Assembly (NCBI GenBank): GCA_043824255.1
Contig: JBDRTG010000047.1
Location: forward strand, 99,528 to 163,527
Direction of reading: 5' to 3'
DNA from: a bacterium
GTDB taxonomy: Bacteria > JAHJDO01
Length of the DNA stretch: 64,000 nt
Shown here in pieces: positions 1 to 64,000 of the stretch; positions within the stretch are counted from its first letter, which is position 1, and each line of letters starts with the position of its first letter. The position numbers were made by a program, and so were the translations under genes. The notes below the pieces were generated by a model. It saw nothing but the letters and a program-made list of their open reading frames with translations. It ran no database searches and was not told where the DNA came from.

Positions 1-1146
1 ACCTATTATTATGCCCAAAAAACAGATTAAAACAGGTTCTATCACTGAGGTTAATCCGTCTACTGCAGCATCAACTTCGGATTCGTAAAAATCAGCGATC
101 TTTGTCAACATATCCTCCAGAGCGCCTGTTGCTTCACCAACCGATATCATTCTGACAACCATTGTTGGGAAAAAGTTACTTTTACTAAGCGGCTCTGCAA
201 TGCTTTTCCCCTCTTTTACACCTATTCCAACACTGCTAAGAGTTTTCTCCAAAACCTTATTCCCTGAAGTAGCTCCCACTATTTCAAGCGCCTTAAGAAT
301 AGGAACACTGCTCTTTATCAGTGTACACAGCGTTCTTGCAAACTTTGCCAGAGCTACCTTTTTCATAAGGCTACCAAAAATAATTATACGAAGTTTCAAT
401 CCGTCAAACTGAAGTCTTCCTTTTTCAGTCCGCACATATTTACGTAATAAGAAGAAAGCAACAGCTAAGATTCCTGCTACAATCAGAAAATAATCTTTGA
501 GAATCTCGCTCGTTCCTATAAGTACTCTTGTCGGAAGAGGAAGAGTTCCGCCAAAAGCATCAAAAATATTTTTAAACGTTGGAACTACTTTCAATATTAA
601 AACCATAACTATAAGGATAGACATACCCGTAACCACCGCTGGGTACACAAGAGCAGATTTTACCTTTCTGGCAAGTTTGGCGGAATTCTCAAGATATGTT
701 GCAAGACGGTTAAGGATTTCATCCAATGTCCCGCTTTCTTCCCCTGCCCTTACCATGCTGACATAAAATTCCGAGAACACTTTTTGCTGTTTTAAGAGAG
801 CCTGAGAAAAACTTTCCCCTCCCTCCACATCATCTTCCAGTTTTCTAACAAGTGTTTTTAAAGAAGGATTTTCCATTTGCTCAGCAAGTGTATCCAGCCC
901 CTGAACCAGAGGCAATCCTGCATTAACCATTGTAGCCAACTGTCTGCTAAAGAGAATTAAATCATTGGACTTTACTTTAGTGCTTTTCTTAAATATAGAT
1001 GCTCTTTTTTTTTGTTCAGTTATAGAGACTATTGTTAATTGGTTAGCCCTGAGAGTGCTAACGAGATTTTTTTCGCTTTCAGCAGAATGAAGAGCTTCTA
1101 TTCTCTTTCCATCTTTATCAATCGCAATATACTTATATGTCGGCAT
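1..1146 (-). CDS. pilC: Type IV pilus / T2SS inner-membrane platform protein PilC/GspF. The 3' end of the gene runs off the window start.
   Basis: The minus-strand reading frame begins at ATG 1146..1144. Its translation, MPTYKYIAIDKDG...LPLVQGLDTLAEQ...GESFSQAL, has the duplicated GspF/PilC polytopic pattern. It lies immediately downstream of the ATPase gene. Confidence 0.8.
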   Translation of the reverse strand, partial: MPTYKYIAIDKDGKRIEALHSAESEKNLVSTLRANQLTIVSITEQKKRASIFKKSTKVKSNDLILFSRQLATMVNAGLPLVQGLDTLAEQMENPSLKTLVRKLEDDVEGGESFSQALLKQQKVFSEFYVSMVRAGEESGTLDEILNRLATYLENSAKLARKVKSALVYPAVVTGMSILIVMVLILKVVPTFKNIFDAFGGTLPLPTRVLIGTSEILKDYFLIVAGILAVAFFLLRKYVRTEKGRLQFDGLKLRIIIFGSLMKKVALAKFARTLCTLIKSSVPILKALEIVGATSGNKVLEKTLSSVGIGVKEGKSIAEPLSKSNFFPTMVVRMISVGEATGALEDMLTKIADFYESEVDAAVDGLTSVIEPVLICFLGIIIG

Positions 1147-1203
1147 AAAAAACTCAAAGTGTAAAAATTAAAACTCAAAACTACTTAATGACAGTTTTAT
1201 TTA

Positions 1204-2910
1204 TTACTCAGACGTTACGCGCAAAACTTCTTCTATGGTAGTCGTGCCCTTTTTAATTAGATCTATACCGCTTTCCTGCAATGTTCTCATTCCGCCTTTT
1301 ACAGCAGCTTCCTTAATCTCACCTGAAGTGGCCTTGTTCATAATTAGTTGCTTGATCTCATCATCTATCTTTAGTATTTCAACAACAGCAACTCTGCCTT
1401 TGTATCCAGTGTCATTACAAAGCTCGCAGCCCTTTCCTTTATATATTGTTAAATCTGATATTTTGGAAATTGGCTGTTGCAGAACATGGGCAAAATTCTC
1501 TTTTGCCTTTTCCTGCAGATCAATTTTTTCTTTGCAGTTTTCGCATATTTTTCGCATGAGTCTCTGCGCAGCCACCATTATTACGGAAGATGAGAGAAGA
1601 AACGGCTCAATCCCCATATCTATCAACCTTGTAATTGCTCCGGGAGCATCATTGGTGTGCAAAGTGCTGAAGACCAAATGACCTGTCAGAGCGGATTTTA
1701 TCGCAATATCAGCAGTTTCAAAATCCCTTATCTCTCCAACCATTATAATATCAGGATCCTGCCTTAATATAGATCGTAAGCCGCCGGCAAATGTCAGACC
1801 TATATCTGAGTGAGCTTGCACCTGATTGATTCCCTTTAGCTGATATTCTACAGGATCCTCAACTGTAATAATATTCTTAGTTGGTGTATTTATTTTGCTT
1901 AACGCAGAATAAAGCGTTGTGGTTTTACCACTACCTGTCGGTCCGGTTAGAAGGATCATTCCATGCGGTCTGGAAATAGATTCTGTAAATATTTCCAGCT
2001 CTTTTTCTCCAAATCCTAATTTCTCCAGATTCAGTGTTAAACTGCTCTTATCCAGAATACGCAATACCACCTTTTCCCCAAAAATTATTGGCAGAATTGA
2101 TACGCGAAAGTCTATTTCCTTATTATTCAATACAATCCTCATACGACCATCCTGCGGAAGCCTTCGCTCTGCTATATCCAGATTGGACATAATCTTTATT
2201 CTGGAGATTAGCGCAGCCTGAAGTTTTTTAGGTGGAGACAACCTCTCGTAAAGAACACCGTCAATGCGATAGCGGATGCGCAATGCCTTATCCTCCGGTT
2301 CAATATGAATATCGCTTGCTTTCTCCTTAATTGCCTGAGCGAGAATAAAATTAACCATTTTTACAACTGGAGCTTCCTCAGTTTCCCTTAAGAGTTTTTC
2401 TAAATCTAGTTCTTCCCTTTTCTCAGCAGGTTCCTTAATATCAATGTCCCTTAAAATCTCTTTCATATCAAAAGATACTTCATAATACTGGTCAATAGCA
2501 TTGAGAATATCCTTTTCTGTGGCTATTACAGGATCTATCTCGTATCCGGTAGTGCTTTTTAAATCGTCTGTAGCAAACACATTAAGAGGATCCAGCATGG
2601 CAATCGTAAGGGTTTTTCCTATCTTAGAGATTGGAATAATGGAATACTTTTTGGCAATTGTCTTCGGTATTGTTTCTATAACCTCTTTTGAAATTTTAAA
2701 TTTTGAAAGATTTATCGGAGGGATATTTAGTTGCTCGCTTAAGCACGCCATAAGGGTCTTCTCAGTAGCAAAGCCTTTTTTATAAATAATCCGGCTTAAA
2801 CTGCCCCCTTTTTCCCTTTGCTCTTGGAGTGCCTCTTTTAACTGTTCCTCTGTAATTATTCCTCCATCAAGCAGAATTCTTGACAGGGTGTCCTTTAAAG
2901 ACATAATCAT
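1204..2910 (-). CDS. pilB: Type IV pilus assembly / type II secretion ATPase (GspE/PilB family) with an N-terminal MshEN-like (T2SSE_N) domain
   Basis: 568 aa. It carries a Walker A motif (GPTGSGKTTTLYSAL), Asp/His boxes and a tetracysteine zinc motif (CENC...CELC). The N-terminus (LSRILLDGGIITEEQLKEALQEQ) matches the MshEN c-di-GMP-binding motif pattern. Confidence 0.9.
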   Translation of the reverse strand: MIMSLKDTLSRILLDGGIITEEQLKEALQEQREKGGSLSRIIYKKGFATEKTLMACLSEQLNIPPINLSKFKISKEVIETIPKTIAKKYSIIPISKIGKTLTIAMLDPLNVFATDDLKSTTGYEIDPVIATEKDILNAIDQYYEVSFDMKEILRDIDIKEPAEKREELDLEKLLRETEEAPVVKMVNFILAQAIKEKASDIHIEPEDKALRIRYRIDGVLYERLSPPKKLQAALISRIKIMSNLDIAERRLPQDGRMRIVLNNKEIDFRVSILPIIFGEKVVLRILDKSSLTLNLEKLGFGEKELEIFTESISRPHGMILLTGPTGSGKTTTLYSALSKINTPTKNIITVEDPVEYQLKGINQVQAHSDIGLTFAGGLRSILRQDPDIIMVGEIRDFETADIAIKSALTGHLVFSTLHTNDAPGAITRLIDMGIEPFLLSSSVIMVAAQRLMRKICENCKEKIDLQEKAKENFAHVLQQPISKISDLTIYKGKGCELCNDTGYKGRVAVVEILKIDDEIKQLIMNKATSGEIKEAAVKGGMRTLQESGIDLIKKGTTTIEEVLRVTSE

Positions 2911-3440
2911 AATTTTTCTTTATTTTCCTTTTCTCTCACTAACTGCTTAAAGTCAACATCTGTCATATATTCTTCTGTGGTTCTGGTGATTTTCTTACGC
3001 TTCCCTGGGCCAAAATAACGAGTAATAATATCTTCAATATCCTCTCCCCCACTGACAAAGATTCTCACACTGGAGTTAGTGGCAATCTTTACATCCTCAA
3101 TTGCAGCATCGTTTAGCGGGTCAGCCATGGCTAATACTATGATATTATCCATTTTATCTATAGGAATTAGGTGATAATGCCTTATGATTGATTCCGGAAT
3201 TAACTTGAGTATATCCTGATCAATCTCATAGTTTTTCAAAGGGAGATATGGGAATCCAAACTGAGAAGTAAGGGCGTTAACCACCTGTTCCTCAGTCGCA
3301 GATCCCAGGCTGACTAAAATCTGACCCAGAAAACCACCCTTTAGCTCCTGAATTTTCAATGCTTCATCCAGTTGTCGTTCCGTAATAACATCTCTCTCTA
3401 TAAGTATCTTTCCGAGTCGTTTTCTAATAGTTCTTGACAT
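2907..3440 (-). CDS. Stand-alone T2SSE_N / MshEN-type domain protein, a predicted c-di-GMP binder
   Basis: 177 aa. It has two tandem motifs, RLGKILIERDVITERQLDEALKIQ and LGQILVSLGSATEEQVVNALTSQ, that resemble the 24-aa MshEN c-di-GMP motif. Its stop overlaps the pilB start by 4 bp. Confidence 0.6.
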   Translation of the reverse strand: MSRTIRKRLGKILIERDVITERQLDEALKIQELKGGFLGQILVSLGSATEEQVVNALTSQFGFPYLPLKNYEIDQDILKLIPESIIRHYHLIPIDKMDNIIVLAMADPLNDAAIEDVKIATNSSVRIFVSGGEDIEDIITRYFGPGKRKKITRTTEEYMTDVDFKQLVREKENKEKL

Positions 3441-3444
3441 AGTA

Positions 3445-4368
3445 TTATCCCGGAAACATAATCACTTTGTTCCCTTTTCCTTTCTTAGCCTGTTCCATTG
3501 CGCGATATAATTTATTATTTAATTCTTCTGCAACGTCGCCATCAATGGGGTTGGCAACTATACCTGCGCTTACAGTAATCTTTGTATCTTTTATTACACT
3601 TTTTGCATCTGGGATAGATTCATTGGCAACCGCTTTTCTTACTTTTTCAGCAAGAGCATAAGCTTCCTTTTTATTGATCTCAGGGAGAATAATGCAGAAT
3701 ATGGTATCCTTGCAACGAGCTACCTTGTCAATATCTCTTGCATTCTCCTTCAGGATACCTGCAATCTTCTTTATAACCTTATTCTTAATATTTCCGCCAA
3801 GTTTTTTCAAATATACATCCAGATTGTCAACATCAAACCCAATTATAGAACATGGACGCTCATACATAGCTGCCCGTTTCAACTCTTCGTTCAAATATTC
3901 TTCGTAATATTTCAAGTTATATAAGCCCGTTAATTTGTCTGTAATGGTTAAGGAATTGGTTTTTTCAAGCAATCTATTGATTTCATAGCTGAGACCGCTT
4001 ATTTTTGCCTCAGTTTGATAAAGATCAGACATATCCCCTCTAAGCTTTTTTGTAATTTTATCCAATGAGACGCTTAATTCGTCCATTCCCACTTCTTTTA
4101 ATTCCGGATCATCTGCTATTTTAGCTTTTGCCATCATCTTCACTATATTTGTATTAATTTTTTTAATCAGAAACATTAAGAACGCTATAACACCAAGCAG
4201 AATAGCTATGCTGACATAAAGCACAACCTGATCCCATGATAATGCGTATGTGCCTAAAAAAACAAATGCTCCTATCAATATCAGCATAATAATTACAAGA
4301 GCAATGTTTATAAAAATATTACGATGGGCATGTGCCTTTGTTATCGACATATCTTCGCTTCTCTTCAT
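3445..4368 (-). CDS. Membrane-anchored GGDEF-domain protein with a degenerate active site (KDTIF in place of GGDEF) and an intact RxxD I-site. It is predicted to be a c-di-GMP receptor rather than a cyclase.
   Basis: Two N-terminal TM helices are present. The GGDEF-fold landmarks are LTGLYNLKYY, FDVDNLDVY, the ARDIDKVARCKDTIF block aligned to RxxD...R-Y-GGEEF, ITVSAGIV and LYRAMEQAKKGKGNKV. Confidence 0.7.
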   Translation of the reverse strand: MKRSEDMSITKAHAHRNIFINIALVIIMLILIGAFVFLGTYALSWDQVVLYVSIAILLGVIAFLMFLIKKINTNIVKMMAKAKIADDPELKEVGMDELSVSLDKITKKLRGDMSDLYQTEAKISGLSYEINRLLEKTNSLTITDKLTGLYNLKYYEEYLNEELKRAAMYERPCSIIGFDVDNLDVYLKKLGGNIKNKVIKKIAGILKENARDIDKVARCKDTIFCIILPEINKKEAYALAEKVRKAVANESIPDAKSVIKDTKITVSAGIVANPIDGDVAEELNNKLYRAMEQAKKGKGNKVIMFPG

Positions 4369-4383
4369 AGTGATAGCTCCTTA

Positions 4384-5781
4384 TTATCTTGATATTTTAT
4401 CAATATTCAGATTTATATCAGTCCCTTTCCATATTTTTGTCGGTAGTTTTTTATCAGGATTTGTTTTTCCCCAGGTTTCATCCATTTGCTTAACCCTTGC
4501 TTTTTCCTCTTCAGTCAATTCAGTCTCCTCTGTTACAATAGTAGGAGTGATCAGAACAATTAATTCCATTCTTGTCTTAGTGGTGGTGTTCTTTTTGAAA
4601 AGATATCCAAGTAATGGAATATCTCCGAGTATGGGTACCTTATACACAGTAACGGTGTTATAATTTCGCCTGAGCCCGCCAACTATAACCATACGGCCAT
4701 CCTTGGTCAATAGATTCGTCTCTAATGAGCGAGAGTCTATTATGGGTTCGGAACTATATTCACCTACTGAAAAACTATGTTTTGGCTTAACAAGCATGGA
4801 GACAAACCCGTCACTTGTTATGTGGGGCTTTACAGTAAGATATGTTCCCACCTCTTTAAAGTCAATTGTTGTCATCACTGTTCCATCGGGATTAGTTGTA
4901 ATTTTTGTATATGGAATACTCTCTGTTATTTCTATATTCGCTTCCTGATTATCAAGAACTAAGAGCCTGGGTCGGGCAAGTATTTCCACATCTGCGTTAT
5001 ATCTTAACCATTGAAGAGTCGCTTCAATATCCCACAGACCGACACCGAAGCCGGTAATGGCATGCTGGAGACCTGTAGTCAGAGACTGCCCAAACATGCC
5101 CTCAGTCACTGCTGTTCCGAGTTTCGCTGTCCCAGTTTTTGTAAAATTCCAGTCAATACCGTACTTGGTCTGTCCTGTTATTTTTACATCTACAATAGCT
5201 GCTTCAATAAGAACCTGAGGAGTTTTAACATCCAGTCTCTGCGCAATTTCTGCTATTTGGTCAATATTCTCCTGAATATCAGTAACTATCAGGGTATTTG
5301 TGCGTGAATCGCTCTCAATTTTCCCTCTTGATGAAAGCATTTTTGTAACTGATTTCTGGAGCTTTTCAACGTCTGCAAAATTTAGAGAGAAAATTCTTGT
5401 TACTAACTCTGCCTCTGCCTTTGTAGTCTCCTTAATGGCAAGCTGTTCCCCCTTTATTTTTTTCATCTTCTCTGCAGTCATAACCTTTATCAAATTTCCC
5501 TCTCGCTCGTAAGCATACCCGCTGACATCAAGAATTGTCTGTAACGCTTGTTCCCAACCTACATTTTGAAGAAGAAGCGAAACTGTTCCTCTCACTTCTT
5601 CTCCGGCAACTATATTGACGTTACCCTTATGGGAAAGCATTCTTATAACATTGCGTATATCAGCGTCTTTAAGGTCTAATGTGATCTTTTCGCCTTCCAG
5701 CTGATTACCCGCATATGAGACAGAACTAAAAACCAGACCAACACACATTGCAAGTACTAGAAAAACATGTAATTTCCTCAT
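4384..5781 (-). CDS. pilQ: Type IV pilus secretin PilQ (GspD family)
   Basis: It has a signal peptide and N0-like domains. The C-terminal secretin signature is VYKVPILGDIPLLGYLFKKNTTTKTRMELIVLITPTIV. Confidence 0.9.
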   Translation of the reverse strand: MRKLHVFLVLAMCVGLVFSSVSYAGNQLEGEKITLDLKDADIRNVIRMLSHKGNVNIVAGEEVRGTVSLLLQNVGWEQALQTILDVSGYAYEREGNLIKVMTAEKMKKIKGEQLAIKETTKAEAELVTRIFSLNFADVEKLQKSVTKMLSSRGKIESDSRTNTLIVTDIQENIDQIAEIAQRLDVKTPQVLIEAAIVDVKITGQTKYGIDWNFTKTGTAKLGTAVTEGMFGQSLTTGLQHAITGFGVGLWDIEATLQWLRYNADVEILARPRLLVLDNQEANIEITESIPYTKITTNPDGTVMTTIDFKEVGTYLTVKPHITSDGFVSMLVKPKHSFSVGEYSSEPIIDSRSLETNLLTKDGRMVIVGGLRRNYNTVTVYKVPILGDIPLLGYLFKKNTTTKTRMELIVLITPTIVTEETELTEEEKARVKQMDETWGKTNPDKKLPTKIWKGTDINLNIDKISR

Positions 5782-6233
5782 AATTTATCTCCACTCATTT
5801 TTACACTATATTCCTTATTCATATATCTGATCACTATTTCTTCTCTGGTTATTGATACAATTTTGCAGTTGCTGATACTATCTCCTATCGCGACAATCTT
5901 ATCGTTTATAATAGCAAGGGGCTTGATCTCATCAAACAGAACCCCCTCTATTTTCATCTCGGGCAATTTTGAACTTATAAAACTCCAGCCAGTCGGGGCC
6001 ATAACGGTCTTATTCTCTGATATAAGAGGGATAAATGGGTCTCTTCTTCCATGAGTGTTATACACAAAAACAGGTTCTCTATTCTTAGGTTCTGAGATTT
6101 TTTTTGTTGAAATATTAACCTTCTTTTGTGTTGATAAACTCGCATTATCCTGCGCAGGCTTTGAACAGCCGGAAGATAAGAGAAGGAACAAAGACACAGA
6201 GCAAAGAAAAACTCTAAACATTGTTTTGGTCAT
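5778..6233 (-). CDS. pilP: Pilus assembly lipoprotein PilP
   Basis: It has a lipobox (LLLSSGC) and is 151 aa. It sits between pilO and pilQ with 4-bp overlaps. Confidence 0.7.
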   Translation of the reverse strand: MTKTMFRVFLCSVSLFLLLSSGCSKPAQDNASLSTQKKVNISTKKISEPKNREPVFVYNTHGRRDPFIPLISENKTVMAPTGWSFISSKLPEMKIEGVLFDEIKPLAIINDKIVAIGDSISNCKIVSITREEIVIRYMNKEYSVKMSGDKL

Positions 6234-6778
6234 TTGAATTTTGTCTCCTGAAAAATGAATATATCCAGATAAATATCTGCATTATGTTTTAACGCATCCT
6301 TTTTATCTGATGTAATATTTATATGATTTATCTTAACGAATCTTTCCAGATTCTCCAGTTTGTTCACGAATCTGGCTATCTGATGATAGCCACCCTTAAT
6401 ACCAAGCGCTATCGGGTATTCAGTATATATGCTGGTTTTACCTGATGTCTTTAACTTGCCTGGATCAATAGACATTAATTTAACTTTATGTTCATTAGCG
6501 ATATCTGTCAGTGAGGATAGAAAGTCAGGGATTTTATCCTCTCCGGGCATGCGTTTCTGGTATTCTTTTATTAGTTTTTGCACTGTCTGAAATTCACGTT
6601 CTAACTGAGGTTTTTTAGAAACCATAATCCTTGCTTTTTGTATTTCAGCTTTTTTCTGTGTTATGTTTTTTCTCAAGAGAGAAATCCGTGCAATCTGAGG
6701 TGTTAACAAATAATAATAACCCAGAAGAATTCCCAGGGCTGCAATAACAAATAAGATAATTCGTTCATTCTTTTTCAT
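6230..6778 (-). CDS. pilO: Pilus assembly protein PilO
   Basis: It has a single N-terminal TM segment, a coiled coil and a ferredoxin-like C-terminus. It sits between PilN and PilP. Confidence 0.7.
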   Translation of the reverse strand: MKKNERIILFVIAALGILLGYYYLLTPQIARISLLRKNITQKKAEIQKARIMVSKKPQLEREFQTVQKLIKEYQKRMPGEDKIPDFLSSLTDIANEHKVKLMSIDPGKLKTSGKTSIYTEYPIALGIKGGYHQIARFVNKLENLERFVKINHINITSDKKDALKHNADIYLDIFIFQETKFK

Positions 6779-7446
6779 TGCTTAAATCTACATCCTATTT
6801 TAAATGACATAATATCTACATCTGCTACACTAACCCGACAGGTAGATACAAGGTTGACACTGGAGAAGTCGCTTGAAAAAATACTATCCTCCCTGACTTT
6901 TTTAATTAAGTCTCCAATGCGCCTTGTCATATCTTCATTTTCTCTTGACAGAGCCATGCCCTCCAGAATAAAGACATTGTAGCTCTTCTTAACCTTTTTG
7001 CCTGCGTCAGGACTCGCTTTCGTTGAGATACCTGCCTTTCCATGACCACCAGGTGTTACAGAAACCATTTCAGTCCTTTTTTCAACAGCCGTCTTTGTAA
7101 GCCACGTCTGGGTAGGCAATATATCGCTTAACTGGTTTAATCTCTTTGCCCATATGATTCGGGAGTGAATAAGTTTTTTCAAAAGAGATATCTTTCTATT
7201 AATAGATTTCTTTGCGCTTTCCAACTTCTCCGCCTCACGCATTATCGGTTCTAATTTAGAATATTCAACTACCAGTTTGTTATGCGTCCATCCCATGAAC
7301 TTTGCGCTGGAAAAACTGATAAGATAAATAAGAACCATTACAACAACCAGTATAACGCCCCCTGTTATGAAGATTTCCATTCCGGGTAGTTTTAGACTTC
7401 TTCTAGCTTTTCTTAACTCAATGGGGAGTAGGTTTACAGTAATCAT
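6775..7446 (-). CDS. pilN: Pilus assembly protein PilN
   Basis: The N-terminus, MITVNLLPIELRKARR, precedes a TM segment. This is the PilN-type N-terminus that binds PilM. Confidence 0.75.
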   Translation of the reverse strand: MITVNLLPIELRKARRSLKLPGMEIFITGGVILVVVMVLIYLISFSSAKFMGWTHNKLVVEYSKLEPIMREAEKLESAKKSINRKISLLKKLIHSRIIWAKRLNQLSDILPTQTWLTKTAVEKRTEMVSVTPGGHGKAGISTKASPDAGKKVKKSYNVFILEGMALSRENEDMTRRIGDLIKKVREDSIFSSDFSSVNLVSTCRVSVADVDIMSFKIGCRFKQ

Positions 7447-8495
7447 TTTATGCCTCTCAGAGCAAGCCCGACAGCAACTGTTAAAAATGGATAAAGTCTT
7501 TTTATTCTCTCTGCATTGATTTCGTCTGATATTTTCAGGTTATTGGTTGCATTCCAAGTGTGCGTTTCTACTCCAATTTTTTCATGCATGATATCGCTTA
7601 TTATGGAAATCTGTGAACTGCCTCCGCTCAAGTATATATCTGCGATGTTCTTATCAGGAACTTGACTTTCATAGTAATCAAACGACATGTGTATCTCATT
7701 AACGAGATTACTCGTAATATGTTTTATCGTCTCTGTTACTTCCTTGGATCTGCTTTTTGCTTTTTTTGTCTCTTCAGCTTTTTTAATATCAATACCTAGA
7801 TCCTCACTAATAGCCTTGCTATAATCCGTGCCCGCAATATTTATATCCCTTGTGAGCCTTGAAGTACCATTATCAAGTATGCTTATATTTGTCATCTGAG
7901 CGCCAATATTTATAAGCGAAATTACATTATCCTTTTTCTTAAAGACAGAGTTGAGCGCATGTTCAAAGGCATTTATAGCGGCGAAGGAATCAATATCAAT
8001 AGCAACCGGCTCCAGATTACAGGCTTTTAACAGTTCCAATCGTTGATTGATTAAGTCTTTCTTAACAGCGACAAGCATTACTTCTATCATGTTTGTCTCG
8101 CTTGCTATGTTATCTAAAACTTGAAAGTCAAATTCCACTTCATTCATATCAAAAGGAATGTGTTTTGCAGCTTCATACTTCAAAGAAGCGCTTAAGTCTT
8201 CTTCTGACATCTTTGGAACACGAATATATCTTACAATTACCGATTGTCCCGAAACTCCTATAGTAACCCTAGTGGTTGCGATATTCGCTTCTATAGAAGC
8301 CTTCTTAATAGCAGTAATTACACTATCCTTGTTATCTCCAATTATTTCAGCTGCGCCAACTTTACTCAAGCGCAAGGACTCTCCATCTCCGGTAAGTTCG
8401 ACAATCTTGACAGCACTGCTTCCTATATCTAATCCTAAACTGGTTCTGGATTTAGGCTTTGCGCTGAAAAGTTTTGTAATTGATTTAGGTATCAT
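7443..8495 (-). CDS. pilM: Pilus assembly ATPase-like protein PilM (actin/FtsA fold)
   Basis: It has the LGLDIGSSAVKIVEL phosphate-1 motif, is 350 aa and overlaps pilN. Confidence 0.85.
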   Translation of the reverse strand: MIPKSITKLFSAKPKSRTSLGLDIGSSAVKIVELTGDGESLRLSKVGAAEIIGDNKDSVITAIKKASIEANIATTRVTIGVSGQSVIVRYIRVPKMSEEDLSASLKYEAAKHIPFDMNEVEFDFQVLDNIASETNMIEVMLVAVKKDLINQRLELLKACNLEPVAIDIDSFAAINAFEHALNSVFKKKDNVISLINIGAQMTNISILDNGTSRLTRDINIAGTDYSKAISEDLGIDIKKAEETKKAKSRSKEVTETIKHITSNLVNEIHMSFDYYESQVPDKNIADIYLSGGSSQISIISDIMHEKIGVETHTWNATNNLKISDEINAERIKRLYPFLTVAVGLALRGIK

Positions 8496-8533
8496 AAATC
8501 AGATTCTACTATTATGAAATGCTGCTGTCAAAT

Positions 8534-9544
8534 TTAATACTCCTGCCAGGAACCGCTTACTATACGCCACGGCAGGTTGTTGTCAAAAGCATTTGCTACA
8601 TTGACAGAATTATAAACTACCAAGGGTCTTCCTGTAGATATTGTTGCAGATGTATCAGCTTGAGTCTGGACAAGAACTGACCCGGAAATCTCGGGATTTC
8701 CACTTATTGTCAGATTTCCAAATACATACATTATACCCTCAAATGTGCCGCCTGCTACATCAAGATCACCGTCTACTACAAGGATTCCGCTTCCATACCA
8801 TCCTGTCGTTGTAACCTTAAACGATGAATTATCCTGAAATTTAACCCAGGTAATTCCATCCACGTCTGAATTGTTCGGAGGGTCAGTATAGTTTCTGGTT
8901 GATATGCCTTCCATTTCTTCTTTCGTCAGGCCAAATATATCTTCAATTGATGGAAAAGGAGCATTACTTATTGGCGGACTGCCTGTTATTTCCCCAGAAC
9001 CATCTGTAGTGGCTGTAAAACCCGCTGGAACCGTTACGCCCGTACTGGTACCTCCGGCTATTAGTCCATTTCCACTGACCAGAACATTACCACCCGCTTG
9101 AAGTGCAGAATTAACAGCTCCTGGATTTCCAATTCGTTCCGCATCAACTTTCACTGTCCTTTCTACCTTGTCTATATTTGTCACGCTCGGAGTATATCCG
9201 GTTGCTGTGATAGCCGCACTTGTTGATGTTACGTTTGATACGCTTATTGTATAATCTCCTATAACCTTCCCATCTTGGGTCTGGAAGGAAAGAACGGTCT
9301 TTGTGTAAACTGCTCCTGAAGTGTCCCAGCCAACCCATGAACCCTGGCCAAATCCTAGCTCCCATAATGCCGCCTGAACTCCTGATTCTGCAAGATTCCT
9401 TGCTGCAGATAGACGATAGGACCTGATTGTAAGCTTTTTTTGGAAAACGACTGTGGAAAGATACGCTCCGGCTATAATGGCAATAATAAGCATCACTATA
9501 GCTGAAATAACCAATACGCTTCCGCGTCTATTTCTATACATCAA
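8534..9544 (-). CDS. PilX_N-like pilus-associated protein, a putative tip or minor pilin adhesin
   Basis: It has an N-terminal hydrophobic helix followed by LAESGVQAALWELG (PilX N-terminal pattern). Its C-terminal half has G/S/T-rich beta-helix-like repeats. It is a paralog of the upstream gene. Confidence 0.55.
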   Translation of the reverse strand: MMYRNRRGSVLVISAIVMLIIAIIAGAYLSTVVFQKKLTIRSYRLSAARNLAESGVQAALWELGFGQGSWVGWDTSGAVYTKTVLSFQTQDGKVIGDYTISVSNVTSTSAAITATGYTPSVTNIDKVERTVKVDAERIGNPGAVNSALQAGGNVLVSGNGLIAGGTSTGVTVPAGFTATTDGSGEITGSPPISNAPFPSIEDIFGLTKEEMEGISTRNYTDPPNNSDVDGITWVKFQDNSSFKVTTTGWYGSGILVVDGDLDVAGGTFEGIMYVFGNLTISGNPEISGSVLVQTQADTSATISTGRPLVVYNSVNVANAFDNNLPWRIVSGSWQEY

Positions 9545-10701
9545 TCATACCATTGAGTAACCGTAACAGTTCCAGGAAATCCCCCGGGATTTACATTCGC
9601 CAAGGCTTCATCATAATGAATGCCGCCGTTTCCACTATCTTGTACTGTATCCCCTACAAATGCGCCAAAAAGGTCTCCATTCCCTGAAACCTTCAACTCG
9701 GCTTTCGGGGCATATATTGCTCCTGCAAAGTCTCCATTACCTGTAAATTGCACACTTGTACAACTATCTGTTCCATAAAGCAGACAATCGGATGGGGTGC
9801 CAGGATTTGAGATACCATTCCCAGTTATATGACAAGTTCCTGAGACGTAAATAGTAACCTCGCCACTAATTATTAATGTTGCATTTCCTGTAATCTGTAT
9901 TGATGTAAACCAATATGTTCCGGATGTAAGGGTCTGTGTATTATTCCCTGATATTGACAAACCACCACTACTACTTACACCAGCTGGGACAGTGACTGAT
10001 GGCATTGGAAACAGAGTGGATGCAGCTGTTTTTTGCCCATTCAATACAGCGTTTCCAGAAGTGGTTATTGCAGTATTTACATCCCCACCCGGACCAATCT
10101 GAGCATTTCCATTAACTATAGCATTCCCACTTAAAGCGACGGCTCCGGATGATGTTGCATTAGTGCCCACAGAACCGTTGCTACCGGGTGACTGACTGGC
10201 ATACGTTCCATTGTCAGAGTTATAGCTATCGGACGCACCGTTACCTGAAAGAGTAACGCTCTTATCTCCAAATATTCCTTGTGTAAACGGCGAACCGCTT
10301 ACCTGAAGATTAGCATTTATTAACTTGGAAAACCTGTTTATGTCAGTTACATTGGGAGCTGTTCCTGTAGCTGTAACTGTAGGAGTACCTGTAGCTGAGT
10401 TGTTAACTGTGACCGTAACACTTCCCACTGCTCTGCCGCCTGCGTCTGATAGAGTAATGGTTTGGACAGGATCTCCGTTTGCATCAACTGCCCAGGTGGT
10501 AATATCGCCATATGCATATTCATAAATTGCTCTTTCTATGCCTGCTTCTGCAAGATTGACCGCAGCTGTATGCCGATATGACCTATTTGTCATTCTATTC
10601 TCAAAAACAATTCTCGAGAGATAGGTACCCGCTATGACAAATAAGGATGTAGAAACCAAAGCAGTTAGTACCAGAATGCTACCTTTTCTGTTCAGTTTCA
10701 A
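9541..10701 (-). CDS. PilX_N-like pilus-associated protein with an extensive G/S/N/T-rich repeat region, a putative adhesin
   Basis: The N-terminal helix is followed by LAEAGIERAIYEYAYG. Repeats include SGNGASDSYNSDNGTYAS and GNAIVNGNAQIGPGGDVNTAITTSGNAVLNG. Confidence 0.55.
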   Translation of the reverse strand: MKLNRKGSILVLTALVSTSLFVIAGTYLSRIVFENRMTNRSYRHTAAVNLAEAGIERAIYEYAYGDITTWAVDANGDPVQTITLSDAGGRAVGSVTVTVNNSATGTPTVTATGTAPNVTDINRFSKLINANLQVSGSPFTQGIFGDKSVTLSGNGASDSYNSDNGTYASQSPGSNGSVGTNATSSGAVALSGNAIVNGNAQIGPGGDVNTAITTSGNAVLNGQKTAASTLFPMPSVTVPAGVSSSGGLSISGNNTQTLTSGTYWFTSIQITGNATLIISGEVTIYVSGTCHITGNGISNPGTPSDCLLYGTDSCTSVQFTGNGDFAGAIYAPKAELKVSGNGDLFGAFVGDTVQDSGNGGIHYDEALANVNPGGFPGTVTVTQWYD

Positions 10702-10716
10702 ATAACATCACCTCCA

Positions 10717-11271
10717 TTATTTATTCCTTAATTTTACAGACGTATTTAAAGTTTTTGTATGTGTTTTATTCATAACAGTTGCTGTGCTTGTAATTGATAT
10801 TGTTATGCGACTAGCGCCAGCAAGAGTTGGAAGATAGCCAAATGCCAGGTTAGATATATTTGAACTTATATTCTTGGTTCCTGAGGTTCTTGTGCTTCCA
10901 ACTGCTGCCCAGGTTGTTTTCTCTAAGTTAGTGCCATTTAATGCATACCTAAAATAATCATTAGATCCGGTTATTGGATTTCCACTGGCATCGATTGAAG
11001 ATACCTCCAGGACCAACTGCTGGAGCGTACTTGCAGGTACACTTCCTATTGCAGTACTCACTACATCTCCTGCACGCCTTGTGTCCTGACTTATATTATC
11101 CAGAACTAATCTCACATTTTTTTGTGTATCAAGATAACGAGAGTCAAAAACAAACATTTGATTGCCTCTTATAAATAGAAATAAAACGGCACTCAATATC
11201 ACTATTCCGATTGAAGCAGCAATAATAACTTCCATTATCGTAAAACCGCCTGAAAGCCGCTTCTTTTTCAT
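10717..11271 (-). CDS. Minor pilin with a prepilin-type N-terminal cleavage/methylation domain (PilW-like)
   Basis: MKKKRLSGG|FTIMEVIIAASIG is a class III signal with Glu at +5. Confidence 0.7.
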   Translation of the reverse strand: MKKKRLSGGFTIMEVIIAASIGIVILSAVLFLFIRGNQMFVFDSRYLDTQKNVRLVLDNISQDTRRAGDVVSTAIGSVPASTLQQLVLEVSSIDASGNPITGSNDYFRYALNGTNLEKTTWAAVGSTRTSGTKNISSNISNLAFGYLPTLAGASRITISITSTATVMNKTHTKTLNTSVKLRNK

Positions 11272-11272
11272 T

Positions 11273-11713
11273 TTAGATGCCTCCGTTAGTTACAAGCGTA
11301 GTAATGCTTCTACTGAATGCTTGCCCCTGCGCCCCTATCCACTGAACTGTTATACTGACCTGTTTTATATTGCTGTCAATAAAATCAGAAATTGAAAGCA
11401 ATACTACTCCGCTACTAAGATTTGCAAGTCCCTGTGTAACATTTCCTGTGATAGTAGTAAAATCCTGATTGCTGAATGTTCCCCAACCAGTTATTGTTGC
11501 AAATGAACTGTCGCGTACTATTTCCATTGCGTCCTGCGCTATCTTTGTAGCGGTAGAGATTTCAGCTGTTCTTCTAATCGTTGCAGGTCCATTGGAAAAC
11601 GCAGTAAAAAGGCCAATTAAACCAACACTCAGAATCAAAATGGCTATCATGGTTTCTATTAACGTAAACCCACGATTTAATTTAACTATCCGTATGTCTT
11701 TGCGCTTTTTCAT
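11273..11713 (-). CDS. Minor pilin with a prepilin-type N-terminus (PilV-like)
   Basis: The N-terminus is LNRG|FTLIETMIAILILSVGLIG. Confidence 0.7.
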   Translation of the reverse strand: MKKRKDIRIVKLNRGFTLIETMIAILILSVGLIGLFTAFSNGPATIRRTAEISTATKIAQDAMEIVRDSSFATITGWGTFSNQDFTTITGNVTQGLANLSSGVVLLSISDFIDSNIKQVSITVQWIGAQGQAFSRSITTLVTNGGI

Positions 11714-11737
11714 TTGTCATCTCCAAAACTAGTCCTA

Positions 11738-12187
11738 TCATAGTGAGAATGGCTGTGCTGCAACAAAAGCTGCTCCATGTCCTCTGCCAGCTACTCCGTT
11801 CGGACACGTAATCCGGATTTTCCCAACTGGCGTTGAATCTGCCATATATCCAGCACCGGCTCCTATGGGACAGGTGGGGACGGTCTTTAGGTATCCTGTA
11901 GCAGCCACTAGTCCCCATGTTCCTGTTGCAGGAGCTGCGTTCCACACAATCGCCCCAGCTGCAAATCCAGCGCCGCCATTAGTCGCATCAAGATTTTCCT
12001 CTATACACACCTGTTCAAGCCCGGATGCAATCTGTTTCATGTTGTTTGTACATACAACATCTCTGGATCTCGTTCTATTCTTCAGGAAATTAGGTATAGC
12101 TATAGTTAATAAAAGCGCAATGATTGCAACAACAATCATAATTTCAACAAGTGTAAAACCTCTGCCCTTTCCCCAAACAACTACCAT
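11738..12187 (-). CDS. Type IV pilin (PilA/GspG-like), second tandem copy
   Basis: GRG|FTLVEIMIVVAIIALLLTIAIPNF. The C-terminus has Cys pairs (VPTCPIG...ITCPNG). Confidence 0.85.
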   Translation of the reverse strand: MVVVWGKGRGFTLVEIMIVVAIIALLLTIAIPNFLKNRTRSRDVVCTNNMKQIASGLEQVCIEENLDATNGGAGFAAGAIVWNAAPATGTWGLVAATGYLKTVPTCPIGAGAGYMADSTPVGKIRITCPNGVAGRGHGAAFVAAQPFSL

Positions 12188-12214
12188 CCAACACCCCTTT
12201 CGAAATATGACAGC

Positions 12215-12234
12215 GGCGGGAGAAAACTCCCGCC
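12215..12234 (-). terminator. GC-rich stem-loop between the two pilin genes, a possible partial terminator or attenuator
   Basis: ggcgggag-aaaa-ctcccgcc forms an 8-bp perfect stem. It is followed on the minus strand by only a weak U-tract (tgtcatatttcg). Confidence 0.4.
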
Positions 12235-12272
12235 ACTATTATATGTCCTTTCAGGCCTTTCAGCAAGTAGCT

Positions 12273-12710
12273 TTATTGCAGTGTATATGGATTATTAGTA
12301 GCCTGAAAATTTGGCCCATGGCTTGTCAGACTTGGACAAGTAATCTGAAATACCCCAACTGTTGATGAAGCCGCTGTATAAGCACCAGATGCTATAGGAC
12401 ATGTAGGAGCTGTCTTCAGGTATGCTGTACTGCCTACTATTCCCCATGTTCCTGTTGCAGGAGCTGCGTTCCATGTAATCGAAGCAATTCCAGCACCAGC
12501 ACCAGTAGCGTCAAGATCTTCCTCCATGCACACCTGTTCAAGGGCTGATGCAATCTGTTTCATGCCATTTACGCATACAGCATCTCTGGATCTACTTCTG
12601 GACTTGATGAAGTTAGGAATAGCTATCGCTGCTAAAAGCCCAATAATCGCTACAACAATCATAATCTCAACAAGCGTAAAACCTCTTTTACTGCGAAGTA
12701 ATCTAATCAT
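12273..12710 (-). CDS. pilA: Type IV pilin (PilA/GspG-like). It is promoter-proximal and the likely major pilin.
   Basis: KRG|FTLVEIMIVVAIIGLLAAIAIPNF. The C-terminus has Cys pairs. It lies directly downstream of a GG-N10-GC promoter and a GGAGG ribosome-binding site. Confidence 0.85.
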   Translation of the reverse strand: MIRLLRSKRGFTLVEIMIVVAIIGLLAAIAIPNFIKSRSRSRDAVCVNGMKQIASALEQVCMEEDLDATGAGAGIASITWNAAPATGTWGIVGSTAYLKTAPTCPIASGAYTAASSTVGVFQITCPSLTSHGPNFQATNNPYTLQ

Positions 12711-12758
12711 TCTCTTTCACCTCCTCTTCAATCAATTTTTTCTCTCGCCTTATATAAC

Positions 12759-12778
12759 AAGCATTTTTCGTGCCAAAG
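12759..12778 (-). promoter_or_regulatory. Sigma54 (RpoN)-type -24/-12 promoter upstream of the pilin operon
   Basis: The minus strand reads cTTTGGCACGaaaaATGCt, with TGGCAC followed by N10 and then GC. It lies about 45 bp upstream of the pilin ATG. Confidence 0.6.
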
Positions 12779-12931
12779 ATATCAGGGCACATCCCCCTGA
12801 ATCCCCCTTCGAAGGGGGACAGTTTCGCCGTAGGCGGAATTAGGAGGATGTTTTCCCCGCCCGAAAACGGGTTCAAAATATTGAATCCCTACAAAAAATT
12901 TTAGTTATCAGGCAAAATATTTTGACATATT

Positions 12932-12965
12932 TGTGAAATAAGCAAAAAAAATTGCCTATTTCACA
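12932..12965. promoter_or_regulatory. 9-bp perfect inverted repeat TGTGAAATA-N16-TATTTCACA in the divergent intergenic region. It is a candidate regulator or enhancer-binding site.
   Basis: The inverted repeat is seen directly in the sequence. It lies about 170 bp upstream of the sigma54-type promoter and about 50 bp upstream of the histidine kinase start. Confidence 0.4.
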
Positions 12966-13016
12966 ATAAAATATAAAGCTTCTTGCAAATTCCCTAAAAA
13001 AGTTCTAACATCATTC

Positions 13017-14621
13017 ATGCTGGAGAATCAAAAGGAAACAAAAATTACCATTTTGACAATTTTTGATGAAGAATGTGGAGCTCGGGAACTTCCTTTGGAG
13101 AAAAAGCTTATTACTATTGGAAGACTGGCAGATAATGATATTATAATTTCGGACAAGAGTATATCCGGAAAACATCTTAAACTCACTTTTTTGAATAATG
13201 ACTGGATATTGGAAGATATGCATTCTACGAATGGCAGCTTTGTAAATGGAGAACTTGTTGAAGAAAAGAAGCTGGACGACGGCGACGAGATAGTTATAGG
13301 CAAAACAAGAATTCTATTCGGGGAAACATCTTCTTTCCCGCATCCAGAAGAGAGCTCTTTTACTATTATAAAGGCTGTAACGCCTAGCGCTGTTATTCCC
13401 CCCTCTTATGAAACTGCAAGTAACGAGGAGTTAAAGAGAACTCATAAAATATTAGCTACCCTTTATAAGGCCAGCGAACTTCTTAGTTCTGCACTTAAAT
13501 TAGAAGACGTCCTGAATAAAATTCTGGATTTGATTTTTCAACACATTAGTGCTGACCGAGTTCTTATTATACTCAAAGATGAATTAACAGGTAAACTTGT
13601 TCCTAAAGCAGTGAAGAAAAGAGACGAAAAAGATAGGGCAGAATTAACCGTAAGCCACAGTATTATGAGTAAGGTTTTAGATGAAGGTAAATCGGTAATC
13701 TGTTCGGATGCTTTAGAAGACAAAAGATTTAAAGAACAAATGAGTATTATCCAGCATCAAATTCATTCAGCAATGTGTGTCCCTCTAAGAACAAAAGACA
13801 GAGCCTTGGGCGTAATTTATGCTGATACACTCATGATTAAAGGGGCTTTTAACACCGAAGATTTAAACTTGCTTACTGCATTAGGTAACGAAGCTGCGCT
13901 GGCTATAGATAATGTGCGTTTATATGAAAAAAATCTTAAGGCAGAGCGATTAGCTGGTATAGGACAGGCCATAACCGGCATGGCACACTATGTCAAGAAT
14001 ATTCTCGTGGGGATGGATGGTGGTGGCATCTTAGTAGATATGGGAATAAAACAAAAAAACAATACTTTAATGAATAAAGGGTGGAAGTTAGTTAAAGCCT
14101 CTACAAATAAAGTAAGAGACGTGGTGATGGACATGCTAACCTATTCTAAAGAAAGAAAGCCGCAGCTGCAGCCATGTAATCTAAATGATGTCGTAGATGA
14201 AGTTATAGAGCTAATGAGTAAAAAGGCTGAAGATGCGGGCATTAAACTGCATGCTCATCTTGAGGAAAATATTGGACAGTTCTTATTAGATCCTCAAGTC
14301 ATCCATCGTTCTCTGCTTAACTTGATAAATAATGCTTTTGATGCGATGGAGAAAGATGGGAAAATTACAATTGCTACAGAGTATATAGTTGAGGGGGATC
14401 AGCTTAAATTGTCTGTGTCTGATACAGGATCCGGAATACCTGAAGATGTATTAACAACTCTTTTTACACCTTTTTATTCAAGCAAGGGATTGAAGGGAAC
14501 AGGTCTCGGATTAGCAGTGACACATAAGATAATTAAAGAACATGGTGGAAGAATAGATGTGAATTCCGAGGTCAGCAAAGGGACTACCTTCAGTATATTT
14601 TTACCTGCAAGAAAAGAATAA
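13017..14621 (+). CDS. Cytoplasmic sensor histidine kinase with N-terminal FHA and GAF domains
   Basis: The FHA domain is ITIGRLADNDIIISDKSISGKHLKL...STNGSFVNGE. A GAF region follows. The HisKA segment is MAHYVKNIL, and the HATPase N, G1 and G2 boxes are LINNAFDAM, SDTGSGIP and GTGLGLAV. There is no TM segment. Confidence 0.8.
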   Translation: MLENQKETKITILTIFDEECGARELPLEKKLITIGRLADNDIIISDKSISGKHLKLTFLNNDWILEDMHSTNGSFVNGELVEEKKLDDGDEIVIGKTRILFGETSSFPHPEESSFTIIKAVTPSAVIPPSYETASNEELKRTHKILATLYKASELLSSALKLEDVLNKILDLIFQHISADRVLIILKDELTGKLVPKAVKKRDEKDRAELTVSHSIMSKVLDEGKSVICSDALEDKRFKEQMSIIQHQIHSAMCVPLRTKDRALGVIYADTLMIKGAFNTEDLNLLTALGNEAALAIDNVRLYEKNLKAERLAGIGQAITGMAHYVKNILVGMDGGGILVDMGIKQKNNTLMNKGWKLVKASTNKVRDVVMDMLTYSKERKPQLQPCNLNDVVDEVIELMSKKAEDAGIKLHAHLEENIGQFLLDPQVIHRSLLNLINNAFDAMEKDGKITIATEYIVEGDQLKLSVSDTGSGIPEDVLTTLFTPFYSSKGLKGTGLGLAVTHKIIKEHGGRIDVNSEVSKGTTFSIFLPARKE

Positions 14622-14637
14622 TTTTTACAGAATAGCT

Positions 14638-15024
14638 TTAATCCAAGAATTCTTTTAGAAGCTCTATAATTTTTGCAATACTTCCGGTTTGCTTACCAAA
14701 CTCTTTGTGAACATAATGTGCGCCTTCAAGAACTTTATTATCAAACTGTTCCTTTGTAAGACCAGTATGAAAAATTATTGGTATTTGTTCATATTGAGGA
14801 TTTTCCTTAAGATAGTCTCTTACAGTGCCACCATGCCCTACCATAACCATATCCAGTATGGCAGCATCAATATGTGGCTTCTTGGTGCTAAGCAGGTCTA
14901 TGGCATTTTTACCATTAGGAGCGTCAAACACCTCGTAACTACAGCCAGCTTCTAATATTGTCTTTAATGCCTCCCTCAGCTCATTATCATCCTCTACTAT
15001 CAAAACAGTTTTCTTGCCCATCAT
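14638..15024 (-). CDS. Single-domain response regulator (CheY-like receiver)
   Basis: LIVEDD, D in ILDMVM, T in HTG and K are present. It is 128 aa with no output domain. Confidence 0.8.
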   Translation of the reverse strand: MMGKKTVLIVEDDNELREALKTILEAGCSYEVFDAPNGKNAIDLLSTKKPHIDAAILDMVMVGHGGTVRDYLKENPQYEQIPIIFHTGLTKEQFDNKVLEGAHYVHKEFGKQTGSIAKIIELLKEFLD

Positions 15025-15102
15025 CTCCCTCCTATCGCTCTTATATCTCTTTCTCTTAATAAAATTCTACTACATTATCCTGAGAACTGTCAAATCCGTG
15101 TC

Positions 15103-17286
15103 CTAAGGTCTTCTGCGATAGTCCTCTCTGCGACGGGGCTGGTCACGTCTATCAGAAGGCCCCATACACATCTCTTTAGCCAGATGGGCGGCAAATTCCT
15201 GTGCTCCTAAACCCATCATTTTGCCAATTCTTTTCATATCGTTATAACGATTTTTCAGAAGATAATTCTCTAATAGTTTGCGATCGCCTTTCATAGCTAA
15301 CCCCATTAGCTTCATATCCGCTTCCATCAATTTTTCTATTTCGCCTTTAATTTTTCTTCCTGCCTTAAACATTGGTCCTTCTTCAATTACATCAGGACGC
15401 CTTCCGTCTCTACTTGGAGGAGGCCCAAACTCATCCATCATTATTCTAGCGCATATACCAGTAAACTCCCTTGCTTCTAAACCTACTATCTTACCGATTC
15501 TATTCATCTCTTCATAATGATTTTGCTGAAGATAATTTTCTAAAAGCATGTAGTCGCCCTTCATAGTCAGTCCCATTAACTTCATATCCTTCTCCATCAA
15601 TTTCTCCAGTTCCATCACAATCTTCTTCTCTGGGCCAGAAAGAGGGGTATCTTTAATCATGTCAGGTCGATATTCATCCCTACTTGGAGGAGGACCAAAC
15701 TCATTTATCATTATTCCGGCGCATATACCAGTAAACTCCCTCGCTTCTAAACCTACTATCTTGCCGATTCTATTCATCTCTTCATAGTGATTTTGCAGAA
15801 GATAATTTTCTAAAAGCAGGTGGTCACCAGTCATAGTCAGGCCCATCAACTTCATATCCTTCTCCATCAATTTCTCCAGTTCCGTTACAATCTTCTTCTC
15901 CGTACCGGTAAGAGGCTCCTCTCTTATTCCCCTTACCCCTTTCCCTGTCTTCTCAAACTCCTCAATCCTCTTGATAGCCTCCTTAGCCAGTTTTGCACAT
16001 TTAGTGTCAGGATACTTAATCACAATCTCCTGATAGCCTGATATGGCTTTTATTATTTCACCCTTGTTCTCCATGTCCTGCGCGCGATTAAATAAGGTTT
16101 CTATTTTCTCTTCATCGATTTTCTTTTTAACATATGTAATCTTTGCCCGGGCATTATCTGCGGCAAGAGTTACCGGATAGTTATCAATAATCTTCTGATA
16201 ATACATCATGGCCTGGCTGTATTGTTTCTCTTTAGCTGATTTATCCCCTTTAGAGAAGAGCTGCTCAATTTCGTCCTGTTCTTTGGCCTGATAGCTTGAG
16301 GCAGAAGAAGGAGAAATGGAAGGTTTCAATGTCCGTCTTGAAAACCTTTTGCCTAAGATAACACCAACCATAGCAATTATTATCACCGAAAATACAATGA
16401 TAAGTAATTTACGTCTTCCTTTTTTCTGAGGCGACACTTCAGAAGAAGTACTAATAGGGCTGGGATGAAAAGCGCCTGCTCGATATTTGTTTATATCTTC
16501 AAGTATTTCAGTTGCTGTTTGATATCTGTGGCTTAGATCCTTTATCAGGCATTTTCTAACAATGAATTCTACTTCCCACGGGAGGTCAGGATTTACCTCT
16601 GGTACAGGCCTAGCCTCTACATTTATATGCTGCTGCATAACTCCGTACGGGGTCTCCGCCTTAAAAGGAACCTCTCCTGTCAACATCTCATAAAAAACTA
16701 TACCAAGAGAGTAAATGTCTGAGCGGGAATCTGTTTTCTCTCCTTTAGCCTGCTCCGGAGACATATACTCCGGCGTACCCATAATGGTTCCTGTAAGTGT
16801 GATGCTCTCAGATTCCACAGCTTTAGCTATGCCAAAATCAGTTACTTTTACATGACCATTGTTATCTATCATTATATTTCCCGATTTTATATCGCGATGA
16901 ATTACCCCCTCTTTGTGAGCACATTCCAAAGCCTCAGCAACCTGAAAAGTGATGCTTAAAGCATCCTCACAGGAAAGTGCTCCCCGCTGTTTTATAATCT
17001 CGGTCAAAGTCTGTCCCTTGATAAGTTCCATGGCAAAGTAATACATTCCCTTGTGCTCACCAATGTCGTAGATTTGAACAATCCGGGCATGATTTAATTT
17101 TGCTACTGCTTTAGCCTCACGCTGGAACCTCTCCACAAGGTCTTTGTCTTTAGATAAATGAAATGGAAGAATTTTTATAGCTACATGCCTGTTGAGAGAC
17201 TCTTGATAGGCTTCATAGACGGTACCCATCCCTCCGCTTCCTAATTCTCTGATTATCTTGTATTGTCCGATTTTTTGCCCGATCAT
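15103..17286 (-). CDS. Hanks-type Ser/Thr protein kinase. A TM helix follows the kinase domain, and the extracytoplasmic part has TPR-like helices and three tandem 90-aa repeats.
   Basis: Kinase motifs are GSGGMGTVY, AIK, HRDIKSGNIM, DFGIAK and GTPEYMSPE. The TM segment is LLIIVFSVIIIAMVGVILG. The C-terminus carries three 90-aa repeats. Confidence 0.85.
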   Translation of the reverse strand: MIGQKIGQYKIIRELGSGGMGTVYEAYQESLNRHVAIKILPFHLSKDKDLVERFQREAKAVAKLNHARIVQIYDIGEHKGMYYFAMELIKGQTLTEIIKQRGALSCEDALSITFQVAEALECAHKEGVIHRDIKSGNIMIDNNGHVKVTDFGIAKAVESESITLTGTIMGTPEYMSPEQAKGEKTDSRSDIYSLGIVFYEMLTGEVPFKAETPYGVMQQHINVEARPVPEVNPDLPWEVEFIVRKCLIKDLSHRYQTATEILEDINKYRAGAFHPSPISTSSEVSPQKKGRRKLLIIVFSVIIIAMVGVILGKRFSRRTLKPSISPSSASSYQAKEQDEIEQLFSKGDKSAKEKQYSQAMMYYQKIIDNYPVTLAADNARAKITYVKKKIDEEKIETLFNRAQDMENKGEIIKAISGYQEIVIKYPDTKCAKLAKEAIKRIEEFEKTGKGVRGIREEPLTGTEKKIVTELEKLMEKDMKLMGLTMTGDHLLLENYLLQNHYEEMNRIGKIVGLEAREFTGICAGIMINEFGPPPSRDEYRPDMIKDTPLSGPEKKIVMELEKLMEKDMKLMGLTMKGDYMLLENYLQQNHYEEMNRIGKIVGLEAREFTGICARIMMDEFGPPPSRDGRRPDVIEEGPMFKAGRKIKGEIEKLMEADMKLMGLAMKGDRKLLENYLLKNRYNDMKRIGKMMGLGAQEFAAHLAKEMCMGPSDRRDQPRRREDYRRRP
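15110..15930. repeat. Three direct tandem repeats with a 270-bp period inside the Ser/Thr kinase gene. Copies 1 and 2 are nearly identical and copy 3 is diverged.
   Basis: Anchor strings recur exactly 270 bp apart. ttcatatcc occurs at 15311, 15581 and 15851. ctccagttcc occurs at 15604 and 15874. Confidence 0.85.
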
Positions 17287-17389
17287 ACTCCCAATCTCTC
17301 CGTCAAAAAGAATTCTTTACTTTTCAAGCTGTCTCACGTTTCAATTCCTAAGATATAATAGATTGTCTCTCACTAAAAATCAAGTAAGG

Positions 17390-17480
17390 CGGAGAGGGAG
17401 GGATTCGAACCCCCGGTCCCGAAAAATCAGGACAACAGATTTCGAGTCTGCCGCTTTCAACCGGACTCAGCCACCTCTCC
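17390..17480 (-). tRNA. tRNA-Ser (anticodon CGA) with a long variable arm
   Basis: The reverse complement is GGAGAGGTGGCTGAGTCCGGTTGAAAGCGGCAGACTCGAAATCTGTTG...GGGGTTCGAATCCCTCCCTCTCCG, which folds as a cloverleaf. Confidence 0.8.
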
Positions 17481-17580
17481 TCTTAAATTATGACACAACT
17501 TTGTTGAAAATAGCTATTAAAAAAATTTCTCGCATGGGATTTCTTGACTTAACTCACTATCTCATGTTAAGATTCGGCAC

Positions 17581-18042
17581 ATGCAAAAGACTATTCTTTT
17601 CGTTTGTACTGGGAACAGCTGTCGTAGTATTATGGCTGAGGGATTACTTAAAAAGATGCTTTCTGAAAAAGGCGTTGAAGAATACAGTAAGTATAAAATT
17701 ATCTCTGCTGGAACTCATACAGTTGAAGGATTCCCTCCTGTTCACATGACACAGAAGGTTATGAATGAGCAAGACATAGATGTCTCTTCATACAAGTCAA
17801 ATAAATTAACAAAGGAAACAGTAAATAAAGCTGATCTTGTTCTGGTAATGACTCAGAAACATAAAGATGAAATACTTCGTATTTATCAGGAAAAGACAAA
17901 GAAAATATTTCTGCTTAAAGAATTTGCGGGAATTGAGGATAAAAATCCGGATATAGCAGATCCTATCGGATTGTCCTATGACGCGTATAAATACTGTATG
18001 GAAGAAATAGAAAAATGTTTAATAAAGATAAGGTTGCAATAG
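17581..18042 (+). CDS. Low-molecular-weight protein phosphatase, the YwlE/LMW-PTP family with the CX5R motif
   Basis: ILFVCTGNSCRS is the P-loop. It lies immediately upstream of rpiB-glyA, as in Bacillus ywlE-ywlF-glyA. Confidence 0.8.
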   Translation: MQKTILFVCTGNSCRSIMAEGLLKKMLSEKGVEEYSKYKIISAGTHTVEGFPPVHMTQKVMNEQDIDVSSYKSNKLTKETVNKADLVLVMTQKHKDEILRIYQEKTKKIFLLKEFAGIEDKNPDIADPIGLSYDAYKYCMEEIEKCLIKIRLQ

Positions 18043-18497
18043 CTGCCGACCACGGTGGATGGCACTTAAAAGAAATTCTTAAGCCCTTTTTGGAAGGCTT
18101 GGGTTATAAGTATAGTGATTTTGGCACATCATCTGAAAAAGCCGTTGATTATCCGGATTTTGCGTTAGTACTGGCTGAAGCGATGAGAGCGGGTAAATAT
18201 AAAAAAGGAATATTGATATGTGGAACTGGTCTGGGCATGTCTATGTCAGCCAATAAGATTCCGGGTATTAGGGCGGCTTTGTGTAACGATATATTCACTG
18301 CAAAGATGAGTAGAGAACATAATGATGCAAATATTCTGGCAATTGGCGGACGAGTAGTTGAAGAAGAATTGGCAAAGGAAATAGTTAAAGTATGGCTCCA
18401 GACAAAATTCAGTAACGCGCCTCGTCATAAGCAAAGAATAAAAAAAATCAAAGAAATTGAAAGCAAATACATGGGGACTTCAAAAAAAGCAATATGA
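18015..18497 (+). CDS. rpiB: Ribose-5-phosphate isomerase B (RpiB/LacAB family)
   Basis: [15 protein letters not shown] and [16 protein letters not shown] are present. Confidence 0.85.
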
Positions 18498-19741
18498 GTA
18501 ATTTAAAAACAACTGACCCAGAAGTAGCAAAAGCAATCTATAATGAAACAAAAAGAGAAGCTTCAAACCTTGAGCTTATTGCATCAGAAAATTTCGTGAG
18601 CGATGCTGTGCTTGAGGCCCAGAGCTCAGTAATGACCAATAAATATGCAGAAGGCTATCCTCATAAAAGATACTATGGCGGATGCGAATTTGTTGATGTT
18701 GTTGAAGACTTGGCCATAAAAAGAGCAAAAGAGATTTTTGGAGCTGACCATGCAAATGTGCAGCCACATTCCGGCTCACAGGCAAATATGGCGGTTTATT
18801 TTTCCATGTTGGATATGGGAGATACAATTCTAGGTATGGACTTAAGCCATGGTGGACATTTAACACACGGCAGTCCGGTAAACTTTTCGGGGAAATATTT
18901 TAATATTATCTCTTACGGAGTGAGTAAGAAAACAGAAACAATAGACTATGAATATGTAGAAAAATTAGCACTTGAAGAGAAACCTAAATTGATAATTGCA
19001 GGCGCTAGCGCTTATCCTCGCATAATAGATTTCGCAGCATTTAGAAAGATTGCAGATAAAGTAAATGCATACCTTATGGTAGATATGGCTCATTTTGCAG
19101 GACTTGTTGCAGCAAAAATTTATCCAAGCCCTATTCCATACGCTGATTTTGTTACTACTACTACACATAAAACATTGAGAGGGCCACGCGGAGGCATGAT
19201 TCTTTGCAGGGGAAAGTATGCAAAACAAATAGACAAAATGATTTTCCCTGGTATTCAGGGAGGGCCTCTGATGCATGTCATAGCTGCTAAAGCTGTTGCG
19301 TTCAAGGAAGCTATGGCAAAAGGATTTAATGATTATCAGAAACAAATCGTAAGAAATGCCAAGGCACTTGCCTTAGAACTGAATAAAAGAGACTTTCGAC
19401 TTGTTTCCGGCGGAACAGATACCCATCTTATACTACTGGATTTAACTAATAAATGTATCTCAGGCAAGGACGCAGAGAAGGCATTAGATGTTGCCGGAAT
19501 AACAGTAAATAAAAATGCTATTCCATTTGATAAACAAAGCCCATTTATTACTAGTGGAATAAGAATAGGAACTCCTGCAGTAACTACAAGAGGTATGAAA
19601 GAGCCTGAAATGAAGTTAATTGCAGAAATGATAACAAAGGTGCTTACGAACATTAATGATACGGATAATCTTAAACAGACCTTATCAATGGTGACTAGTC
19701 TCTGCAAACAATTCCCTTTGTATGTCAACAAACTCCGGTAA
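18494..19741 (+). CDS. glyA: Serine hydroxymethyltransferase
   Basis: It is 415 aa and has the PLP-Lys region [14 protein letters not shown]. Confidence 0.95.
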
Positions 19742-21230
19742 ATTAAAATTCCTGACACTTACCTCAGCAATTAGTGTCATATTCCTGGTTCTTGTAATTT
19801 TAAATATTTTTCCATTAGGTATTAAAAGCGAATGGACTTGGGAATATTCTTCTACAAAAAATTTTGATGGGATCTGGTTTCCAGTACTTGTTTCCTGCAT
19901 TTTGCTTCTGCTGTGTTATAATTTAATAGCTTATAAGAAATTGACAGGTTCCAAACCCCCAATAGAATTTATCCATATAGTCCTTATATGCTTTCTTAGC
20001 TATCTTTTTAACATTGCTATTTGCTACTTAAATACAGCAGGCTTCTATAATCTAATTCTGACTATTATAAGTCCCTGGGCAACCGGCTATTTCAATGTTG
20101 CTGTTGAGATTAGAGATATTAGTTATTGGTTAAGCAATTTTCATGCTTTTGTTGAATATGCTCCCTTACATGCCAGAGTACATCCTCCAGGAAATATATT
20201 ATTTTTCTGGTGGATAATTCACATATTTAATAGTTTACCCACCCTAACAGATTCTTTACTAAATATGGTAAAGAGCACTACATTCAACCCTCTGCCTGTA
20301 TTTTCTGTTATTGGAGATGCTTTTGGACATTTCTTCAGTGATGCTGAAAAAGCCGCATCAGTATTTCTGTCGTTATCTTTGCCATTTCTTAAATGTGCTG
20401 TGATTATTCCCATGTATTATTTGGGGAAACTTATATATGGCAAAAAAACAGCTTTAGTTGCAGTATGTTTTTATGCAGTTATTCCTGCACTTAATTTATT
20501 TACGCCTGGAATGGACCAGACATATACTCTGGTTTCTGTCTTATCTTTTTATTTATTTTGCCTCTCTATTAAAAAAAATAATATTTGGTTTACTCTTCTT
20601 TCTGGACTGGTTTTATCAATAGGCATTATGCTGAGTTTCTGTTTTCTGGTTATCTTGGGTCTGATAATTTGTTATGGCCTAATATGGTTTTGGATAAATA
20701 AAACACATTTAAATTACATATTAAAGAGTTTTTTAGTATTGTTTGTAGCTTTTACAGCTCTCCCTTTATTATTTTATCTTTTATATGACTTTAATATTAT
20801 AAAATTTTTCGTGAGTATTAATGTGTTTTCAGAAAATGCGCGATTAGATATCATCCGCGGTGAGGTCGCACGCCGAACATACTGGAAATGGCTATTATAT
20901 AATCCTGTAGATTTTTTCTTGTTTGTTGGCATCCCGATTTCAGTGCTTTCTTTCAGAAGTATTTATAGTATTATAAAGTCAGGAAAAATAGAAGCATCCA
21001 ATATCTTATCTGTGGCTTTTTTTAGCATACTATTTTTACTTCTGTTCTCTGGAATAAATCGCTCTGAGGTAGCAAGATTATGGATGTTCCTCATGCCCTT
21101 TCCTGCATTAATAGCAGCCTCACAAATAAAGACGAAAACTAGTTCTGCTTTCTTAATACTACTTTCCCTGCAGATCCTTCAAACAATAGTTTTCAAGTTA
21201 TTCATAAATGTATATGGGATAATTAGCTGA
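19722..21230 (+). CDS. Polytopic integral membrane protein with at least 12 TM segments, possibly a GT-C-type glycosyltransferase or oligosaccharyltransferase
   Basis: It is a 502-aa hydrophobic protein and overlaps glyA by 20 bp. No diagnostic motif was recognised by eye. Confidence 0.3.
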
Positions 21231-21295
21231 TCAGACTGCTGAAATATCGTTAAATATTTGATTCTTTTGTCTAATATGCTTATATTGTAAGCATT

Positions 21296-22216
21296 ATGAG
21301 AATAATGATGAAATCTAATGCTGCCAAAAAGCAAGTAATGGATTTTGTAGATAAACAATTTTCTTTCACAACATCAATAACCAGAGATAAATCATCTAAC
21401 AGGTCAGGAGAGTCACATTATCATATTCTTGAGATTGAGTTACAATATATCAGGTCAGGAAGTGGAGCATATTTTATAAAAGACAGGAAATATCATCTTA
21501 AGGATAATTCTATTCTTATAATCCATAAGGGAGAAATCCATAATTATATTAAGGGTAATTCATTAGTCTCTATGGATAAGGTATATCTGGCCTTTAATCC
21601 ATCTATATTTAGGAATACACAATACACATATAAAAAACTAATCTCTCGTATTGCTGAATGCAAAAAAAATTTCTCTCATCAAGTATCATTCCCTCCTGAA
21701 GAAAGTCAAAGAGCAGATTTGATCATTTCCAATATAAACTCTGAATGGGAAAACAAAAAGCTGCATTACAGAGAAGCAATAGTAAACCTGCTTCTGGAGC
21801 TTTTTATAATTATACATAGATCCTTTTCTCTTAGTGCTTCTGGAACCAGCACACATAAAAAAATCGAATCAACTGTACAAGACAGGCTTATAAGCAAAGT
21901 GATTTCTTATATAGATAAAAATTATCGAAACCCTCTGGACCTGGCAACTCTGAGTGGGGTTGTATTCCGTTCTCCATATCATCTCAGCCATATTTTTAAG
22001 GATGTTACAGGATTTAATTTTAAAGAATATCTAATAAATAAACGTATTATGAAAGCCAAGAATCTTCTTGAGTCAGAATCAGATATAAAAGTAATATCTA
22101 TAGCTGAGGATGTTGGATTCTCAAATCTCAGCACCTTTAACAGAGATTTCAAACGCCTTACAGGGATCAGCCCGTCAGAATACCGCAAGTTTTGCACACA
22201 TTTCCGCAAGAAATGA
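21296..22216 (+). CDS. AraC/XylS-family transcriptional regulator with an N-terminal cupin-like sensor
   Basis: The C-terminus has two HTHs, one being DLATLSGVVFRSPYHLSHIFK. The other is ISIAEDVGFSNLSTFNRDFKRLTGISPSEYR. Confidence 0.85.
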   Translation: MRIMMKSNAAKKQVMDFVDKQFSFTTSITRDKSSNRSGESHYHILEIELQYIRSGSGAYFIKDRKYHLKDNSILIIHKGEIHNYIKGNSLVSMDKVYLAFNPSIFRNTQYTYKKLISRIAECKKNFSHQVSFPPEESQRADLIISNINSEWENKKLHYREAIVNLLLELFIIIHRSFSLSASGTSTHKKIESTVQDRLISKVISYIDKNYRNPLDLATLSGVVFRSPYHLSHIFKDVTGFNFKEYLINKRIMKAKNLLESESDIKVISIAEDVGFSNLSTFNRDFKRLTGISPSEYRKFCTHFRKK

Positions 22217-22278
22217 GTAGAAAAGATTCTTTTTTTGCGTAAACTGAATAAAAGAACAAATCTAAAACGAGTTTATAA

Positions 22279-23187
22279 TTGGAAGGAGTTGAAATGCTAA
22301 TTGATATACATACGCATATAACCTACCACAGATTTCCTGAATTCGTTCAGAAACTTAACAGGAAAGAATTTACTGCTGAAATCTTGCTTAAAAAAATGGA
22401 TATGGAAGGTATTGACAAATCAATAATCCTGCCAATAACTAATCCTGAAAACGCAGACGACATTGGGGTTTCAGGAAACATGGAAGCTATTGAAGCAGCC
22501 AGGAAATATCCTGACAGGCTAATCGCCTTTTGCAATGTTGATCCCAGAGCAATGAGAAATTCTCCCAAAGCAGACATATCAAAGGTTCTTAAGGTTTATA
22601 AGGAAATGGGATGCATGGGAGTGGGTGAGGTCTGTTCTAATATTTATTTTGATGATGAGCTAGCCAGGAATTTTTTCTATCATTGTGGAGAATGTGAAAT
22701 GCCCATTATCTTTCATATGTCAGAGAAAATAGGCGGTGTTTATGGATTAGTTGATGATATGCATATGCCAAGATTAGAAAAAGTGCTTAAGGAATTCCCC
22801 AAAACCATCTTTATAGCCCATGGGCCTGCTTTCTGGTCTGAAATAGGCGAATACATAGATAAAAAAGAACGTGGCCACTATCCAAAAGGTAAAATAAAAA
22901 AACCCGGGAGTGTTCCGAAACTGATGGAGAAATATCCCAATCTTTACGGCGACCTTTCTGCCGGAAGCGGGTATAATGCTATCAGTAGAGACTCTGATTT
23001 TGGATACAAATTTCTTGAGGAGTTTAATGGAAAACTTCTTTTTGGAACAGATAGATTCACATCCGCTGACGAACCGATACCTAACATCATCCCGTTTATC
23101 AAAAATGCTTTTAAAGAAAATAAAATTTCTAAAGAAGCCTATGAAAATATAACTCATAAAAATGCTCAAAAACTCATTGGAGAATAA
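22279..23187 (+). CDS. Metal-dependent amidohydrolase-family (TIM-barrel) hydrolase
   Basis: The N-terminus LIDIHTHI and later His/Asp ligands (FHMSE, IAHGP, GTDR) are present. The likely true start is the ATG at 22294. Confidence 0.55.
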   Translation: MEGVEMLIDIHTHITYHRFPEFVQKLNRKEFTAEILLKKMDMEGIDKSIILPITNPENADDIGVSGNMEAIEAARKYPDRLIAFCNVDPRAMRNSPKADISKVLKVYKEMGCMGVGEVCSNIYFDDELARNFFYHCGECEMPIIFHMSEKIGGVYGLVDDMHMPRLEKVLKEFPKTIFIAHGPAFWSEIGEYIDKKERGHYPKGKIKKPGSVPKLMEKYPNLYGDLSAGSGYNAISRDSDFGYKFLEEFNGKLLFGTDRFTSADEPIPNIIPFIKNAFKENKISKEAYENITHKNAQKLIGE

Positions 23188-24406
23188 GATGGATAAATTA
23201 GCAATTGACGGCGGAAAACCAGTTCGTACAGATTCCATGCCAAAACGCCGGCTCTTTGGCAAAGAAGAAAAAGAAGCTGCTATGAGAGTATTCGATGAAG
23301 CTATTGAAGCAGGAGAGGCATTTGGCTATAACGGCCCTCATGAGAGGGAATACGAAAAGGCCTTCTGTGATTATATGGGAGTCGGTTTTGCTGACGGTGT
23401 TAATTCAGGCACATCAGCTGTATTCGTCGCGCTTGGAGCGCTACAGCTTGATAGAGGAAGTGAGGTGATTGTTCCCCCGATCACAGACCCAGGAGGAGTA
23501 ATGCCTGTTGTTATGCTAAACTGTATCCCTGTTATTGCAGACTCGGATCCGCGTTCATATAATGTAGGACCAGAACAAATTTCCGCTGTCCTAACAGAAC
23601 ATACCCGGGCCATTATTGTGGCACATATTGGCGGAGACTCTGTTGATATGGATCCTATTATGGAGATTGCACGCTCAAGAAATATTCCAGTAATAGAGGA
23701 TTGTGCTCAGGCACATGGAGCAAAATACAAAGGAAAACTTGTTGGTACAATTGGTGATATTGCAGCGTTTTCAACTATGTTTGGCAAACTTCATGCAACA
23801 GGAGGGCAGGGTGGAGTTGTCTATACTAAAAATGAAGAGCTTTTCTGGAATGCTAAGCGATTTGCTGACAGAGGAAAGCCGTTTAATCTACCAGATGCTA
23901 AAGGCAATGTTACAGCAGGATTAAATCTTAATCTTAATGAGCTTTCAGCTGCTATTGGCGTAGCACAAATTAAGAAGCTGAATTCCATAATCTTCAGACG
24001 TAGAAAAGTTGCTGAAGCTATAAAAGAAAGATTAAATAAGGAATCAGAGATTGTATCTATAGGATGGCAGGTTCCTGAAACAGAATCAGTATACTGGTTT
24101 ATGCGCATACATGTTAAAACAGACATGCTTAAAGTCGATAAAATGGCTTTTGCTGAGGCTGTAAAGGCAGAGGGAATCCCTGTAGCCAGGTCCTATCGTC
24201 ATATACCTTCAGAATCTCGGTGGTGGAGAAATACTGGGCCATGGGAATTTTGCGAACGAGAATATAATAAAGATTCTCAATGTTCTAATGCAATATTCGC
24301 TACAGATAGTCATTTCAATATCTCATTGAATGAAAATTATGGTGAAAAAGAAATAGGCGATATAGTTAATGTACTTAAGAAAGTAGAACAAGCTTATAAA
24401 AAATAG
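23162..24406 (+). CDS. DegT/DnrJ/EryC1/StrS-family PLP-dependent sugar aminotransferase
   Basis: The DegT-type N-terminus is DGGKPVR...FDEAIEAGEAFGYNGPHEREYEKAFCDYMGV. An alternative start is the ATG at 23189. Confidence 0.75.
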   Translation: MLKNSLENKMDKLAIDGGKPVRTDSMPKRRLFGKEEKEAAMRVFDEAIEAGEAFGYNGPHEREYEKAFCDYMGVGFADGVNSGTSAVFVALGALQLDRGSEVIVPPITDPGGVMPVVMLNCIPVIADSDPRSYNVGPEQISAVLTEHTRAIIVAHIGGDSVDMDPIMEIARSRNIPVIEDCAQAHGAKYKGKLVGTIGDIAAFSTMFGKLHATGGQGGVVYTKNEELFWNAKRFADRGKPFNLPDAKGNVTAGLNLNLNELSAAIGVAQIKKLNSIIFRRRKVAEAIKERLNKESEIVSIGWQVPETESVYWFMRIHVKTDMLKVDKMAFAEAVKAEGIPVARSYRHIPSESRWWRNTGPWEFCEREYNKDSQCSNAIFATDSHFNISLNENYGEKEIGDIVNVLKKVEQAYKK

Positions 24407-24419
24407 GAGACCTCAAAAA

Positions 24420-25745
24420 ATGGGAAAACCAGCGCTTTTAGGTGGACTAAAAGCAGTTAAGACTGACCCTGGAGATATGTTTAAATGGCCCATTATTACC
24501 AAAGAGATTGAAGATGCTGTTTTGAAAGTACTCAGGGAAGGAAAGATGTCCGGTAATGACGTTACCAAAGAATTTGAAAAGGAATATGCAGAATGGTTCG
24601 GTATGAAATATGCACTTGGCCATTCTACAGGAACAGGGGCTTTGCATGGTGCAATGTTTGGTCTAGGAATAGGTCGTGGGGATGAAATAATCTGTCCAAG
24701 TATAACCTACTGGGCATCAGCTCTGCCTGTATACTCTCTTGGTGGTACTGTTGTATTTTGTGATATTGATAAAGACACATTAAATATTGATCCAAATGAT
24801 ATTGAACACAGAATTACTGAACGAACAAAAGCTATTTTAGTGGTTCATTACGCAGGTATGCCTGCTGATATGGATCCTATTATGGAGATTGCCCGCAAAC
24901 ATAACATCAAGGTCATTGAGGACGTTTCTCATGCGCATGGAGCACTGTACAAGGGAAAACTTACAGGAACATTTGGAAATGTCTCAGCTATGTCTTTAAT
25001 GAGCGGCAAATCCTTTGCAATAGGCGAAGCAGGCATTATGCTTACAAACGACCAGAGAGTTCACGAACGCGCGCTTCTTTTTGGTCATTATGCACGGCAT
25101 AATGAGGTTCAACTAGAAGATATTAAGCCATTGACAGGCCTTCCTTGGGGTGGTTATAAATACAGGATGCATCAATTGAGTTCTGCAGTGGGACTTGTAC
25201 AGATTAAAAATTATCCAAAGCAGATAAAAGAAATAGATAAAGCAATGAATTATTTTGGCGATCTTTTAGAAGAAGCGCCAGGTATTAAGGTCCGCCGTCC
25301 TGAAAAGGATTCAGGAACTACAATGGGCGGCTGGTATGCAGCCAGAGGATTATATCGGCCTGAAGAACTTGGAGGGCTCTCAATCAAACGATTCTGTGAA
25401 GCTGTAAGAGCTGAGGGAAACAATAAATGTGCTCCAGGAGGAAACAAAGCATTACATTTACATCCTGTTTTTAATGACGTAGACATATATAATCAGGGAA
25501 AACCCACCCGAATTGCAAATTCTCCAGAGGATGTGGATGTAAGACAACCTGTTGGCAGTCTGCCAGTTTCTGAGAATATACATAAATATACTTTTGGTAT
25601 TCCATGGTTCAAGCACTACAGACCCAACATAATAGAAGAACATGCAAATGCAATTAAAAAGGTGGTTGAGAATTACAAAAAACTCCTGCCTGGAGATACT
25701 AAAGAAGAGGACGCTGGAGGATTCGGTTTAACTGCCAGACAGTAA
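24420..25745 (+). CDS. Second DegT-family sugar aminotransferase or dehydratase-like paralog
   Basis: It has a similar architecture. It shares the block ADMDPIMEIAR..IEDxxHAHGAxYKGKLxGT with the upstream paralog. Confidence 0.7.
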   Translation: MGKPALLGGLKAVKTDPGDMFKWPIITKEIEDAVLKVLREGKMSGNDVTKEFEKEYAEWFGMKYALGHSTGTGALHGAMFGLGIGRGDEIICPSITYWASALPVYSLGGTVVFCDIDKDTLNIDPNDIEHRITERTKAILVVHYAGMPADMDPIMEIARKHNIKVIEDVSHAHGALYKGKLTGTFGNVSAMSLMSGKSFAIGEAGIMLTNDQRVHERALLFGHYARHNEVQLEDIKPLTGLPWGGYKYRMHQLSSAVGLVQIKNYPKQIKEIDKAMNYFGDLLEEAPGIKVRRPEKDSGTTMGGWYAARGLYRPEELGGLSIKRFCEAVRAEGNNKCAPGGNKALHLHPVFNDVDIYNQGKPTRIANSPEDVDVRQPVGSLPVSENIHKYTFGIPWFKHYRPNIIEEHANAIKKVVENYKKLLPGDTKEEDAGGFGLTARQ

Positions 25746-25781
25746 GCAATATAAGCCTTCAATATCAACTGATTCGCTTAC

Positions 25782-25810
25782 TTGACAACAGATTAGAAAA
25801 TCAATATACT
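25782..25810 (+). promoter_or_regulatory. Sigma70-type promoter for rpmA
   Basis: TTGACA, a 17-bp spacer, then TATACT. AGGAGA follows 8 bp before the ATG at 25844. Confidence 0.55.
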
Positions 25811-25843
25811 CCCTAATACGTTAAAAAAGTCAGGAGATATACT

Positions 25844-26104
25844 ATGGCACATAAAAAGGGACTGGGAAGTTCGAGGAATGGGAGAGATAGCGCGGGTAAG
25901 AGACTTGGCATAAAGTGTTCTGGTGGACAGACTGTAAAAGCTGGTAGTATTATTGTTCGTCAGCGCGGAACAAAATTCTCTCCAGGAAGAAACGTTGGTT
26001 GTGGAAGGGATTGGACGTTGTTTTCTAAAATAAGCGGCGTAGTCTGTTTTGAAAATATCAGCTCCAGAAAATGTGTAAGTGTTTATGAGCCAAATGTAAA
26101 ATGA
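25844..26104 (+). CDS. rpmA: 50S ribosomal protein L27
   Basis: The N-terminus is [24 protein letters not shown]. Confidence 0.9.
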
Positions 26105-27234
26105 AAAACATTGCTGTTCTTGGAGCAACAGGTTCAATTGGCAGAAATACTCTTGAGATTGCAGAATCCTTTCCTGACAAATTCAAAGTTACAGCCGTAT
26201 CAGGCAAAGCTAATATCAACCTTTTAGAAAAGCAGATAAACCAATTTCATCCCAAATTTGTTGTAGTAATGGACGAGAATACGCAAAATCAACTTTGCGG
26301 TCGCATCAAAGATAAAAAGATAAAAATAGAATATGGATATGAAAGTCTCGTCAAAATATCGACACTTGATGAAGTTGATATTGTAGTATCAGCAATCACG
26401 GGTATAACCGGACTAATCCCAACCTTAGAAGCAATAAAAAAAGGCAAGCATATTGCAATTGCAGCTAAGGAACTGTTGGTTACTGCAGGAGAAATTATGC
26501 TAAAAGAGGTTAGGAAAAATAAAGTGAAATTTCTTCCTGTGGATAGTGAACATAATGCCATTTTTCAGTGCCTTGAGGGAAAATCAAAGAAGGATATAAA
26601 GAGAATCATTCTTACAGCTTCAGGAGGTCCATTTTATAAAGAAAAAAACTTGCATAATATTAGTCCTGAGCAGGCATTAGCTCACCCCGTATGGGAAATG
26701 GGGAGAAAAATCAGCATAGATTCTGCAACACTCATGAATAAGGGCTTGGAAGTCATAGAGGCGCATTGGCTGTTTGGAATAGATATATCGAAAATTGAGA
26801 TCATTATACATCCTGAATGTATTATCCATTCCATGGTAGAATTTATTGATGGGTCAGTATTTGCCTTGCTTGGAATTCCTGATATGAAGATGCCTATTCA
26901 GTACGCATTAACGTATCCGGAGCGAATGCCTACACAACTAGAGCCTTTAGACTTAACAAAAATATCCCGGTTTCATTTTTCAGCTCCAAACTTTGACAAA
27001 TTCCCTTGTTTGAAACTTGCTTATGAAGCAGGTACAATTGGCGGGACTATGCCTGCTGTTCTTAATAGTGCAAACGATGTTGCTGTCAATCTATTTCTCA
27101 AGAAAAAAATAAAATTCCCAGATATTCCTCAAATAATAGAAAAGGTTATGAATAAACATAATGTTATTCAAAATCCATGCCTTGATGATATCTTTGAATC
27201 TGATGCTTGGGCGAGGAAAACATGTTTGCTCTAA
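26101..27234 (+). CDS. dxr: 1-deoxy-D-xylulose-5-phosphate reductoisomerase
   Basis: [14 protein letters not shown] and the Dxr core motifs are present. Confidence 0.9.
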
Positions 27235-28592
27235 ATTGGATAATTCATATACTCCCATTTATTGTTGTAATAAGTATTCTGGTTTTCGTACATGAACTGG
27301 GACATTTTCTTGTAGCTAAATGGCTTGGCATTAAAGTGGAAAAATTCTCTCTGGGATTTGGCCCTAAGCTTGTTGGCTTTAAGAAAGGAGATACGGAATA
27401 TTTGATCTCTGCTGTGCCTTTGGGAGGATATGTAAAACTTGCAGGAGAATCCAGCGAAGAAAAAACAGGCGCTGACTGGGAGTTCTATTCTAAGGGGCCT
27501 TTTCAGAGAATCCTTGTAATACTTGCAGGCCCTTTTATGAATATACTGCTGGCAATTTTTGTCTTCTCTTGTATCTTCTTTACAGGAATAGAACTACCCT
27601 ATTTTGAGGCTAAAATCGGAGAAATAGCCAAAGATTCGCCTGGTTCCAAAGCTGACCTGAAAGTGGGAGATACAATATTGAAAGCCAATGGCAAACAAAT
27701 CAAAGATTGGAGTAAGTTTAAACATATTATCCTGACTCATCCAAATCATACAATATCTATACTCATTGACAGAAACGGAGAAAGAAAAAGCATTCAGGTC
27801 AAAACAGAGTTCAACAAAGAAAAAGGAGGCGGGTACTTGGGAGTTTCCCCATTCATTCCCCCTGTAATAGGAATTGTTGAGCCTGAAAGTCCTGCATACA
27901 AAGCCGGTATTAGAAAAGGAGATGTTGTTCTATTTATTAATGGCAAACAAATGTCCTCGTGGAATGATATGGCAAAGAGTATTCATAACAGTGCAGGAGA
28001 GAAAATCTCACTCATAATAATGCGTGAGAAGGAGCAGTTGGAAATAAGTGTTGTGCCTAAACTTAACAAAACACTAAACATTGGTCTCATAGGAATAATT
28101 CCTGAATTTAAGACAATAACGCGTAAATATGGACCAATCGGTGCATTTGTTCAAGGATGCAATCAAACCGTAAACTTGACAGTTCTTACATATAGATCCA
28201 TATGGATGCTTATAAAGAGGGAAATATCTACTAAAACACTTGGCGGCCCAATAATGATTGCACAGCTTGCAGATAAGCAGGCAAAAGAAGGACTTATGAA
28301 CCTGTTTTACCTGCTTGCTCTGATAAGTGTAAACCTTGCCATACTTAATTTACTTCCGATTCCTGTACTGGATGGGGGGCATATACTTTTCTTTCTAATA
28401 GAAGCTATAAAAGGCAGTCCGATTAGTGAGAAAGGGCTTGAATGGGCAACAAAATTTGGCATTGCGCTTCTTTTAACTTTAATGGTATACGTAACATTTA
28501 ATGATATTATGAGAGTTGCAAAAGATAAAATCAATATCTTCCATGGAAAAAATACCTCACAAAATAATCAATCCTCCACTCAAACGCCGTAA
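27207..28592 (+). CDS. rseP: Site-2 zinc metalloprotease RseP with PDZ domains
   Basis: HELGHFLVAKW (HExxH), PDZ segments and the C-terminal LDGG motif are present. Confidence 0.85.
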   Translation: MGEENMFALNWIIHILPFIVVISILVFVHELGHFLVAKWLGIKVEKFSLGFGPKLVGFKKGDTEYLISAVPLGGYVKLAGESSEEKTGADWEFYSKGPFQRILVILAGPFMNILLAIFVFSCIFFTGIELPYFEAKIGEIAKDSPGSKADLKVGDTILKANGKQIKDWSKFKHIILTHPNHTISILIDRNGERKSIQVKTEFNKEKGGGYLGVSPFIPPVIGIVEPESPAYKAGIRKGDVVLFINGKQMSSWNDMAKSIHNSAGEKISLIIMREKEQLEISVVPKLNKTLNIGLIGIIPEFKTITRKYGPIGAFVQGCNQTVNLTVLTYRSIWMLIKREISTKTLGGPIMIAQLADKQAKEGLMNLFYLLALISVNLAILNLLPIPVLDGGHILFFLIEAIKGSPISEKGLEWATKFGIALLLTLMVYVTFNDIMRVAKDKINIFHGKNTSQNNQSSTQTP

Positions 28593-29634
28593 AACCAGAC
28601 CTATTAAAGTTGGAAACATTATAATAGGCGGAGATGCGCTGATATCTGTACAGTCTATGACAAAAACAGATACCAGAGATATTGATGCTACAGTTTCTCA
28701 AATAAGAAGTCTGGAGAAAACAGGCTGCGAAATTATAAGAGTGGCAGTCCCTGATATCAAAGCAGCAAAATGCTTGGGAAAAATAAAAAAACAGATTAAT
28801 ATCCCTCTTGTTGCAGATATACATTTTGACTACAAACTTGCATTGGAAGCAATAAAACAGGGTGTTGATAAATTAAGACTTAATCCGGGAAACATTTCCA
28901 GTCAAAAGCATCTTAGTATGATCATCTCTGCAGCAGCAGAAAAAGGCATACCAATCAGAATAGGTGTAAATGCAGGCTCGGTTAAGAAAAATTCAAAATT
29001 CAAAATTCAAAATTCAAAATTAATGGTAGAAGAGTGTCTTAAGTATCTAAAGATTTTTGAAAAGCATAAATTTCATAATATTATCATATCACTTAAATCT
29101 TCAGACGTACTCTCTACAGTGGAAGCTTACAGGCAAATGGCAAGTAAATGCGATTATCCGTTTCACCTTGGTATTACAGAGGCAGGTCCATTGCCTGAAG
29201 GGCTTATTAAATCCTCTGTTGGCCTGGGCATACTCCTCTCAGAAGGCATTGGAGATACTATCAGAGTCTCACTTACCGCACCTCCTGAAGAAGAAGTAAA
29301 AGCAGGCTTCCGGATATTACAATCACTAAAACTCAGAGAATATGGTCCGGAGATTATCTCCTGTCCGACCTGCGGCAGATGTAAAATTGATGTTATAAAA
29401 ATTGTAACTAAACTAAAAAAACAACTTATCTCTATTAGTTCAACATTGCCACCTATAAAAATTGCTGTCATGGGCTGCGAAGTAAATGGACCGGGTGAAG
29501 CCAAAGAAGCTGATATTGGAATTGCAGGAGGAAAAACCTCAGGAATTCTGTTCTGCAAAGGCAAAATAGTTAAAAGAGTCAAAAAAGAAAAGCTTGTTCA
29601 GGAACTGATAAGTAAAATCAGGAAATTATTGTAA
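28516..29634 (+). CDS. ispG: 4-hydroxy-3-methylbut-2-enyl diphosphate synthase (GcpE)
   Basis: IGGDALISVQSMTKTDTRD is the TIM-barrel N-terminus. CPTCGRC is the C-terminal Fe-S motif. Confidence 0.9.
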   Translation: MQKIKSISSMEKIPHKIINPPLKRRKTRPIKVGNIIIGGDALISVQSMTKTDTRDIDATVSQIRSLEKTGCEIIRVAVPDIKAAKCLGKIKKQINIPLVADIHFDYKLALEAIKQGVDKLRLNPGNISSQKHLSMIISAAAEKGIPIRIGVNAGSVKKNSKFKIQNSKLMVEECLKYLKIFEKHKFHNIIISLKSSDVLSTVEAYRQMASKCDYPFHLGITEAGPLPEGLIKSSVGLGILLSEGIGDTIRVSLTAPPEEEVKAGFRILQSLKLREYGPEIISCPTCGRCKIDVIKIVTKLKKQLISISSTLPPIKIAVMGCEVNGPGEAKEADIGIAGGKTSGILFCKGKIVKRVKKEKLVQELISKIRKLL

Positions 29635-29694
29635 GAGAAGCATCCCCAAAAATCACACATCAAATTATTGCGCAATCAATTCGGAGAATGACGA

Positions 29695-31260
29695 ATGAGG
29701 TCACTTCAGGATTTAGACAATTATCTAAGAAAATTTGCGTTGCATTCCGCTTTAATAGAAATCGGCAAAATTAGCACACATCTTTTTGGTGATAAAAAAG
29801 TTCTTGAAAATTTTCCAATCAAAATAGGGAATACAGAAGAACACGCGACCATTGCTCAGTGGCATCTTGCCTTTTTGGCATATAGGCTTGTTATGGTATC
29901 AAATGATGGAAGAAGTAGCCGACTCAATTCTAAGGAATTATTATCGGCAAACTCGATATTTGCTGAATTCGACGATCCACTTGGTAAAGAAAAAGATATT
30001 GTTGCATTTCTTTGCAGATTATCACAAGAACAATTTTGGTGGCAAGTAAATCGAAAATACAGTTTTGCTCGTAATTATATTTTACTGAAAGAAATCCCCA
30101 GAGATGACACTTTTAAAAATAGAATTAAATTGGATGAAGTTTTTCTTAAGGAATATGGTTTGTCTATTTACGATTACACGGCGATCGGTTGGGCAATAGT
30201 TACCATTTGCCGTAAAAACCCTTTCTTTAAAAAGAACAACTTACTATGTCATAGCATACCAGCCTACAAAGATATACTTACTGAAAATAAATTAGATAAA
30301 TTCCTAGCATTAACCTCAGCAACTTATGCTGACATCAGAGCTACTTCTAGGTCATTAAATACTTTAATTCTTCCACATTACGAAAAATATCAATTCAACC
30401 CTTTATTTAAATATCCTATTGTAGAGTCGGATAGTAGATTTTTAAGGTCGTATTTTCAAGAACCTTACATAGTACCCAATATATTACTGTTTTTAAAAAA
30501 AATTGCAGATGGAGTTTATTGGGATTTAAGAGATATATTTAAGGAAAAAGAGTCTCGAGAATTTCTTAGATTATTTGGGGATATTTTTGAGTGTTATGTG
30601 GGGAAAATACTTGCAAATTATTTTGGCCAATCTAATGTAAAAAAACTACCACAGAATATAGGGGAAAAAATTAAAATTGCGGATTGGGCTGTTATAACTG
30701 ATGATAGTATTACAATTTTTGAATGTAAGAGTCAATTATTGCCTCTTATTATCAGAGAGACCTTTAACGAACATAAATTAAGGGAATGGTTAAATCGAAA
30801 TATCATCTCAGGAATAGAACAGTTGTTTTCGACTGAAGAACAATTGCTCAAAGGAGACTCTCTGGGAATTAAGATAGCTAATAAAAAGATATATAAAATT
30901 TTAATTACATATGAAAATATTTATCTTATTGAATCTCCTATGTTTAAAGATAGGATAAAAAAATATGTGAAAGATAAAGGAATATTTGAACAATATTCAC
31001 ATAATTCTTCAGATTTCTATATTATGCATATATCCGAATTAGAATTTATGCAAAATTTTCTTAAAAAATTTACAATTAAGAATATTTTAGAGGAGAAAAA
31101 GCATATTGATACTAAAAGAGATATAGCATCGGGTCATGACTTTTTTACTGTTTGCCATAACTTAGATTCAAATATTAAACCCAGCAATGATTGGTTGCAT
31201 AATACTTTTAAAAAATATTTTGATAAATTTAATCTTAAAACAGAAGGTAAAAAGAGATAG
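29695..31260 (+). CDS. Hypothetical 521-aa protein with a C-terminal PD-(D/E)xK-like nuclease motif. It is a low-GC orphan.
   Basis: The segment KIADWAVITDDSITIFECKSQ has D...(D/E)xK spacing typical of restriction-endonuclease-fold catalytic cores. GC is visibly lower than in the flanks. No family was recognised for the N-terminal roughly 330 aa. Confidence 0.35.
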   Translation: MRSLQDLDNYLRKFALHSALIEIGKISTHLFGDKKVLENFPIKIGNTEEHATIAQWHLAFLAYRLVMVSNDGRSSRLNSKELLSANSIFAEFDDPLGKEKDIVAFLCRLSQEQFWWQVNRKYSFARNYILLKEIPRDDTFKNRIKLDEVFLKEYGLSIYDYTAIGWAIVTICRKNPFFKKNNLLCHSIPAYKDILTENKLDKFLALTSATYADIRATSRSLNTLILPHYEKYQFNPLFKYPIVESDSRFLRSYFQEPYIVPNILLFLKKIADGVYWDLRDIFKEKESREFLRLFGDIFECYVGKILANYFGQSNVKKLPQNIGEKIKIADWAVITDDSITIFECKSQLLPLIIRETFNEHKLREWLNRNIISGIEQLFSTEEQLLKGDSLGIKIANKKIYKILITYENIYLIESPMFKDRIKKYVKDKGIFEQYSHNSSDFYIMHISELEFMQNFLKKFTIKNILEEKKHIDTKRDIASGHDFFTVCHNLDSNIKPSNDWLHNTFKKYFDKFNLKTEGKKR

Positions 31261-31310
31261 CGACCTTTTCTTAAAAATCATGCTCTCACCAAATCTACAA
31301 TAACCACCAG

Positions 31311-32603
31311 CTAAAGCAGGCGGTTGCGACGGAGGGGACACAAAACTGATATAAGGGCTAAAAATCGCGAAAAAGAATCGGGTAAAAGCAAAACTATATA
31401 AATTGTTGCTATAATAGTTAATCCACCGAGAAACCCAAATGCTCCGGCAGGAGATAATCCAATCACTTCAAGAATTAACCACAACATTCCTGAAGCTGCT
31501 AAAATACCCGTGAAGGACAGGAAATTAGTTGTAGCCAGAAACTTACCTCTTGAATCTTTCGGGCTGTTTTCCTGAATATACGCATTGAGCGGAATAACAA
31601 AAAAACCGCTGGAGATACCAAGAAAAATAAGACAAATAACTGTGAATGGAATAGATGTATATGAAAATGCAAGAAGTATTGAAAAAATGCTTAATCCAAC
31701 TGAACCCAATGGTACAAATCCAAACTCAATCCTTCCTCTTGAGAGCTTTCCAGCAAGAAAACTGCCTATGCCCACGCCAAGAGCAACTACAGTGAGCAAT
31801 AATCCTGTTGCAAGCTGTGAAACATGCATCATCTTACTGGTATATAAGAGGATATTTAATTGAAATAAAGCTCCTAGAAACCAGAAATAGACTATGCCTG
31901 TCATAGAAAGATACATCGGGCGTTTTTCCTTTACAATCTTTATTGTGGACCAGATATCGCTAAGAAAATTTATTTGGAATTTTCGTTTTGAGCCAGATGG
32001 AAGAACCTTATGAATGTAAAAACTTGTTATTATTCCCAGTAATGAGATTATAATGAATGCAATTGACCCAAGATATGCTTTTCCTTTAACTGCTGTCATC
32101 AAAAATCCTCCGAATGCCATGCCGAGAATTATTGCCAGAAATGTCCACATCTGCATAAGCCCATTCCCTTCGGAGATTTCCTCCTCAGTAAGAACTTCCG
32201 GAAGAATTCCATATTTTGCAGGGCCGAAGAAAGCACTCTGTGTTCCCATCAGGAAAAGTACTGCATAAATAAAAGTAAAGTTTCCTGAGAACAGCGCAAT
32301 CATGCCCAGAGCCATAATGGCAAGCTCTGCAAATTTGGCATAAATCATAATGGTTCGTTTACTAACCCGGTCAGCAAAAAAGCCGGCATAGGAAGAGAAA
32401 AGCAGAAACGGCAGGATGAAAAATGCACTTGCTGCGCTTAGATACTCAGCTCCTGCAGCGCTCTTTATCATATGCTCTACTGCAATAAAGGATATTATCA
32501 GCTTAAATGCATTATCATTAAATGCACCCAGAAATTGTGTTGCAAGAAGAGCCCTAAATCCCCTGCTTTTCAGGTTATTATTCATAATTATAGAAAGTCT
32601 CAT
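31311..32603 (-). CDS. MFS transporter, lysophospholipid transporter LplT-like
   Basis: It has 12 TM segments. It is immediately downstream of an acyl-activating enzyme, so the pairing resembles lplT/aas. Confidence 0.6.
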   Translation of the reverse strand: MRLSIIMNNNLKSRGFRALLATQFLGAFNDNAFKLIISFIAVEHMIKSAAGAEYLSAASAFFILPFLLFSSYAGFFADRVSKRTIMIYAKFAELAIMALGMIALFSGNFTFIYAVLFLMGTQSAFFGPAKYGILPEVLTEEEISEGNGLMQMWTFLAIILGMAFGGFLMTAVKGKAYLGSIAFIIISLLGIITSFYIHKVLPSGSKRKFQINFLSDIWSTIKIVKEKRPMYLSMTGIVYFWFLGALFQLNILLYTSKMMHVSQLATGLLLTVVALGVGIGSFLAGKLSRGRIEFGFVPLGSVGLSIFSILLAFSYTSIPFTVICLIFLGISSGFFVIPLNAYIQENSPKDSRGKFLATTNFLSFTGILAASGMLWLILEVIGLSPAGAFGFLGGLTIIATIYIVLLLPDSFSRFLALISVLCPLRRNRLL

Positions 32604-32617
32604 TTTGATGGAGAAAC

Positions 32618-34354
32618 TTAAACTTTATCGCTTCTTGATACTATTTTTTCTACTTCTTTCCGCTTTATCTTCTGTGTTGATGTTTTGGGGAGTTCTTTTT
32701 CTGAGATCAGGAAATTTGTGATTTTTTTGTATGGAGCAAGGAGTTTGCAATGTTTGTTTATCTCTTCTCTAATAAAAGACTGAATATCTTCCTTTAATGC
32801 TAACCCATCCTTCTTAATTCTTTCAAGATTTGGAACTACAATTGCAAATACCTCTTCAGTTCCCGCCTTTATACCACTGGCAACTTTTTTCCCTAATACA
32901 CATATTTCCTCTATATAAGGACTCTTTGAGAGAACTTCCTCAACTTCTTCAGGGTGGATTTTCTTCCCTCCATCAGTAATAATTATATTCTTAAGCCGAC
33001 CAGTTATATAAAGATAGCCATCTTCATCAGTATATCCTATATCTCCTGTATGGAACCAGCCATTAGAGAAAGCCTTATCTGTTGCCTGTGGATTTTTATA
33101 ATATCCATTCATAACCTGTGGACCTCTTATTAAAATTTCGCCTGTTTTGTCTTCAGGATTCTGAGAAGCAATCTTTATCTCCGTCCCCGGCAAAGGCTTT
33201 CCTACAGAACCTATGCGATTATGTTTGAATGTATTTACTGTTACAACAGGAGAGGTCTCTGTAAGTCCATAACCTTCCAGCACTGTAATACCCATTAAAT
33301 TCAAATTACGGGTAATTTCAGCATCAAGTGGTGCGCCCCCTGATATAAAACACCTTAACTCCCCTCCAAACTCCTTATGAACTTTTTTAAAAAGAATTTT
33401 ACCGGGATTAATACCAAGTTTACCAAATCTAGAAGAAATATTCAGACTCATATTAAACAGCTTTCTTGTATAATTGGAGCTTGTGTTTAATTTTGATAAT
33501 ATTGAATGATATAAAAATTTGATAAATTTTGGGACTGCAAGTATTATTGTCGGCTGTGTTTTTCGCATCACAGCGGAAATAGAAGAAAGTTTTATCCCTT
33601 TTGACATATATGTAATTCTTGCGCCTTTTGAAAGAGGAGTAATAAATCCCCCCGTTATTTCAAACATATGATTAAGAGGAAGTATTGATAAGAATCTATC
33701 CTTTTCTGAGAAACTGATTACCTTGCTAATTGCATCTATCTGATGAAGAATGTTATTGTATGTCAGCTTAACACCCTTTGGATCCCCTGTTGTGCCCGAA
33801 GTATAGACAATTGAGATTAAATCCTCATTATCAATGTCCCTATGGTATGGTTCATTTTTTCTCCACCTGAGCTCTCCAAAAGACAGAAGGTTTTCATCTG
33901 TCTTTTCATATTCAAGCGATATAAGAAAAATGTCCTTGCCAAAACCTGATATTATGCTTTTTATTTTTTCTATATACTTGCCTGAGACTATAATAGCTCT
34001 GGCTTCAGAATGAGCAAGTATAAAACTTATTTCTTTTTCTTCTAACTTTATATCCAGAGGAACAACAACAGCTCCTGCAGCCACTATTCCAAAAAATGCA
34101 ATCCCCCATTCAGGTCTGCTTTCAGAAAATATACAGACTCTATCTCCTTTTTCTATGCCATTCTTCATCAGTGTTGCTGAAATATCTCTGGTTCTATCAG
34201 TAAGTTCACAGTAGGTTACCATTCTCATTCTGCCATCTTTTTCGAAAATCTCCAGAGCAACTTTGTCTGAATACAGATCATTAGCCTTCTGTAAAATCTG
34301 AAGCACTGATAATTTATTAAAGTATTTTCCCTGCATATTGATAACCTCTTTCAA
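32618..34354 (-). CDS. AMP-dependent synthetase/ligase (acyl-CoA or acyl-ACP synthetase, Aas-like)
   Basis: YTSGTTGDPKGV is the AMP-binding motif. GYGLTE is also present. Confidence 0.8.
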   Translation of the reverse strand: MKEVINMQGKYFNKLSVLQILQKANDLYSDKVALEIFEKDGRMRMVTYCELTDRTRDISATLMKNGIEKGDRVCIFSESRPEWGIAFFGIVAAGAVVVPLDIKLEEKEISFILAHSEARAIIVSGKYIEKIKSIISGFGKDIFLISLEYEKTDENLLSFGELRWRKNEPYHRDIDNEDLISIVYTSGTTGDPKGVKLTYNNILHQIDAISKVISFSEKDRFLSILPLNHMFEITGGFITPLSKGARITYMSKGIKLSSISAVMRKTQPTIILAVPKFIKFLYHSILSKLNTSSNYTRKLFNMSLNISSRFGKLGINPGKILFKKVHKEFGGELRCFISGGAPLDAEITRNLNLMGITVLEGYGLTETSPVVTVNTFKHNRIGSVGKPLPGTEIKIASQNPEDKTGEILIRGPQVMNGYYKNPQATDKAFSNGWFHTGDIGYTDEDGYLYITGRLKNIIITDGGKKIHPEEVEEVLSKSPYIEEICVLGKKVASGIKAGTEEVFAIVVPNLERIKKDGLALKEDIQSFIREEINKHCKLLAPYKKITNFLISEKELPKTSTQKIKRKEVEKIVSRSDKV

Positions 34355-34461
34355 TTTTTAATTATACCATAAATGGTTCAAAGTTTTGTGTAAATTCATT
34401 CTACTTTACAACCCAGCATAGATAAATTATAATCCATAGCAGTAAAAAGGTATAAAATATT

Positions 34462-36177
34462 ATGCAATGGACTGAGTCTCTTATAAATACTCTGTGGCAG
34501 GTACCATCTGAGGCAGAAATTTCGTCTCATAAATTAATGCTTCGTGCCGGGCTTATCAAAAAGCTCGCTGCAGGCATATACATCTTTATGCCTCTAGGAC
34601 TTAAAGTATTACGCAAAATAGAAAATATCGTTCGAGAAGAAATGGACACCTCTGGAGCTTTAGAACTTTTGATGCCAACTCTTCAACCTGAGCAACTATG
34701 GCAGGAAAGTGGAAGATGGAATAAGATGGGTAAGGAGATGATGAAGGTTCAAGACCGCCACAAGAGACAATTTGGTCTTGGCCCAACACATGAAGAGATT
34801 GTAACAGATATTATTCGCAAAGAAGTTAAATCATACAGACAGCTACCTGTCACACTCTATCAGATTCAAACAAAGTTCAGAGATGAAATAAGACCGCGAT
34901 TTGGAGTTATCAGAGCCAGAGAATTTACTATGAAAGATGCATATAGCTTTGATAGAGATATTGAGGGATTAAATAAAAACTATAAGAAAATGTATGATGT
35001 TTATTGCAAAATATTTGACAGATGCGCATTGAAATATCAAATTGTTGAAGCGGAATCTGGCATTATGGGAGGGGATGTGTCTCATGAATTTATGGCTTTA
35101 GCTGATTCAGGAGAAGATACAATTGTTCTATGTCCGTCCTGTGGATATAGTGCAAGTATGGAAAAAGCAGAAGCTGTAAATATAAAGCAGAAGATAGTAG
35201 ACAAACAAAAGGAGAAGCCAATAAAAGAAATTGATACACCAGAAGTCAAGACAATAAAGCAATTAACTGAACTTCTAAAGATTAGCCCAAAGAACCTGGT
35301 AAAAACTTTAATATACAAAACTAATAACCAACTTATAGCTGTGCTTATTCGCGGAGATCATGAAGTAAATATAACAAAATTGCTTAAGCTTATTAAATGC
35401 GAAGAACTTGAACTTGCAGATTCTGATATTGTTGAGAGAATAACAGGCGCTCCTGTTGGTTTTACGGGACCAGTTGGGATGAAGGGAAAGATTAAAATTG
35501 TAGCAGATAATGAGGTTTTGAATATGAGAAACTTTATTACAGGAGCAAATAAAAAGGATACACACCTGTTGAATGTGAATATTGGACGAGACTTTAAGAT
35601 TGATATATCAGGAGATATCAGGTTTATTACAGAAAGTGACCAATGCCCAAAATGTAGTGGTCATATAAAAATCAAAAAAGGAATAGAACTCGGGCATATA
35701 TTTAAACTTGGAACTAAATACAGCAAATCTATGGGAGCAGGATTTCTCGATAAACACGGTAAGGAAAAGACAATTCTAATGGGTTGTTATGGAATTGGAA
35801 TATCCAGAATTATTGCAGCAGTTATAGAACAAAATAACGATGAAAATGGAATAATATGGCCAAAATCAATAGCTCCACATCAAGTAGAAATTTTGCCTTT
35901 AAATGTTAATGACAAGGAGACAATGCAGATAGCAAAAAATTTATATAAAAAATTTCTATCAGAGAAAATAGAAGCTATTATTGATGATAGGGATGAACGG
36001 CCAGGAATAAAATTCAAGGATGCAGATTTAATCGGGATACCAATCAGAATTACAATTAGTCCCCAAAAAGCAAAAGACAATATTGTGGAAATCCATAAAA
36101 GAGATACAGGTGAAAATAAACTGGTGAATATAGATGATCTGTTAGAGAATTTGACAAACGTCCAAAGTCTTGTATAA
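34462..36177 (+). CDS. proS: Prolyl-tRNA synthetase, the bacterial type with an editing insertion
   Basis: It is 571 aa with class II motifs. The N-terminus is TLWQVPSEAEISSHKLMLRAG. Confidence 0.9.
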   Translation: MQWTESLINTLWQVPSEAEISSHKLMLRAGLIKKLAAGIYIFMPLGLKVLRKIENIVREEMDTSGALELLMPTLQPEQLWQESGRWNKMGKEMMKVQDRHKRQFGLGPTHEEIVTDIIRKEVKSYRQLPVTLYQIQTKFRDEIRPRFGVIRAREFTMKDAYSFDRDIEGLNKNYKKMYDVYCKIFDRCALKYQIVEAESGIMGGDVSHEFMALADSGEDTIVLCPSCGYSASMEKAEAVNIKQKIVDKQKEKPIKEIDTPEVKTIKQLTELLKISPKNLVKTLIYKTNNQLIAVLIRGDHEVNITKLLKLIKCEELELADSDIVERITGAPVGFTGPVGMKGKIKIVADNEVLNMRNFITGANKKDTHLLNVNIGRDFKIDISGDIRFITESDQCPKCSGHIKIKKGIELGHIFKLGTKYSKSMGAGFLDKHGKEKTILMGCYGIGISRIIAAVIEQNNDENGIIWPKSIAPHQVEILPLNVNDKETMQIAKNLYKKFLSEKIEAIIDDRDERPGIKFKDADLIGIPIRITISPQKAKDNIVEIHKRDTGENKLVNIDDLLENLTNVQSLV

Positions 36178-36208
36178 TTAAAAAGGGTAAAAGAGGAGTA
36201 ATTTCAGT

Positions 36209-36604
36209 ATGCCTAATCCAAAAATGCAAATTAAAAAATCGCGAGGGGATGTTAGATTTCGTATAGCTTTACCTGTAGAATATGAAAAAGAATACACTAT
36301 TGCGAAAGAAAAAATAGTTAAGAAAACTATTGCACGAGATCTTAGTGGAGGAGGCATACAATTTGAAACAGACGAAGATATTCCAAAAGGTATAAAACTT
36401 TCACTTAAAATAAAAATGCCAAAATTAGGAAAATTCTTTACAGTCAATGCAGAAGTAACCTACTCCAAAAAAATCAGCAGTGGTGTATATGATATAGGAG
36501 CAAAATTCCTGAATATATCTCAAGAAGCTAAAGAGGCTATAAACATGTTCTATTACATTAATAGATTAGAACGAAAAGGGCCTATGGCTACCTATCAGAA
36601 ATAG
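36209..36604 (+). CDS. Stand-alone PilZ-domain protein, a c-di-GMP receptor
   Basis: RGDVR (RxxxR) and DLSGGG (DxSxxG) occur at canonical spacing. Confidence 0.7.
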   Translation: MPNPKMQIKKSRGDVRFRIALPVEYEKEYTIAKEKIVKKTIARDLSGGGIQFETDEDIPKGIKLSLKIKMPKLGKFFTVNAEVTYSKKISSGVYDIGAKFLNISQEAKEAINMFYYINRLERKGPMATYQK

Positions 36605-37270
36605 CTACGTTTTCTCATATTCTACTTTAATCTTCTTCATATCCTGCCAGACAAGTTTTTTTTCATTTGGATTGTATAACAAGTAAGCAGGATGAAACGT
36701 AGGAATTAATTTTGCATCCATATATTCAAAGAATCTCCCTCTAAGCTGAGAGATAGGCTGTTGGCTATTGAGAAGAGTTTGCGCAGCAAACTTACCTAAA
36801 GCACAAATAATCTTTGGCTTTATTATGCTTATCTGTTTAGATAAATATCCTTGACACATAGCGATTTCATAAGGCTCAGGATTCCTATTCCCCGGAGGCC
36901 TGCACTTAAGAATATTAGCTATATAAACGTCTGTTCTTTTAAGCCCTATTGAATTTATTATTTTTGTTAAAAGCTGTCCTGCTTTACCAACAAATGGTTC
37001 ACCCTGTAAATCCTCGTCTCTTCCAGGTGCCTCTCCCACAAACATAAGCTTTGCATGCTCATCTCCAGCGCCAAAAACCAGATGAGTTCTTGTTTTTGCA
37101 AGTGGACACTTCTGACAGCCCTTTATTTTCTCTTTTAAGTTTAAGAGACCTCCTGCACACTCACCCTGCGTAGGATTCTCAACTTCTATGCCCTGTTCGC
37201 ATAGATACTGTTTTGTGAGCCTCACAACATCCAACAGTTCTTCTTGTAGAGACTGTTTATCAATACTCAT
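36605..37270 (-). CDS. Uracil-DNA glycosylase, family 4
   Basis: [23 protein letters not shown] and FHPAYLL are present. Confidence 0.85.
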
Positions 37271-37273
37271 AAA

Positions 37274-39931
37274 TTATACATTTACCCCACAGCATTTTTT
37301 ATATTTCTTTCCACTTCCACATGGACAGGGCTCATTACGCCCTATCTTTTTACCTTCTCTCTTGTATGGTTCCCTTGGAGCTTCTCCCTCAGGTTGATTT
37401 GTATGCATCTCCTGCTGCTGGGGGGGGGTGAGATGTCTCATATCCTTTGCATCTTCATGGCTAAGATGTTGAGACGAAGCATCAAAAACTTCTTTCATAT
37501 GAATTGTTTCATCTCCAACCTGAACCTTTAAAACATACTCAACGATTTCCTCTTCTATGCTCTCAATCATCTCGTAGAACATATTAAATCCTTCCCTCTT
37601 ATATTCGACAAGGGGATCCTTCTGTCCGTAAGCCTGATAACCTATGCCTTCTCTAAGAGTGTCCATAGCATAGAGGAGATCCTTCCACTTTGTATCTATT
37701 ACATGCAGCATTATTGCCTGCTCAGCCTGAGGTATAATTGCATTTCTCTTAGCTTTATAAGCCGCCTTAATCCTGCTAACCAAAGATTTTTTTAAATCCG
37801 GATATTCTATCTTAACAGGATCTACTTCATCCCTATTAAAAGAAAGCCCTGTACTCTGTCTAAGCCAAGCTGAAAGCCCGTCCAAATCCCATTCTTCAGG
37901 ATGAATGTTTCCCGGGGTATAAATAGAAAGTCTTTTCTCTACAATTTCATTTATCATATCGGATACATAATCTTCTAACTTTTTACCTTCCAGCACCATA
38001 TCTCTTTGTTGGTAAATTACCTCTCTTTGTTTATTCATTACATCGTCATACTTGAGCAGGTCTTTACGTATGTCAAAATTGCGGCCTTCAACTCTCTTTT
38101 GAGCATTCTCTATTGCTTTTGTTACCATTCTATGTTCTATTGGCTGCCCATCAGGCATGCCCATTCTTTCCATAAGCCCCTTAATTCTGTCGGAACCGAA
38201 AATTCGCATAAGATCATCATCAAAAGACAGATAAAACCTTGAAGAGCCTGGATCTCCCTGTCTGCCTGCCCGTCCCCGAAGCTGATTATCTATACGCCTT
38301 GACTCATGGCGCTCTGTGCCTAATATATGCAATCCTCCGCGATCCGCTATGCCATCTCCCAAAACAATATCAGTTCCCCTGCCAGCCATGTTCGTTGCTA
38401 TTGTCACAGATTTTTCCTGACCTGCTCTCTCTATTATCTTTGCCTCCTGTTCATGATATTTGGCATTTAAAACCTCATGAGAAATCCCTTCTTTCTTAAG
38501 CATTTGATCTAAAACTTCTGACTTTTCTATGGATATTGTACCTACAAGTACAGGTCTTCCAAGCTTATAAAGCTCTTTAATCTCCTGTATTATGGCCTTG
38601 AATTTTTCCTTCTCTGTTTTATAAATCACATCCGGATAATTAGTTCTCTTAAGGACTTTGTTTGGTGGTATTACAACTACCTCTAAATTATATATCTTGT
38701 GGAATTCCACAGCCTCAGTCTCTGCCGTTCCGGTCATTCCAGCCAGCTTCTTATACATTCTGAAATAATTTTGGAATGTTACTGTTGCAAGTGTTTGGCT
38801 TTCCTGTTCTATCTTCACTCTCTCTTTTGCCTCAAGCGCCTGATGCAAGCCGTCCGAATAACGCCTTCCGGGCATAATTCTGCCAGTGAACTCATCTACA
38901 ATAATCACCTGACCATCTTTCACCATATAGTCCTTATCCCGCTGGAAATTGCAATGCGCTTTAAGCATTTGTTCGGCATGATGTTTATATTCCATGGTCT
39001 CAAGAGTGTGAAGGTCTTCTAAACCCAGTAGTTTGGCTACTTTCATTTCCCCTTCTTCAGTAAGATATGTAGTATGAGCTTTTTCATCCTTTACATAGTC
39101 TCCTGTTTCCTGCTTGGTTTCCTCATTGCGTATTCCTTCTTTAAGCCGGAGGAAAATTTGTTCCAGTTTATAATATTTATCCGTAGATTCCTCAGCTGGT
39201 CCGGAGATAATTAATGGGGTGCGAGCCTCATCTATTAAAATGCTGTCTACTTCATCAACAACAGCATAATTAAGTCCCCTTTGAACTTTATCCTCTTTTC
39301 TTACAACCATATTATCTCTTAAATAATCAAACCCAAATTCATTATTTGTTCCGTAAGTAACGTCAGCTCCATAAGCAACTTGCCTCTCTGGAGGATTCAT
39401 ATCATGCTGAATGAAACCCACAGACAATCCCAGAAACTTATATACCTCTCCCATCCAGGCTGCATCTCTTTTTGCCAGAAAGTCATTCACCGTTACTATA
39501 TGAACTCCTTTCCCAGAAAGCGCATTTAAATATGCAGACAGTGTTGCAACAAGCGTCTTTCCCTCCCCTGTTGCCATCTCCGCAATCTTACCCCCGTGAA
39601 GTACTACCCCTCCTATAAGCTGCACATCAAAGTGCGGTCCAAACCTTCGCTGGTTTGGGTCTCCAAAAAGTTTCTCTGCAATCTCCGGGTTGGAAAAGAC
39701 GCGTTTTGCCGACTCTTTTGCTACTGCAAATGCTTCCGGAAGAATATCGTCTTCAGTTTCACCCTTTTCCAGGCGGCTCCTGAACTCATCAGTTTTAGCA
39801 CGTAGCTCGGAATCAGATAGATTCTGATATTCCTCCCAGAACTGGTTTATAGCACCTGCATACTTCCACAGCCTTTTAAGCTCACGGTCATTCTTAGTGC
39901 CAAAAATCTTACGAAGAACATAGCTGAACAT
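37274..39931 (-). CDS. secA: Preprotein translocase ATPase SecA
   Basis: It is 885 aa with DEAD-like motor motifs. The C-terminal zinc finger is [14 protein letters not shown]. Confidence 0.95.
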
Positions 39932-39960
39932 TTTATTCCTGTGTTAACACTTTGTTAGTT

Positions 39961-40037
39961 TGGTCGGGGCGACTGGATTCGAACCAGCGACCTCTTGAAC
40001 CCCATTCAAGCGCGCTACCAAGCTGCGCCACGCCCCG
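39961..40037 (-). tRNA. tRNA-Pro (anticodon GGG)
   Basis: The reverse complement is CGGGGCGTGGCGCAGCTTGGTAGCGCGCTTGAATGGGGTTCAAGAGGTCGCTGGTTCGAATCCAGTCGCCCCGACCA, which folds as a cloverleaf. Confidence 0.8.
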
Positions 40038-40042
40038 GTTGA

Positions 40043-40384
40043 TTATCTATTCAAAATAGCTCGTATATCAGTAAGCTCTTTCTTGATATCTCTTATTATA
40101 TTAACTAGTTCCTGGTCGTGCGGCTTCTTTAAGCCGTTCTTTGGCGCTTCAAGTTGTTTCTTTGCGCCATCTCTTGTATATAAATCTTCCCACAGAAGCT
40201 TTTTTATTTGAAGTATAAGCTCAATATCCTTTTTGGCATAACTCCTTTTACCGTCGCCATCCTTTTTAGGTTTTAACTGCTTAAATTCTCCTTCCCAGTC
40301 ACGCAGCACATACGGCTCCACTTTTGCAAGTCTGCTTACCTCGCCTATTGAGAAAAAGAGCTTATCAGGTATATTGATTTCCAT
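40043..40384 (-). CDS. MerR-family HTH transcriptional regulator
   Basis: [21 protein letters not shown] is the MerR-type HTH. It is 113 aa. Confidence 0.6.
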
Positions 40385-40389
40385 ATTTC

Positions 40390-41385
40390 TTATTCTATTT
40401 CTGATTTTGCATCTCTTGTCATTAAATCCATAACTGCTTTTCGCGGATCCTTATTATTAAAAAGTACTTCGTGAATCTCAGTTGTTATTGGCATATCCAC
40501 ACTATATCTTTCTGAAAGAGAATAGGCTGACTGAGTTGTTTTTACGCCTTCTGAGACCATTGACATTGAATCAAGAATTTGACTAAGTGTCCTTCCCTTC
40601 GCAATCTGCTCCCCAACAAACCTGTTTCTGCTATGTTTACTTGTACAAGTTGTAATTAAATCACCTATGCCACTTAGGCCAGAAAAGGTGTGGGGGTTTG
40701 CTCCCATTTTTACACCAAGCCTTTTGATCTCTGCCAATCCTCTGGTAAGCAAGGCAGACTTAGTATTATCTCCAAAACCAAGTCCATCAGAGATTCCAGC
40801 AGCTATAGCTATTATATTTTTTAGCGCACCGCCTAATTCAACGCCAATTACATCAGAATTTGTATATACTCTAAAATTCTCAGCCATAAAAATTGTTTGA
40901 ACATGTTTTGCAACATCCATATCTTTCCCAGAAACCACAACTGTAGTCGGAATTCCTCTTACCACCTCTTCTGCATGAGACGGGCCTGAGAGAATAACAA
41001 TATTGGTATTACTTGTCTCTTCTGCGATTATCTCTGACATCCTTTTTAACGTTTTATTTTCAATGCCTTTTGCAACACTTAGTTTTACAACTCCTTCCGG
41101 AACATGAGAACTTTTTGCAACCTTTCTCATCACATGAGAAGGCACGGCATAAACTACTAAAGAGGCATCTGATATGGCTTCATCTATTTTGGATGTTATA
41201 TAAATTTCAGCAGGTATATCTATTCCTGGCAGAAACTTTGGATTCTTTCTCTGTTTAAGGAGAACCTCTGCATAATCAGGAAATGCCTCCCATAGCGAAA
41301 CCTCAAACCTCTTTTTATAAAGATGAATAGCTAATGTTGTTCCCCATCCACCAGCTCCAAGCACACAGATTTTTTTATTATTCAT
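40390..41385 (-). CDS. gpsA: NAD(P)H-dependent glycerol-3-phosphate dehydrogenase
   Basis: KICVLGAGGWGTTLA is the Rossmann N-terminus. It is 331 aa. Confidence 0.9.
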   Translation of the reverse strand: MNNKKICVLGAGGWGTTLAIHLYKKRFEVSLWEAFPDYAEVLLKQRKNPKFLPGIDIPAEIYITSKIDEAISDASLVVYAVPSHVMRKVAKSSHVPEGVVKLSVAKGIENKTLKRMSEIIAEETSNTNIVILSGPSHAEEVVRGIPTTVVVSGKDMDVAKHVQTIFMAENFRVYTNSDVIGVELGGALKNIIAIAAGISDGLGFGDNTKSALLTRGLAEIKRLGVKMGANPHTFSGLSGIGDLITTCTSKHSRNRFVGEQIAKGRTLSQILDSMSMVSEGVKTTQSAYSLSERYSVDMPITTEIHEVLFNNKDPRKAVMDLMTRDAKSEIE

Positions 41386-41409
41386 AATAGATTAAATACT
41401 AACAAAGCA

Positions 41410-42051
41410 CTATGTTTTATGCAAGTTTTTTACTTTTTTGCCAATCTTGTTTTCCGTTCCATGCAAAAGTCTTTCTATATTGCCTTTGTGTCTTATAACA
41501 ACAAACACTGCTGCAATTATTCCAAAAAGAAGATTCCAAATCCTGAAATTAAAAACACCTATAAAAATAGGTAAGCTTATTGCAGCTATTATAGATGAGA
41601 ACGAGACATATCGTGTAATTAAAGCGCATATTCCCCATACTGCAACGCATAACAGTATAGGAATTGGTGCTATAGCGAGAAATACACCTGCGCTTGTCGC
41701 AACTCCTTTGCCTCCTTTAAAATCTAAAAATATAGTCCAATTATGACCTATTATTGCACTTGTTCCCGCTATTATTTGAAACAAATTATAAAACTGATCT
41801 GAACAACCTCTATGAAAATATGTTGCTATTATACTTGCACAAATCAGGCCTTTGGCAATATCAATAATCAGTGTTATAATTCCAGGAATAATTCCAAGCA
41901 CTCTAAATACATTAGTTGCTCCCACATTCCCGCTGCCAAACTCTCTAACATCAATCTTCTTTGTTAATTTCCCAATTATAAAACCTGTTGGAATTGCCCC
42001 TAAAAGATAACTTACTGCAATCATTGCCATGATCTTTAATATAATTGTCAT
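41410..42051 (-). CDS. plsY: Glycerol-3-phosphate acyltransferase PlsY
   Basis: GSGNVGATN is present. It is a 213-aa membrane protein. Confidence 0.85.
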   Translation of the reverse strand: MTIILKIMAMIAVSYLLGAIPTGFIIGKLTKKIDVREFGSGNVGATNVFRVLGIIPGIITLIIDIAKGLICASIIATYFHRGCSDQFYNLFQIIAGTSAIIGHNWTIFLDFKGGKGVATSAGVFLAIAPIPILLCVAVWGICALITRYVSFSSIIAAISLPIFIGVFNFRIWNLLFGIIAAVFVVIRHKGNIERLLHGTENKIGKKVKNLHKT

Positions 42052-43370
42052 GTTGTTTCCTTTATTTTGAATCTTATTGGAACACCTTTAAATCCAAAAT
42101 CATTATACAGATTATTTTTCAGATAGTTTAAATAGTCTGCCATAATCAAATTTCTATTGTTAACAAATAAAGCAAATGTAGGCGGGCAGGTTGATACTTG
42201 AGTTATATATTTTATTTTCAACTGCTTACTGGATGTAGAAGAGAACGGCCTGCGTTTTTTCGCATCTTCCAACATCTTGTTAAGCACTGCAGTATTTATG
42301 CGTTCTGTATAATATTTATGTACATTAAAGGCCATGTCCATGACCGTAAATATCTTTTCTTTTTTCAATGCGGATATAAAAACTACTGGTACAAAATTAA
42401 GAAACTTTAAACTAGCTCTAAACTGTTTGAGCCATATTTCCTTATCAATACCCAGCTTTTTTGATAGATCAGCTTTATTAATTGCTATTATTAAGCCCTT
42501 CCCATGTTCACAGACAAAAGAGGCTATTTTTTTATCCTCCCGCGTTGGTCCTTTGGTTATATCTATAATTAAGATCGCTATATCGGATAGTTGTATAGCT
42601 TTTTGTGCTCTTATTACACTATACCTTTCAATATCTGTTTTTAGCTTGTTTCTCGCCCTAATACCTGCTGTATCAACTAATACAAAACTTGTGTTTTTGT
42701 ACTTTAGAAAGCTATCTACAGCATCCCTTGTTGTACCAGGCTCCTCGTCTACTATAAGTCTCTTATCGCCTAGTATTGCATTTACATAGGAAGACTTTCC
42801 AACATTTGGCCCCCCAACAATAGCTATTCTTATCTCATCGGATGATGCTGCATTTTCCCTATCAGAAAAATCCTCTGTCACCTTATCTAATAAAGTATTA
42901 ATATTTAAACCGTGAGATGCTGAAATTGGCAAAAGTTCATCAGTGCCAAACTGATAGAAATCATAAATGTCATTAGTCTTCGCTTCAGTGTCTACCTTAT
43001 TAACAACTACAATATATTTCTTATCTGTCCTTCGAATTTTATCTATAATCTCTTTATCTACTGGAAGAACACCTGTCTTGGCATCAACCATGAAAATTAT
43101 AAAATCTGCCTGAACAATAGCTATATCAACTTGAGCTCTAATCTGCGCAGATATATTATCCATGCTCTCGAAATTCAGGCCTCCAGTATCTATAATCTCA
43201 AAGCTTTTACCTCCCCATAGACCAGTTCCATAAATTCTATCCCGTGTTAGGCCGGAAAAGGAGTCTACTATACTTTTTCTTTGTCCAATTATCCTGTTGA
43301 AAAGCGTTGATTTGCCGACATTGGGACGGCCTAGAATTGCTACAATAGGGTTATGCTTTTCTCGCACCAT
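42048..43370 (-). CDS. der: Ribosome-biogenesis GTPase Der/EngA with tandem G domains
   Basis: The two P-loops are GRPNVGKST and GGPNVGKSS. Confidence 0.9.
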   Translation of the reverse strand: MVREKHNPIVAILGRPNVGKSTLFNRIIGQRKSIVDSFSGLTRDRIYGTGLWGGKSFEIIDTGGLNFESMDNISAQIRAQVDIAIVQADFIIFMVDAKTGVLPVDKEIIDKIRRTDKKYIVVVNKVDTEAKTNDIYDFYQFGTDELLPISASHGLNINTLLDKVTEDFSDRENAASSDEIRIAIVGGPNVGKSSYVNAILGDKRLIVDEEPGTTRDAVDSFLKYKNTSFVLVDTAGIRARNKLKTDIERYSVIRAQKAIQLSDIAILIIDITKGPTREDKKIASFVCEHGKGLIIAINKADLSKKLGIDKEIWLKQFRASLKFLNFVPVVFISALKKEKIFTVMDMAFNVHKYYTERINTAVLNKMLEDAKKRRPFSSTSSKQLKIKYITQVSTCPPTFALFVNNRNLIMADYLNYLKNNLYNDFGFKGVPIRFKIKETT

Positions 43371-43896
43371 TTAAGAGCTTCACTCCATATATCATATAAT
43401 TAACCCCTGATGTCACTGTAAAAACCACTGTTATCCACACAATTGGATCAACAAAAAGCACTGAAGGAACTCTTATATTTAACAGGGTATAAATAATTGT
43501 GAAAATTTGCAAAAAAGTAGTACACTTGCTTATTTTTGAGGGCTTGGGCTCAAGACCTCCTAAAGCAACGTAAAGTATTAAAAAACCTGATATGATAACT
43601 ACGTCACGCACAATGACTACGATTGTAAGAAAAGCAGGAATGCTCTTATCCAGCGTTAGCATGATAAAAGCTGTTATAAGAAGTATCTTATCTGCTATTG
43701 GATCAACATGTTTGCCGAATTTAGACACTTGATCTCTCTTGCGGGCAATTAAGCCATCTATGGCATCTGTTATACCAGCAATAAAAAATATGCCTAGAGC
43801 TATGAGTCTGGTTTCTGGTGTTCCTTTGTGTAGAAAAACAGCAAAGACAGGAACCAGTAATATCCTAAAAACAGTCAAAAAATTTGCTGTATCCAC
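43351..43896 (-). CDS. pgsA: CDP-diacylglycerol--glycerol-3-phosphate 3-phosphatidyltransferase
   Basis: DAIDGLIARK...DPIADK is the CDP-alcohol phosphatidyltransferase motif. Confidence 0.8.
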   Translation of the reverse strand: MDTANFLTVFRILLVPVFAVFLHKGTPETRLIALGIFFIAGITDAIDGLIARKRDQVSKFGKHVDPIADKILLITAFIMLTLDKSIPAFLTIVVIVRDVVIISGFLILYVALGGLEPKPSKISKCTTFLQIFTIIYTLLNIRVPSVLFVDPIVWITVVFTVTSGVNYMIYGVKLLNGARKA

Positions 43897-43979
43897 GAAT
43901 AAAATCCTTATAACAACTTCATAACAATAAGAAATAATAGAAGTTTAGACTGCAGAGGTCAAGAGTTTTAATGCTTGAC

Positions 43980-44915
43980 TTATTGAACCTTTGTCCCGCA
44001 TTTTGGACAAAACTTAGTTCCTGGCTTGAGAGACGCGCTACATTTCGAACATGTTATGCCCTGAATTTTCTTTCCGCATTCCGGACAGAATACTGCACCA
44101 GGAGACACTTCTGCATTACAATATGGACACTCTTCAAGAGCAGCCTGTGGAATTTCTGCGCCACAACTCGGGCAGAATTTTGTTCCTTCCTTGGCCTTAG
44201 TTCCGCACTTGGGACAACTAACCATCACAGTGCCAGCATCCAGCAAATTCTGACAATGCGCCTGAACCTTTACAACAATATCATCAATTGCCTTCTGCGT
44301 TGCCTCTCCCATAGGAGTCTTCTTAAAACCGCCAAAACTTACTCCAAGACTTTTTGCACCAGGAAGAGGTATAGCAGCTCCCAGGCTTAGCCCCCTTCTT
44401 TTTGCCTCTCCCCTAAACCTGAGTGTTTGCATTTCTGAAGTCTCAGCATTTACAATCTTTATTATTCCGGCAACTATTGCAGTTTTAGTATCTCCACCAA
44501 TAGAATACCCTCCAAAGCTCACTCCTCCACCCATGCCCTTCTGTGAATACTCGAACACTGTAATCACTCCATTAAGAATTATCTGTGCTCCTTTAATCTT
44601 TCCAATTTTTGCCTTTGTTTTTTTGCTTACTCTTCCGCTTGCCCCAAGATCCTGCTCACTAATTATATCCTGCACATCTATTCTGCTCATAACAGAAAAC
44701 CGTCCAGTCTCTGTTAGGGCACTTTCCAGCATATCAGCCATTCCAGTTCCCATGTTTAACTCAGATTTCCTCCAATAATCAGTTCCTGGAGCATCTTTTG
44801 CAGTGAATTTACTTACGGCCACACGCACCTTTTCCGCATACACAGGGCTTGAAAACGAGACAGCAACAAACAATAAAGCCAAGATAACAACTAATGACTT
44901 CTCTATGCACTTCAT
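43980..44915 (-). CDS. Exported CsgG-like (curli-transport / LpoB-like fold) protein fused to three C-terminal Cys4 zinc-ribbon repeats
   Basis: A signal peptide is present. KVRVAVSKFTAKD...LESALTETGRFSVMSRIDVQDIISEQDLGASGRV matches the CsgG-family core. The C-terminus has three CPKCGTK...FCPxCG repeats. Confidence 0.5.
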   Translation of the reverse strand: MKCIEKSLVVILALLFVAVSFSSPVYAEKVRVAVSKFTAKDAPGTDYWRKSELNMGTGMADMLESALTETGRFSVMSRIDVQDIISEQDLGASGRVSKKTKAKIGKIKGAQIILNGVITVFEYSQKGMGGGVSFGGYSIGGDTKTAIVAGIIKIVNAETSEMQTLRFRGEAKRRGLSLGAAIPLPGAKSLGVSFGGFKKTPMGEATQKAIDDIVVKVQAHCQNLLDAGTVMVSCPKCGTKAKEGTKFCPSCGAEIPQAALEECPYCNAEVSPGAVFCPECGKKIQGITCSKCSASLKPGTKFCPKCGTKVQ

Positions 44916-45077
44916 ACCAAAATTCCTCCTTTTTTATCTATTAATATTATAGATTATATATAATTATATATAACATTGCATCATGATTTTTGTCAAGCCA
45001 CTGTTATGGCAAAATGGACAAAATAAATTGACTACGGATATATCTTATGATAGCCTTGCGTTAAAGAACTAAACAGT

Positions 45078-45160
45078 ACCGGGAGCGAGATTTGAACTCG
45101 CACAGGATTTCTCCCACTAGCCCCTCAAGCTAGCGTGTCTGCCAATTTCACCATCCCGGC
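45078..45160 (-). tRNA. tRNA-Leu (anticodon GAG)
   Basis: The reverse complement is GCCGGGATGGTGAAATTGGCAGACACGCTAGCTTGAGGGGCTAGTGGGAGAAATCCTGTGCGAGTTCAAATCTCGCTCCCGGTA. It has a long variable arm. Confidence 0.75.
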
Positions 45161-45229
45161 GGGAACATCTTGAACCTCCGTGTATAATAGCAAATTTTTG
45201 TTTGATGTCAAAAAGAATTCAGGTAGTTT

Positions 45230-45871
45230 ATGCTTAAGGTTAATGAAATTTTTAAAAGCATTCAGGGCGAGGGAAGCTTTGCCGGCAGATTATGTAGTTT
45301 CATAAGGCTTACGGGTTGCAATCTCAGATGTATTTACTGTGACACAAAGTATGCTTACAAAAAAGGAGATTATTTATCTATAGAAGAAATTATCCAAAGA
45401 GTAAAGACATTGGGTCAGAATCTGGTAGAACTTACAGGGGGAGAGCCTCTTTTGCAAAAAGAAACCACTGAGTTGATTGACACCCTAATCAAACAAAAAT
45501 ATATTGTCTTAATTGAAACAAATGGCACTATCAGCATTAAAAATATAAATCAATACGCAATAATAATACTTGATTTGAAATGTCCGGGAAGCAAAATGAG
45601 CGCTAATATGCTGTGGGAAAATATTGAGTATTTAAGGAAAAAAGATGAGGTTAAGTTTGTAATAGGCGATAGAAAGGATTATGGTTGGGCAAAGGCCATA
45701 GTGGAAAAATACAATCTTGCTCAACGAGTAAGCAGTGTTCATTTTTCACCTGTTTATGGTAAACTGGTTACCAAAGAACTCGCTGAATGGATTTGCTGTG
45801 ATAATCTGGATGTTAGAATACAGCTTCAACTCCATAAGTATATATGGGGACCAGATATAAGAGGTGTTTAG
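45230..45871 (+). CDS. queE: 7-carboxy-7-deazaguanine synthase (radical SAM)
   Basis: CNLRCIYCDT is present. It is 213 aa. Confidence 0.85.
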   Translation: MLKVNEIFKSIQGEGSFAGRLCSFIRLTGCNLRCIYCDTKYAYKKGDYLSIEEIIQRVKTLGQNLVELTGGEPLLQKETTELIDTLIKQKYIVLIETNGTISIKNINQYAIIILDLKCPGSKMSANMLWENIEYLRKKDEVKFVIGDRKDYGWAKAIVEKYNLAQRVSSVHFSPVYGKLVTKELAEWICCDNLDVRIQLQLHKYIWGPDIRGV

Positions 45872-46543
45872 ATGAAAAGGGCTGTAATTCTCAGTAGCGG
45901 AGGGATTGATTCAACAACTTCAATGGCTATTGCTAAAGCAGAAAACTACGAGTTGTACTCATTAACTCTTGATTATGGACAGCGTCACAAGATTGAGATT
46001 AAAAGCGCTAAAAAAGTTGCTAGTTCTTTTTGTGTCAAGGAACACAAAATTATAGTAATAGGTCTAGGGGAAATTGGGGGATCAGCATTAACAGATAATA
46101 TAGATGTTCCAACAGATAACACATCAGACAAAATACCTGTTACGTATGTTCCAGCGAGAAATACTATATTCCTTTCTATCGCATTGGCCTGGGCAGAGGT
46201 TGTTGAAGCAAACGATATATTTATTGGGGCAAATGCAGTTGACTATAGTGGTTATCCGGACTGTAGACCAGAGTACTTAGAGGCATTTGAAAACCTAGCA
46301 AATCTCGGGACTAAAGCTGGCATTAAAGGGGAAAAAATAAAGATTCATGTGCCTTTACTCAGAATGTCTAAAGCAGAAATTATAAAAAAAGGCATTGAAT
46401 TAGGAATTGATTATTCCATAACCTGGAGCTGTTATAATCCACGTACTGGCAGTAAAGCGTGCGGAAAATGCGACAGCTGTAAATTTAGATTAAAGGGATT
46501 TAGGGAAGCTGGTTATAAAGATCCTATACAATATTCCACATAG
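45872..46543 (+). CDS. queC: 7-cyano-7-deazaguanine synthase
   Basis: [12 protein letters not shown] is the PP-loop. The C-terminal zinc ligands are CGKCDSC. Confidence 0.9.
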
Positions 46544-46553
46544 GAGGAAACAA

Positions 46554-46976
46554 ATGCCTAAAGAACACATAGATAAATTAACAATACTTGGCAAAAGCAA
46601 AATCAAATATCCCACTTCTCCCGATAAAGCCAAGCTGGAAACATTTGAGAACAAATATTCCAACAGAAATTATTGGATTAGCTTTGAATGTCCTGAGTTT
46701 ACATCAATATGTCCTGTTACTAGCCAACCGGATTTTGGCATAATAACAATCCGCTATATCCCTGATAAAAAGTGCATAGAAAGTAAGTCTTTGAAACTGT
46801 ATTTATTCTCTTTTAGAAACTTTGCTACATTTCACGAAGAGGCTGTTAACAGAATTCTTGATGATATTGTAAGGGCATGTAATCCAAGAAAAGCCTTAGT
46901 TACCGGAAAGTTTCTTCCTCGCGGAGGAATTAGCATTCATATAGAAGCAAGCTATCCTGAAAAATCAAGCGACTAG
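46554..46976 (+). CDS. queF: NADPH-dependent 7-cyano-7-deazaguanine reductase (type I QueF)
   Basis: The CPVT nucleophile motif and the downstream E(S/L)K motif are present. It is 140 aa. Confidence 0.85.
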   Translation: MPKEHIDKLTILGKSKIKYPTSPDKAKLETFENKYSNRNYWISFECPEFTSICPVTSQPDFGIITIRYIPDKKCIESKSLKLYLFSFRNFATFHEEAVNRILDDIVRACNPRKALVTGKFLPRGGISIHIEASYPEKSSD

Positions 46977-47037
46977 ATAATGTATGATGTTGTGTGTTAA
47001 AATGGATACAAGATTACGAAATGAGAGAAAATAGAAT

Positions 47038-48615
47038 ATGCAAGATTTGATGACAATTAAAGATGCAAGCATATGGGCATCCAAACATATAAGCAAGGAT
47101 GTTACTCCATCAAATATATCTTATTTAATTCAATACGGCAGAATTTCTAAAAATGGAGATAATGGAAGTGCTTTTGTTAATAGGTATGATTTAGAAAAAT
47201 ATTACAAGTCGCATCTTGAAACTAAAGAAGATAGATGGAAGAAACAACTTGGAGATGATTTAAATTGGAAATTATCTTTTTCTGAATACAAAGAGTCAGA
47301 AACAACTAAACATGTTCATAGACTACATCCATACAAAGGTAAATTTATTCCGCAATTGGTGGAATATTTTTTAGATCGACACACAGATAAATTTAAAAAT
47401 GGAGTTTTTTTTAATCCAGGTGATATTATCTTAGATCCTTTTTGCGGCAGCGGAACAACTCTTGTCCAAGCAAATGAATTAGGCCTAAATTCTGTTGGAA
47501 TTGATATTTCAGCTTTTAACGCCTTTATAAGCAATGTTAAAGTTGGAAAATACGATATTGATGATATTAGAAATACAGCAAATGAAATCACACAAAATCT
47601 TAAGATATTTCTACAAGAGAAAAATAATGTTAAATTTGAAGATGAATTATTGAGTGAACTTAAAATATTTAATAATAAATTTTTCCCGTCCCCTGAATTT
47701 AAACACAAAGTAAGACAAAAAGTAATTGATGAAAAATTTTATGGAAAGCAAAAATCTGATGAATTTTCGGAAATTTATTATAAGCTCATTGAGAAATACA
47801 ATATTTCACTTAGGCAGAAACGTAATGATTTGTTTCTTGATAAATGGTTTTTAAAGGTTGTAATGGATGAAATCAATTTTGTTTTTCAACAAATAAAGCC
47901 AATTAAAAACTTAGAAACAAAAAAAATTCTTGCTCTTGTTTTGAGTCGCACAATTCGATCCTGCAGAGCAACTACACATTCAGATTTAGGCACTTTAAAA
48001 GAACCCGTGACGTCCACCTATTATTGCAAAAAACATGGAAAGATATGCAAACCGTTATTTTCTATTTTAAGTTGGTGGCAAAGTTACGTTCAAGATACTA
48101 TCAAAAGAATTAATCAATTTGACAAACTACGTACTAAAACCTTTCAAAACTGTTTAACAGGAGACAGTAGAACAATAAATGTTTTTGATGAATTAGAAAA
48201 AAAATATCCTGCATTTGGAAAATTAGCTAAAGAAAACAAAATAGCTGGAATATTTTCCAGTCCTCCCTATGTAGGGTTAATAGATTATCATGAACAACAT
48301 GCGTATTCGTACGATTTATTTGGATTTGAAAGAAAAGATGAATTAGAAATAGGTCCTTTATGCAAAGGACAAGGGTTAGAAGCGCGAAAATCTTATATCA
48401 AAGGTATTTCTGATGTTTTGAATAACTGTAAGCAATTTTTGAAACAAGGTTATGATGTGTTTTTGGTAGCAAATGATAAGTATGGTCTTTATTCACAAAT
48501 TGCTGAACTATCTAACATGAAAATTGTAAATGAGTATAAAAGACCTGTTTTGAATAGAGTTGAAAAAGACAGATCAGCTTATGCTGAAATAATATTTCAT
48601 ATGAAGGAAAAGTAA
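47038..48615 (+). CDS. Putative N4-cytosine/N6-adenine DNA methyltransferase with an N-terminal HTH-like region. It lies in a low-GC islet.
   Basis: DPFCGSGTT is motif I (FxGxG) and SSPPY is motif IV. A Cys-rich insert lies between them. Confidence 0.6.
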   Translation: MQDLMTIKDASIWASKHISKDVTPSNISYLIQYGRISKNGDNGSAFVNRYDLEKYYKSHLETKEDRWKKQLGDDLNWKLSFSEYKESETTKHVHRLHPYKGKFIPQLVEYFLDRHTDKFKNGVFFNPGDIILDPFCGSGTTLVQANELGLNSVGIDISAFNAFISNVKVGKYDIDDIRNTANEITQNLKIFLQEKNNVKFEDELLSELKIFNNKFFPSPEFKHKVRQKVIDEKFYGKQKSDEFSEIYYKLIEKYNISLRQKRNDLFLDKWFLKVVMDEINFVFQQIKPIKNLETKKILALVLSRTIRSCRATTHSDLGTLKEPVTSTYYCKKHGKICKPLFSILSWWQSYVQDTIKRINQFDKLRTKTFQNCLTGDSRTINVFDELEKKYPAFGKLAKENKIAGIFSSPPYVGLIDYHEQHAYSYDLFGFERKDELEIGPLCKGQGLEARKSYIKGISDVLNNCKQFLKQGYDVFLVANDKYGLYSQIAELSNMKIVNEYKRPVLNRVEKDRSAYAEIIFHMKEK

Positions 48616-48616
48616 A

Positions 48617-49093
48617 ATGGCATTATCAAACAATCAAAAGCAAAAAATAGAAGAAGAAATAAAGGAAGTTTTAAAAGCGACAGCAGAAAATGGCGAATTC
48701 CAAAAATCAGGAAACATTGCAGATTTCTATATGAAACGAAATGGGCAGGAATACTATTTTGAGATCAAAACAGTAAAGCCAAATATTGATGTGTTTGAAA
48801 AAAGTAAAACAAAATTATTGGAATGGGTTGCCAGAAAAAGAATGCCTATCAAGGTATACCTTGCATTTCCTTATAATCCATATCATCCAAAACCATATCA
48901 TCGTTTTACGGAAGTTGGAATGATGGATTCACAAAATGATTTTTTAGTTGGCAACGAATATTGGGATTTTATCGGTGGGGAAAACACCTTTCCTGAATTA
49001 TTAAAAACATTTGATGTAGTAGGAAAAAATTTCAAAGAACAATTGAATAAAAAATTTAAACAAATAGCAAAAGAAAAGTTGGATTCCTATTAA
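48617..49093 (+). CDS. Small hypothetical protein with a PD-(D/E)xK-like motif, a candidate cognate restriction endonuclease
   Basis: It is 158 aa. It has IADFYMKRNGQEYYFEIKTVK, with D followed 13 residues later by ExK. It starts 1 bp after the methyltransferase stop. Confidence 0.4.
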   Translation: MALSNNQKQKIEEEIKEVLKATAENGEFQKSGNIADFYMKRNGQEYYFEIKTVKPNIDVFEKSKTKLLEWVARKRMPIKVYLAFPYNPYHPKPYHRFTEVGMMDSQNDFLVGNEYWDFIGGENTFPELLKTFDVVGKNFKEQLNKKFKQIAKEKLDSY

Positions 49094-49146
49094 GAATACG
49101 CATAACGTATCTGTCAAAAAAGCACTTAAAAGATGTTCTGCCAAAG

Positions 49147-50748
49147 ATGAAAAAGATAACTGCATCAGTTTTGCTTATTTTATTTTGCTGTATAACGTCA
49201 ATAGAAGCAAGAACCTTTAAGGTTGCAAGTTATAACGTTGAAAACTTTTTCGACCTTAATAAGGACGGGACCGAATACACCGAGTATATTCCGAACACCG
49301 GCTATGGTTGGACTAAGAATATTGCAGACATCAAATACACCAATATTGCCATGGTGATAAAGGATTTGAAAGCTGACGTTGTCGCATTGCAAGAGGTTGA
49401 ATCCAAAAGCTCTCTTACTCTTTTACGTAACAGACTGAAAGACTTCGGGTTGGATTATCCTTATTTTGAAATTGCGGATTCCAAGAGTACGACTGTGAAG
49501 TGCGCTGTTCTGTCCAAGTTTCCAATTATAGAGAAAGAAGAAATACGGGTTGATAGTGAATCTGCTAGAAATATTCTTAAAATAACTCTTGATATTGATG
49601 GGAATCGTCTCATCCTGTTTATCAATCACTGGAAATCGAAAGGAGGTCATGAAAGCTGGAGGATAGCTTATGCTAAAAAGCTCAAGGAAGATATTGACAA
49701 ACTAAAAGATGATGTTGACTTTATACTGGTAGGTGATTTTAATTCAAACTATAACGAATACAAAACCTTCAGAGATGAAGGCAGGTTGAACGACACCGCT
49801 GGCATTACAGGAATCAATCATATTCTCAGGACTGTCAAAGATTCTGAAATGGTAAATGAACAGATTTTGACAACACAGGTCTCGAATGAGTATTTGTATG
49901 ACTTGTGGCTTGAAATCAATAGGATTAGACGCTGGTCATACAATTTTTTCGGTAACAAAAACAGCCTAGATAACATTATCCTACCCAAAGCACTTTACGA
50001 TGGCAACGGAATCTCTTATGTGGATAATTCGTTTGATAAGTTCGATCCTGACTATCTGTTCAAAGAGGATGCCGCCGTCTATCGCTGGCAAAGGGCAAAA
50101 AGTGGCAGGGGCAAGCACCTGGGTGAAGGATACTCGGATCACTTACCGATTTTTGCGTATTTTTCCACTGAACCTTTCTGTTTTAAAAAGCTTGACACCT
50201 TCCCCGATGATATCACTCCTTTAAAGTTGCAAAAAAGGGCTATCTCTGACCTTTACACTTCAAAAATTGGAAATGTCAACTACAGTCTCGAACACTGTAT
50301 CGTTATCTACAAATATGGAAATGATGTTGTCATCAAACAAAAAAATGGCCGAGCAATCTTTATATACAAAGCAGGGAGAAACATGGAGTATGGTAAAGAA
50401 TACTACTTAACCGTAAAAATACTGCATGACTATCACGGGCTTCGTGAAATCACGGTAATTGATGATATTAAAGAGATTAGAAAAGCGGCTGATTTTACTT
50501 CTCATTTGTTGAATGATCCTTCGGCTGATTTCTCTGAACCGGGTCTTCAGAGCGAAGTCATACCAGAAGCTGAAGGTATTTATAAACGAGGATATTTTTA
50601 TTATGGCAGTAACAGGAAAATTAAATTGTACTTTAAGGATAAAAAGTTAAGACCGAAAAACAATTCAAAAATTATACTGAAACAAGTAAGAATAGGATGC
50701 TATAAACACCCTCAAATTGTTATAGAAAAAAAGGCGCAAATTAAGTAG
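49147..50748 (+). CDS. Secreted endonuclease/exonuclease/phosphatase (EEP, DNase I-like) family protein with an uncharacterised C-terminal domain
   Basis: A signal peptide is present. The EEP hallmarks are FKVASYNVENFFD, VVALQEV, LVGDFN and YSDHLP. Confidence 0.75.
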   Translation: MKKITASVLLILFCCITSIEARTFKVASYNVENFFDLNKDGTEYTEYIPNTGYGWTKNIADIKYTNIAMVIKDLKADVVALQEVESKSSLTLLRNRLKDFGLDYPYFEIADSKSTTVKCAVLSKFPIIEKEEIRVDSESARNILKITLDIDGNRLILFINHWKSKGGHESWRIAYAKKLKEDIDKLKDDVDFILVGDFNSNYNEYKTFRDEGRLNDTAGITGINHILRTVKDSEMVNEQILTTQVSNEYLYDLWLEINRIRRWSYNFFGNKNSLDNIILPKALYDGNGISYVDNSFDKFDPDYLFKEDAAVYRWQRAKSGRGKHLGEGYSDHLPIFAYFSTEPFCFKKLDTFPDDITPLKLQKRAISDLYTSKIGNVNYSLEHCIVIYKYGNDVVIKQKNGRAIFIYKAGRNMEYGKEYYLTVKILHDYHGLREITVIDDIKEIRKAADFTSHLLNDPSADFSEPGLQSEVIPEAEGIYKRGYFYYGSNRKIKLYFKDKKLRPKNNSKIILKQVRIGCYKHPQIVIEKKAQIK

Positions 50749-50781
50749 CTAAGAAAGCGAGATTGCTTCAATAACAGCGTG

Positions 50782-51939
50782 TCACATAATATCTCTTGGA
50801 TTCTCTAGATACCCCTTAACCTTTTGCAGAAACTTTGCTCCAAGTACGCCATCTATGCATCTATGATCAAAGGAAGCTGTGACCTGCATCATTGAGCGAA
50901 TGCCAATATTCCCATCAATAATAACTGGTTTTTGTTTTATCCTGCCAATTGCTAAAATCGCACTCTGAGGCGGATTTATGATCGCTGAAAAATTGTCTAT
51001 TTCAAACATTCCCAGATTACTGATTGTGAATGTCCCTTCTTCATAATCAGATGGCAGGAGTTTTCCCCCTCTTGCTTTGTTTACAAGCTCGTCACGCTTC
51101 TTAGAAATATCGGATATTGCCAGCTTATTTGCATTTCGTATAACAGGAACAACCAGACCATCATCCACAGCTACCGCAAGTCCAATATTTATATCTCCGA
51201 CAATCTCAATTGAGTCACCCTTAAAAGAAGAATTTATTTCTGGATTTTCAGATATTGCAAGAGCTGAAGCTTTTATAATAATATCATTAAACGCAGGCTT
51301 TGGTGATTTTTCGGCTCTGGCTTTTACGCATTCCGTCATATCTATCTCTGTTGAAAGATAAAAGTGAGGAATCGTTTGAAAACTTTTCTGAAGCCGCTCT
51401 GCAATGACCTTCCTCATTCCTTTTACAGGGATTGTCTTTGCAGTAATTTTTTCTGCCCCTCCAAAAGCAAGTATATCTTCCTTGACAATTCTTCCGCCAG
51501 GACCAGTTCCATTAACCTTTGTTACATCAATTCCTTTTTCTTTTGCCAGCTTTTTAGCTAATGGAGAAATCTTTATTCTGACTTCTTCTATGATGGATTT
51601 ATCCCGAACTTCTTGAACAGATTCATCAATGGATGCTTCTTCCTCTTTTTTCCCTTGTAATTGTTCCTGTGGTTTCTCAGAAATCTCCTCATCCATACTA
51701 CCAGCAATGTATCCAATAATTGTTAGAACTGGCACAATATCTCCCTCTTTGTGAACAATCTTTCTAAGCACTCCATTTGCAAATGATTCTACTTCAAGAG
51801 TTGCTTTATCAGTTGTAATCTCAAGAAGCACATCTCCTTTTTCTACTTTATCTCCTTCTTTTTTCAGCCATTTGCCAACTGTTGATTCTTCTACAGTTTG
51901 GCCAAGCTTTGGCATTATAATTTCTTTAATCATTGACAT
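50782..51939 (-). CDS. Dihydrolipoamide acyltransferase E2 component (acetoin/2-oxo-acid dehydrogenase complex)
   Basis: The lipoyl domain is EITTDKATLEVE. The catalytic C-terminus is DHRCIDG. Confidence 0.85.
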   Translation of the reverse strand: MSMIKEIIMPKLGQTVEESTVGKWLKKEGDKVEKGDVLLEITTDKATLEVESFANGVLRKIVHKEGDIVPVLTIIGYIAGSMDEEISEKPQEQLQGKKEEEASIDESVQEVRDKSIIEEVRIKISPLAKKLAKEKGIDVTKVNGTGPGGRIVKEDILAFGGAEKITAKTIPVKGMRKVIAERLQKSFQTIPHFYLSTEIDMTECVKARAEKSPKPAFNDIIIKASALAISENPEINSSFKGDSIEIVGDINIGLAVAVDDGLVVPVIRNANKLAISDISKKRDELVNKARGGKLLPSDYEEGTFTISNLGMFEIDNFSAIINPPQSAILAIGRIKQKPVIIDGNIGIRSMMQVTASFDHRCIDGVLGAKFLQKVKGYLENPRDIM

Positions 51940-52904
51940 ATCTCCTTAACTGCATTTATTACATTTTGTTTGTTTGGAATTGCTGCATCTTCCAATACAG
52001 GACTCATTGGAATTGGCACATCTACAGCGCAGACCCTCTTCACAGGAGCATCCAATAAGTCAAATCCATGCTCCATAACCAGCATTGCAATTTCACTAGC
52101 CACATTCCCCGTTTTATATCCTTCTGATACAATAACAAGCTTGTTGGTTTTTTTAACAGATGTCAGAATAGTATCAATATCTAAAGGTTTGAGCGTTCTT
52201 GGATCAATGACTTCTGCTGAAATATTATCCTTTTCAAGCTCTGTTGCAGCTTCCATAGCTACATGAAGCTGCCTGGAATATGCCACAATAGTAACATCAC
52301 TGCCTTGTTTTTTTATATCAGCAACACCCAGAGGGATTATATATTCTTCTTCAGGAACTTCTCCCTTCATACCGTAAAGCATCTTATGTTCAATAAATAC
52401 GACCGGATTATCATCTCGAATAGATGCCTTTAGCAGCCCTTTTGCATCATATGGAGTTGAAGGCATTACAAGATATAATCCAGGTACGTGCATTATCCAT
52501 GCCTCAAGACTTTGAGAGTGATGAGCTGCAATACATCTGCCGGCTCCACCCTCAGTTCTGAGCACCATGGGAACAGTAGTTTTCCCGCCAAACATATATC
52601 TCATTTTTGCTGCCTGATTTACAAGCTGGTCCATTGCCTGAGTAATAAAATCAATATACATGATCTCTGCAATTGGTCTCATGCCTGTTATTGCAGCGCC
52701 AATAGCAGCGCCAACTATAGCTGATTCAGATATTGCTGTATCCCTTACCCTATCCTCTCCAAACTCTTCATATAATCCTTTTGTTGCTCCATAAGCTCCT
52801 CCATATATCGCTACATCCTCTCCCATAACAAAAACTTTTTCGTCTCTTTCCATTTCTTCCCGCATAGCTTCAACAAGTGCATCCTTATATAGTATTTCTC
52901 TCAT
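51930..52904 (-). CDS. 2-oxo-acid/acetoin dehydrogenase E1 beta subunit
   Basis: It has a transketolase-like pyrimidine-binding fold and a C-terminal domain. It is 324 aa. Confidence 0.85.
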   Translation of the reverse strand: MREILYKDALVEAMREEMERDEKVFVMGEDVAIYGGAYGATKGLYEEFGEDRVRDTAISESAIVGAAIGAAITGMRPIAEIMYIDFITQAMDQLVNQAAKMRYMFGGKTTVPMVLRTEGGAGRCIAAHHSQSLEAWIMHVPGLYLVMPSTPYDAKGLLKASIRDDNPVVFIEHKMLYGMKGEVPEEEYIIPLGVADIKKQGSDVTIVAYSRQLHVAMEAATELEKDNISAEVIDPRTLKPLDIDTILTSVKKTNKLVIVSEGYKTGNVASEIAMLVMEHGFDLLDAPVKRVCAVDVPIPMSPVLEDAAIPNKQNVINAVKEICQ

Positions 52905-53899
52905 CTTATGGCACCTCCATTTAATAAGTCTGCTGGAGAAGGTGCATAAATATCATCCTTTAGTTCTTTAACATCAGGATACGGGCTTTCAACAGCAAAT
53001 TTTTCCGCACTTTCTACAGCCTCTTCAGCCTGTCTCTCAATTCGAGCAATCTCTTGCTCAGTAAGAATTTTATTATCTGTTAACTTTTTGCTGAACTGCT
53101 TAATAGGACATTTATTCCTCCATTTCTTTTCCTCTTCCTTTGTTCTGTATGCCCTGGGATCACTTCTTGAATGGCCAAAATATCGATATGTTTTGCACTC
53201 TACAAGTGTAGGACCACCTCCATCACGAGCTCTTTCAACAGCTTTCTCTATGGTTTCTTTAACAGCAAGTATGTCCATACCATCGCAGATCATACTAGGC
53301 ATATCGTATGCTTTAGCTTTATCTGCCATGTCCTTAACAGCTGAACATCTTTTTGCAGAAACGCTCATTCCATACAGATTGTTCTCACAGACAAATATAA
53401 CAGGCAGGTTCCATACAGCTGCCATATTTAGTGACTCATGAAAAACACCGTTATTTGATGCGCCGTCTCCGAAGAAACACAAAACCACTTGGGAGGTCTT
53501 TCTCATCTTTACAGATAGAGCTGCTCCAACTGCGACAGGAACATTGCTGCAAACTATACCTGTTGCTCCGAGATTCCCTTTTGTAACATCTGCAATGTGC
53601 ATAGAGCCGCCTCTGCCTTTACAGTATCCTGTTGCTTTACCGCAAAGTTCAGCCATCATTTCAGGTAGCTTCCCGCCCTTTGCAAGACAATGTCCATGAC
53701 CACGATGTGTGCTTGTAATATAGTCATCCTCCTCCATTGTACTGCATGCTCCTACTGCAACAGCTTCCTCTCCTGCATATAAGTGAGATGCTCCTTTTAT
53801 TACATTTTTTGCAAGAAGCTCCATAACCTTTTCCTCAAATAGGCGTATCTCCATCATTTTGCGAAGATAACCGATTAATTCCTCCTTAGATTCTTTCAT
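52901..53899 (-). CDS. 2-oxo-acid/acetoin dehydrogenase E1 alpha subunit (TPP-binding)
   Basis: GDGASNNGVFHESLN is the TPP motif. It is 332 aa. Confidence 0.85.
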   Translation of the reverse strand: MKESKEELIGYLRKMMEIRLFEEKVMELLAKNVIKGASHLYAGEEAVAVGACSTMEEDDYITSTHRGHGHCLAKGGKLPEMMAELCGKATGYCKGRGGSMHIADVTKGNLGATGIVCSNVPVAVGAALSVKMRKTSQVVLCFFGDGASNNGVFHESLNMAAVWNLPVIFVCENNLYGMSVSAKRCSAVKDMADKAKAYDMPSMICDGMDILAVKETIEKAVERARDGGGPTLVECKTYRYFGHSRSDPRAYRTKEEEKKWRNKCPIKQFSKKLTDNKILTEQEIARIERQAEEAVESAEKFAVESPYPDVKELKDDIYAPSPADLLNGGAIR

Positions 53900-53919
53900 T
53901 CCATTCTGCTCCTTTCCGT

Positions 53920-54960
53920 TTATGGTTTTACAATTATTTTCATTTCTTTTCCTGTCTCTGCTCGCGCTATTGCTTCCTCCAAGTCGTCAAGTTTAAACTC
54001 CTTTGTTATATATTTTTTTATCTTTATCTTCCCACTTGATATTAAGTCTATAGCTATCTGATTATGACAAGGACTGGATCCATGCGTTCCGGTTATAGAG
54101 CACTCTTTATAATGAACAGCATTACTATCAAATTGTATATAGGGATTATCCTTTGGCAACCCGCCAAAAAAGTTTACATTTCCGAGATTTGCAACCATTT
54201 CAATTGCGTCTTGTTGTGCCTTGCCAACCCCACATGCAACTATAACTTTATCTGCGCCTCTGCCATCAGTAAATCCTCTAACCAGTTTTATACTATCTTC
54301 TCTAGATGGATTGATAAATAAATCAGCATCTACAGTCTTTTTTGCAAGTTCCAATCTTTCCTCTGACACTTCTATCATTACAGTTTTTGTTGCTCCTATT
54401 GCTCGAGCAAGTTCTGCATGCAAACAACCCATTGGGCCTGTCCCTATTATTACAACAGTATCTCCCATGCCTACATTTGAAAGTTCCTGCGCATTTATAA
54501 CACAAGCCAGAGGTTCTGCGAGTGCTCCTTCCTCGAATGAAACATTATCAGGCAGAAAATTTACACATCCATTATCTACAGCAACTTTTGGGACAATCAT
54601 ATACTCTGCAAATCCACCATTCCAGAAATAACCAATTGCCTGCAGGTTTTCGCACATTGCCTGCTTGCCGCGATGGCAGTAATAGCAGTCTCCACATGGA
54701 ACAGCTGGCGCAACTGCAACTCTGTTACCCACTTTATATTTAGAGACATTCTTTCCAACTGCTATTATCTCTCCTGTTACTTCATGTCCTGTAACACGCG
54801 GGAAAGTAATAAGCCTATGTCCATGATGATAGACCTTTATATCGGTTCCACAGACAGCACACGCCCATATTTTTATCAGTATCTCTCCAAACTGCGGTTT
54901 TGGAGTAGCGATTTCTGTAATCTTGAGTTTCTCAATATCTTCCAATAATGCTACTTTCAT
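53920..54960 (-). CDS. Zinc-dependent medium-chain alcohol/polyol dehydrogenase (sorbitol, threonine or butanediol dehydrogenase-like)
   Basis: CAVCGTDIKVYHHGH is the catalytic Zn site. CGDCYYCHRGKQAMC is the structural Zn site. GTGPMG is the NAD-binding motif. Confidence 0.8.
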   Translation of the reverse strand: MKVALLEDIEKLKITEIATPKPQFGEILIKIWACAVCGTDIKVYHHGHRLITFPRVTGHEVTGEIIAVGKNVSKYKVGNRVAVAPAVPCGDCYYCHRGKQAMCENLQAIGYFWNGGFAEYMIVPKVAVDNGCVNFLPDNVSFEEGALAEPLACVINAQELSNVGMGDTVVIIGTGPMGCLHAELARAIGATKTVMIEVSEERLELAKKTVDADLFINPSREDSIKLVRGFTDGRGADKVIVACGVGKAQQDAIEMVANLGNVNFFGGLPKDNPYIQFDSNAVHYKECSITGTHGSSPCHNQIAIDLISSGKIKIKKYITKEFKLDDLEEAIARAETGKEMKIIVKP

Positions 54961-56108
54961 ATCAGTTCTCCTTTAACAAGTTTTGCTATTTTACCTTGCG
55001 AATCAATTTTGCAAATATTCTTAAGAATCCAATCTATTCCTTTTTGTTTGATTGAATTCGAAAGCTTGCAAGCGTATATGTCTTCTGAATAATCATATTT
55101 CAGTGCTGCTGAGATTCCTTTACATATATTTACAGGTTCTATATCATACTCTAAAACCAGTTTTGCGGAGCCTATTAAACGGTCATTCGGCCCCAGTTTG
55201 CGTATTGGATCTCTTCCTACTCTGCATATTGTATCTCCAAGTGCTTTATTAGCGAACCTGTACAGCAGATCATCAACATGTTCATAGTGCTTTTGCGAAT
55301 TAAAACCATGTTTCTTAACAAGCGCTTCTCCTGTTTCTCTTAAAGCTCCTGTCACAACAGAGTAGATTTCTTTATCTTCCAATGCTTCCCATATAAACTC
55401 ATATTCCTTTTGATAACCCAGGTAGGCACATATAGAATGCCCTGCATTATGTGTATAAATCTTCCTCTCCTCATAAGCAGCTATGTTGTCATAAGGAACC
55501 ATGCCCCTTACATCAGGTATTTCGCCAATAAACCCTTTTCTGTCAACAGGAAGTGTACAATACTCTTCAACAGCAATATAAAGAGGATCTTCTTTTTGAA
55601 TATCCTGAGGAACCACAGGTACCATTCTGCTAACAACTGACTCTACAAGTCCCAGATTCCTTTCCGCATAATCCCACAGAGTCTTATCAAGAGATTCCAG
55701 AATGAGCTTCCTAAATACCTGACCAGCGCCTAAGAGGTTTTCACATATTATAATGTTAAGGGGATTTGTTATATTTCCCTTTTCTCTCTCTACCAGTCCT
55801 TCTGCTATGAGCGGAGCTATCTTTGACAGGACATTATTACCAACAGCAGTCGCAGCAATGTCCGCAGAGGCGAGTTCTAAGGCTACTGCTTTGGTATCTC
55901 TTGCATTTATTGCTCTGATATTCTGAACCTTTAGGGATGATGGTCTTTTTCCAACTATGTTAATTGTATAAAAGCCTTTCTGATTTATTGCTGATACAAC
56001 CTCATCTCTTATGTCCACAAATACTGTTTCATATTCGGACTGAAACAAAAGTTGCCCTATAAATCCTCTTCCAATATTTCCAGCACCAAACTGCACAGCC
56101 TTTTTCAT
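54957..56108 (-). CDS. mtlD: Mannitol-1-phosphate 5-dehydrogenase family
   Basis: MKKAVQFGAGNIGRGFIG is the N-terminus. It is 383 aa. Confidence 0.7.
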   Translation of the reverse strand: MKKAVQFGAGNIGRGFIGQLLFQSEYETVFVDIRDEVVSAINQKGFYTINIVGKRPSSLKVQNIRAINARDTKAVALELASADIAATAVGNNVLSKIAPLIAEGLVEREKGNITNPLNIIICENLLGAGQVFRKLILESLDKTLWDYAERNLGLVESVVSRMVPVVPQDIQKEDPLYIAVEEYCTLPVDRKGFIGEIPDVRGMVPYDNIAAYEERKIYTHNAGHSICAYLGYQKEYEFIWEALEDKEIYSVVTGALRETGEALVKKHGFNSQKHYEHVDDLLYRFANKALGDTICRVGRDPIRKLGPNDRLIGSAKLVLEYDIEPVNICKGISAALKYDYSEDIYACKLSNSIKQKGIDWILKNICKIDSQGKIAKLVKGELI

Positions 56109-56872
56109 ACAGTGATAACCTCAATCCCTTTCTTTTGGAGCTTCTTTACCAACCTTTTAGAAATACCCGTGTTTGTAATTAATTTGTCAATACTATCTAT
56201 AGAAGCTACATTTGCAAACGCCAGTTTGCCAATCTTACTATAATCTGCAACAACAATCACCTCTTTTGCTCTTTCAATCATAGACCTCTTTGTTTTTGCC
56301 TCAATCACATCTGTTGTTGTAAGCCCTTCTTCATATGTTAGGCCAATTGTGCCTGTAAACAACTTATCAATATGTAAATTTCCCAGTGTCTGGTTTGAGA
56401 TAGGTCCTACAAGTGTCATGTTCATTCTGCGCAGATTCCCACCTGTTACAACAACACTAACATCCGGCAAATTTGCCAGCTCAGCAATTATCTTTACTGA
56501 ATTAGTAACAACAGTTAGATTCGCCATATTCTGTAAAGAGCGTGCTATCTCAAGAGTAGTGGTACCGCCATCCAGTGCAATTGTGTCACCTTCTCGTATC
56601 ATTTTGACTGCTTGGTTTGCTATTCTTGACTTTTCTTCCCTAAATTGAACTTCTTTTTCTAACAGAGAAGGTTCAAAACGCACAGAATCAATATTAATCG
56701 CTCCACCATGTGTTCTGTAAATTAACCTGTTTTGTTCTAAGGTGTGCAGGTCTCTTCTTATTGTTGATTCTGACACATCAAGTTGTCCACTTAGTTCCGG
56801 AACCGATATGCTTTTTTTACTACGCAAGATTCCCTTTATTTTTTCCTGTCTCTCAGCTGTAAACATGCTCAT
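56105..56872 (-). CDS. DeoR-family transcriptional regulator
   Basis: SVPELSGQLDVSESTIRRDL is the N-terminal HTH. A DeoR C-terminal sugar-phosphate-binding domain follows. Confidence 0.85.
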   Translation of the reverse strand: MSMFTAERQEKIKGILRSKKSISVPELSGQLDVSESTIRRDLHTLEQNRLIYRTHGGAINIDSVRFEPSLLEKEVQFREEKSRIANQAVKMIREGDTIALDGGTTTLEIARSLQNMANLTVVTNSVKIIAELANLPDVSVVVTGGNLRRMNMTLVGPISNQTLGNLHIDKLFTGTIGLTYEEGLTTTDVIEAKTKRSMIERAKEVIVVADYSKIGKLAFANVASIDSIDKLITNTGISKRLVKKLQKKGIEVITV

Positions 56873-57001
56873 CCTTGCTCATATTTGCTTAATTATAAGC
56901 ATACCATGCTCATTTCTGCTTGTCAAGCAAAACAATTGACATAATCGAATAATATCTTAATAATATAAAACACACCAAAAACCGAATATTACTAGGACAA
57001 A

Positions 57002-58126
57002 ATGAAACAATTTTCTCTTTTAATAAAGCCTGCATCTGCTGACTGTAATCTTCATTGTCCATATTGTTTTTATCTGGATCGAAGTACTCTCTATCCAGAA
57101 ACCAAACGTCACCGCATGCCTGATAAGGTACTTGCGCAAATGATTTCCAGTTATATGAAAACAGAGCAGAACCAGTATGCTTTTGGCTGGCAGGGGGGTG
57201 AGCCAATGCTTATGGGTGTGGATTTTTTCCGCAGGGTGACTGAACTTCAGCAGAAGTATGGTAAGAATGGAGCTTTGGTTGCAAACGGACTTCAAACAAA
57301 TGCTACATTAATTGACGTGGAATTTGCCAGGCACCTTGCAAAATATAAATTTTTAGCAGGAGTTAGTCTTGATGGACCTGAGAACATACATAACCGCTAT
57401 AGAATTACTGCTGATGGACGTGGGTCATATACAGATGTCTTAAGAGGCATAGAACATCTAAAACAGAATAATGTTGAGTTTAACATTCTGGCTCTCGTTA
57501 CTTCAGCAAATGTAAAAAAAGCTAGGGAAGTTTATAGTTTTCTCTGTGATATGGGATTTTTCTATCATCAATATATTCCCTGTGTTGAGTTTGACAATAA
57601 AGGACACCCCATGCCTTTTTCAATTAATGGAGAGGAATGGGGTGATTTTCTATGTGAGATTTTTGATGAGTGGATCAAAAGGGATACAAAAAAAGTCTCT
57701 GTACGTCTGTTTGATTCTATTCTCACATTGATTGTAGACGGTGTATATAATGTCTGTCATATGGGAGATAACTGCTGTCAGTATTTTGTTGTGGAACATA
57801 ATGGAGAGATATATCCATGCGATTTCTTTGTTGAATCGAATAAAAAACTTGGGAACATAATGAATGATTCATGGGAAGAACTTCAAAATTCTCCGCAATA
57901 TATAGAATTTGGTAGAAAAAAAGCTCTCTGGAATGAGGAATGTAATCACTGTGAACATCTTAAATACTGCTCAGGTGATTGCTTAAAGCATCGTCTTTAT
58001 AAAAGAGATAATTCGAAAGATTTGAGCTGGCTATGTAAGGGCTGGAAGCAGTTTTTTAATCACGCTCTTCCTGAGCTTAAGAAGCTTGCCAAACAACTTG
58101 CCAATCAAAGAGGTTGGTACGTTTGA
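57002..58126 (+). CDS. Anaerobic sulfatase-maturating-enzyme-like radical SAM/SPASM protein
   Basis: CNLHCPYCFY is the radical SAM cluster. C-terminal Cys clusters form the SPASM region. Confidence 0.75.
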   Translation: MKQFSLLIKPASADCNLHCPYCFYLDRSTLYPETKRHRMPDKVLAQMISSYMKTEQNQYAFGWQGGEPMLMGVDFFRRVTELQQKYGKNGALVANGLQTNATLIDVEFARHLAKYKFLAGVSLDGPENIHNRYRITADGRGSYTDVLRGIEHLKQNNVEFNILALVTSANVKKAREVYSFLCDMGFFYHQYIPCVEFDNKGHPMPFSINGEEWGDFLCEIFDEWIKRDTKKVSVRLFDSILTLIVDGVYNVCHMGDNCCQYFVVEHNGEIYPCDFFVESNKKLGNIMNDSWEELQNSPQYIEFGRKKALWNEECNHCEHLKYCSGDCLKHRLYKRDNSKDLSWLCKGWKQFFNHALPELKKLAKQLANQRGWYV

Positions 58127-58158
58127 CGGAGTAATAATATTAAAGTATAATTCCTTAA

Positions 58159-58923
58159 ATGTACTATTTATTAGCTCCTTTAGCTGGTATATTCGCAGGA
58201 ATCGGATCAGGGCTTTTAGGCATGGGAGGAGGTGCAATCCTTGTCCCTGTTTTACTATTTATCTTCAGATTGTCTATTAAAGAAGCAATCGGGACAAGCC
58301 TGTGTATAATTGTACTTACTGCTATATCAGCAATAATTGTACATTGGAAAGAAAAACAGGTTAATTTAAAACTGGCTATTGTCATGGCTTTAAGCGGAGT
58401 TATTGGTGCCCAGCTTGGGTCTTATCTTAATAAGATTATTCCTGATAATATAATTAAACTCATATTTACAGTTGTCGTGATTATATTCGGTTTTAAAATG
58501 TGGATAGGGACAAATAACGGAGGGGGAAAAATTTCCGCTGCCAATAATACTTCTAACATAAGATTCAATAAATCATTAGCGTTAATTCTCGGGCTAATTG
58601 CTGGAACCGCTTCTGGCCTGCTTGGGATAGGAGGAGCATTGATCATGGTTCCTGTAATGCATATATTTTTATGTATTCCCATGAATATATGTGTTGGAAC
58701 TTCCCTTTTTATTGTATTCTTTAATTCCCTTTCAGGAGTAGTGGGCTATATAGCCAGAGGAGATACGAATTTGAAACTTGCAATTCTTATAGCTATTGGC
58801 TCAGTTGTTGCCGCTCCTTTTGGTGCAAAACTAAGCGTAAAGATTTCACGAGAAAAACTAAGAAAAATATTTGCTGTTGTTCTTGTGCTTGCTGGGATAG
58901 CTATATTGTTTAAGAAAGTATGA
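58159..58923 (+). CDS. TauE/SafE-family (sulfite/anion exporter-like) membrane protein
   Basis: GSGLLGMGGGAILVP and GTASGLLGIGGALIMVP are the duplicated signature. Confidence 0.8.
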   Translation: MYYLLAPLAGIFAGIGSGLLGMGGGAILVPVLLFIFRLSIKEAIGTSLCIIVLTAISAIIVHWKEKQVNLKLAIVMALSGVIGAQLGSYLNKIIPDNIIKLIFTVVVIIFGFKMWIGTNNGGGKISAANNTSNIRFNKSLALILGLIAGTASGLLGIGGALIMVPVMHIFLCIPMNICVGTSLFIVFFNSLSGVVGYIARGDTNLKLAILIAIGSVVAAPFGAKLSVKISREKLRKIFAVVLVLAGIAILFKKV

Positions 58924-60212
58924 TATACGTCATTTATAACACTCTTTTGTATTCTATGTCTATCATTGCATCGCCCTATTTTTTATGCAAACTTGTTTTT
59001 ACTGAAAAGCATAGAATGGGCTTATCACAGCGATTCGGTAAATTGCCTCAGTCGTTGATAGATATAGCTCAATCTGGCAAATCAGTCTGGATACATGCTG
59101 TTTCTGTGGGAGAAGTAGCAGCTGCAATGCCATTCATTGATGAGTTCAAGAAAACATTTCCTGATTATAGAATTTTTCTTTCAACAGTTACTGCTACAGG
59201 CAATCAGTTTGCAAAGAAAATAAAAAATATTGATGGATTATTCTTCTTTCCATTTGACTATTCGTTCGCAGTTAAAAAAGCCATAAAACATATAAGCCCA
59301 AATATATTTATAACATTTGAGACAGAAATATGGCCAAATTTTCTCAAGTATGCCCAAGACATGAAAATCCCATGTATCCTTGTAAATGGTCGTATATCTC
59401 CAGACTCTTTCAAGCGTTATAAAAAAGCGAAATTTTTCTTTAAACACATCCTTAAGAATTTCTCAGCATTTTGCATGCAAACAGAACAAGATAAAACAAG
59501 AATCTTGGAACTAGGCGCAGAAAAAAGAAAAGTCAGGATAACTGGAAATACAAAGTTTGACGCACTTGTTAGCAAAGAAGAAAATACAAAAATAAAAAAT
59601 AAATTTACAAAAATCTTTGATATTAAAGAAAATGATAAGGTTATTATTGCAGGCAGTACACACCGAGGAGAAGAAGAAAAAGTCTTAGACGCATTTGAAT
59701 ATATTTGCCAAAAAGTCAGCAATGTTCTTCTGATACTTGCTCCAAGACATCCTGAACGCTTTCGGGAAATAACAAAATTGTTGAAAGATAGAAATATAGA
59801 TTACATTCTGAGATCAACGTTAGATAAGACTGAGAGAAAGGAGCAGCAGGTCATAATCCTTGATACGATTGGAGAATTATCGAAACTATATACTATAGCT
59901 GATGTTGTATTTATTGGAGGAAGTTTGGTGCCTACAGGAGGACATAATGTCATTGAACCAGCAAGCCTGGGCAAACCAGTCGTTTTTGGCCCATATATGT
60001 ATAACTTTACTGAGAGTGCAAATCTGCTTCTTGAGTGCAAGGGAGCTATTCAGATATCTGATGAGGCTGGACTTGCAGCTTGTTTATTGAAGCTGATCTT
60101 AAATCCTGAATATGCAGAACAAATTGGTGGGATTGCAAAGGAAACTGTACAACAAAACAAAGGTGCAAGTAAAAGAAATCTTGAAATTATATCGGGATTT
60201 TTGAATTATTAG
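58920..60212 (+). CDS. waaA: 3-deoxy-D-manno-octulosonic acid (Kdo) transferase
   Basis: WIHAVSVGE...FLSTVTATG is the KdtA N-terminal signature. It is 430 aa. Confidence 0.85.
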   Translation: MIYVIYNTLLYSMSIIASPYFLCKLVFTEKHRMGLSQRFGKLPQSLIDIAQSGKSVWIHAVSVGEVAAAMPFIDEFKKTFPDYRIFLSTVTATGNQFAKKIKNIDGLFFFPFDYSFAVKKAIKHISPNIFITFETEIWPNFLKYAQDMKIPCILVNGRISPDSFKRYKKAKFFFKHILKNFSAFCMQTEQDKTRILELGAEKRKVRITGNTKFDALVSKEENTKIKNKFTKIFDIKENDKVIIAGSTHRGEEEKVLDAFEYICQKVSNVLLILAPRHPERFREITKLLKDRNIDYILRSTLDKTERKEQQVIILDTIGELSKLYTIADVVFIGGSLVPTGGHNVIEPASLGKPVVFGPYMYNFTESANLLLECKGAIQISDEAGLAACLLKLILNPEYAEQIGGIAKETVQQNKGASKRNLEIISGFLNY

Positions 60213-60230
60213 ATATGGAGAGAGTATAAA

Positions 60231-61097
60231 TTGCCTATGAAAGAAGCTCTATATTACAAAAAGCTCAACAATGATTCTGTGCAATGTTTGCTCTGCCCAA
60301 AGCTATGTAAGATTAAGGAGGGTAAAAGCGGGTTCTGTGGCGCAAGGGAAAATATAGGGAATAAGCTGTTCTCAAACATATATTCCCGCGTCAGTTCCCA
60401 GGGAATGGATCCTATAGAGAAAAAGCCGTTGTATCACTTTTACCCCGGAAGTTTAATCCTCTCGTTAGGAACTATTGGCTGCAATTTTGCTTGCCCTTTT
60501 TGTCAAAATTGGCAGATCTCTCAAGAGCATAATGTTCCTACTCAGCACATGTCGCCATCTGAAGCTGTAGAAAAGGCTTTGGAGAGAAGCTCCATTGGCA
60601 TTGCATACACATACTCTGAACCAATGATATGGTATGAATATGTAATGGATACAGCTAAGCTTGCTAAAGAAAAAGGCTTGAAGAACGTGCTTGTAACAAA
60701 CGGCTATATTAATGAAAATCCACTCAAAGAATTACTACCATTTATAGATGCCATGAATATTGATTTAAAAGCTTTTGACGAAAAATTCTATAAAGAAATC
60801 TGCAAAGGAGACCTTGAAACTGTATTGAAAACAATAAAAATATCCAGCACAAGCTGCCATATAGAGATAACGAATCTTATTATCCCAGGATTTAATGACA
60901 CAACCAGGCACTTTGAAAATCTCGTCGACTGGATGGTGGAAAACATAGGAGTAGATATACCTCTGCATTTTTCGAGATATTTCCCACATTATAAGATGGA
61001 AACTAGTTCTATTACTCCGATTGAAACTCTGGAGCAGGCGTGTGAAATTGCAAAGAGAAAGTTAAGGTATGTATATTTGGGGAATATAATGATATAA
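60231..61097 (+). CDS. AmmeMemoRadiSam-system-type radical SAM enzyme (AmrS-like, PFL-activase family)
   Basis: The N-terminus has CLLCPKLCKIKEGKSGFCGAR. CNFACPFCQNW is the radical SAM motif. Confidence 0.65.
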   Translation: MPMKEALYYKKLNNDSVQCLLCPKLCKIKEGKSGFCGARENIGNKLFSNIYSRVSSQGMDPIEKKPLYHFYPGSLILSLGTIGCNFACPFCQNWQISQEHNVPTQHMSPSEAVEKALERSSIGIAYTYSEPMIWYEYVMDTAKLAKEKGLKNVLVTNGYINENPLKELLPFIDAMNIDLKAFDEKFYKEICKGDLETVLKTIKISSTSCHIEITNLIIPGFNDTTRHFENLVDWMVENIGVDIPLHFSRYFPHYKMETSSITPIETLEQACEIAKRKLRYVYLGNIMI

Positions 61098-61123
61098 TAA
61101 ATGAAATTTCGGAGGGCTATATA

Positions 61124-61390
61124 ATGGCATTATTAAAAGGCAGAATAGGTTTCTTTCTAGCGCTAATAGTGATAGGCGGGCTTGTGGGCAGTATAATAGG
61201 AGAAATCTTTGGGCTTCTTCTTCCTACTGGTGTAATTCATAATATTTTTGTAAAAGGGCTAAATATGCAACTCGGTCCAGCAACATTGAATCTAGTAGTT
61301 TTTAGCATAACATTAGGATTTGGCTTAAAACTTAACCTCTGTGGATTACTCGGCATTACACTTGCTCTATTAATATATAAAAAAGCATAA
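61124..61390 (+). CDS. Small hydrophobic membrane protein of unknown function
   Basis: It is 88 aa with 2-3 predicted TM helices. Confidence 0.4.
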   Translation: MALLKGRIGFFLALIVIGGLVGSIIGEIFGLLLPTGVIHNIFVKGLNMQLGPATLNLVVFSITLGFGLKLNLCGLLGITLALLIYKKA

Positions 61391-61393
61391 CAA

Positions 61394-63145
61394 TCAGCCT
61401 GTTACTTCCAGGAATCCTCTAAGCTTTCTACTCCTAATTGGATGACATAGCTTTTTTAAAGCTTTTGCTTCTATTTGGCGGATCCTCTCTCTTGTTACAT
61501 GGAATACATTGCCTACTTCTTCCAAGGTATGAGGATACCCATTATTAAGACCAAACCTGAGTCTTAATATCTTTGCCTCCCTCTCAGTAAGGGTCACTAG
61601 AACCTCTTCTAACTGTTCCTTTAACATTACAGATGAAGTAGCATCTGATGGAGAAACAATACTCTTATCCTCTATAAAATCTCCGAAATGAGTATCTCCC
61701 TCATCTCCGACTGGTGCTTCAAGAGATATCGGATGTTGTGCTATCTTAACTATTCCGCGAACTTTATCTATAGGTAGCTTCATTCTTTCTGCAAGTTGCT
61801 CCGGGCTGGGCTCTTCTCCAAACTCCTGTATCAGTTCACGTGATGTTCTTGCAAACTTATTAATCGTTTCTATCATGTGCACAGGAATGCGAATTGTTCT
61901 AGCCTGATCAGCTATTGCTCTTGTTATTGCCTGGCGAATCCACCATGTTGCATAAGTAGAAAACTTATAACCTCGCTTATGCTCGAATTTATCTATAGCT
62001 TTCATTAGACCTATGTTGCCTTCTTGAATCAGATCCAAAAAAGGTAAGCCTCTATTAACATACTTTTTAGCAATACTTACAACAAGACGTAGGTTCGCCT
62101 CTGCCATTTCCTTCTTTACTGCAGAAATTCTTACTTTCTCATGCTCTATTTCCTTTACTAATTCAGACAGCTGGTCAAAGGATAGTGCAGCTTCTGCTTC
62201 TAAATATCTTATTCTTCTCCGACTTTTGCTTATGTTATGGTTAGCTTCTAAAATCTCCATAACTGTATGACCTGTTTGCTCAATTACATTCTTGGGAAGT
62301 ATCTTCTTGTTTGTTATTTCTCTTGATATAACAGATATCTGTTTTTTACCCATTCCCACTTTATTTACAATCTCGTTAATTCTTGCTTTTATCTCATTCA
62401 TTTCTTTGAGAGAACATTTTATCTTATTAGCAGCTTCTAATATATCTGTCTGAGACAATTTAAGCTTACTTCCGATTTTTATAATCCTGTTTTTTTCAGA
62501 ATTTATTTCTTCTGTTATTTTTAACTCCTGTTCTTTTGAGAGTCCAGGTTTTTTTAGTTTCTTCTTTAAATCATGAATTTTTATGTCAGCGTCGCTTATA
62601 CTATCTAATAAAGCAGGCATGCTTTTTAATAGATCTTTGCTTTGAATGCCTATTTCATCATCAAGAATATCCTCAATTTCTGTTTCAGTCTCTTTTAACT
62701 TTTTAAGATACCTATCAACTATGATCTTTATTTGTTTAGGTGCAAACCCACAGGTAAATACTAATCTTCTTAATTTTCTCTCTGCCTTTTCAATCTTCTT
62801 CGCCAGTTTTGATTCCTGCTCTCTGGTAAGTAAATCAATCTGTCCCATCTGATGCAGATATGTGCGCACAGGATCACTAACTTTTGACTTTGTAGCAACG
62901 TCCAGTGTTTCTTCAACTTCTTTTTCTTTTGAAACAGCTGTAATCTTAGTCTCAGGAGCAGATAAAATCTCGATATCCATGTCTCCTAACATCATAAGAA
63001 TATCATCAATCTGCTCTGATGAGACAACATCAACGGGAAGCATCTCATTTATCTCTTCATAGGTCAAGTGTCCCTTTTTCTTTCCTAATTCTATTAATTT
63101 TTTTGTGCCCTTAGGACATCTTTTTCTCTTATTCATACTCACCAT
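61394..63145 (-). CDS. rpoD: RNA polymerase primary sigma factor
   Basis: Region 2.4 is [18 protein letters not shown]. Region 4.2 is [28 protein letters not shown]. It is 583 aa. Confidence 0.95.
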
Positions 63146-63179
63146 TCACCTTTCTGTAGGGGTCGGATAAATCCGACCC

Positions 63180-64000
63180 TTAATGTTGAAATCGCTGTCT
63201 GCACTGTATTATCAATCCTTTCTGTTCCATTATCTGCTTTAGAAGACTCCTCACTTCACCTGTTTCTTTCGTTTTTTCTAAACTTGCATTGAGCTCAGCT
63301 ATCCTTTTATTTATTTTTTTCTCTTTCAACTTTGCTATTGTCTGATTAACCTCTTTTTCTTTTTCAGAATGAGGAATAGTTTCCATAATGAGACCCGTAA
63401 CTACGTCCTTAAGCATATCACTTTCTAACTGATTTAAAACATTCTTGCAAGAGAACATTTTACCAGCTATGTCTAGTTTAAATAACAAGCCTGCAATTTG
63501 CCGATAGTCATTATTCAAGAAATCCTCTACAACTAAAGACCGACGCACTTTTTTAACAATATCTGTATCTTCCAGCATCAATTGCAGCAAGTGTTTCTCA
63601 ACCCTTTCTGTTGGTAAGAGAGTAGCACTTGGATGATAGAATATTCGCTCAGATGTTTGATCCTCTATTTTACCCAGCTCATCTAATACAGACGCTTCAT
63701 CCAACGATAGCCTTGCTGCTAAATACCTGATATATTCGGATTTCCTAATGGAATCTGTTATCTTGCTGATTGTAGGCAGTATATTTTTTGCGATTTCTGC
63801 CTTGCCATCTATAGATGCTGAATCTAACTGATTTTCTAAAATACCAATCCTATAAGTAATAATATCAACTGCTTCTTCTAGCATATTGGAAAACTTGTTC
63901 TTCCCATATCTATTAAGAAAGCTATCAGGATCTTCACCTACAGGTAGTCTAACAATTTTTACCATTAACCCTTGTTCAACTAGGATGTCTAATCCGCGTA
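63180..64000 (-). CDS. dnaG: DNA primase C-terminal part. The gene continues past the window end.
   Basis: The open frame has no stop through position 64000 on the minus strand. It is immediately upstream of rpoD, the canonical dnaG-rpoD order. The translation has a DnaB-binding-like helical C-terminus. Confidence 0.7.
   Translation of the reverse strand, partial: RGLDILVEQGLMVKIVRLPVGEDPDSFLNRYGKNKFSNMLEEAVDIITYRIGILENQLDSASIDGKAEIAKNILPTISKITDSIRKSEYIRYLAARLSLDEASVLDELGKIEDQTSERIFYHPSATLLPTERVEKHLLQLMLEDTDIVKKVRRSLVVEDFLNNDYRQIAGLLFKLDIAGKMFSCKNVLNQLESDMLKDVVTGLIMETIPHSEKEKEVNQTIAKLKEKKINKRIAELNASLEKTKETGEVRSLLKQIMEQKGLIIQCRQRFQH

Follow-up and report, generated by a model that had tools for sequence, protein, structure and literature searches.

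The gene at positions 29,695 to 31,260 of the window, the whole 64,000-nucleotide stretch of bacterial DNA analyzed here, probably codes for a diverged protein of the GapS1 (GAPS1) superfamily, whose members are single-polypeptide anti-phage systems. GAPS1, described recently, is a bacterial nuclease that acts against viruses as a single protein. With T7, the major capsid protein Gp10 triggers it and the cells go dormant. Sensing of a protein is indicated by escape mutations in the capsid and by the growth arrest that the capsid protein induces, and the alanine mutants D313A and K328A abolish defence. Defence phenotypes are known for Vibrio and E. coli members, and the validated E. coli homologues are only 24-29% identical to Vibrio GAPS1. 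No later mechanistic paper on GAPS1 was found in the literature. The features of the locus are given below.

28,516-29,634, plus strand: ispG, the upstream flank, ending 60 bp before the gene (Pfam GcpE, E = 4e-145)
29,620-31,343, no strand: insert of 1,724 bp with a GC content of 30.9%; homology to the close relative L090 stops at 29,619 and restarts at 31,344
29,683-29,686, plus strand: likely ribosome-binding site GGAG, 9 nt 5' of the ATG (read from the sequence)
29,695-31,260, plus strand: GapS1-like coding sequence, 521 aa, ATG start, stop codon included (open reading frame listing)
29,695-30,549, plus strand: N-terminal family-specific domain, residues 1-285 (AlphaFold model with pLDDT 85, conservation)
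30,556-31,104, plus strand: PD-(D/E)xK nuclease core, approximately residues 288-470 (domain model with pLDDT 87.8, Foldseek, profile search)
30,682-30,729, plus strand: catalytic motif D330-x12-E343-x-K345, DWAVITDDSITIFECK (translation, conservation)
31,244-31,332, no strand: 92-bp element made up of the gene end, a 50-bp spacer, and lplT tail codons (blastn)
31,311-32,603, minus strand: lplT-like MFS transporter, the convergent downstream flank (Pfam MFS_1 and NCBIfam LplT-type matches)

The 521-aa open reading frame is a real, functional gene under purifying selection. Its dN/dS is 0.23 against a homologue that is 88% identical, and a second value is 0.13. The start codons of the homologues fall at the same aligned position in an alignment of 16 members. 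Together, the ATG start, the GGAG, and the dN/dS of 0.23 bear out the extent given to the gene by an earlier, sequence-only reading of this DNA. That reading had also drawn attention to composition, and the low GC content stands: 29.8% (0.298) vs. a mean of 0.375 (sd 0.032) for the other 51 window genes, a z of -2.43 and the second lowest rank among 52. The z for GC3 is -1.68, but synonymous codon usage is no outlier among the window genes. A promoter scan at the gene gave no signal above the shuffled expectation. No terminator was predicted around the gene, so it may be co-transcribed with ispG.

The sole family match of the protein is the NCBIfam model NF047931 (GapS1), with E = 7e-31 and 107.6 bits, where residues 96-465 align to positions 80-435 of the 455-position profile. 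This score lies below the curated cutoff of 320 bits, which accounts for a hypothetical-protein label at NCBI. Ten diverse relatives score 25-102 bits on the same model, all under the NCBI cutoff, and both of the plasmid copies inspected in RefSeq bear the label 'hypothetical protein'. The discoverers of GAPS1 defined membership with a PSI-BLAST PSSM used in RPS-BLAST at E <= 1e-15 and at least 70% coverage. The NCBIfam HMM, taken as the nearest analogue of that PSSM, is matched at E = 7e-31 over 78% of the profile.

An open reading frame of a Klebsiella P2-like prophage served as the comparator. It scores 429 bits on NF047931 over the full model and is called canonical GapS1 here, as RefSeq labels a 99.9% identical E. 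coli gene gapS1. BLASTP of the window protein against it gives E = 6e-14 and 21% identity over 378 aa (residues 95-461), and pairs D330, E343, and K345 with D315, D328, and K330. In hhalign, the family profile matches canonical GapS1 with 99.3% probability over 385 columns (53-464 vs. GapS1 53-457), again pairing the catalytic residues; the window protein thus aligns from residue 53 onward. Homology to GapS1 extends over the N-terminal region as well as the C-terminal nuclease domain. The distance of 15 residues between the Asp and the Lys equals that of D313 and K328 in Vibrio GAPS1, a comparison by distance alone.

From these alignments, the assignment as a full-length but distant GapS1/GAPS1 homologue appears sound, and the protein would be a member of a known family and no new type of system. 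Both proteins are single polypeptides of about 450-520 aa and have in common a D-x12-(D/E)-x-K motif in which the mutationally essential Asp and Lys align. Given 108 bits against a cutoff of 320 and 21% identity to canonical GapS1, function could have diverged. PADLOC gave zero matches to the protein at E <= 10; this result is uninformative because the same release also misses canonical GapS1. Single-protein searches of Pfam, PHROGs, and PDB sequences gave no match, and looking up the exact sequence of the window protein returned no recorded contig.

The C-terminal domain has the PD-(D/E)xK fold that the sequence-only reading had proposed, as confirmed by AlphaFold with Foldseek and by a profile match to Can2. 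The full-length AlphaFold model has a pLDDT of 85 and that of the nuclease domain approximately 88. In the model, the core begins with the helix FGDIFECYVG, followed by three beta strands, a long helix, and more beta-alpha units. This is an alpha-beta-beta-beta-alpha-beta topology, with the Asp on the second strand and the (D/E)-x-K on the third. The string KIADWAVITDDSITIFECK is found in the 521-aa translation, and the D...E-x-K motif is present with a spacing of x12 instead of the x13 first reported. None of D330, E343, and K345 varies in the alignment of 16 clade members, which, together with the dN/dS of 0.23, makes the motif more than a chance occurrence. Across a set of 63 diverse members, D330 never varies, with E343 and K345 at least 90% conserved.

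Foldseek against the PDB with the nuclease domain returned seven matches at E <= 1e-3, all to the catalytic domain of N.BspD6I (E from 9e-5 to 5e-4). Weaker matches were to Cdn1, Card1, Hjc, RecU, and Can2, and no significant match was found in a viral structure library. The best structural matches being the Type IIS-related nickase N.BspD6I and the R.BspD6I small subunit, the protein might instead be a solitary restriction-type endonuclease (Type IV or nicking) whose N-terminal domain reads foreign DNA with no phage-protein trigger. An adjacent methyltransferase is absent, as for Type IV enzymes, and homologues adjoin type I restriction-modification genes and an Mrr-like nuclease. This reading is nevertheless unlikely. 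The structural matches are weak (TM 0.33-0.39) and confined to the generic catalytic core, whereas homology to GapS1, where the evidence indicates protein sensing, is near full length. A conserved N-terminal domain would fit a nucleic-acid-binding module, but no similarity of this domain to known DNA-recognition domains was detected.

The N-terminal domain is mostly helical in the AlphaFold model, with one beta-hairpin at residues 37-54. It matches no Pfam or PDB family, in agreement with the sequence-only reading, but comprises about 285 aa instead of roughly 330, since the core starts near residue 288. Its conservation equals that of the nuclease core. All 63 diverse members have R126 and P241, and nearly all have Q113, N235, and L237. 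Because the region is conserved like the nuclease, it is no variable sensor, and the variable N-terminal domain proposed earlier gives way to a family-specific one. The domain is presumed to be the sensor or regulatory part. Conservation at the level of a catalytic core is unexpected for a surface evolving to track phage capsids.

Three other groups of nucleases resemble the protein in part. The Can2/Card1/DUF1887 CRISPR ancillary nucleases match by profile (Can2 7bdv, E = 1.7e-4 in a search of PDB sequences; DUF1887 protein 8bao, E = 2.8e-3). The alignment covers the G-x-FE-x-YV helix along with the catalytic Asp and the ECK strand, and there are weak fold matches as well. The likeness is limited to approximately 70-90 core residues; the N-terminal domain is unrelated, and the window protein has neither a CARF domain nor a link to cyclic oligoadenylate signalling.

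Shedu (SduA) likewise defends as a single nuclease protein, with a PD-(D/E)xK-type domain at its C-terminus, and was the likeness first suggested for this gene. Shedu proteins have variable N-terminal domains, unlike the window protein, whose N-terminal domain is conserved across its whole family. Shedu models are included in PADLOC 2.0. Membership was rejected with zero Pfam and PADLOC matches at E <= 10; the family is GapS1.

The best full-length structural match is Upx (PDB 9wuf), with a Foldseek E of 2.2e-4, a probability of 1.00, and 556 columns, although the TM-score vs. the window protein is only 0.33. Upx is a single-protein dual PD-(D/E)xK defence nuclease activated by a phage protein (PMC13099982). 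In both proteins, an extensive helical region precedes a C-terminal D...E-x-K core. Upx differs in its 1,272 aa, its two nuclease domains, and its middle domain, and is absent from the top 50 matches of the structure search with the nuclease domain only. The modelled likeness serves as a lead only.

The gene lies between ispG on the same strand and a convergent pair encoding an MFS transporter and an AMP-binding enzyme, with gaps of 60 bp and 50 bp, in the position described earlier. The names lplT and aas given to this pair are reasonable but under curated cutoffs, the LplT model scoring 158 bits vs. a cutoff of 297. The transporter itself best matches the transporter portion of fused LplT-Aas enzymes (E = 9e-110). 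There is no defence island around the gene, whose immediate neighbours have housekeeping roles, and the other defence-type genes of the window are approximately 16 kb away.

The close relative L090, with flanks 92-94% identical and an IspG 90% identical, shows at the exact locus the presence/absence polymorphism proposed earlier as a check. There, ispG lies directly beside lplT, 32 bp apart and with no GapS1-like gene, and an unrelated 158 bp stands in place of the 1,724 bp of the window. No gene remnant was found in this 158-bp spacer. A deletion scar in L090 was rejected, as the 158 bp share only chance 8-9-mers with the insert. An IspG scan of the genome collection yielded no close relative, the best match being 58% identical. 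The gene is accessory, horizontally acquired cargo, a one-gene insert between ispG and the lplT-like gene.

A nuclease with a housekeeping role in DNA repair or recombination in the lineage, of the resolvase or RecB-like kind, could account for a gene among core genes that is perhaps co-transcribed with ispG, the PD-(D/E)xK fold being common to Hjc, RecU, and similar enzymes. Its absence at the same locus in L090 largely refutes this reading, which is extremely improbable. The low GC content also argues against it, as do the lack of a housekeeping-family match in Pfam or NCBIfam and the presence of only 17 close homologues among 5.8 billion clusters, all in different contexts.

These 17 proteins were returned again by a second and a third word-indexed homologue search with profiles, and at E <= 1e-3 there are 2,915 cluster representatives (approximately 2,900 clusters at 50% identity). 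The gene is therefore not the orphan it was first taken for. The 88% homologue sits in a different context from the window gene. Neighbours of homologues include integrases, type I restriction-modification genes, an Mrr-type nuclease, a helicase-nuclease, and a HicB antitoxin. The canonical Klebsiella GapS1 gene is directly 3' of a prophage integrase; canonical GapS1 and the relatives of the window gene alike are accessory cargo of mobile regions, often adjoining an integrase. The window clade differs in being rare (17 clusters from uncultured bacteria), and the window gene in being a lone insert between core genes, outside a GMT island or prophage.

The 3'-terminal codons of ispG and of the lplT-like gene both come from the insert. 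The ispG tail in the window reads ...ELISKIRKLL before its stop and that of L090 is 21 aa longer; the last 10 residues of the transporter also differ between the two. The insert has no recombinase and no flanking repeats. Target-site duplication and terminal inverted repeats were rejected, the one match found being of 8 bp and at the level expected by chance. In the other frames of the insert, no open stretch exceeds 73 codons and there is no antitoxin-sized partner ORF. A single gene in the insert, with no conserved partner gene beside the homologues, agrees with a single-gene system.

The 92-bp element is 82% identical to a stretch on the contig with the 88% homologue (blastn E from approximately 1e-16 to 1e-18). 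On that mobile-looking contig it precedes the gene and looks like a short leftover of an lplT tail, the minus-strand reading ending in ...VLCLEPLVPRRNRLL and a stop, vs. ...VLCPLRRNRLL and a stop in the window. An integron attC was rejected (fold z of +0.7 and -1.3, no Rfam family). The element is single-copy in the window, with no copy in viral contigs and none after other L002 genes. The insert may be the remnant of an element once integrated at the lplT 3' end.

A clean one-gene insert that lacks a recombinase and flanking repeats, gives new tails to both flanking genes, and has its lplT-tail copy beside the 88% homologue might also be the work of a selfish or addiction nuclease, either a homing-type endonuclease or a toxin, whose own activity explains the insertion. 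Several homologues adjoin integrases, in keeping with this. The protein is nonetheless unlike homing endonucleases in its 521 aa and its large conserved non-nuclease domain, and the insert offers a toxin no antitoxin-sized partner. Members of the family occur as cargo in a wide range of unrelated settings with no common target site, and GAPS1 homologues have demonstrated defence phenotypes. A selfish nuclease is accordingly a very improbable reading.

Similarly speculative is the idea that the ispG-lplT junction is an integration hotspot for defence cassettes. A small cassette of an undescribed kind would carry a replacement lplT 3' end, the 92-bp element, and would move single defence genes without a recombinase of its own. 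An equally speculative and separate idea is that the N-terminal domain, with its conserved R126, P241, Q113, and N235, would be a second catalytic or ligand-binding module instead of a capsid sensor. If so, GapS1-like proteins would resemble one half of the dual-nuclease Upx.

The preferred reading remains that of a GapS1-type defence protein. It would join a conserved helical N-terminal domain of approximately 285 aa to a metal-dependent PD-(D/E)xK nuclease with the active site D330/E343/K345. Judging from GAPS1, the uninfected cell probably keeps the protein in an inactive state. During infection, a phage protein would switch the nuclease on, as the major capsid protein does for GAPS1 with T7. 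The active nuclease would then cut nucleic acid, growth would stop, and phage multiplication would be blocked. The anti-phage function, trigger, substrate, and growth-arrest outcome are inferred. The single-gene defence nuclease suggested by the sequence-only reading is retained in this form, with GapS1 homology, the fold, and the presence/absence at the locus in its favour, and shorn of Shedu, the variable N-terminus, and the orphan status.

With this gene, the GapS1 family of single-protein defence systems would reach into an uncultured, deeply branching lineage of bacteria. The family is much larger than current annotation recognizes, at approximately 2,900 clusters, and neither Pfam nor PADLOC 2.0 contains it. 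Because two near-identical loci differ cleanly by the presence of one gene, the locus is a compact candidate for experiments. The strongly conserved N-terminal domain offers a way into the question of how infection is sensed by GapS1-type proteins.

The GapS1-like gene (29695..31260, forward strand) encodes a 521-aa protein from an ATG start, with a GGAG located 9 nt upstream. The ORF listing and Pfam confirmed where the sequence-only reading had placed it, between ispG (Pfam GcpE, E = 4e-145; 60 bp gap) and a convergent gene pair encoding an MFS transporter plus an AMP-binding enzyme (50 bp gap). Calling these two genes lplT and aas is reasonable, with scores that lie under the curated cutoffs. 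No terminator was predicted on either side of the gene, and promoter-like sites near it did not rise above shuffled expectation. Its predicted product is an accessory single-gene PD-(D/E)xK defence-type nuclease of the GapS1 family, which supports the earlier interpretation in part.

The low GC content that drew attention to the gene held up when measured (0.298 versus a mean of 0.375, sd 0.032, in the other 51 window genes; z = -2.43), and is the second lowest of the 52 genes. The GC3 z-score is -1.68. In synonymous codon usage the gene is no outlier among the window genes. An alignment of sixteen clade members runs over their full length and shows D330, E343, C344, and K345 as invariant. Comparison with an 88% identical homologue gives a dN/dS of 0.23; with one at 61% identity the value is 0.13, with dS close to saturation. 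Judged from the clade alignment and dN/dS, the gene is real and functional.

The full-length AlphaFold model (pLDDT 85.2, pTM 0.86) is composed mainly of helices over residues 1-285, apart from a beta-hairpin (37-54). A helix (FGDIFECYVG) starts at residue 288 and leads into strands bearing D330 and E343-x-K345, followed by one long helix and more beta-alpha units. The motif string reported earlier is present, with the spacing corrected by the translation from D-x13-E-x-K to D330-x12-E343-x-K345. A model of residues 286-521 (pLDDT 87.8) gave seven Foldseek matches at E <= 1e-3, all to the catalytic domain of the N.BspD6I nickase with probability 1.00. Weaker matches included the R.BspD6I small subunit, Cdn1, R2 restriction-like endonuclease, Card1, Hjc, McrC, RecU, and Can2. 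Among PDB sequences, the family profile matched Can2 (7bdv, E = 1.7e-4) and a DUF1887 protein (E = 2.8e-3), with alignments that pair the G-x-FE-x-YV helix, the Asp, and the ECK strand. The PD-(D/E)xK assignment, first suggested from the sequence alone, is therefore secure from the model, Foldseek, and PDB-profile matches.

Against the PDB, the full model found weak matches only, mostly PD-(D/E)xK nucleases. The top match was Upx (PDB 9wuf), a dual-nuclease defence protein that likewise places a helical region before a C-terminal core; this match is also weak. In length, both the NTD (515 aa) and the CTD (558 aa) of Upx come close to a GapS1-like protein, and the alignment spans 556 columns at a TM-score of only 0.33. 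Based on these sizes and this span, Upx might be built from GapS1-like modules.

Single-protein searches of Pfam, PHROGs, PADLOC, and PDB sequences returned no match. The sole NCBIfam match was NF047931, antiphage_GapS1 (E = 7e-31, 107.6 bits; protein 96-465, profile 80-435 of 455), for which the curated cutoff is 320 bits. The protein thus falls below the strict NCBI subfamily cutoff, and its NCBIfam score would lie within thresholds analogous to the discoverers' family criterion (E <= 1e-15, coverage >= 70%). It has the architecture, active site, and single-gene organization of GAPS1. PADLOC 2.0 also failed to match canonical GapS1, used as a control, so its silence here is uninformative; Pfam has no model for the family. 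Shedu, the family to which the gene had been likened, was rejected for want of a Pfam or PADLOC match, and GapS1 takes its place.

Canonical GapS1 was obtained from 12 Klebsiella P2-like prophages (tblastn against phage records), where an ORF of ~500 aa immediately follows the integrase at the end of the prophage and reaches 429 bits across the whole GapS1 model. An E. coli gene 99.9% identical to it is labelled "gapS1: GapS1 family protein" in RefSeq. BLASTP aligns the GapS1-like protein with canonical GapS1 at E = 6e-14 (21% identity over 378 aa), pairing D330/E343/K345 with D315/D328/K330, and hhalign of a 63-member family profile gives 99.3% probability over 385 columns (residues 53-464). 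From these ranges, homology includes the N-terminal region besides the nuclease. In the 2684-5230 region of Klebsiella phage Kp4845-2 (OK490395.1), canonical gapS1 directly follows the integrase at the end of an unannotated P2-like (Peduoviridae) prophage record. An identical gene is present in 12 Klebsiella phage records and 15 E. coli chromosomes, and some RefSeq records still read "hypothetical protein".

The gene is not the orphan it had been taken for. A word-indexed search of 5.8 billion clusters found only 17 close homologues, all from metagenomes or MAGs. By exhaustive profile search the number of representatives is 2,915 at E <= 1e-3 (253 at E <= 1e-30), mostly matched over the full length. 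Ten members sampled down the ranking matched the GapS1 model at 25-102 bits, all below cutoff, and matched no other full-length family. The exact D-x12-E-x-K spacing is found in 147 of 164 fetched family proteins. Two distant relatives carry an extra SEC-C/SWIM-type metal-binding motif, P0101 at its C-terminus (residues 566-588) and P0055 near its N-terminus (residues 15-26); such a variant is not known to be described in the GAPS1 paper.

The N-terminal region, previously called variable, is a family-specific, non-variable domain. Residues 53-285 carry 2.83 bits/column versus 2.65 in the core (286-460) within the close clade, and 1.48 versus 1.55 across 63 members that are < 35% identical to each other. 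Across these 63, R126 and P241 never vary, and Q113, N235, and L237 hardly do. Apart from the weak Upx match, the region has no significant structural neighbours.

The window's lineage is poorly sampled, and a species-representative genome collection contains no IspG > 58% identical to its own. A metagenome scan found one close relative, contig L090 (IspG 90% identical), in which the convergent lplT lies 32 bp after ispG with no gene between. DNA homology ends at 29619 and restarts at 31344, so that 1,724 bp (GC 30.9%) in the window stands opposite an unrelated 158 bp in L090, with flanks at 92-94% identity. No remnant of the gene was found in the 158 bp. At this locus the gene shows the presence/absence polymorphism that the earlier check looked for, rather than conservation, and it is accessory. 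Each breakpoint lies within the 3' end of a flanking gene, so the two genomes encode different C-terminal tails for IspG and LplT:

Window 29620-29634: differing IspG tail (after ...ELISKI, 10 residues versus 31 in L090)
Window 31311-31343: differing LplT tail (last 10 residues unlike L090)
L090 1749-1906: corresponding segment

The GcpE domain of IspG is intact in both. No integrase, transposase, or meaningful repeats were found flanking the insert. Rfam places tRNA genes at 17390-17480, 39964-40037, and 45077-45160, all on the minus strand; none adjoins the insert, so integration at a tRNA does not account for it.

At its right end, the insert shares a stretch (31244-31332) at 82% identity with L002 (1995-2086), the contig of the 88% homologue, in which this stretch lies upstream of that gene in the same orientation. 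Translation of the minus strand of the L002 copy gives ...VLCLEPLVPRRNRLL and a stop, resembling the window LplT tail (...VLCPLRRNRLL and a stop), the very tail that differs from that of L090. The L002 copy is a short lplT-type 3' end remnant, and a hairpin with a perfect 11-bp stem comes after it. The 92-bp element gave no structure signal and no repetition, and may be an att-like footprint. A weak hypothesis is that an integrative element targets the lplT 3' end and supplies a replacement tail, the window insert being its decayed remnant; against this, gene order is no simple permutation and nothing else backs the idea.

Each homologue has its own genomic context, and most have genes of defence systems or mobile elements close by:

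P0007: phage-type integrase two genes earlier
P0005: flanked by an integrase, which it directly follows, and by type I R-M HsdM/HsdS, which it precedes
P0006: adjoins an Mrr_cat/NA-iREase1 protein
P0165: helicase-nuclease (1,620 aa) and HicB antitoxin in the vicinity; extra inserted gene in one variant
P0002 (88% identical): contig with a Bro-N-Fic protein, a trypsin-like protease, and a RecD/UvrD-like helicase fragment

In the P0165 lineage, L174 (11749-13779) carries a 676-aa WG_beta_rep/zinc-ribbon gene between the GapS1-like gene and the HicB antitoxin, compared with L175 and L176; this neighbourhood is therefore a variable region. Plasmids from Pseudomonas, Streptomyces, cyanobacteria, and other hosts carry distant relatives, of which nearly all are labelled "hypothetical protein".

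A second low-GC locus (47038-49093, GC 0.29-0.30) is a type II restriction-modification pair. Measured against PADLOC MTase_II, the methyltransferase (525 aa) is complete. The TdeIII-type endonuclease ORF begins 1 nt after the methylase stop; since its 158 aa match only the C-terminal half of the profile (105-242 of 242), it may be truncated, leaving an orphan methylase.

According to published work (bioRxiv 10.1101/2023.03.28.534373), GAPS1 consists of one polypeptide with the PD-(D/E)xK domain at its C-terminus, and its D313A and K328A mutants lose defence against T7. The same work reports T7 escape through mutations in the capsid protein Gp10 (engineered I217T and V247A escape), growth arrest with viability kept when Gp10 is expressed in GAPS1-bearing cells, and defence by homologues from E. 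coli that share just 24-29% identity with Vibrio GAPS1. No later mechanistic paper on GAPS1 was found in the literature. By homology with GAPS1, the GapS1-like nuclease would be auto-inhibited until activated by a phage protein, whereupon it would cleave nucleic acid and bring about growth arrest. The Can2/Card1-like core suggests, by inference only, that this cleavage may be DNA nicking or single-strand cleavage.

Follow-up and report, generated by a model that had tools for sequence, protein, structure and literature searches.

The window examined here, by which is meant the whole stretch of 64,000 nucleotides that was analysed, carries two adjacent genes on its forward strand. The first (M; 47038–48615, + strand) codes for a full-length and apparently intact DNA amino-methyltransferase of the N6/N4 type (525 aa). 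The second (R; 48617–49093, + strand) codes for a protein of 158 aa which is described as the remnant of a restriction endonuclease on the basis of a partial match to the PF09520 profile and of its alignment to homologs of 260 aa. Both reading frames, and the single nucleotide that separates them, are exactly as given in the first-pass annotation of this DNA. Read directly from the sequence, the M/R junction (48604–48619, + strand) consists of a Shine-Dalgarno (SD)-like AAGGAA (48604–48609), the TAA stop codon of M (48613–48615), one A and the ATG start codon of R (48617–48619), an arrangement that is translationally coupled; spacing just as tight occurs in 29 of the 55 fully intact pairs of other genomes, as well as in the loci L001, L002 and L166.

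The islet formed by these genes has a GC content of 29.5%, where the window averages 37.4% (sd 2.7%, 2056-bp windows; z = -2.9), and is the lowest-GC stretch of about 2 kb (2056-bp windows) within the 64-kb window, which bears out its earlier description as a low-GC islet. GC3 values are 0.20–0.25 in the islet genes versus 0.28–0.39 in neighbouring genes. The cassette is flanked by queF on one side and by a gene for a secreted nuclease on the other, and the gene order queECF-M-R-nuclease is common to the window and the syntenic relative L001. A PDH E2 gene is also a neighbour of the locus in the window.

A tRNA-Leu(gag) gene lies at 45076–45160, 1.9 kb upstream of the islet, in keeping with the distance of about 2 kb reported before. 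It was considered as an integration site and rejected, since the tRNA gene and queECF are found upstream in L001 too; their occurrence in the same place indicates a conserved backbone and provides no evidence of an integration site. As for target-site duplications, the sole repeat bracketing the islet is an 11-mer within the coding sequences of queF and the nuclease, at chance level. The promoter scan gave no enrichment of promoter-like sites (10 observed versus 12.7 expected), and the hairpins returned by the terminator scan are all inside coding sequence, with none between R and the nuclease gene. No empty (pre-insertion) site was recovered in a metagenome scan with the flanking nuclease (80 loci), and none of the flanking-nuclease loci at ≤77% identity in this set retains queF, M, R or the PDH E2 gene nearby.

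The methyltransferase

M scores well above the cut-off of the N6_N4_Mtase profile PF01555 (60.6 bits, cut-off 26.7) and matches the PADLOC MTase_II profile PDLC03249 from end to end (residues 3–524, E = 2e-235). PF01555 represents the beta order, and only its C-terminal part matches, on residues 37–159 of M. Profile searches agree with the first-pass assignment in that M belongs with type II methyltransferases (PADLOC) and R matches type II endonuclease profiles (PF09520, PADLOC). The homologs of M are 525 aa long and 71–97% identical to it, one of them (75% identity) carrying the source name 'Modification methylase MjaII'. All family-invariant residues are present in the window protein (42 family members, down to 54% identity), and its dN/dS against L001 is 0.075; judged by this sequence comparison, M is under strong purifying selection.

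The SAM-binding motif I, DPFCGSGTT (47434–47460, + strand; residues 133–141), is located directly after strand beta1 of the Rossmann fold, and the strand preceding it (E130–133) is present in the AF2 model of M (pLDDT 82.9). Across 42 sequences there is no variation at D133, P134, F135, G137, S138, G139 or T140, and alignment with PDB entries pairs the region with motif I of MboIIA, N4-cytosine methyltransferases, DpnA and CcrM. The catalytic motif IV, SPPY (48259–48270, + strand; residues 408–411), lies at the end of strand beta4 (E402–407 in the model), and S408, P409, P410 and Y411 are invariant in the family. Both motifs had been noticed in the first-pass annotation, and M possesses the SAM-binding and catalytic motifs expected of the methyltransferase of a type II restriction-modification (R-M) system. 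SPPY is the form of motif IV typical of N4-cytosine methyltransferases.

An internal insertion of about 190 aa (47557–48123, + strand; residues ~174–362), folded in the model as a helical bundle plus a beta-hairpin, separates strands beta2 and beta3. Its predicted secondary structure comprises H174–308, E328–330, E335–337 and H344–362, bounded by E151–156 and E370–374, and on the basis of the model this insertion is probably the target-recognition domain. A cluster of Cys and His residues (C309, H314, C330, H333 and C337; 47962–48048, + strand) surrounds the hairpin YYCKKHGKICKP (E328–330/E335–337) and is a putative metal-binding knuckle of the recognition domain. The Cys-rich insert had been regarded as unusual; its five residues are in fact invariant in two alignments (42 family members, down to 54% identity). 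The same holds for the motif order, also thought to be unusual, which is the linear alpha type (SAM-binding half, recognition domain, catalytic half) and is shared throughout the family: motif I is N-terminal (133–141), motif IV is C-terminal (408–411) and the domain of about 190 aa stands between them. A Foldseek search with the M model returned generic Rossmann methyltransferases alone, none at E ≤ 0.001, which is consistent with a split fold.

The endonuclease gene and its deletion

The small protein had been described as devoid of recognisable features other than a D...ExK stretch. It belongs to the PF09520 (RE_TdeIII) family by the curated threshold of that profile (123 bits, cut-off 27.2, E = 2e-35), of which it covers positions 105–242 only, out of 242; its matches to three PADLOC REase_II profiles are likewise confined to their C-terminal parts, and all R profiles are aligned to the C-terminal 55–60% only. 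The domain is incomplete, as residues ~10–114, including P34, F35, S54, T57, G60 and E65, are absent. Among the best 120 of 1166 R homologs nearly all have 260 aa, and the wider family ranges from 250 to 265 aa; the homologs are 72–93% identical across phyla, the closest listed one (P0001, 93% identical) having the NCBI name 'TdeIII family type II restriction endonuclease'. A length of 158 aa is called for just one further family member, P0106, which is the downstream part of a gene split by a frameshift. A cluster look-up yielded no names for the divergent representatives of the family. In the alignment the window protein corresponds to residues 1 to ~12 joined to residues ~115–260 of the 260-aa enzyme, so that M is accompanied by an endonuclease gene of 158 aa versus the 260 aa of a full-length cognate enzyme. 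The small size is not that of a fast-evolving mini-endonuclease; it results from a 306-bp in-frame deletion in an enzyme that is otherwise 72–93% conserved.

The retained PD-(D/E)xK core motif (48722–48769, + strand) is made up of D36 on strand beta2, which corresponds to D138 in the 260-aa form, and of E49-I-K51 on strand beta3, which corresponds to E151/K153. The spacing is D36-x12-E49-I-K51 and not D-x13-E-I-K as first stated; the stretch itself was correctly picked as the PD-(D/E)xK core and is conserved in the family (D138 in 82/86 sequences, D/E151 in 74/86, K153 in 65/86). Its strands in the intact-R model are E136–143 and E146–152. By profile, the D...EIK stretch aligns weakly to the D...EIK core of the PD-(D/E)xK nuclease 4ic1, and PDB sequence searches with R and with the family profile gave no significant match.

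The R gene of the window is exactly 306 bp (102 codons) shorter, in frame, than those of L001 and L166, which hold a 260-aa R at the same locus; the window and L001 share 87–97% nucleotide identity per gene. At the deletion junction lies the 13-nt repeat AAAAATAGAAGAA (48643–48655, + strand; encoding K-I-E-E), placed there by breakpoint mapping, of which one copy survives in the window and two copies, 306 nt apart, are found in the intact relatives. The breakpoint maps at gene positions 26–28 against L001 and 39 against L166, bracketing the repeat, and L166 bears the window's 5' copy and L001 the exact 3' copy. The junction reads CAAAAGCAAAAAATAGAAGAAGAAATAAAGG in the window, and tblastn places R residues 1–13 on 48617–48655 and residues 108–260 on 48632–49090, that is, on overlapping DNA. 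Within the 64-kb window the missing R segment was not found elsewhere, nor was any further homolog of R or M. The Logan assembly SRR26275509 is 100% identical over 7666 bp and contains the same deletion allele. Exact look-ups of R, M and QueF for strain-level variants gave one Logan contig only, with the same allele, and homolog searches, locus searches and exact look-ups did not find this allele in a second lineage.

What the deletion removes can be seen in the AF2 model of an intact R (pLDDT 92.5, pTM 0.88), a confident model with conserved D138, E151 and K153 whose top PDB match is the PD-(D/E)xK enzyme EcoO109I (probability 1.00, E = 7e-4, TM 0.51). The lost residues ~10–114 comprise most of H5–25, all of H34–40, H43–72, E78–84 and H91–105, and the start of H113–122; with them go most N-terminal helices, the long helix of the core, which bears E65, and the first strand of the core. 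E65 is Glu in 77/86 family members (90%), and 13 of the 42 positions conserved at ≥70% fall inside the deletion. In EcoO109I and AvaII a core-helix Glu/Asp, together with the PD aspartate, helps to hold the metal ion, and the minor groove is where long helices insert (PMC7337904); conservation and analogy with these two enzymes suggest a catalytic role for E65. The window protein keeps strands 2–4 and D...ExK without the first helix and strand, which leaves its own fold in doubt, and according to the model the 158-aa product most likely can neither fold into a functional endonuclease dimer nor cleave DNA. AF2 is unable to tell whether the truncated R folds.

The remnant displays no secondary decay: frame, start codon and SD are intact, its dN/dS against L001 is 0.08, and the sole clearly window-derived substitution is D113N. 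No relaxed selection was detected in the comparison with L001, which has low power (6 amino-acid differences), and the ratio spans the whole divergence from L001, presumably mostly pre-deletion, and is therefore powerless on retained function. The deletion looks recent; the undecayed state of the remnant fits a very recent deletion and equally fits continued constraint.

Origin and present state of the cassette

In 80 species-representative genomes M followed by R is almost always linked on one strand, and both genes are full-length in 55 of the 80. R has decayed with M kept independently elsewhere, for example by frameshift splitting in L167–L169 and L083 and by truncation in L082 and L034. 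Copies of the cassette with 57–90% identity are spread over groups as far apart as Campylobacterota, Patescibacteria and DPANN archaea, and in 40/42 hosts they are AT-richer than their flanks; such wide mobility is typical of R-M systems. Plasmid and phage collections contained distant family members only (27–35% identity), and no vector was identified in them.

The target of the cassette is probably GGNCC, methylated at the exocyclic N4 of cytosine, a specificity in which GGNCC is taken from family names only. M.MjaII is listed with the site GGNCC and, in a review table, as an m5C enzyme (PMC11033074). The m5C listing is at odds with the N6_N4 amino-methyltransferase fold and with SPPY as motif IV. 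GGNCC sites are not depleted in the window (60 observed versus 67.8 expected, ratio 0.89, z = -0.9), a count which is uninformative and leaves the specificity without a signature in this DNA.

The locus is quite likely a decaying type II system of the MjaII/TdeIII type, in which M now effectively stands alone as a methyltransferase, next to an endonuclease remnant without activity. The first-pass proposal of a type II R-M system stands as far as ancestry is concerned, given the profile matches of M and R and their linkage in 80 genomes; it most likely fails for present function, as part of the R core including E65 is deleted. The nuclease activity of R has apparently been lost, and the locus most likely no longer works as a restriction system. 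A type II cassette that spread horizontally would already have been carried by the ancestor which this lineage shares with two sister lineages. R would subsequently have lost 306 bp in frame, likely through slippage or illegitimate recombination between the two copies of the 13-nt repeat, giving a 158-aa product that would retain the start codon, the ribosome-binding site and the D...ExK strands. M most likely still methylates its target as a solitary ('orphan') enzyme, and with methylation continued the loss of R would be harmless to the host.

It is highly improbable that the pair forms a complete and working type II R-M system with a naturally small PD-(D/E)xK endonuclease of 158 aa: the ORF is intact, coupled to M and without excess amino-acid change, and D...ExK is kept, but nearly all of the best 120 of 1166 homologs have about 260 aa in a wider family of 250–265 aa, P0106 is half of a split gene, the R profiles align at the C-terminal part only, and the protein equals the two ends of a 260-aa enzyme fused at a 13-nt repeat and lacks the conserved E65 as well as the helix and the first strand of the core. 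It is also very unlikely that faulty assembly or a minority variant accounts for the deletion in an organism that actually has an intact 260-aa R and a working system. The data are metagenomic and the one other record with the allele possibly comes from the same or a related sample; however, a 13-nt repeat is shorter than the usual assembly k-mers, so that its collapse is not expected, the deletion keeps the frame exactly and has microhomology at its borders, as real deletions do, and the Logan contig, a separate assembly, shows no difference from the window over 7.7 kb that include the junction. A second intact R may occur elsewhere in the genome, beyond the 64-kb window.

Preservation of the frame, start codon, SD and coupling, the dN/dS of 0.08 with a single lineage-specific change, and the stable length of the product of an in-frame deletion, unlike that of a frameshift, would suit a remnant kept for a new, non-cutting role, for example as a DNA-binding or dominant-negative subunit poisoning incoming full-length copies of this enzyme or as a regulator of M. 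This is nevertheless very unlikely, considering that one third of deletions are in frame by chance, that the dN/dS covers, presumably, mostly pre-deletion divergence and has no power, that the same allele was not found in a second lineage and that half of the fold core is missing. It is scarcely probable that the remnant is a selected product which, for example, binds GGNCC or heterodimerises with the full-length enzyme and so guards against re-invasion by the cassette or post-segregational killing; if it were, the 13-nt repeat would be a built-in off-switch for the endonuclease.

Read as a decaying system, the locus offers a clean and datable example of R-M decay, in which a microhomology-mediated in-frame deletion would have disabled R while M stayed constrained, and the intact sister alleles that persist at this locus can be compared with it. 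In annotation, the fitting name for the small ORF is truncated TdeIII/MjaII-family endonuclease and not novel mini-nuclease, and that for M is probable solitary GGNCC (m4C) enzyme.

Comparison with known systems

This kind of gene pair is already known. The window is related to MjaII and TdeIII at the family level, as judged from profiles and names. MjaII (MJ1449) of Methanocaldococcus jannaschii is an active enzyme (PMC2615612), and PF09520 is listed as 'MjaII' among the PD-(D/E)XK families (PMC3424549). The MjaII system and the window cassette alike are type II systems of two genes, which code for an amino-type methyltransferase and for an R belonging to PF09520; the MjaII endonuclease is active, whereas the window R is without 102 of 260 residues. 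TdeIII (TDE0911) of Treponema denticola, the name-giver of PF09520 and a member of the same endonuclease family, is a real barrier to transformation (PMC12878829), and TdeIII-like M and R pairs move between phyla, for instance into Helicobacter pylori PeCan4 (PMC3467074). Compared with TdeIII, the window copy is a deletion derivative.

The structure search with the intact-R model gave one significant match, which is also its best, EcoO109I (PDB 1wtd). The two share the PD-(D/E)xK fold, a long helix in the core and a related target built on GGNCC; EcoO109I cuts RG/GNCCY (PMC7337904), and its relative AvaII cuts G/GWCC. At 12% identity to the intact R and with no detectable sequence homology, EcoO109I represents a separate sequence family.

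Loss of R is an ordinary stage of R-M decay. Such decay usually removes R before M, the loss of M first being lethal. Like the orphan methyltransferases that derive from R-M decay, the window combines an intact, constrained M with a disabled R; it differs from the typical cases in being at an early stage, with R still open, in frame, coupled to M and without secondary decay.

Organization of the islet and its methyltransferase

The low-GC islet (47038–49093) is by descent a type II restriction-modification (R-M) cassette comprising two forward-strand genes, a DNA methyltransferase gene (M; 47038–48615, 525 aa) and a small ORF (48617–49093, 158 aa), both located exactly where the first-pass annotation had placed them. 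One base separates the stop codon of M (TAA, 48613–48615) from the ATG of the small ORF, which is preceded 8–13 nt upstream by the Shine-Dalgarno-like sequence AAGGAA. The low-GC character and the nearby tRNA-Leu reported on first reading were also borne out: GC content is 29.5% vs. 37.4% for the window (z = -2.9 against same-size windows), the lowest of any 2-kb stretch in the 64 kb, GC3 is 0.20–0.25 compared with 0.28–0.39 in neighbouring genes, and tRNA-Leu(gag) lies 1.9 kb upstream.

The methyltransferase scores above threshold with Pfam N6_N4_Mtase and aligns over its full length with a PADLOC type II methyltransferase profile (E = 2e-235). It retains all residues that are invariant across the 42 family sequences compared, which extend down to 54% identity, including DPFCGSGTT (133–141), SPPY (408–411), C309, H314, C330, H333, and C337; the Cys-rich insert, earlier considered unusual, is thus a conserved family feature. 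In an AF2 model (pLDDT 82.9) this Cys/His set is located on and around a β-hairpin, a possible metal-binding knuckle, within a ~190-aa helical insertion between β2 and β3 of the Rossmann fold, which would represent the target-recognition domain. The order SAM-binding half, recognition domain and catalytic half is the linear α-type arrangement of the Malone classification; because of this order the β-ordered profile PF01555 covers only residues 37–159, PDB sequence matches are limited to motif I and Foldseek returns only generic Rossmann methyltransferases. The dN/dS between the window and L001, a syntenic MAG contig (GCA_018812485.1), is 0.075 for M and 0.16–0.25 for queE, queC, and queF, indicating strong purifying selection on M.

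The gene following the islet (49147–50748, +) codes for a 533-aa nuclease of the Exo_endo_phos/ExeM-NucH-like type whose N-terminus resembles a signal peptide; many metagenomic relatives align to residues 1–363 only, so that the C-terminal ~170 aa constitute a variable extension. On the other side, a 311-aa CsgG-like lipoprotein fused to several zinc-ribbon repeats (43980–44915, -) is replaced in L001 by an FHA/PilZ protein upstream of tRNA-Leu, which places a synteny break just upstream of the tRNA.

A 306-bp deletion in the endonuclease gene

The small ORF had been read as the 158-aa endonuclease of a candidate type II system, with no recognisable features other than D-x13-E-I-K. PF09520 (RE_TdeIII) is hit at E = 2e-35, although the match is confined to profile positions 105–242 of 242; three PADLOC type II endonuclease profiles likewise align in their C-terminal parts only. 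Among 5.8 billion proteins searched, 1166 relatives were recovered, the best 120 of which are 72–93% identical, nearly all exactly 260 aa long and distributed over many phyla; NCBI names these "TdeIII family type II restriction endonuclease." The motif does belong to the conserved core, with the spacing D36-x12-E49-I-K51 instead of x13. The system is therefore R-M by descent but most likely not in present function, since what remains of the 260-aa enzyme (R) in the small ORF is a deletion derivative.

Aligned with its homologs, the window protein opens with the true N-terminus of the family (MALSNNQKQKIEE) and then jumps to family residue ~115 (…EIKEVLK…). L001 carries, in order, tRNA-Leu, queE, queC, queF, M (525 aa), R (260 aa), the secreted nuclease gene and PDH genes, with per-gene nucleotide identities to the window of 87–97%, and compared with its R the window gene is shorter by exactly 306 bp (102 codons), in frame. 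In a third lineage (locus L166) queF sequence also precedes M and R is 260 aa long; the position of the secreted nuclease gene is occupied there by a 170-aa ORF of unknown function (2657–3169, +). Since the window's 5′ sequence CAAAAGCAAAAAATAGAAGAA is present in L166 and its exact 3′ sequence AAAAATAGAAGAAGAAATAAAGG in L001, the 13-nt repeat AAAAATAGAAGAA was very likely present twice in the ancestral allele, at a distance of 306 nt. Comparison with both loci locates the single remaining copy, the deletion junction, at 48643–48655 (+), a signature which suggests that slippage, or else illegitimate recombination, between short direct repeats removed the segment. The lost segment is encoded nowhere else in the 64-kb window.

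The consequences were evaluated on an AlphaFold2 model (pLDDT 92.5, pTM 0.88) of an intact 260-aa homolog 93% identical to the window protein (P0001), built from 86 aligned sequences of a family set of 655 diverse representatives (E ≤ 0.001; full length 250–265 aa). Its elements are helices 5–25, 34–40, and 43–72, strand 78–84 and helices 91–105 and 113–122, followed by strands 136–143 and 146–152, helix 159–176, strand 181–186 and C-terminal helices. Among solved structures, EcoO109I alone (1wtd_A; probability 1.00, E = 7e-4, TM 0.51) matches significantly; this PD-(D/E)xK enzyme cleaves RG/GNCCY (PMC7337904). According to the model, the deleted residues (~10–114) span the long helix 43–72, the first core strand 78–84 and three more helices; half of the fold around the D…ExK motif is missing. 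Of the 42 positions conserved in ≥70% of the family, 13 fall within the deletion (P34, F35, S54, T57, G60, and E65 are examples, the last being Glu in 77/86 members). In EcoO109I and AvaII an acidic residue of the core helix and the "PD" aspartate jointly help to hold a metal ion, and long helices reach into the minor groove of the DNA (PMC7337904); by analogy, E65 and helix 43–72 would perform these functions in intact R.

Alternative readings and age of the deletion

The 158-aa product is most likely inactive, judging from the alignment and the model, which would leave M as a solitary methyltransferase. That it is instead a working mini-endonuclease is extremely unlikely: the residues D36, E49, and K51 (family D138, D/E151, and K153, conserved in 82/86, 74/86, and 65/86 members) are retained, and this stretch aligns weakly, by profile comparison, with the D…EIK core of another PD-(D/E)xK nuclease, but the first core strand and E65 are gone. 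An assembly artefact or minority allele is also improbable; a Logan contig from a separate assembly (SRR26275509) matches the window at 100% over 7666 bp, junction included, and is the sole other record found with the exact window proteins.

Retention of the remnant for a new function is very unlikely, although its dN/dS over the retained codons (vs. L001) is 0.08 and signs of decay are absent. Of its six amino-acid differences from L001, only D113N is clearly window-derived when polarised with ten outgroups. The deletion is probably recent relative to the window/L001 split; continued constraint on the remnant would also be compatible with so few changes. Synonymous divergence is similar for M and R (0.19–0.25) and for queECF (0.22–0.38), so that the common ancestor of both lineages probably already carried the cassette.

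The cassette in other genomes and its target

Full-length M and R occur on one strand in 55 of 80 species-representative genomes (≤13 nt apart in 29 of the 55). Hosts include Campylobacterota, Cloacimonadota, Chloroflexota, Bacteroidota, Desulfobacterota, Patescibacteria, and DPANN archaea, with R 57–90% identical to P0001. In 40/42 hosts the cassette has a lower GC content than its flanks (mean 32.6% vs. 39.0%), as expected for a horizontally moving unit. In three assemblies a frameshift near codon 100 divides R into ORFs of 104/113 aa and 158 aa while the upstream M is intact (L167, 2030–2807; L168, 1864–2642; L169, 1462–2239; the downstream half is P0106), and L083 shows a similar frameshift (454–1232); these R genes of the family were inactivated independently of the window copy. 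R is also truncated in L082 and L034 and has an internal stop in L013, so that decay of R with M kept is recurrent in this MjaII/TdeIII-type family. Such loss is the usual origin of orphan methyltransferases.

Other arrangements were observed. Four genomes (L007, L019, L035, and L054) have a ~1.1-kb gene between M and R, tightly coupled to both, which may be a third component in some variants; in L007 (2865–3998, +) its product is 377 aa long, is Cys-rich in its C-terminal half and finds no match in Pfam. In L014 (3879–4783) and L055 (2720–3808) an intact 260-aa R is preceded by only the last 39–100 codons of its cognate M, with unrelated genes filling the rest of the M position in L014. Since these endonucleases appear unprotected, either their cognate M must be encoded elsewhere or R must be inactive.

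PF09520 is labelled "HinfI" in the precomputed Pfam annotation (PF09520.17) and "RE_TdeIII" in the Pfam-A copy scanned (PF09520.16), apparently a naming change between releases; whether HinfI (GANTC) is a true member bears on how far the family predicts specificity. The best guess for the target is GGNCC, given that the PD-(D/E)XK enzymes of PF09520 are listed under the family name "MjaII" (PMC3424549), M.MjaII is tabulated with GGNCC (PMC11033074), a homolog 75% identical to the window M bears the source name M.MjaII, and EcoO109I has a GGNCC core in its own target. R.MjaII (MJ1449) is active by experiment (PMC2615612). The same review table gives M.MjaII as m5C (PMC11033074), in conflict with the N6/N4 amino-methyltransferase fold and SPPY motif of the window M; either the entry is an error or it raises a question about the modified base. 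SPPY and the fold point to N4-methylcytosine as the product. With 60 occurrences observed vs. 67.8 expected, GGNCC shows no depletion in the window, so that the genome itself speaks neither for nor against this target. GATC is strongly under-represented in the window (1–64000; 115 vs. 210 expected, z = -6.6), possibly a trace of GATC-specific restriction, past or present, in the lineage; CTAG is also scarce (55 vs. 112 expected), and CCNGG, GTAC, and GGCC are mildly low.

The value of the locus lies in its correct annotation and in what appears to be a tidy case of microhomology-mediated inactivation of a restriction gene; it is a degenerate member of a well-known kind of R-M system.
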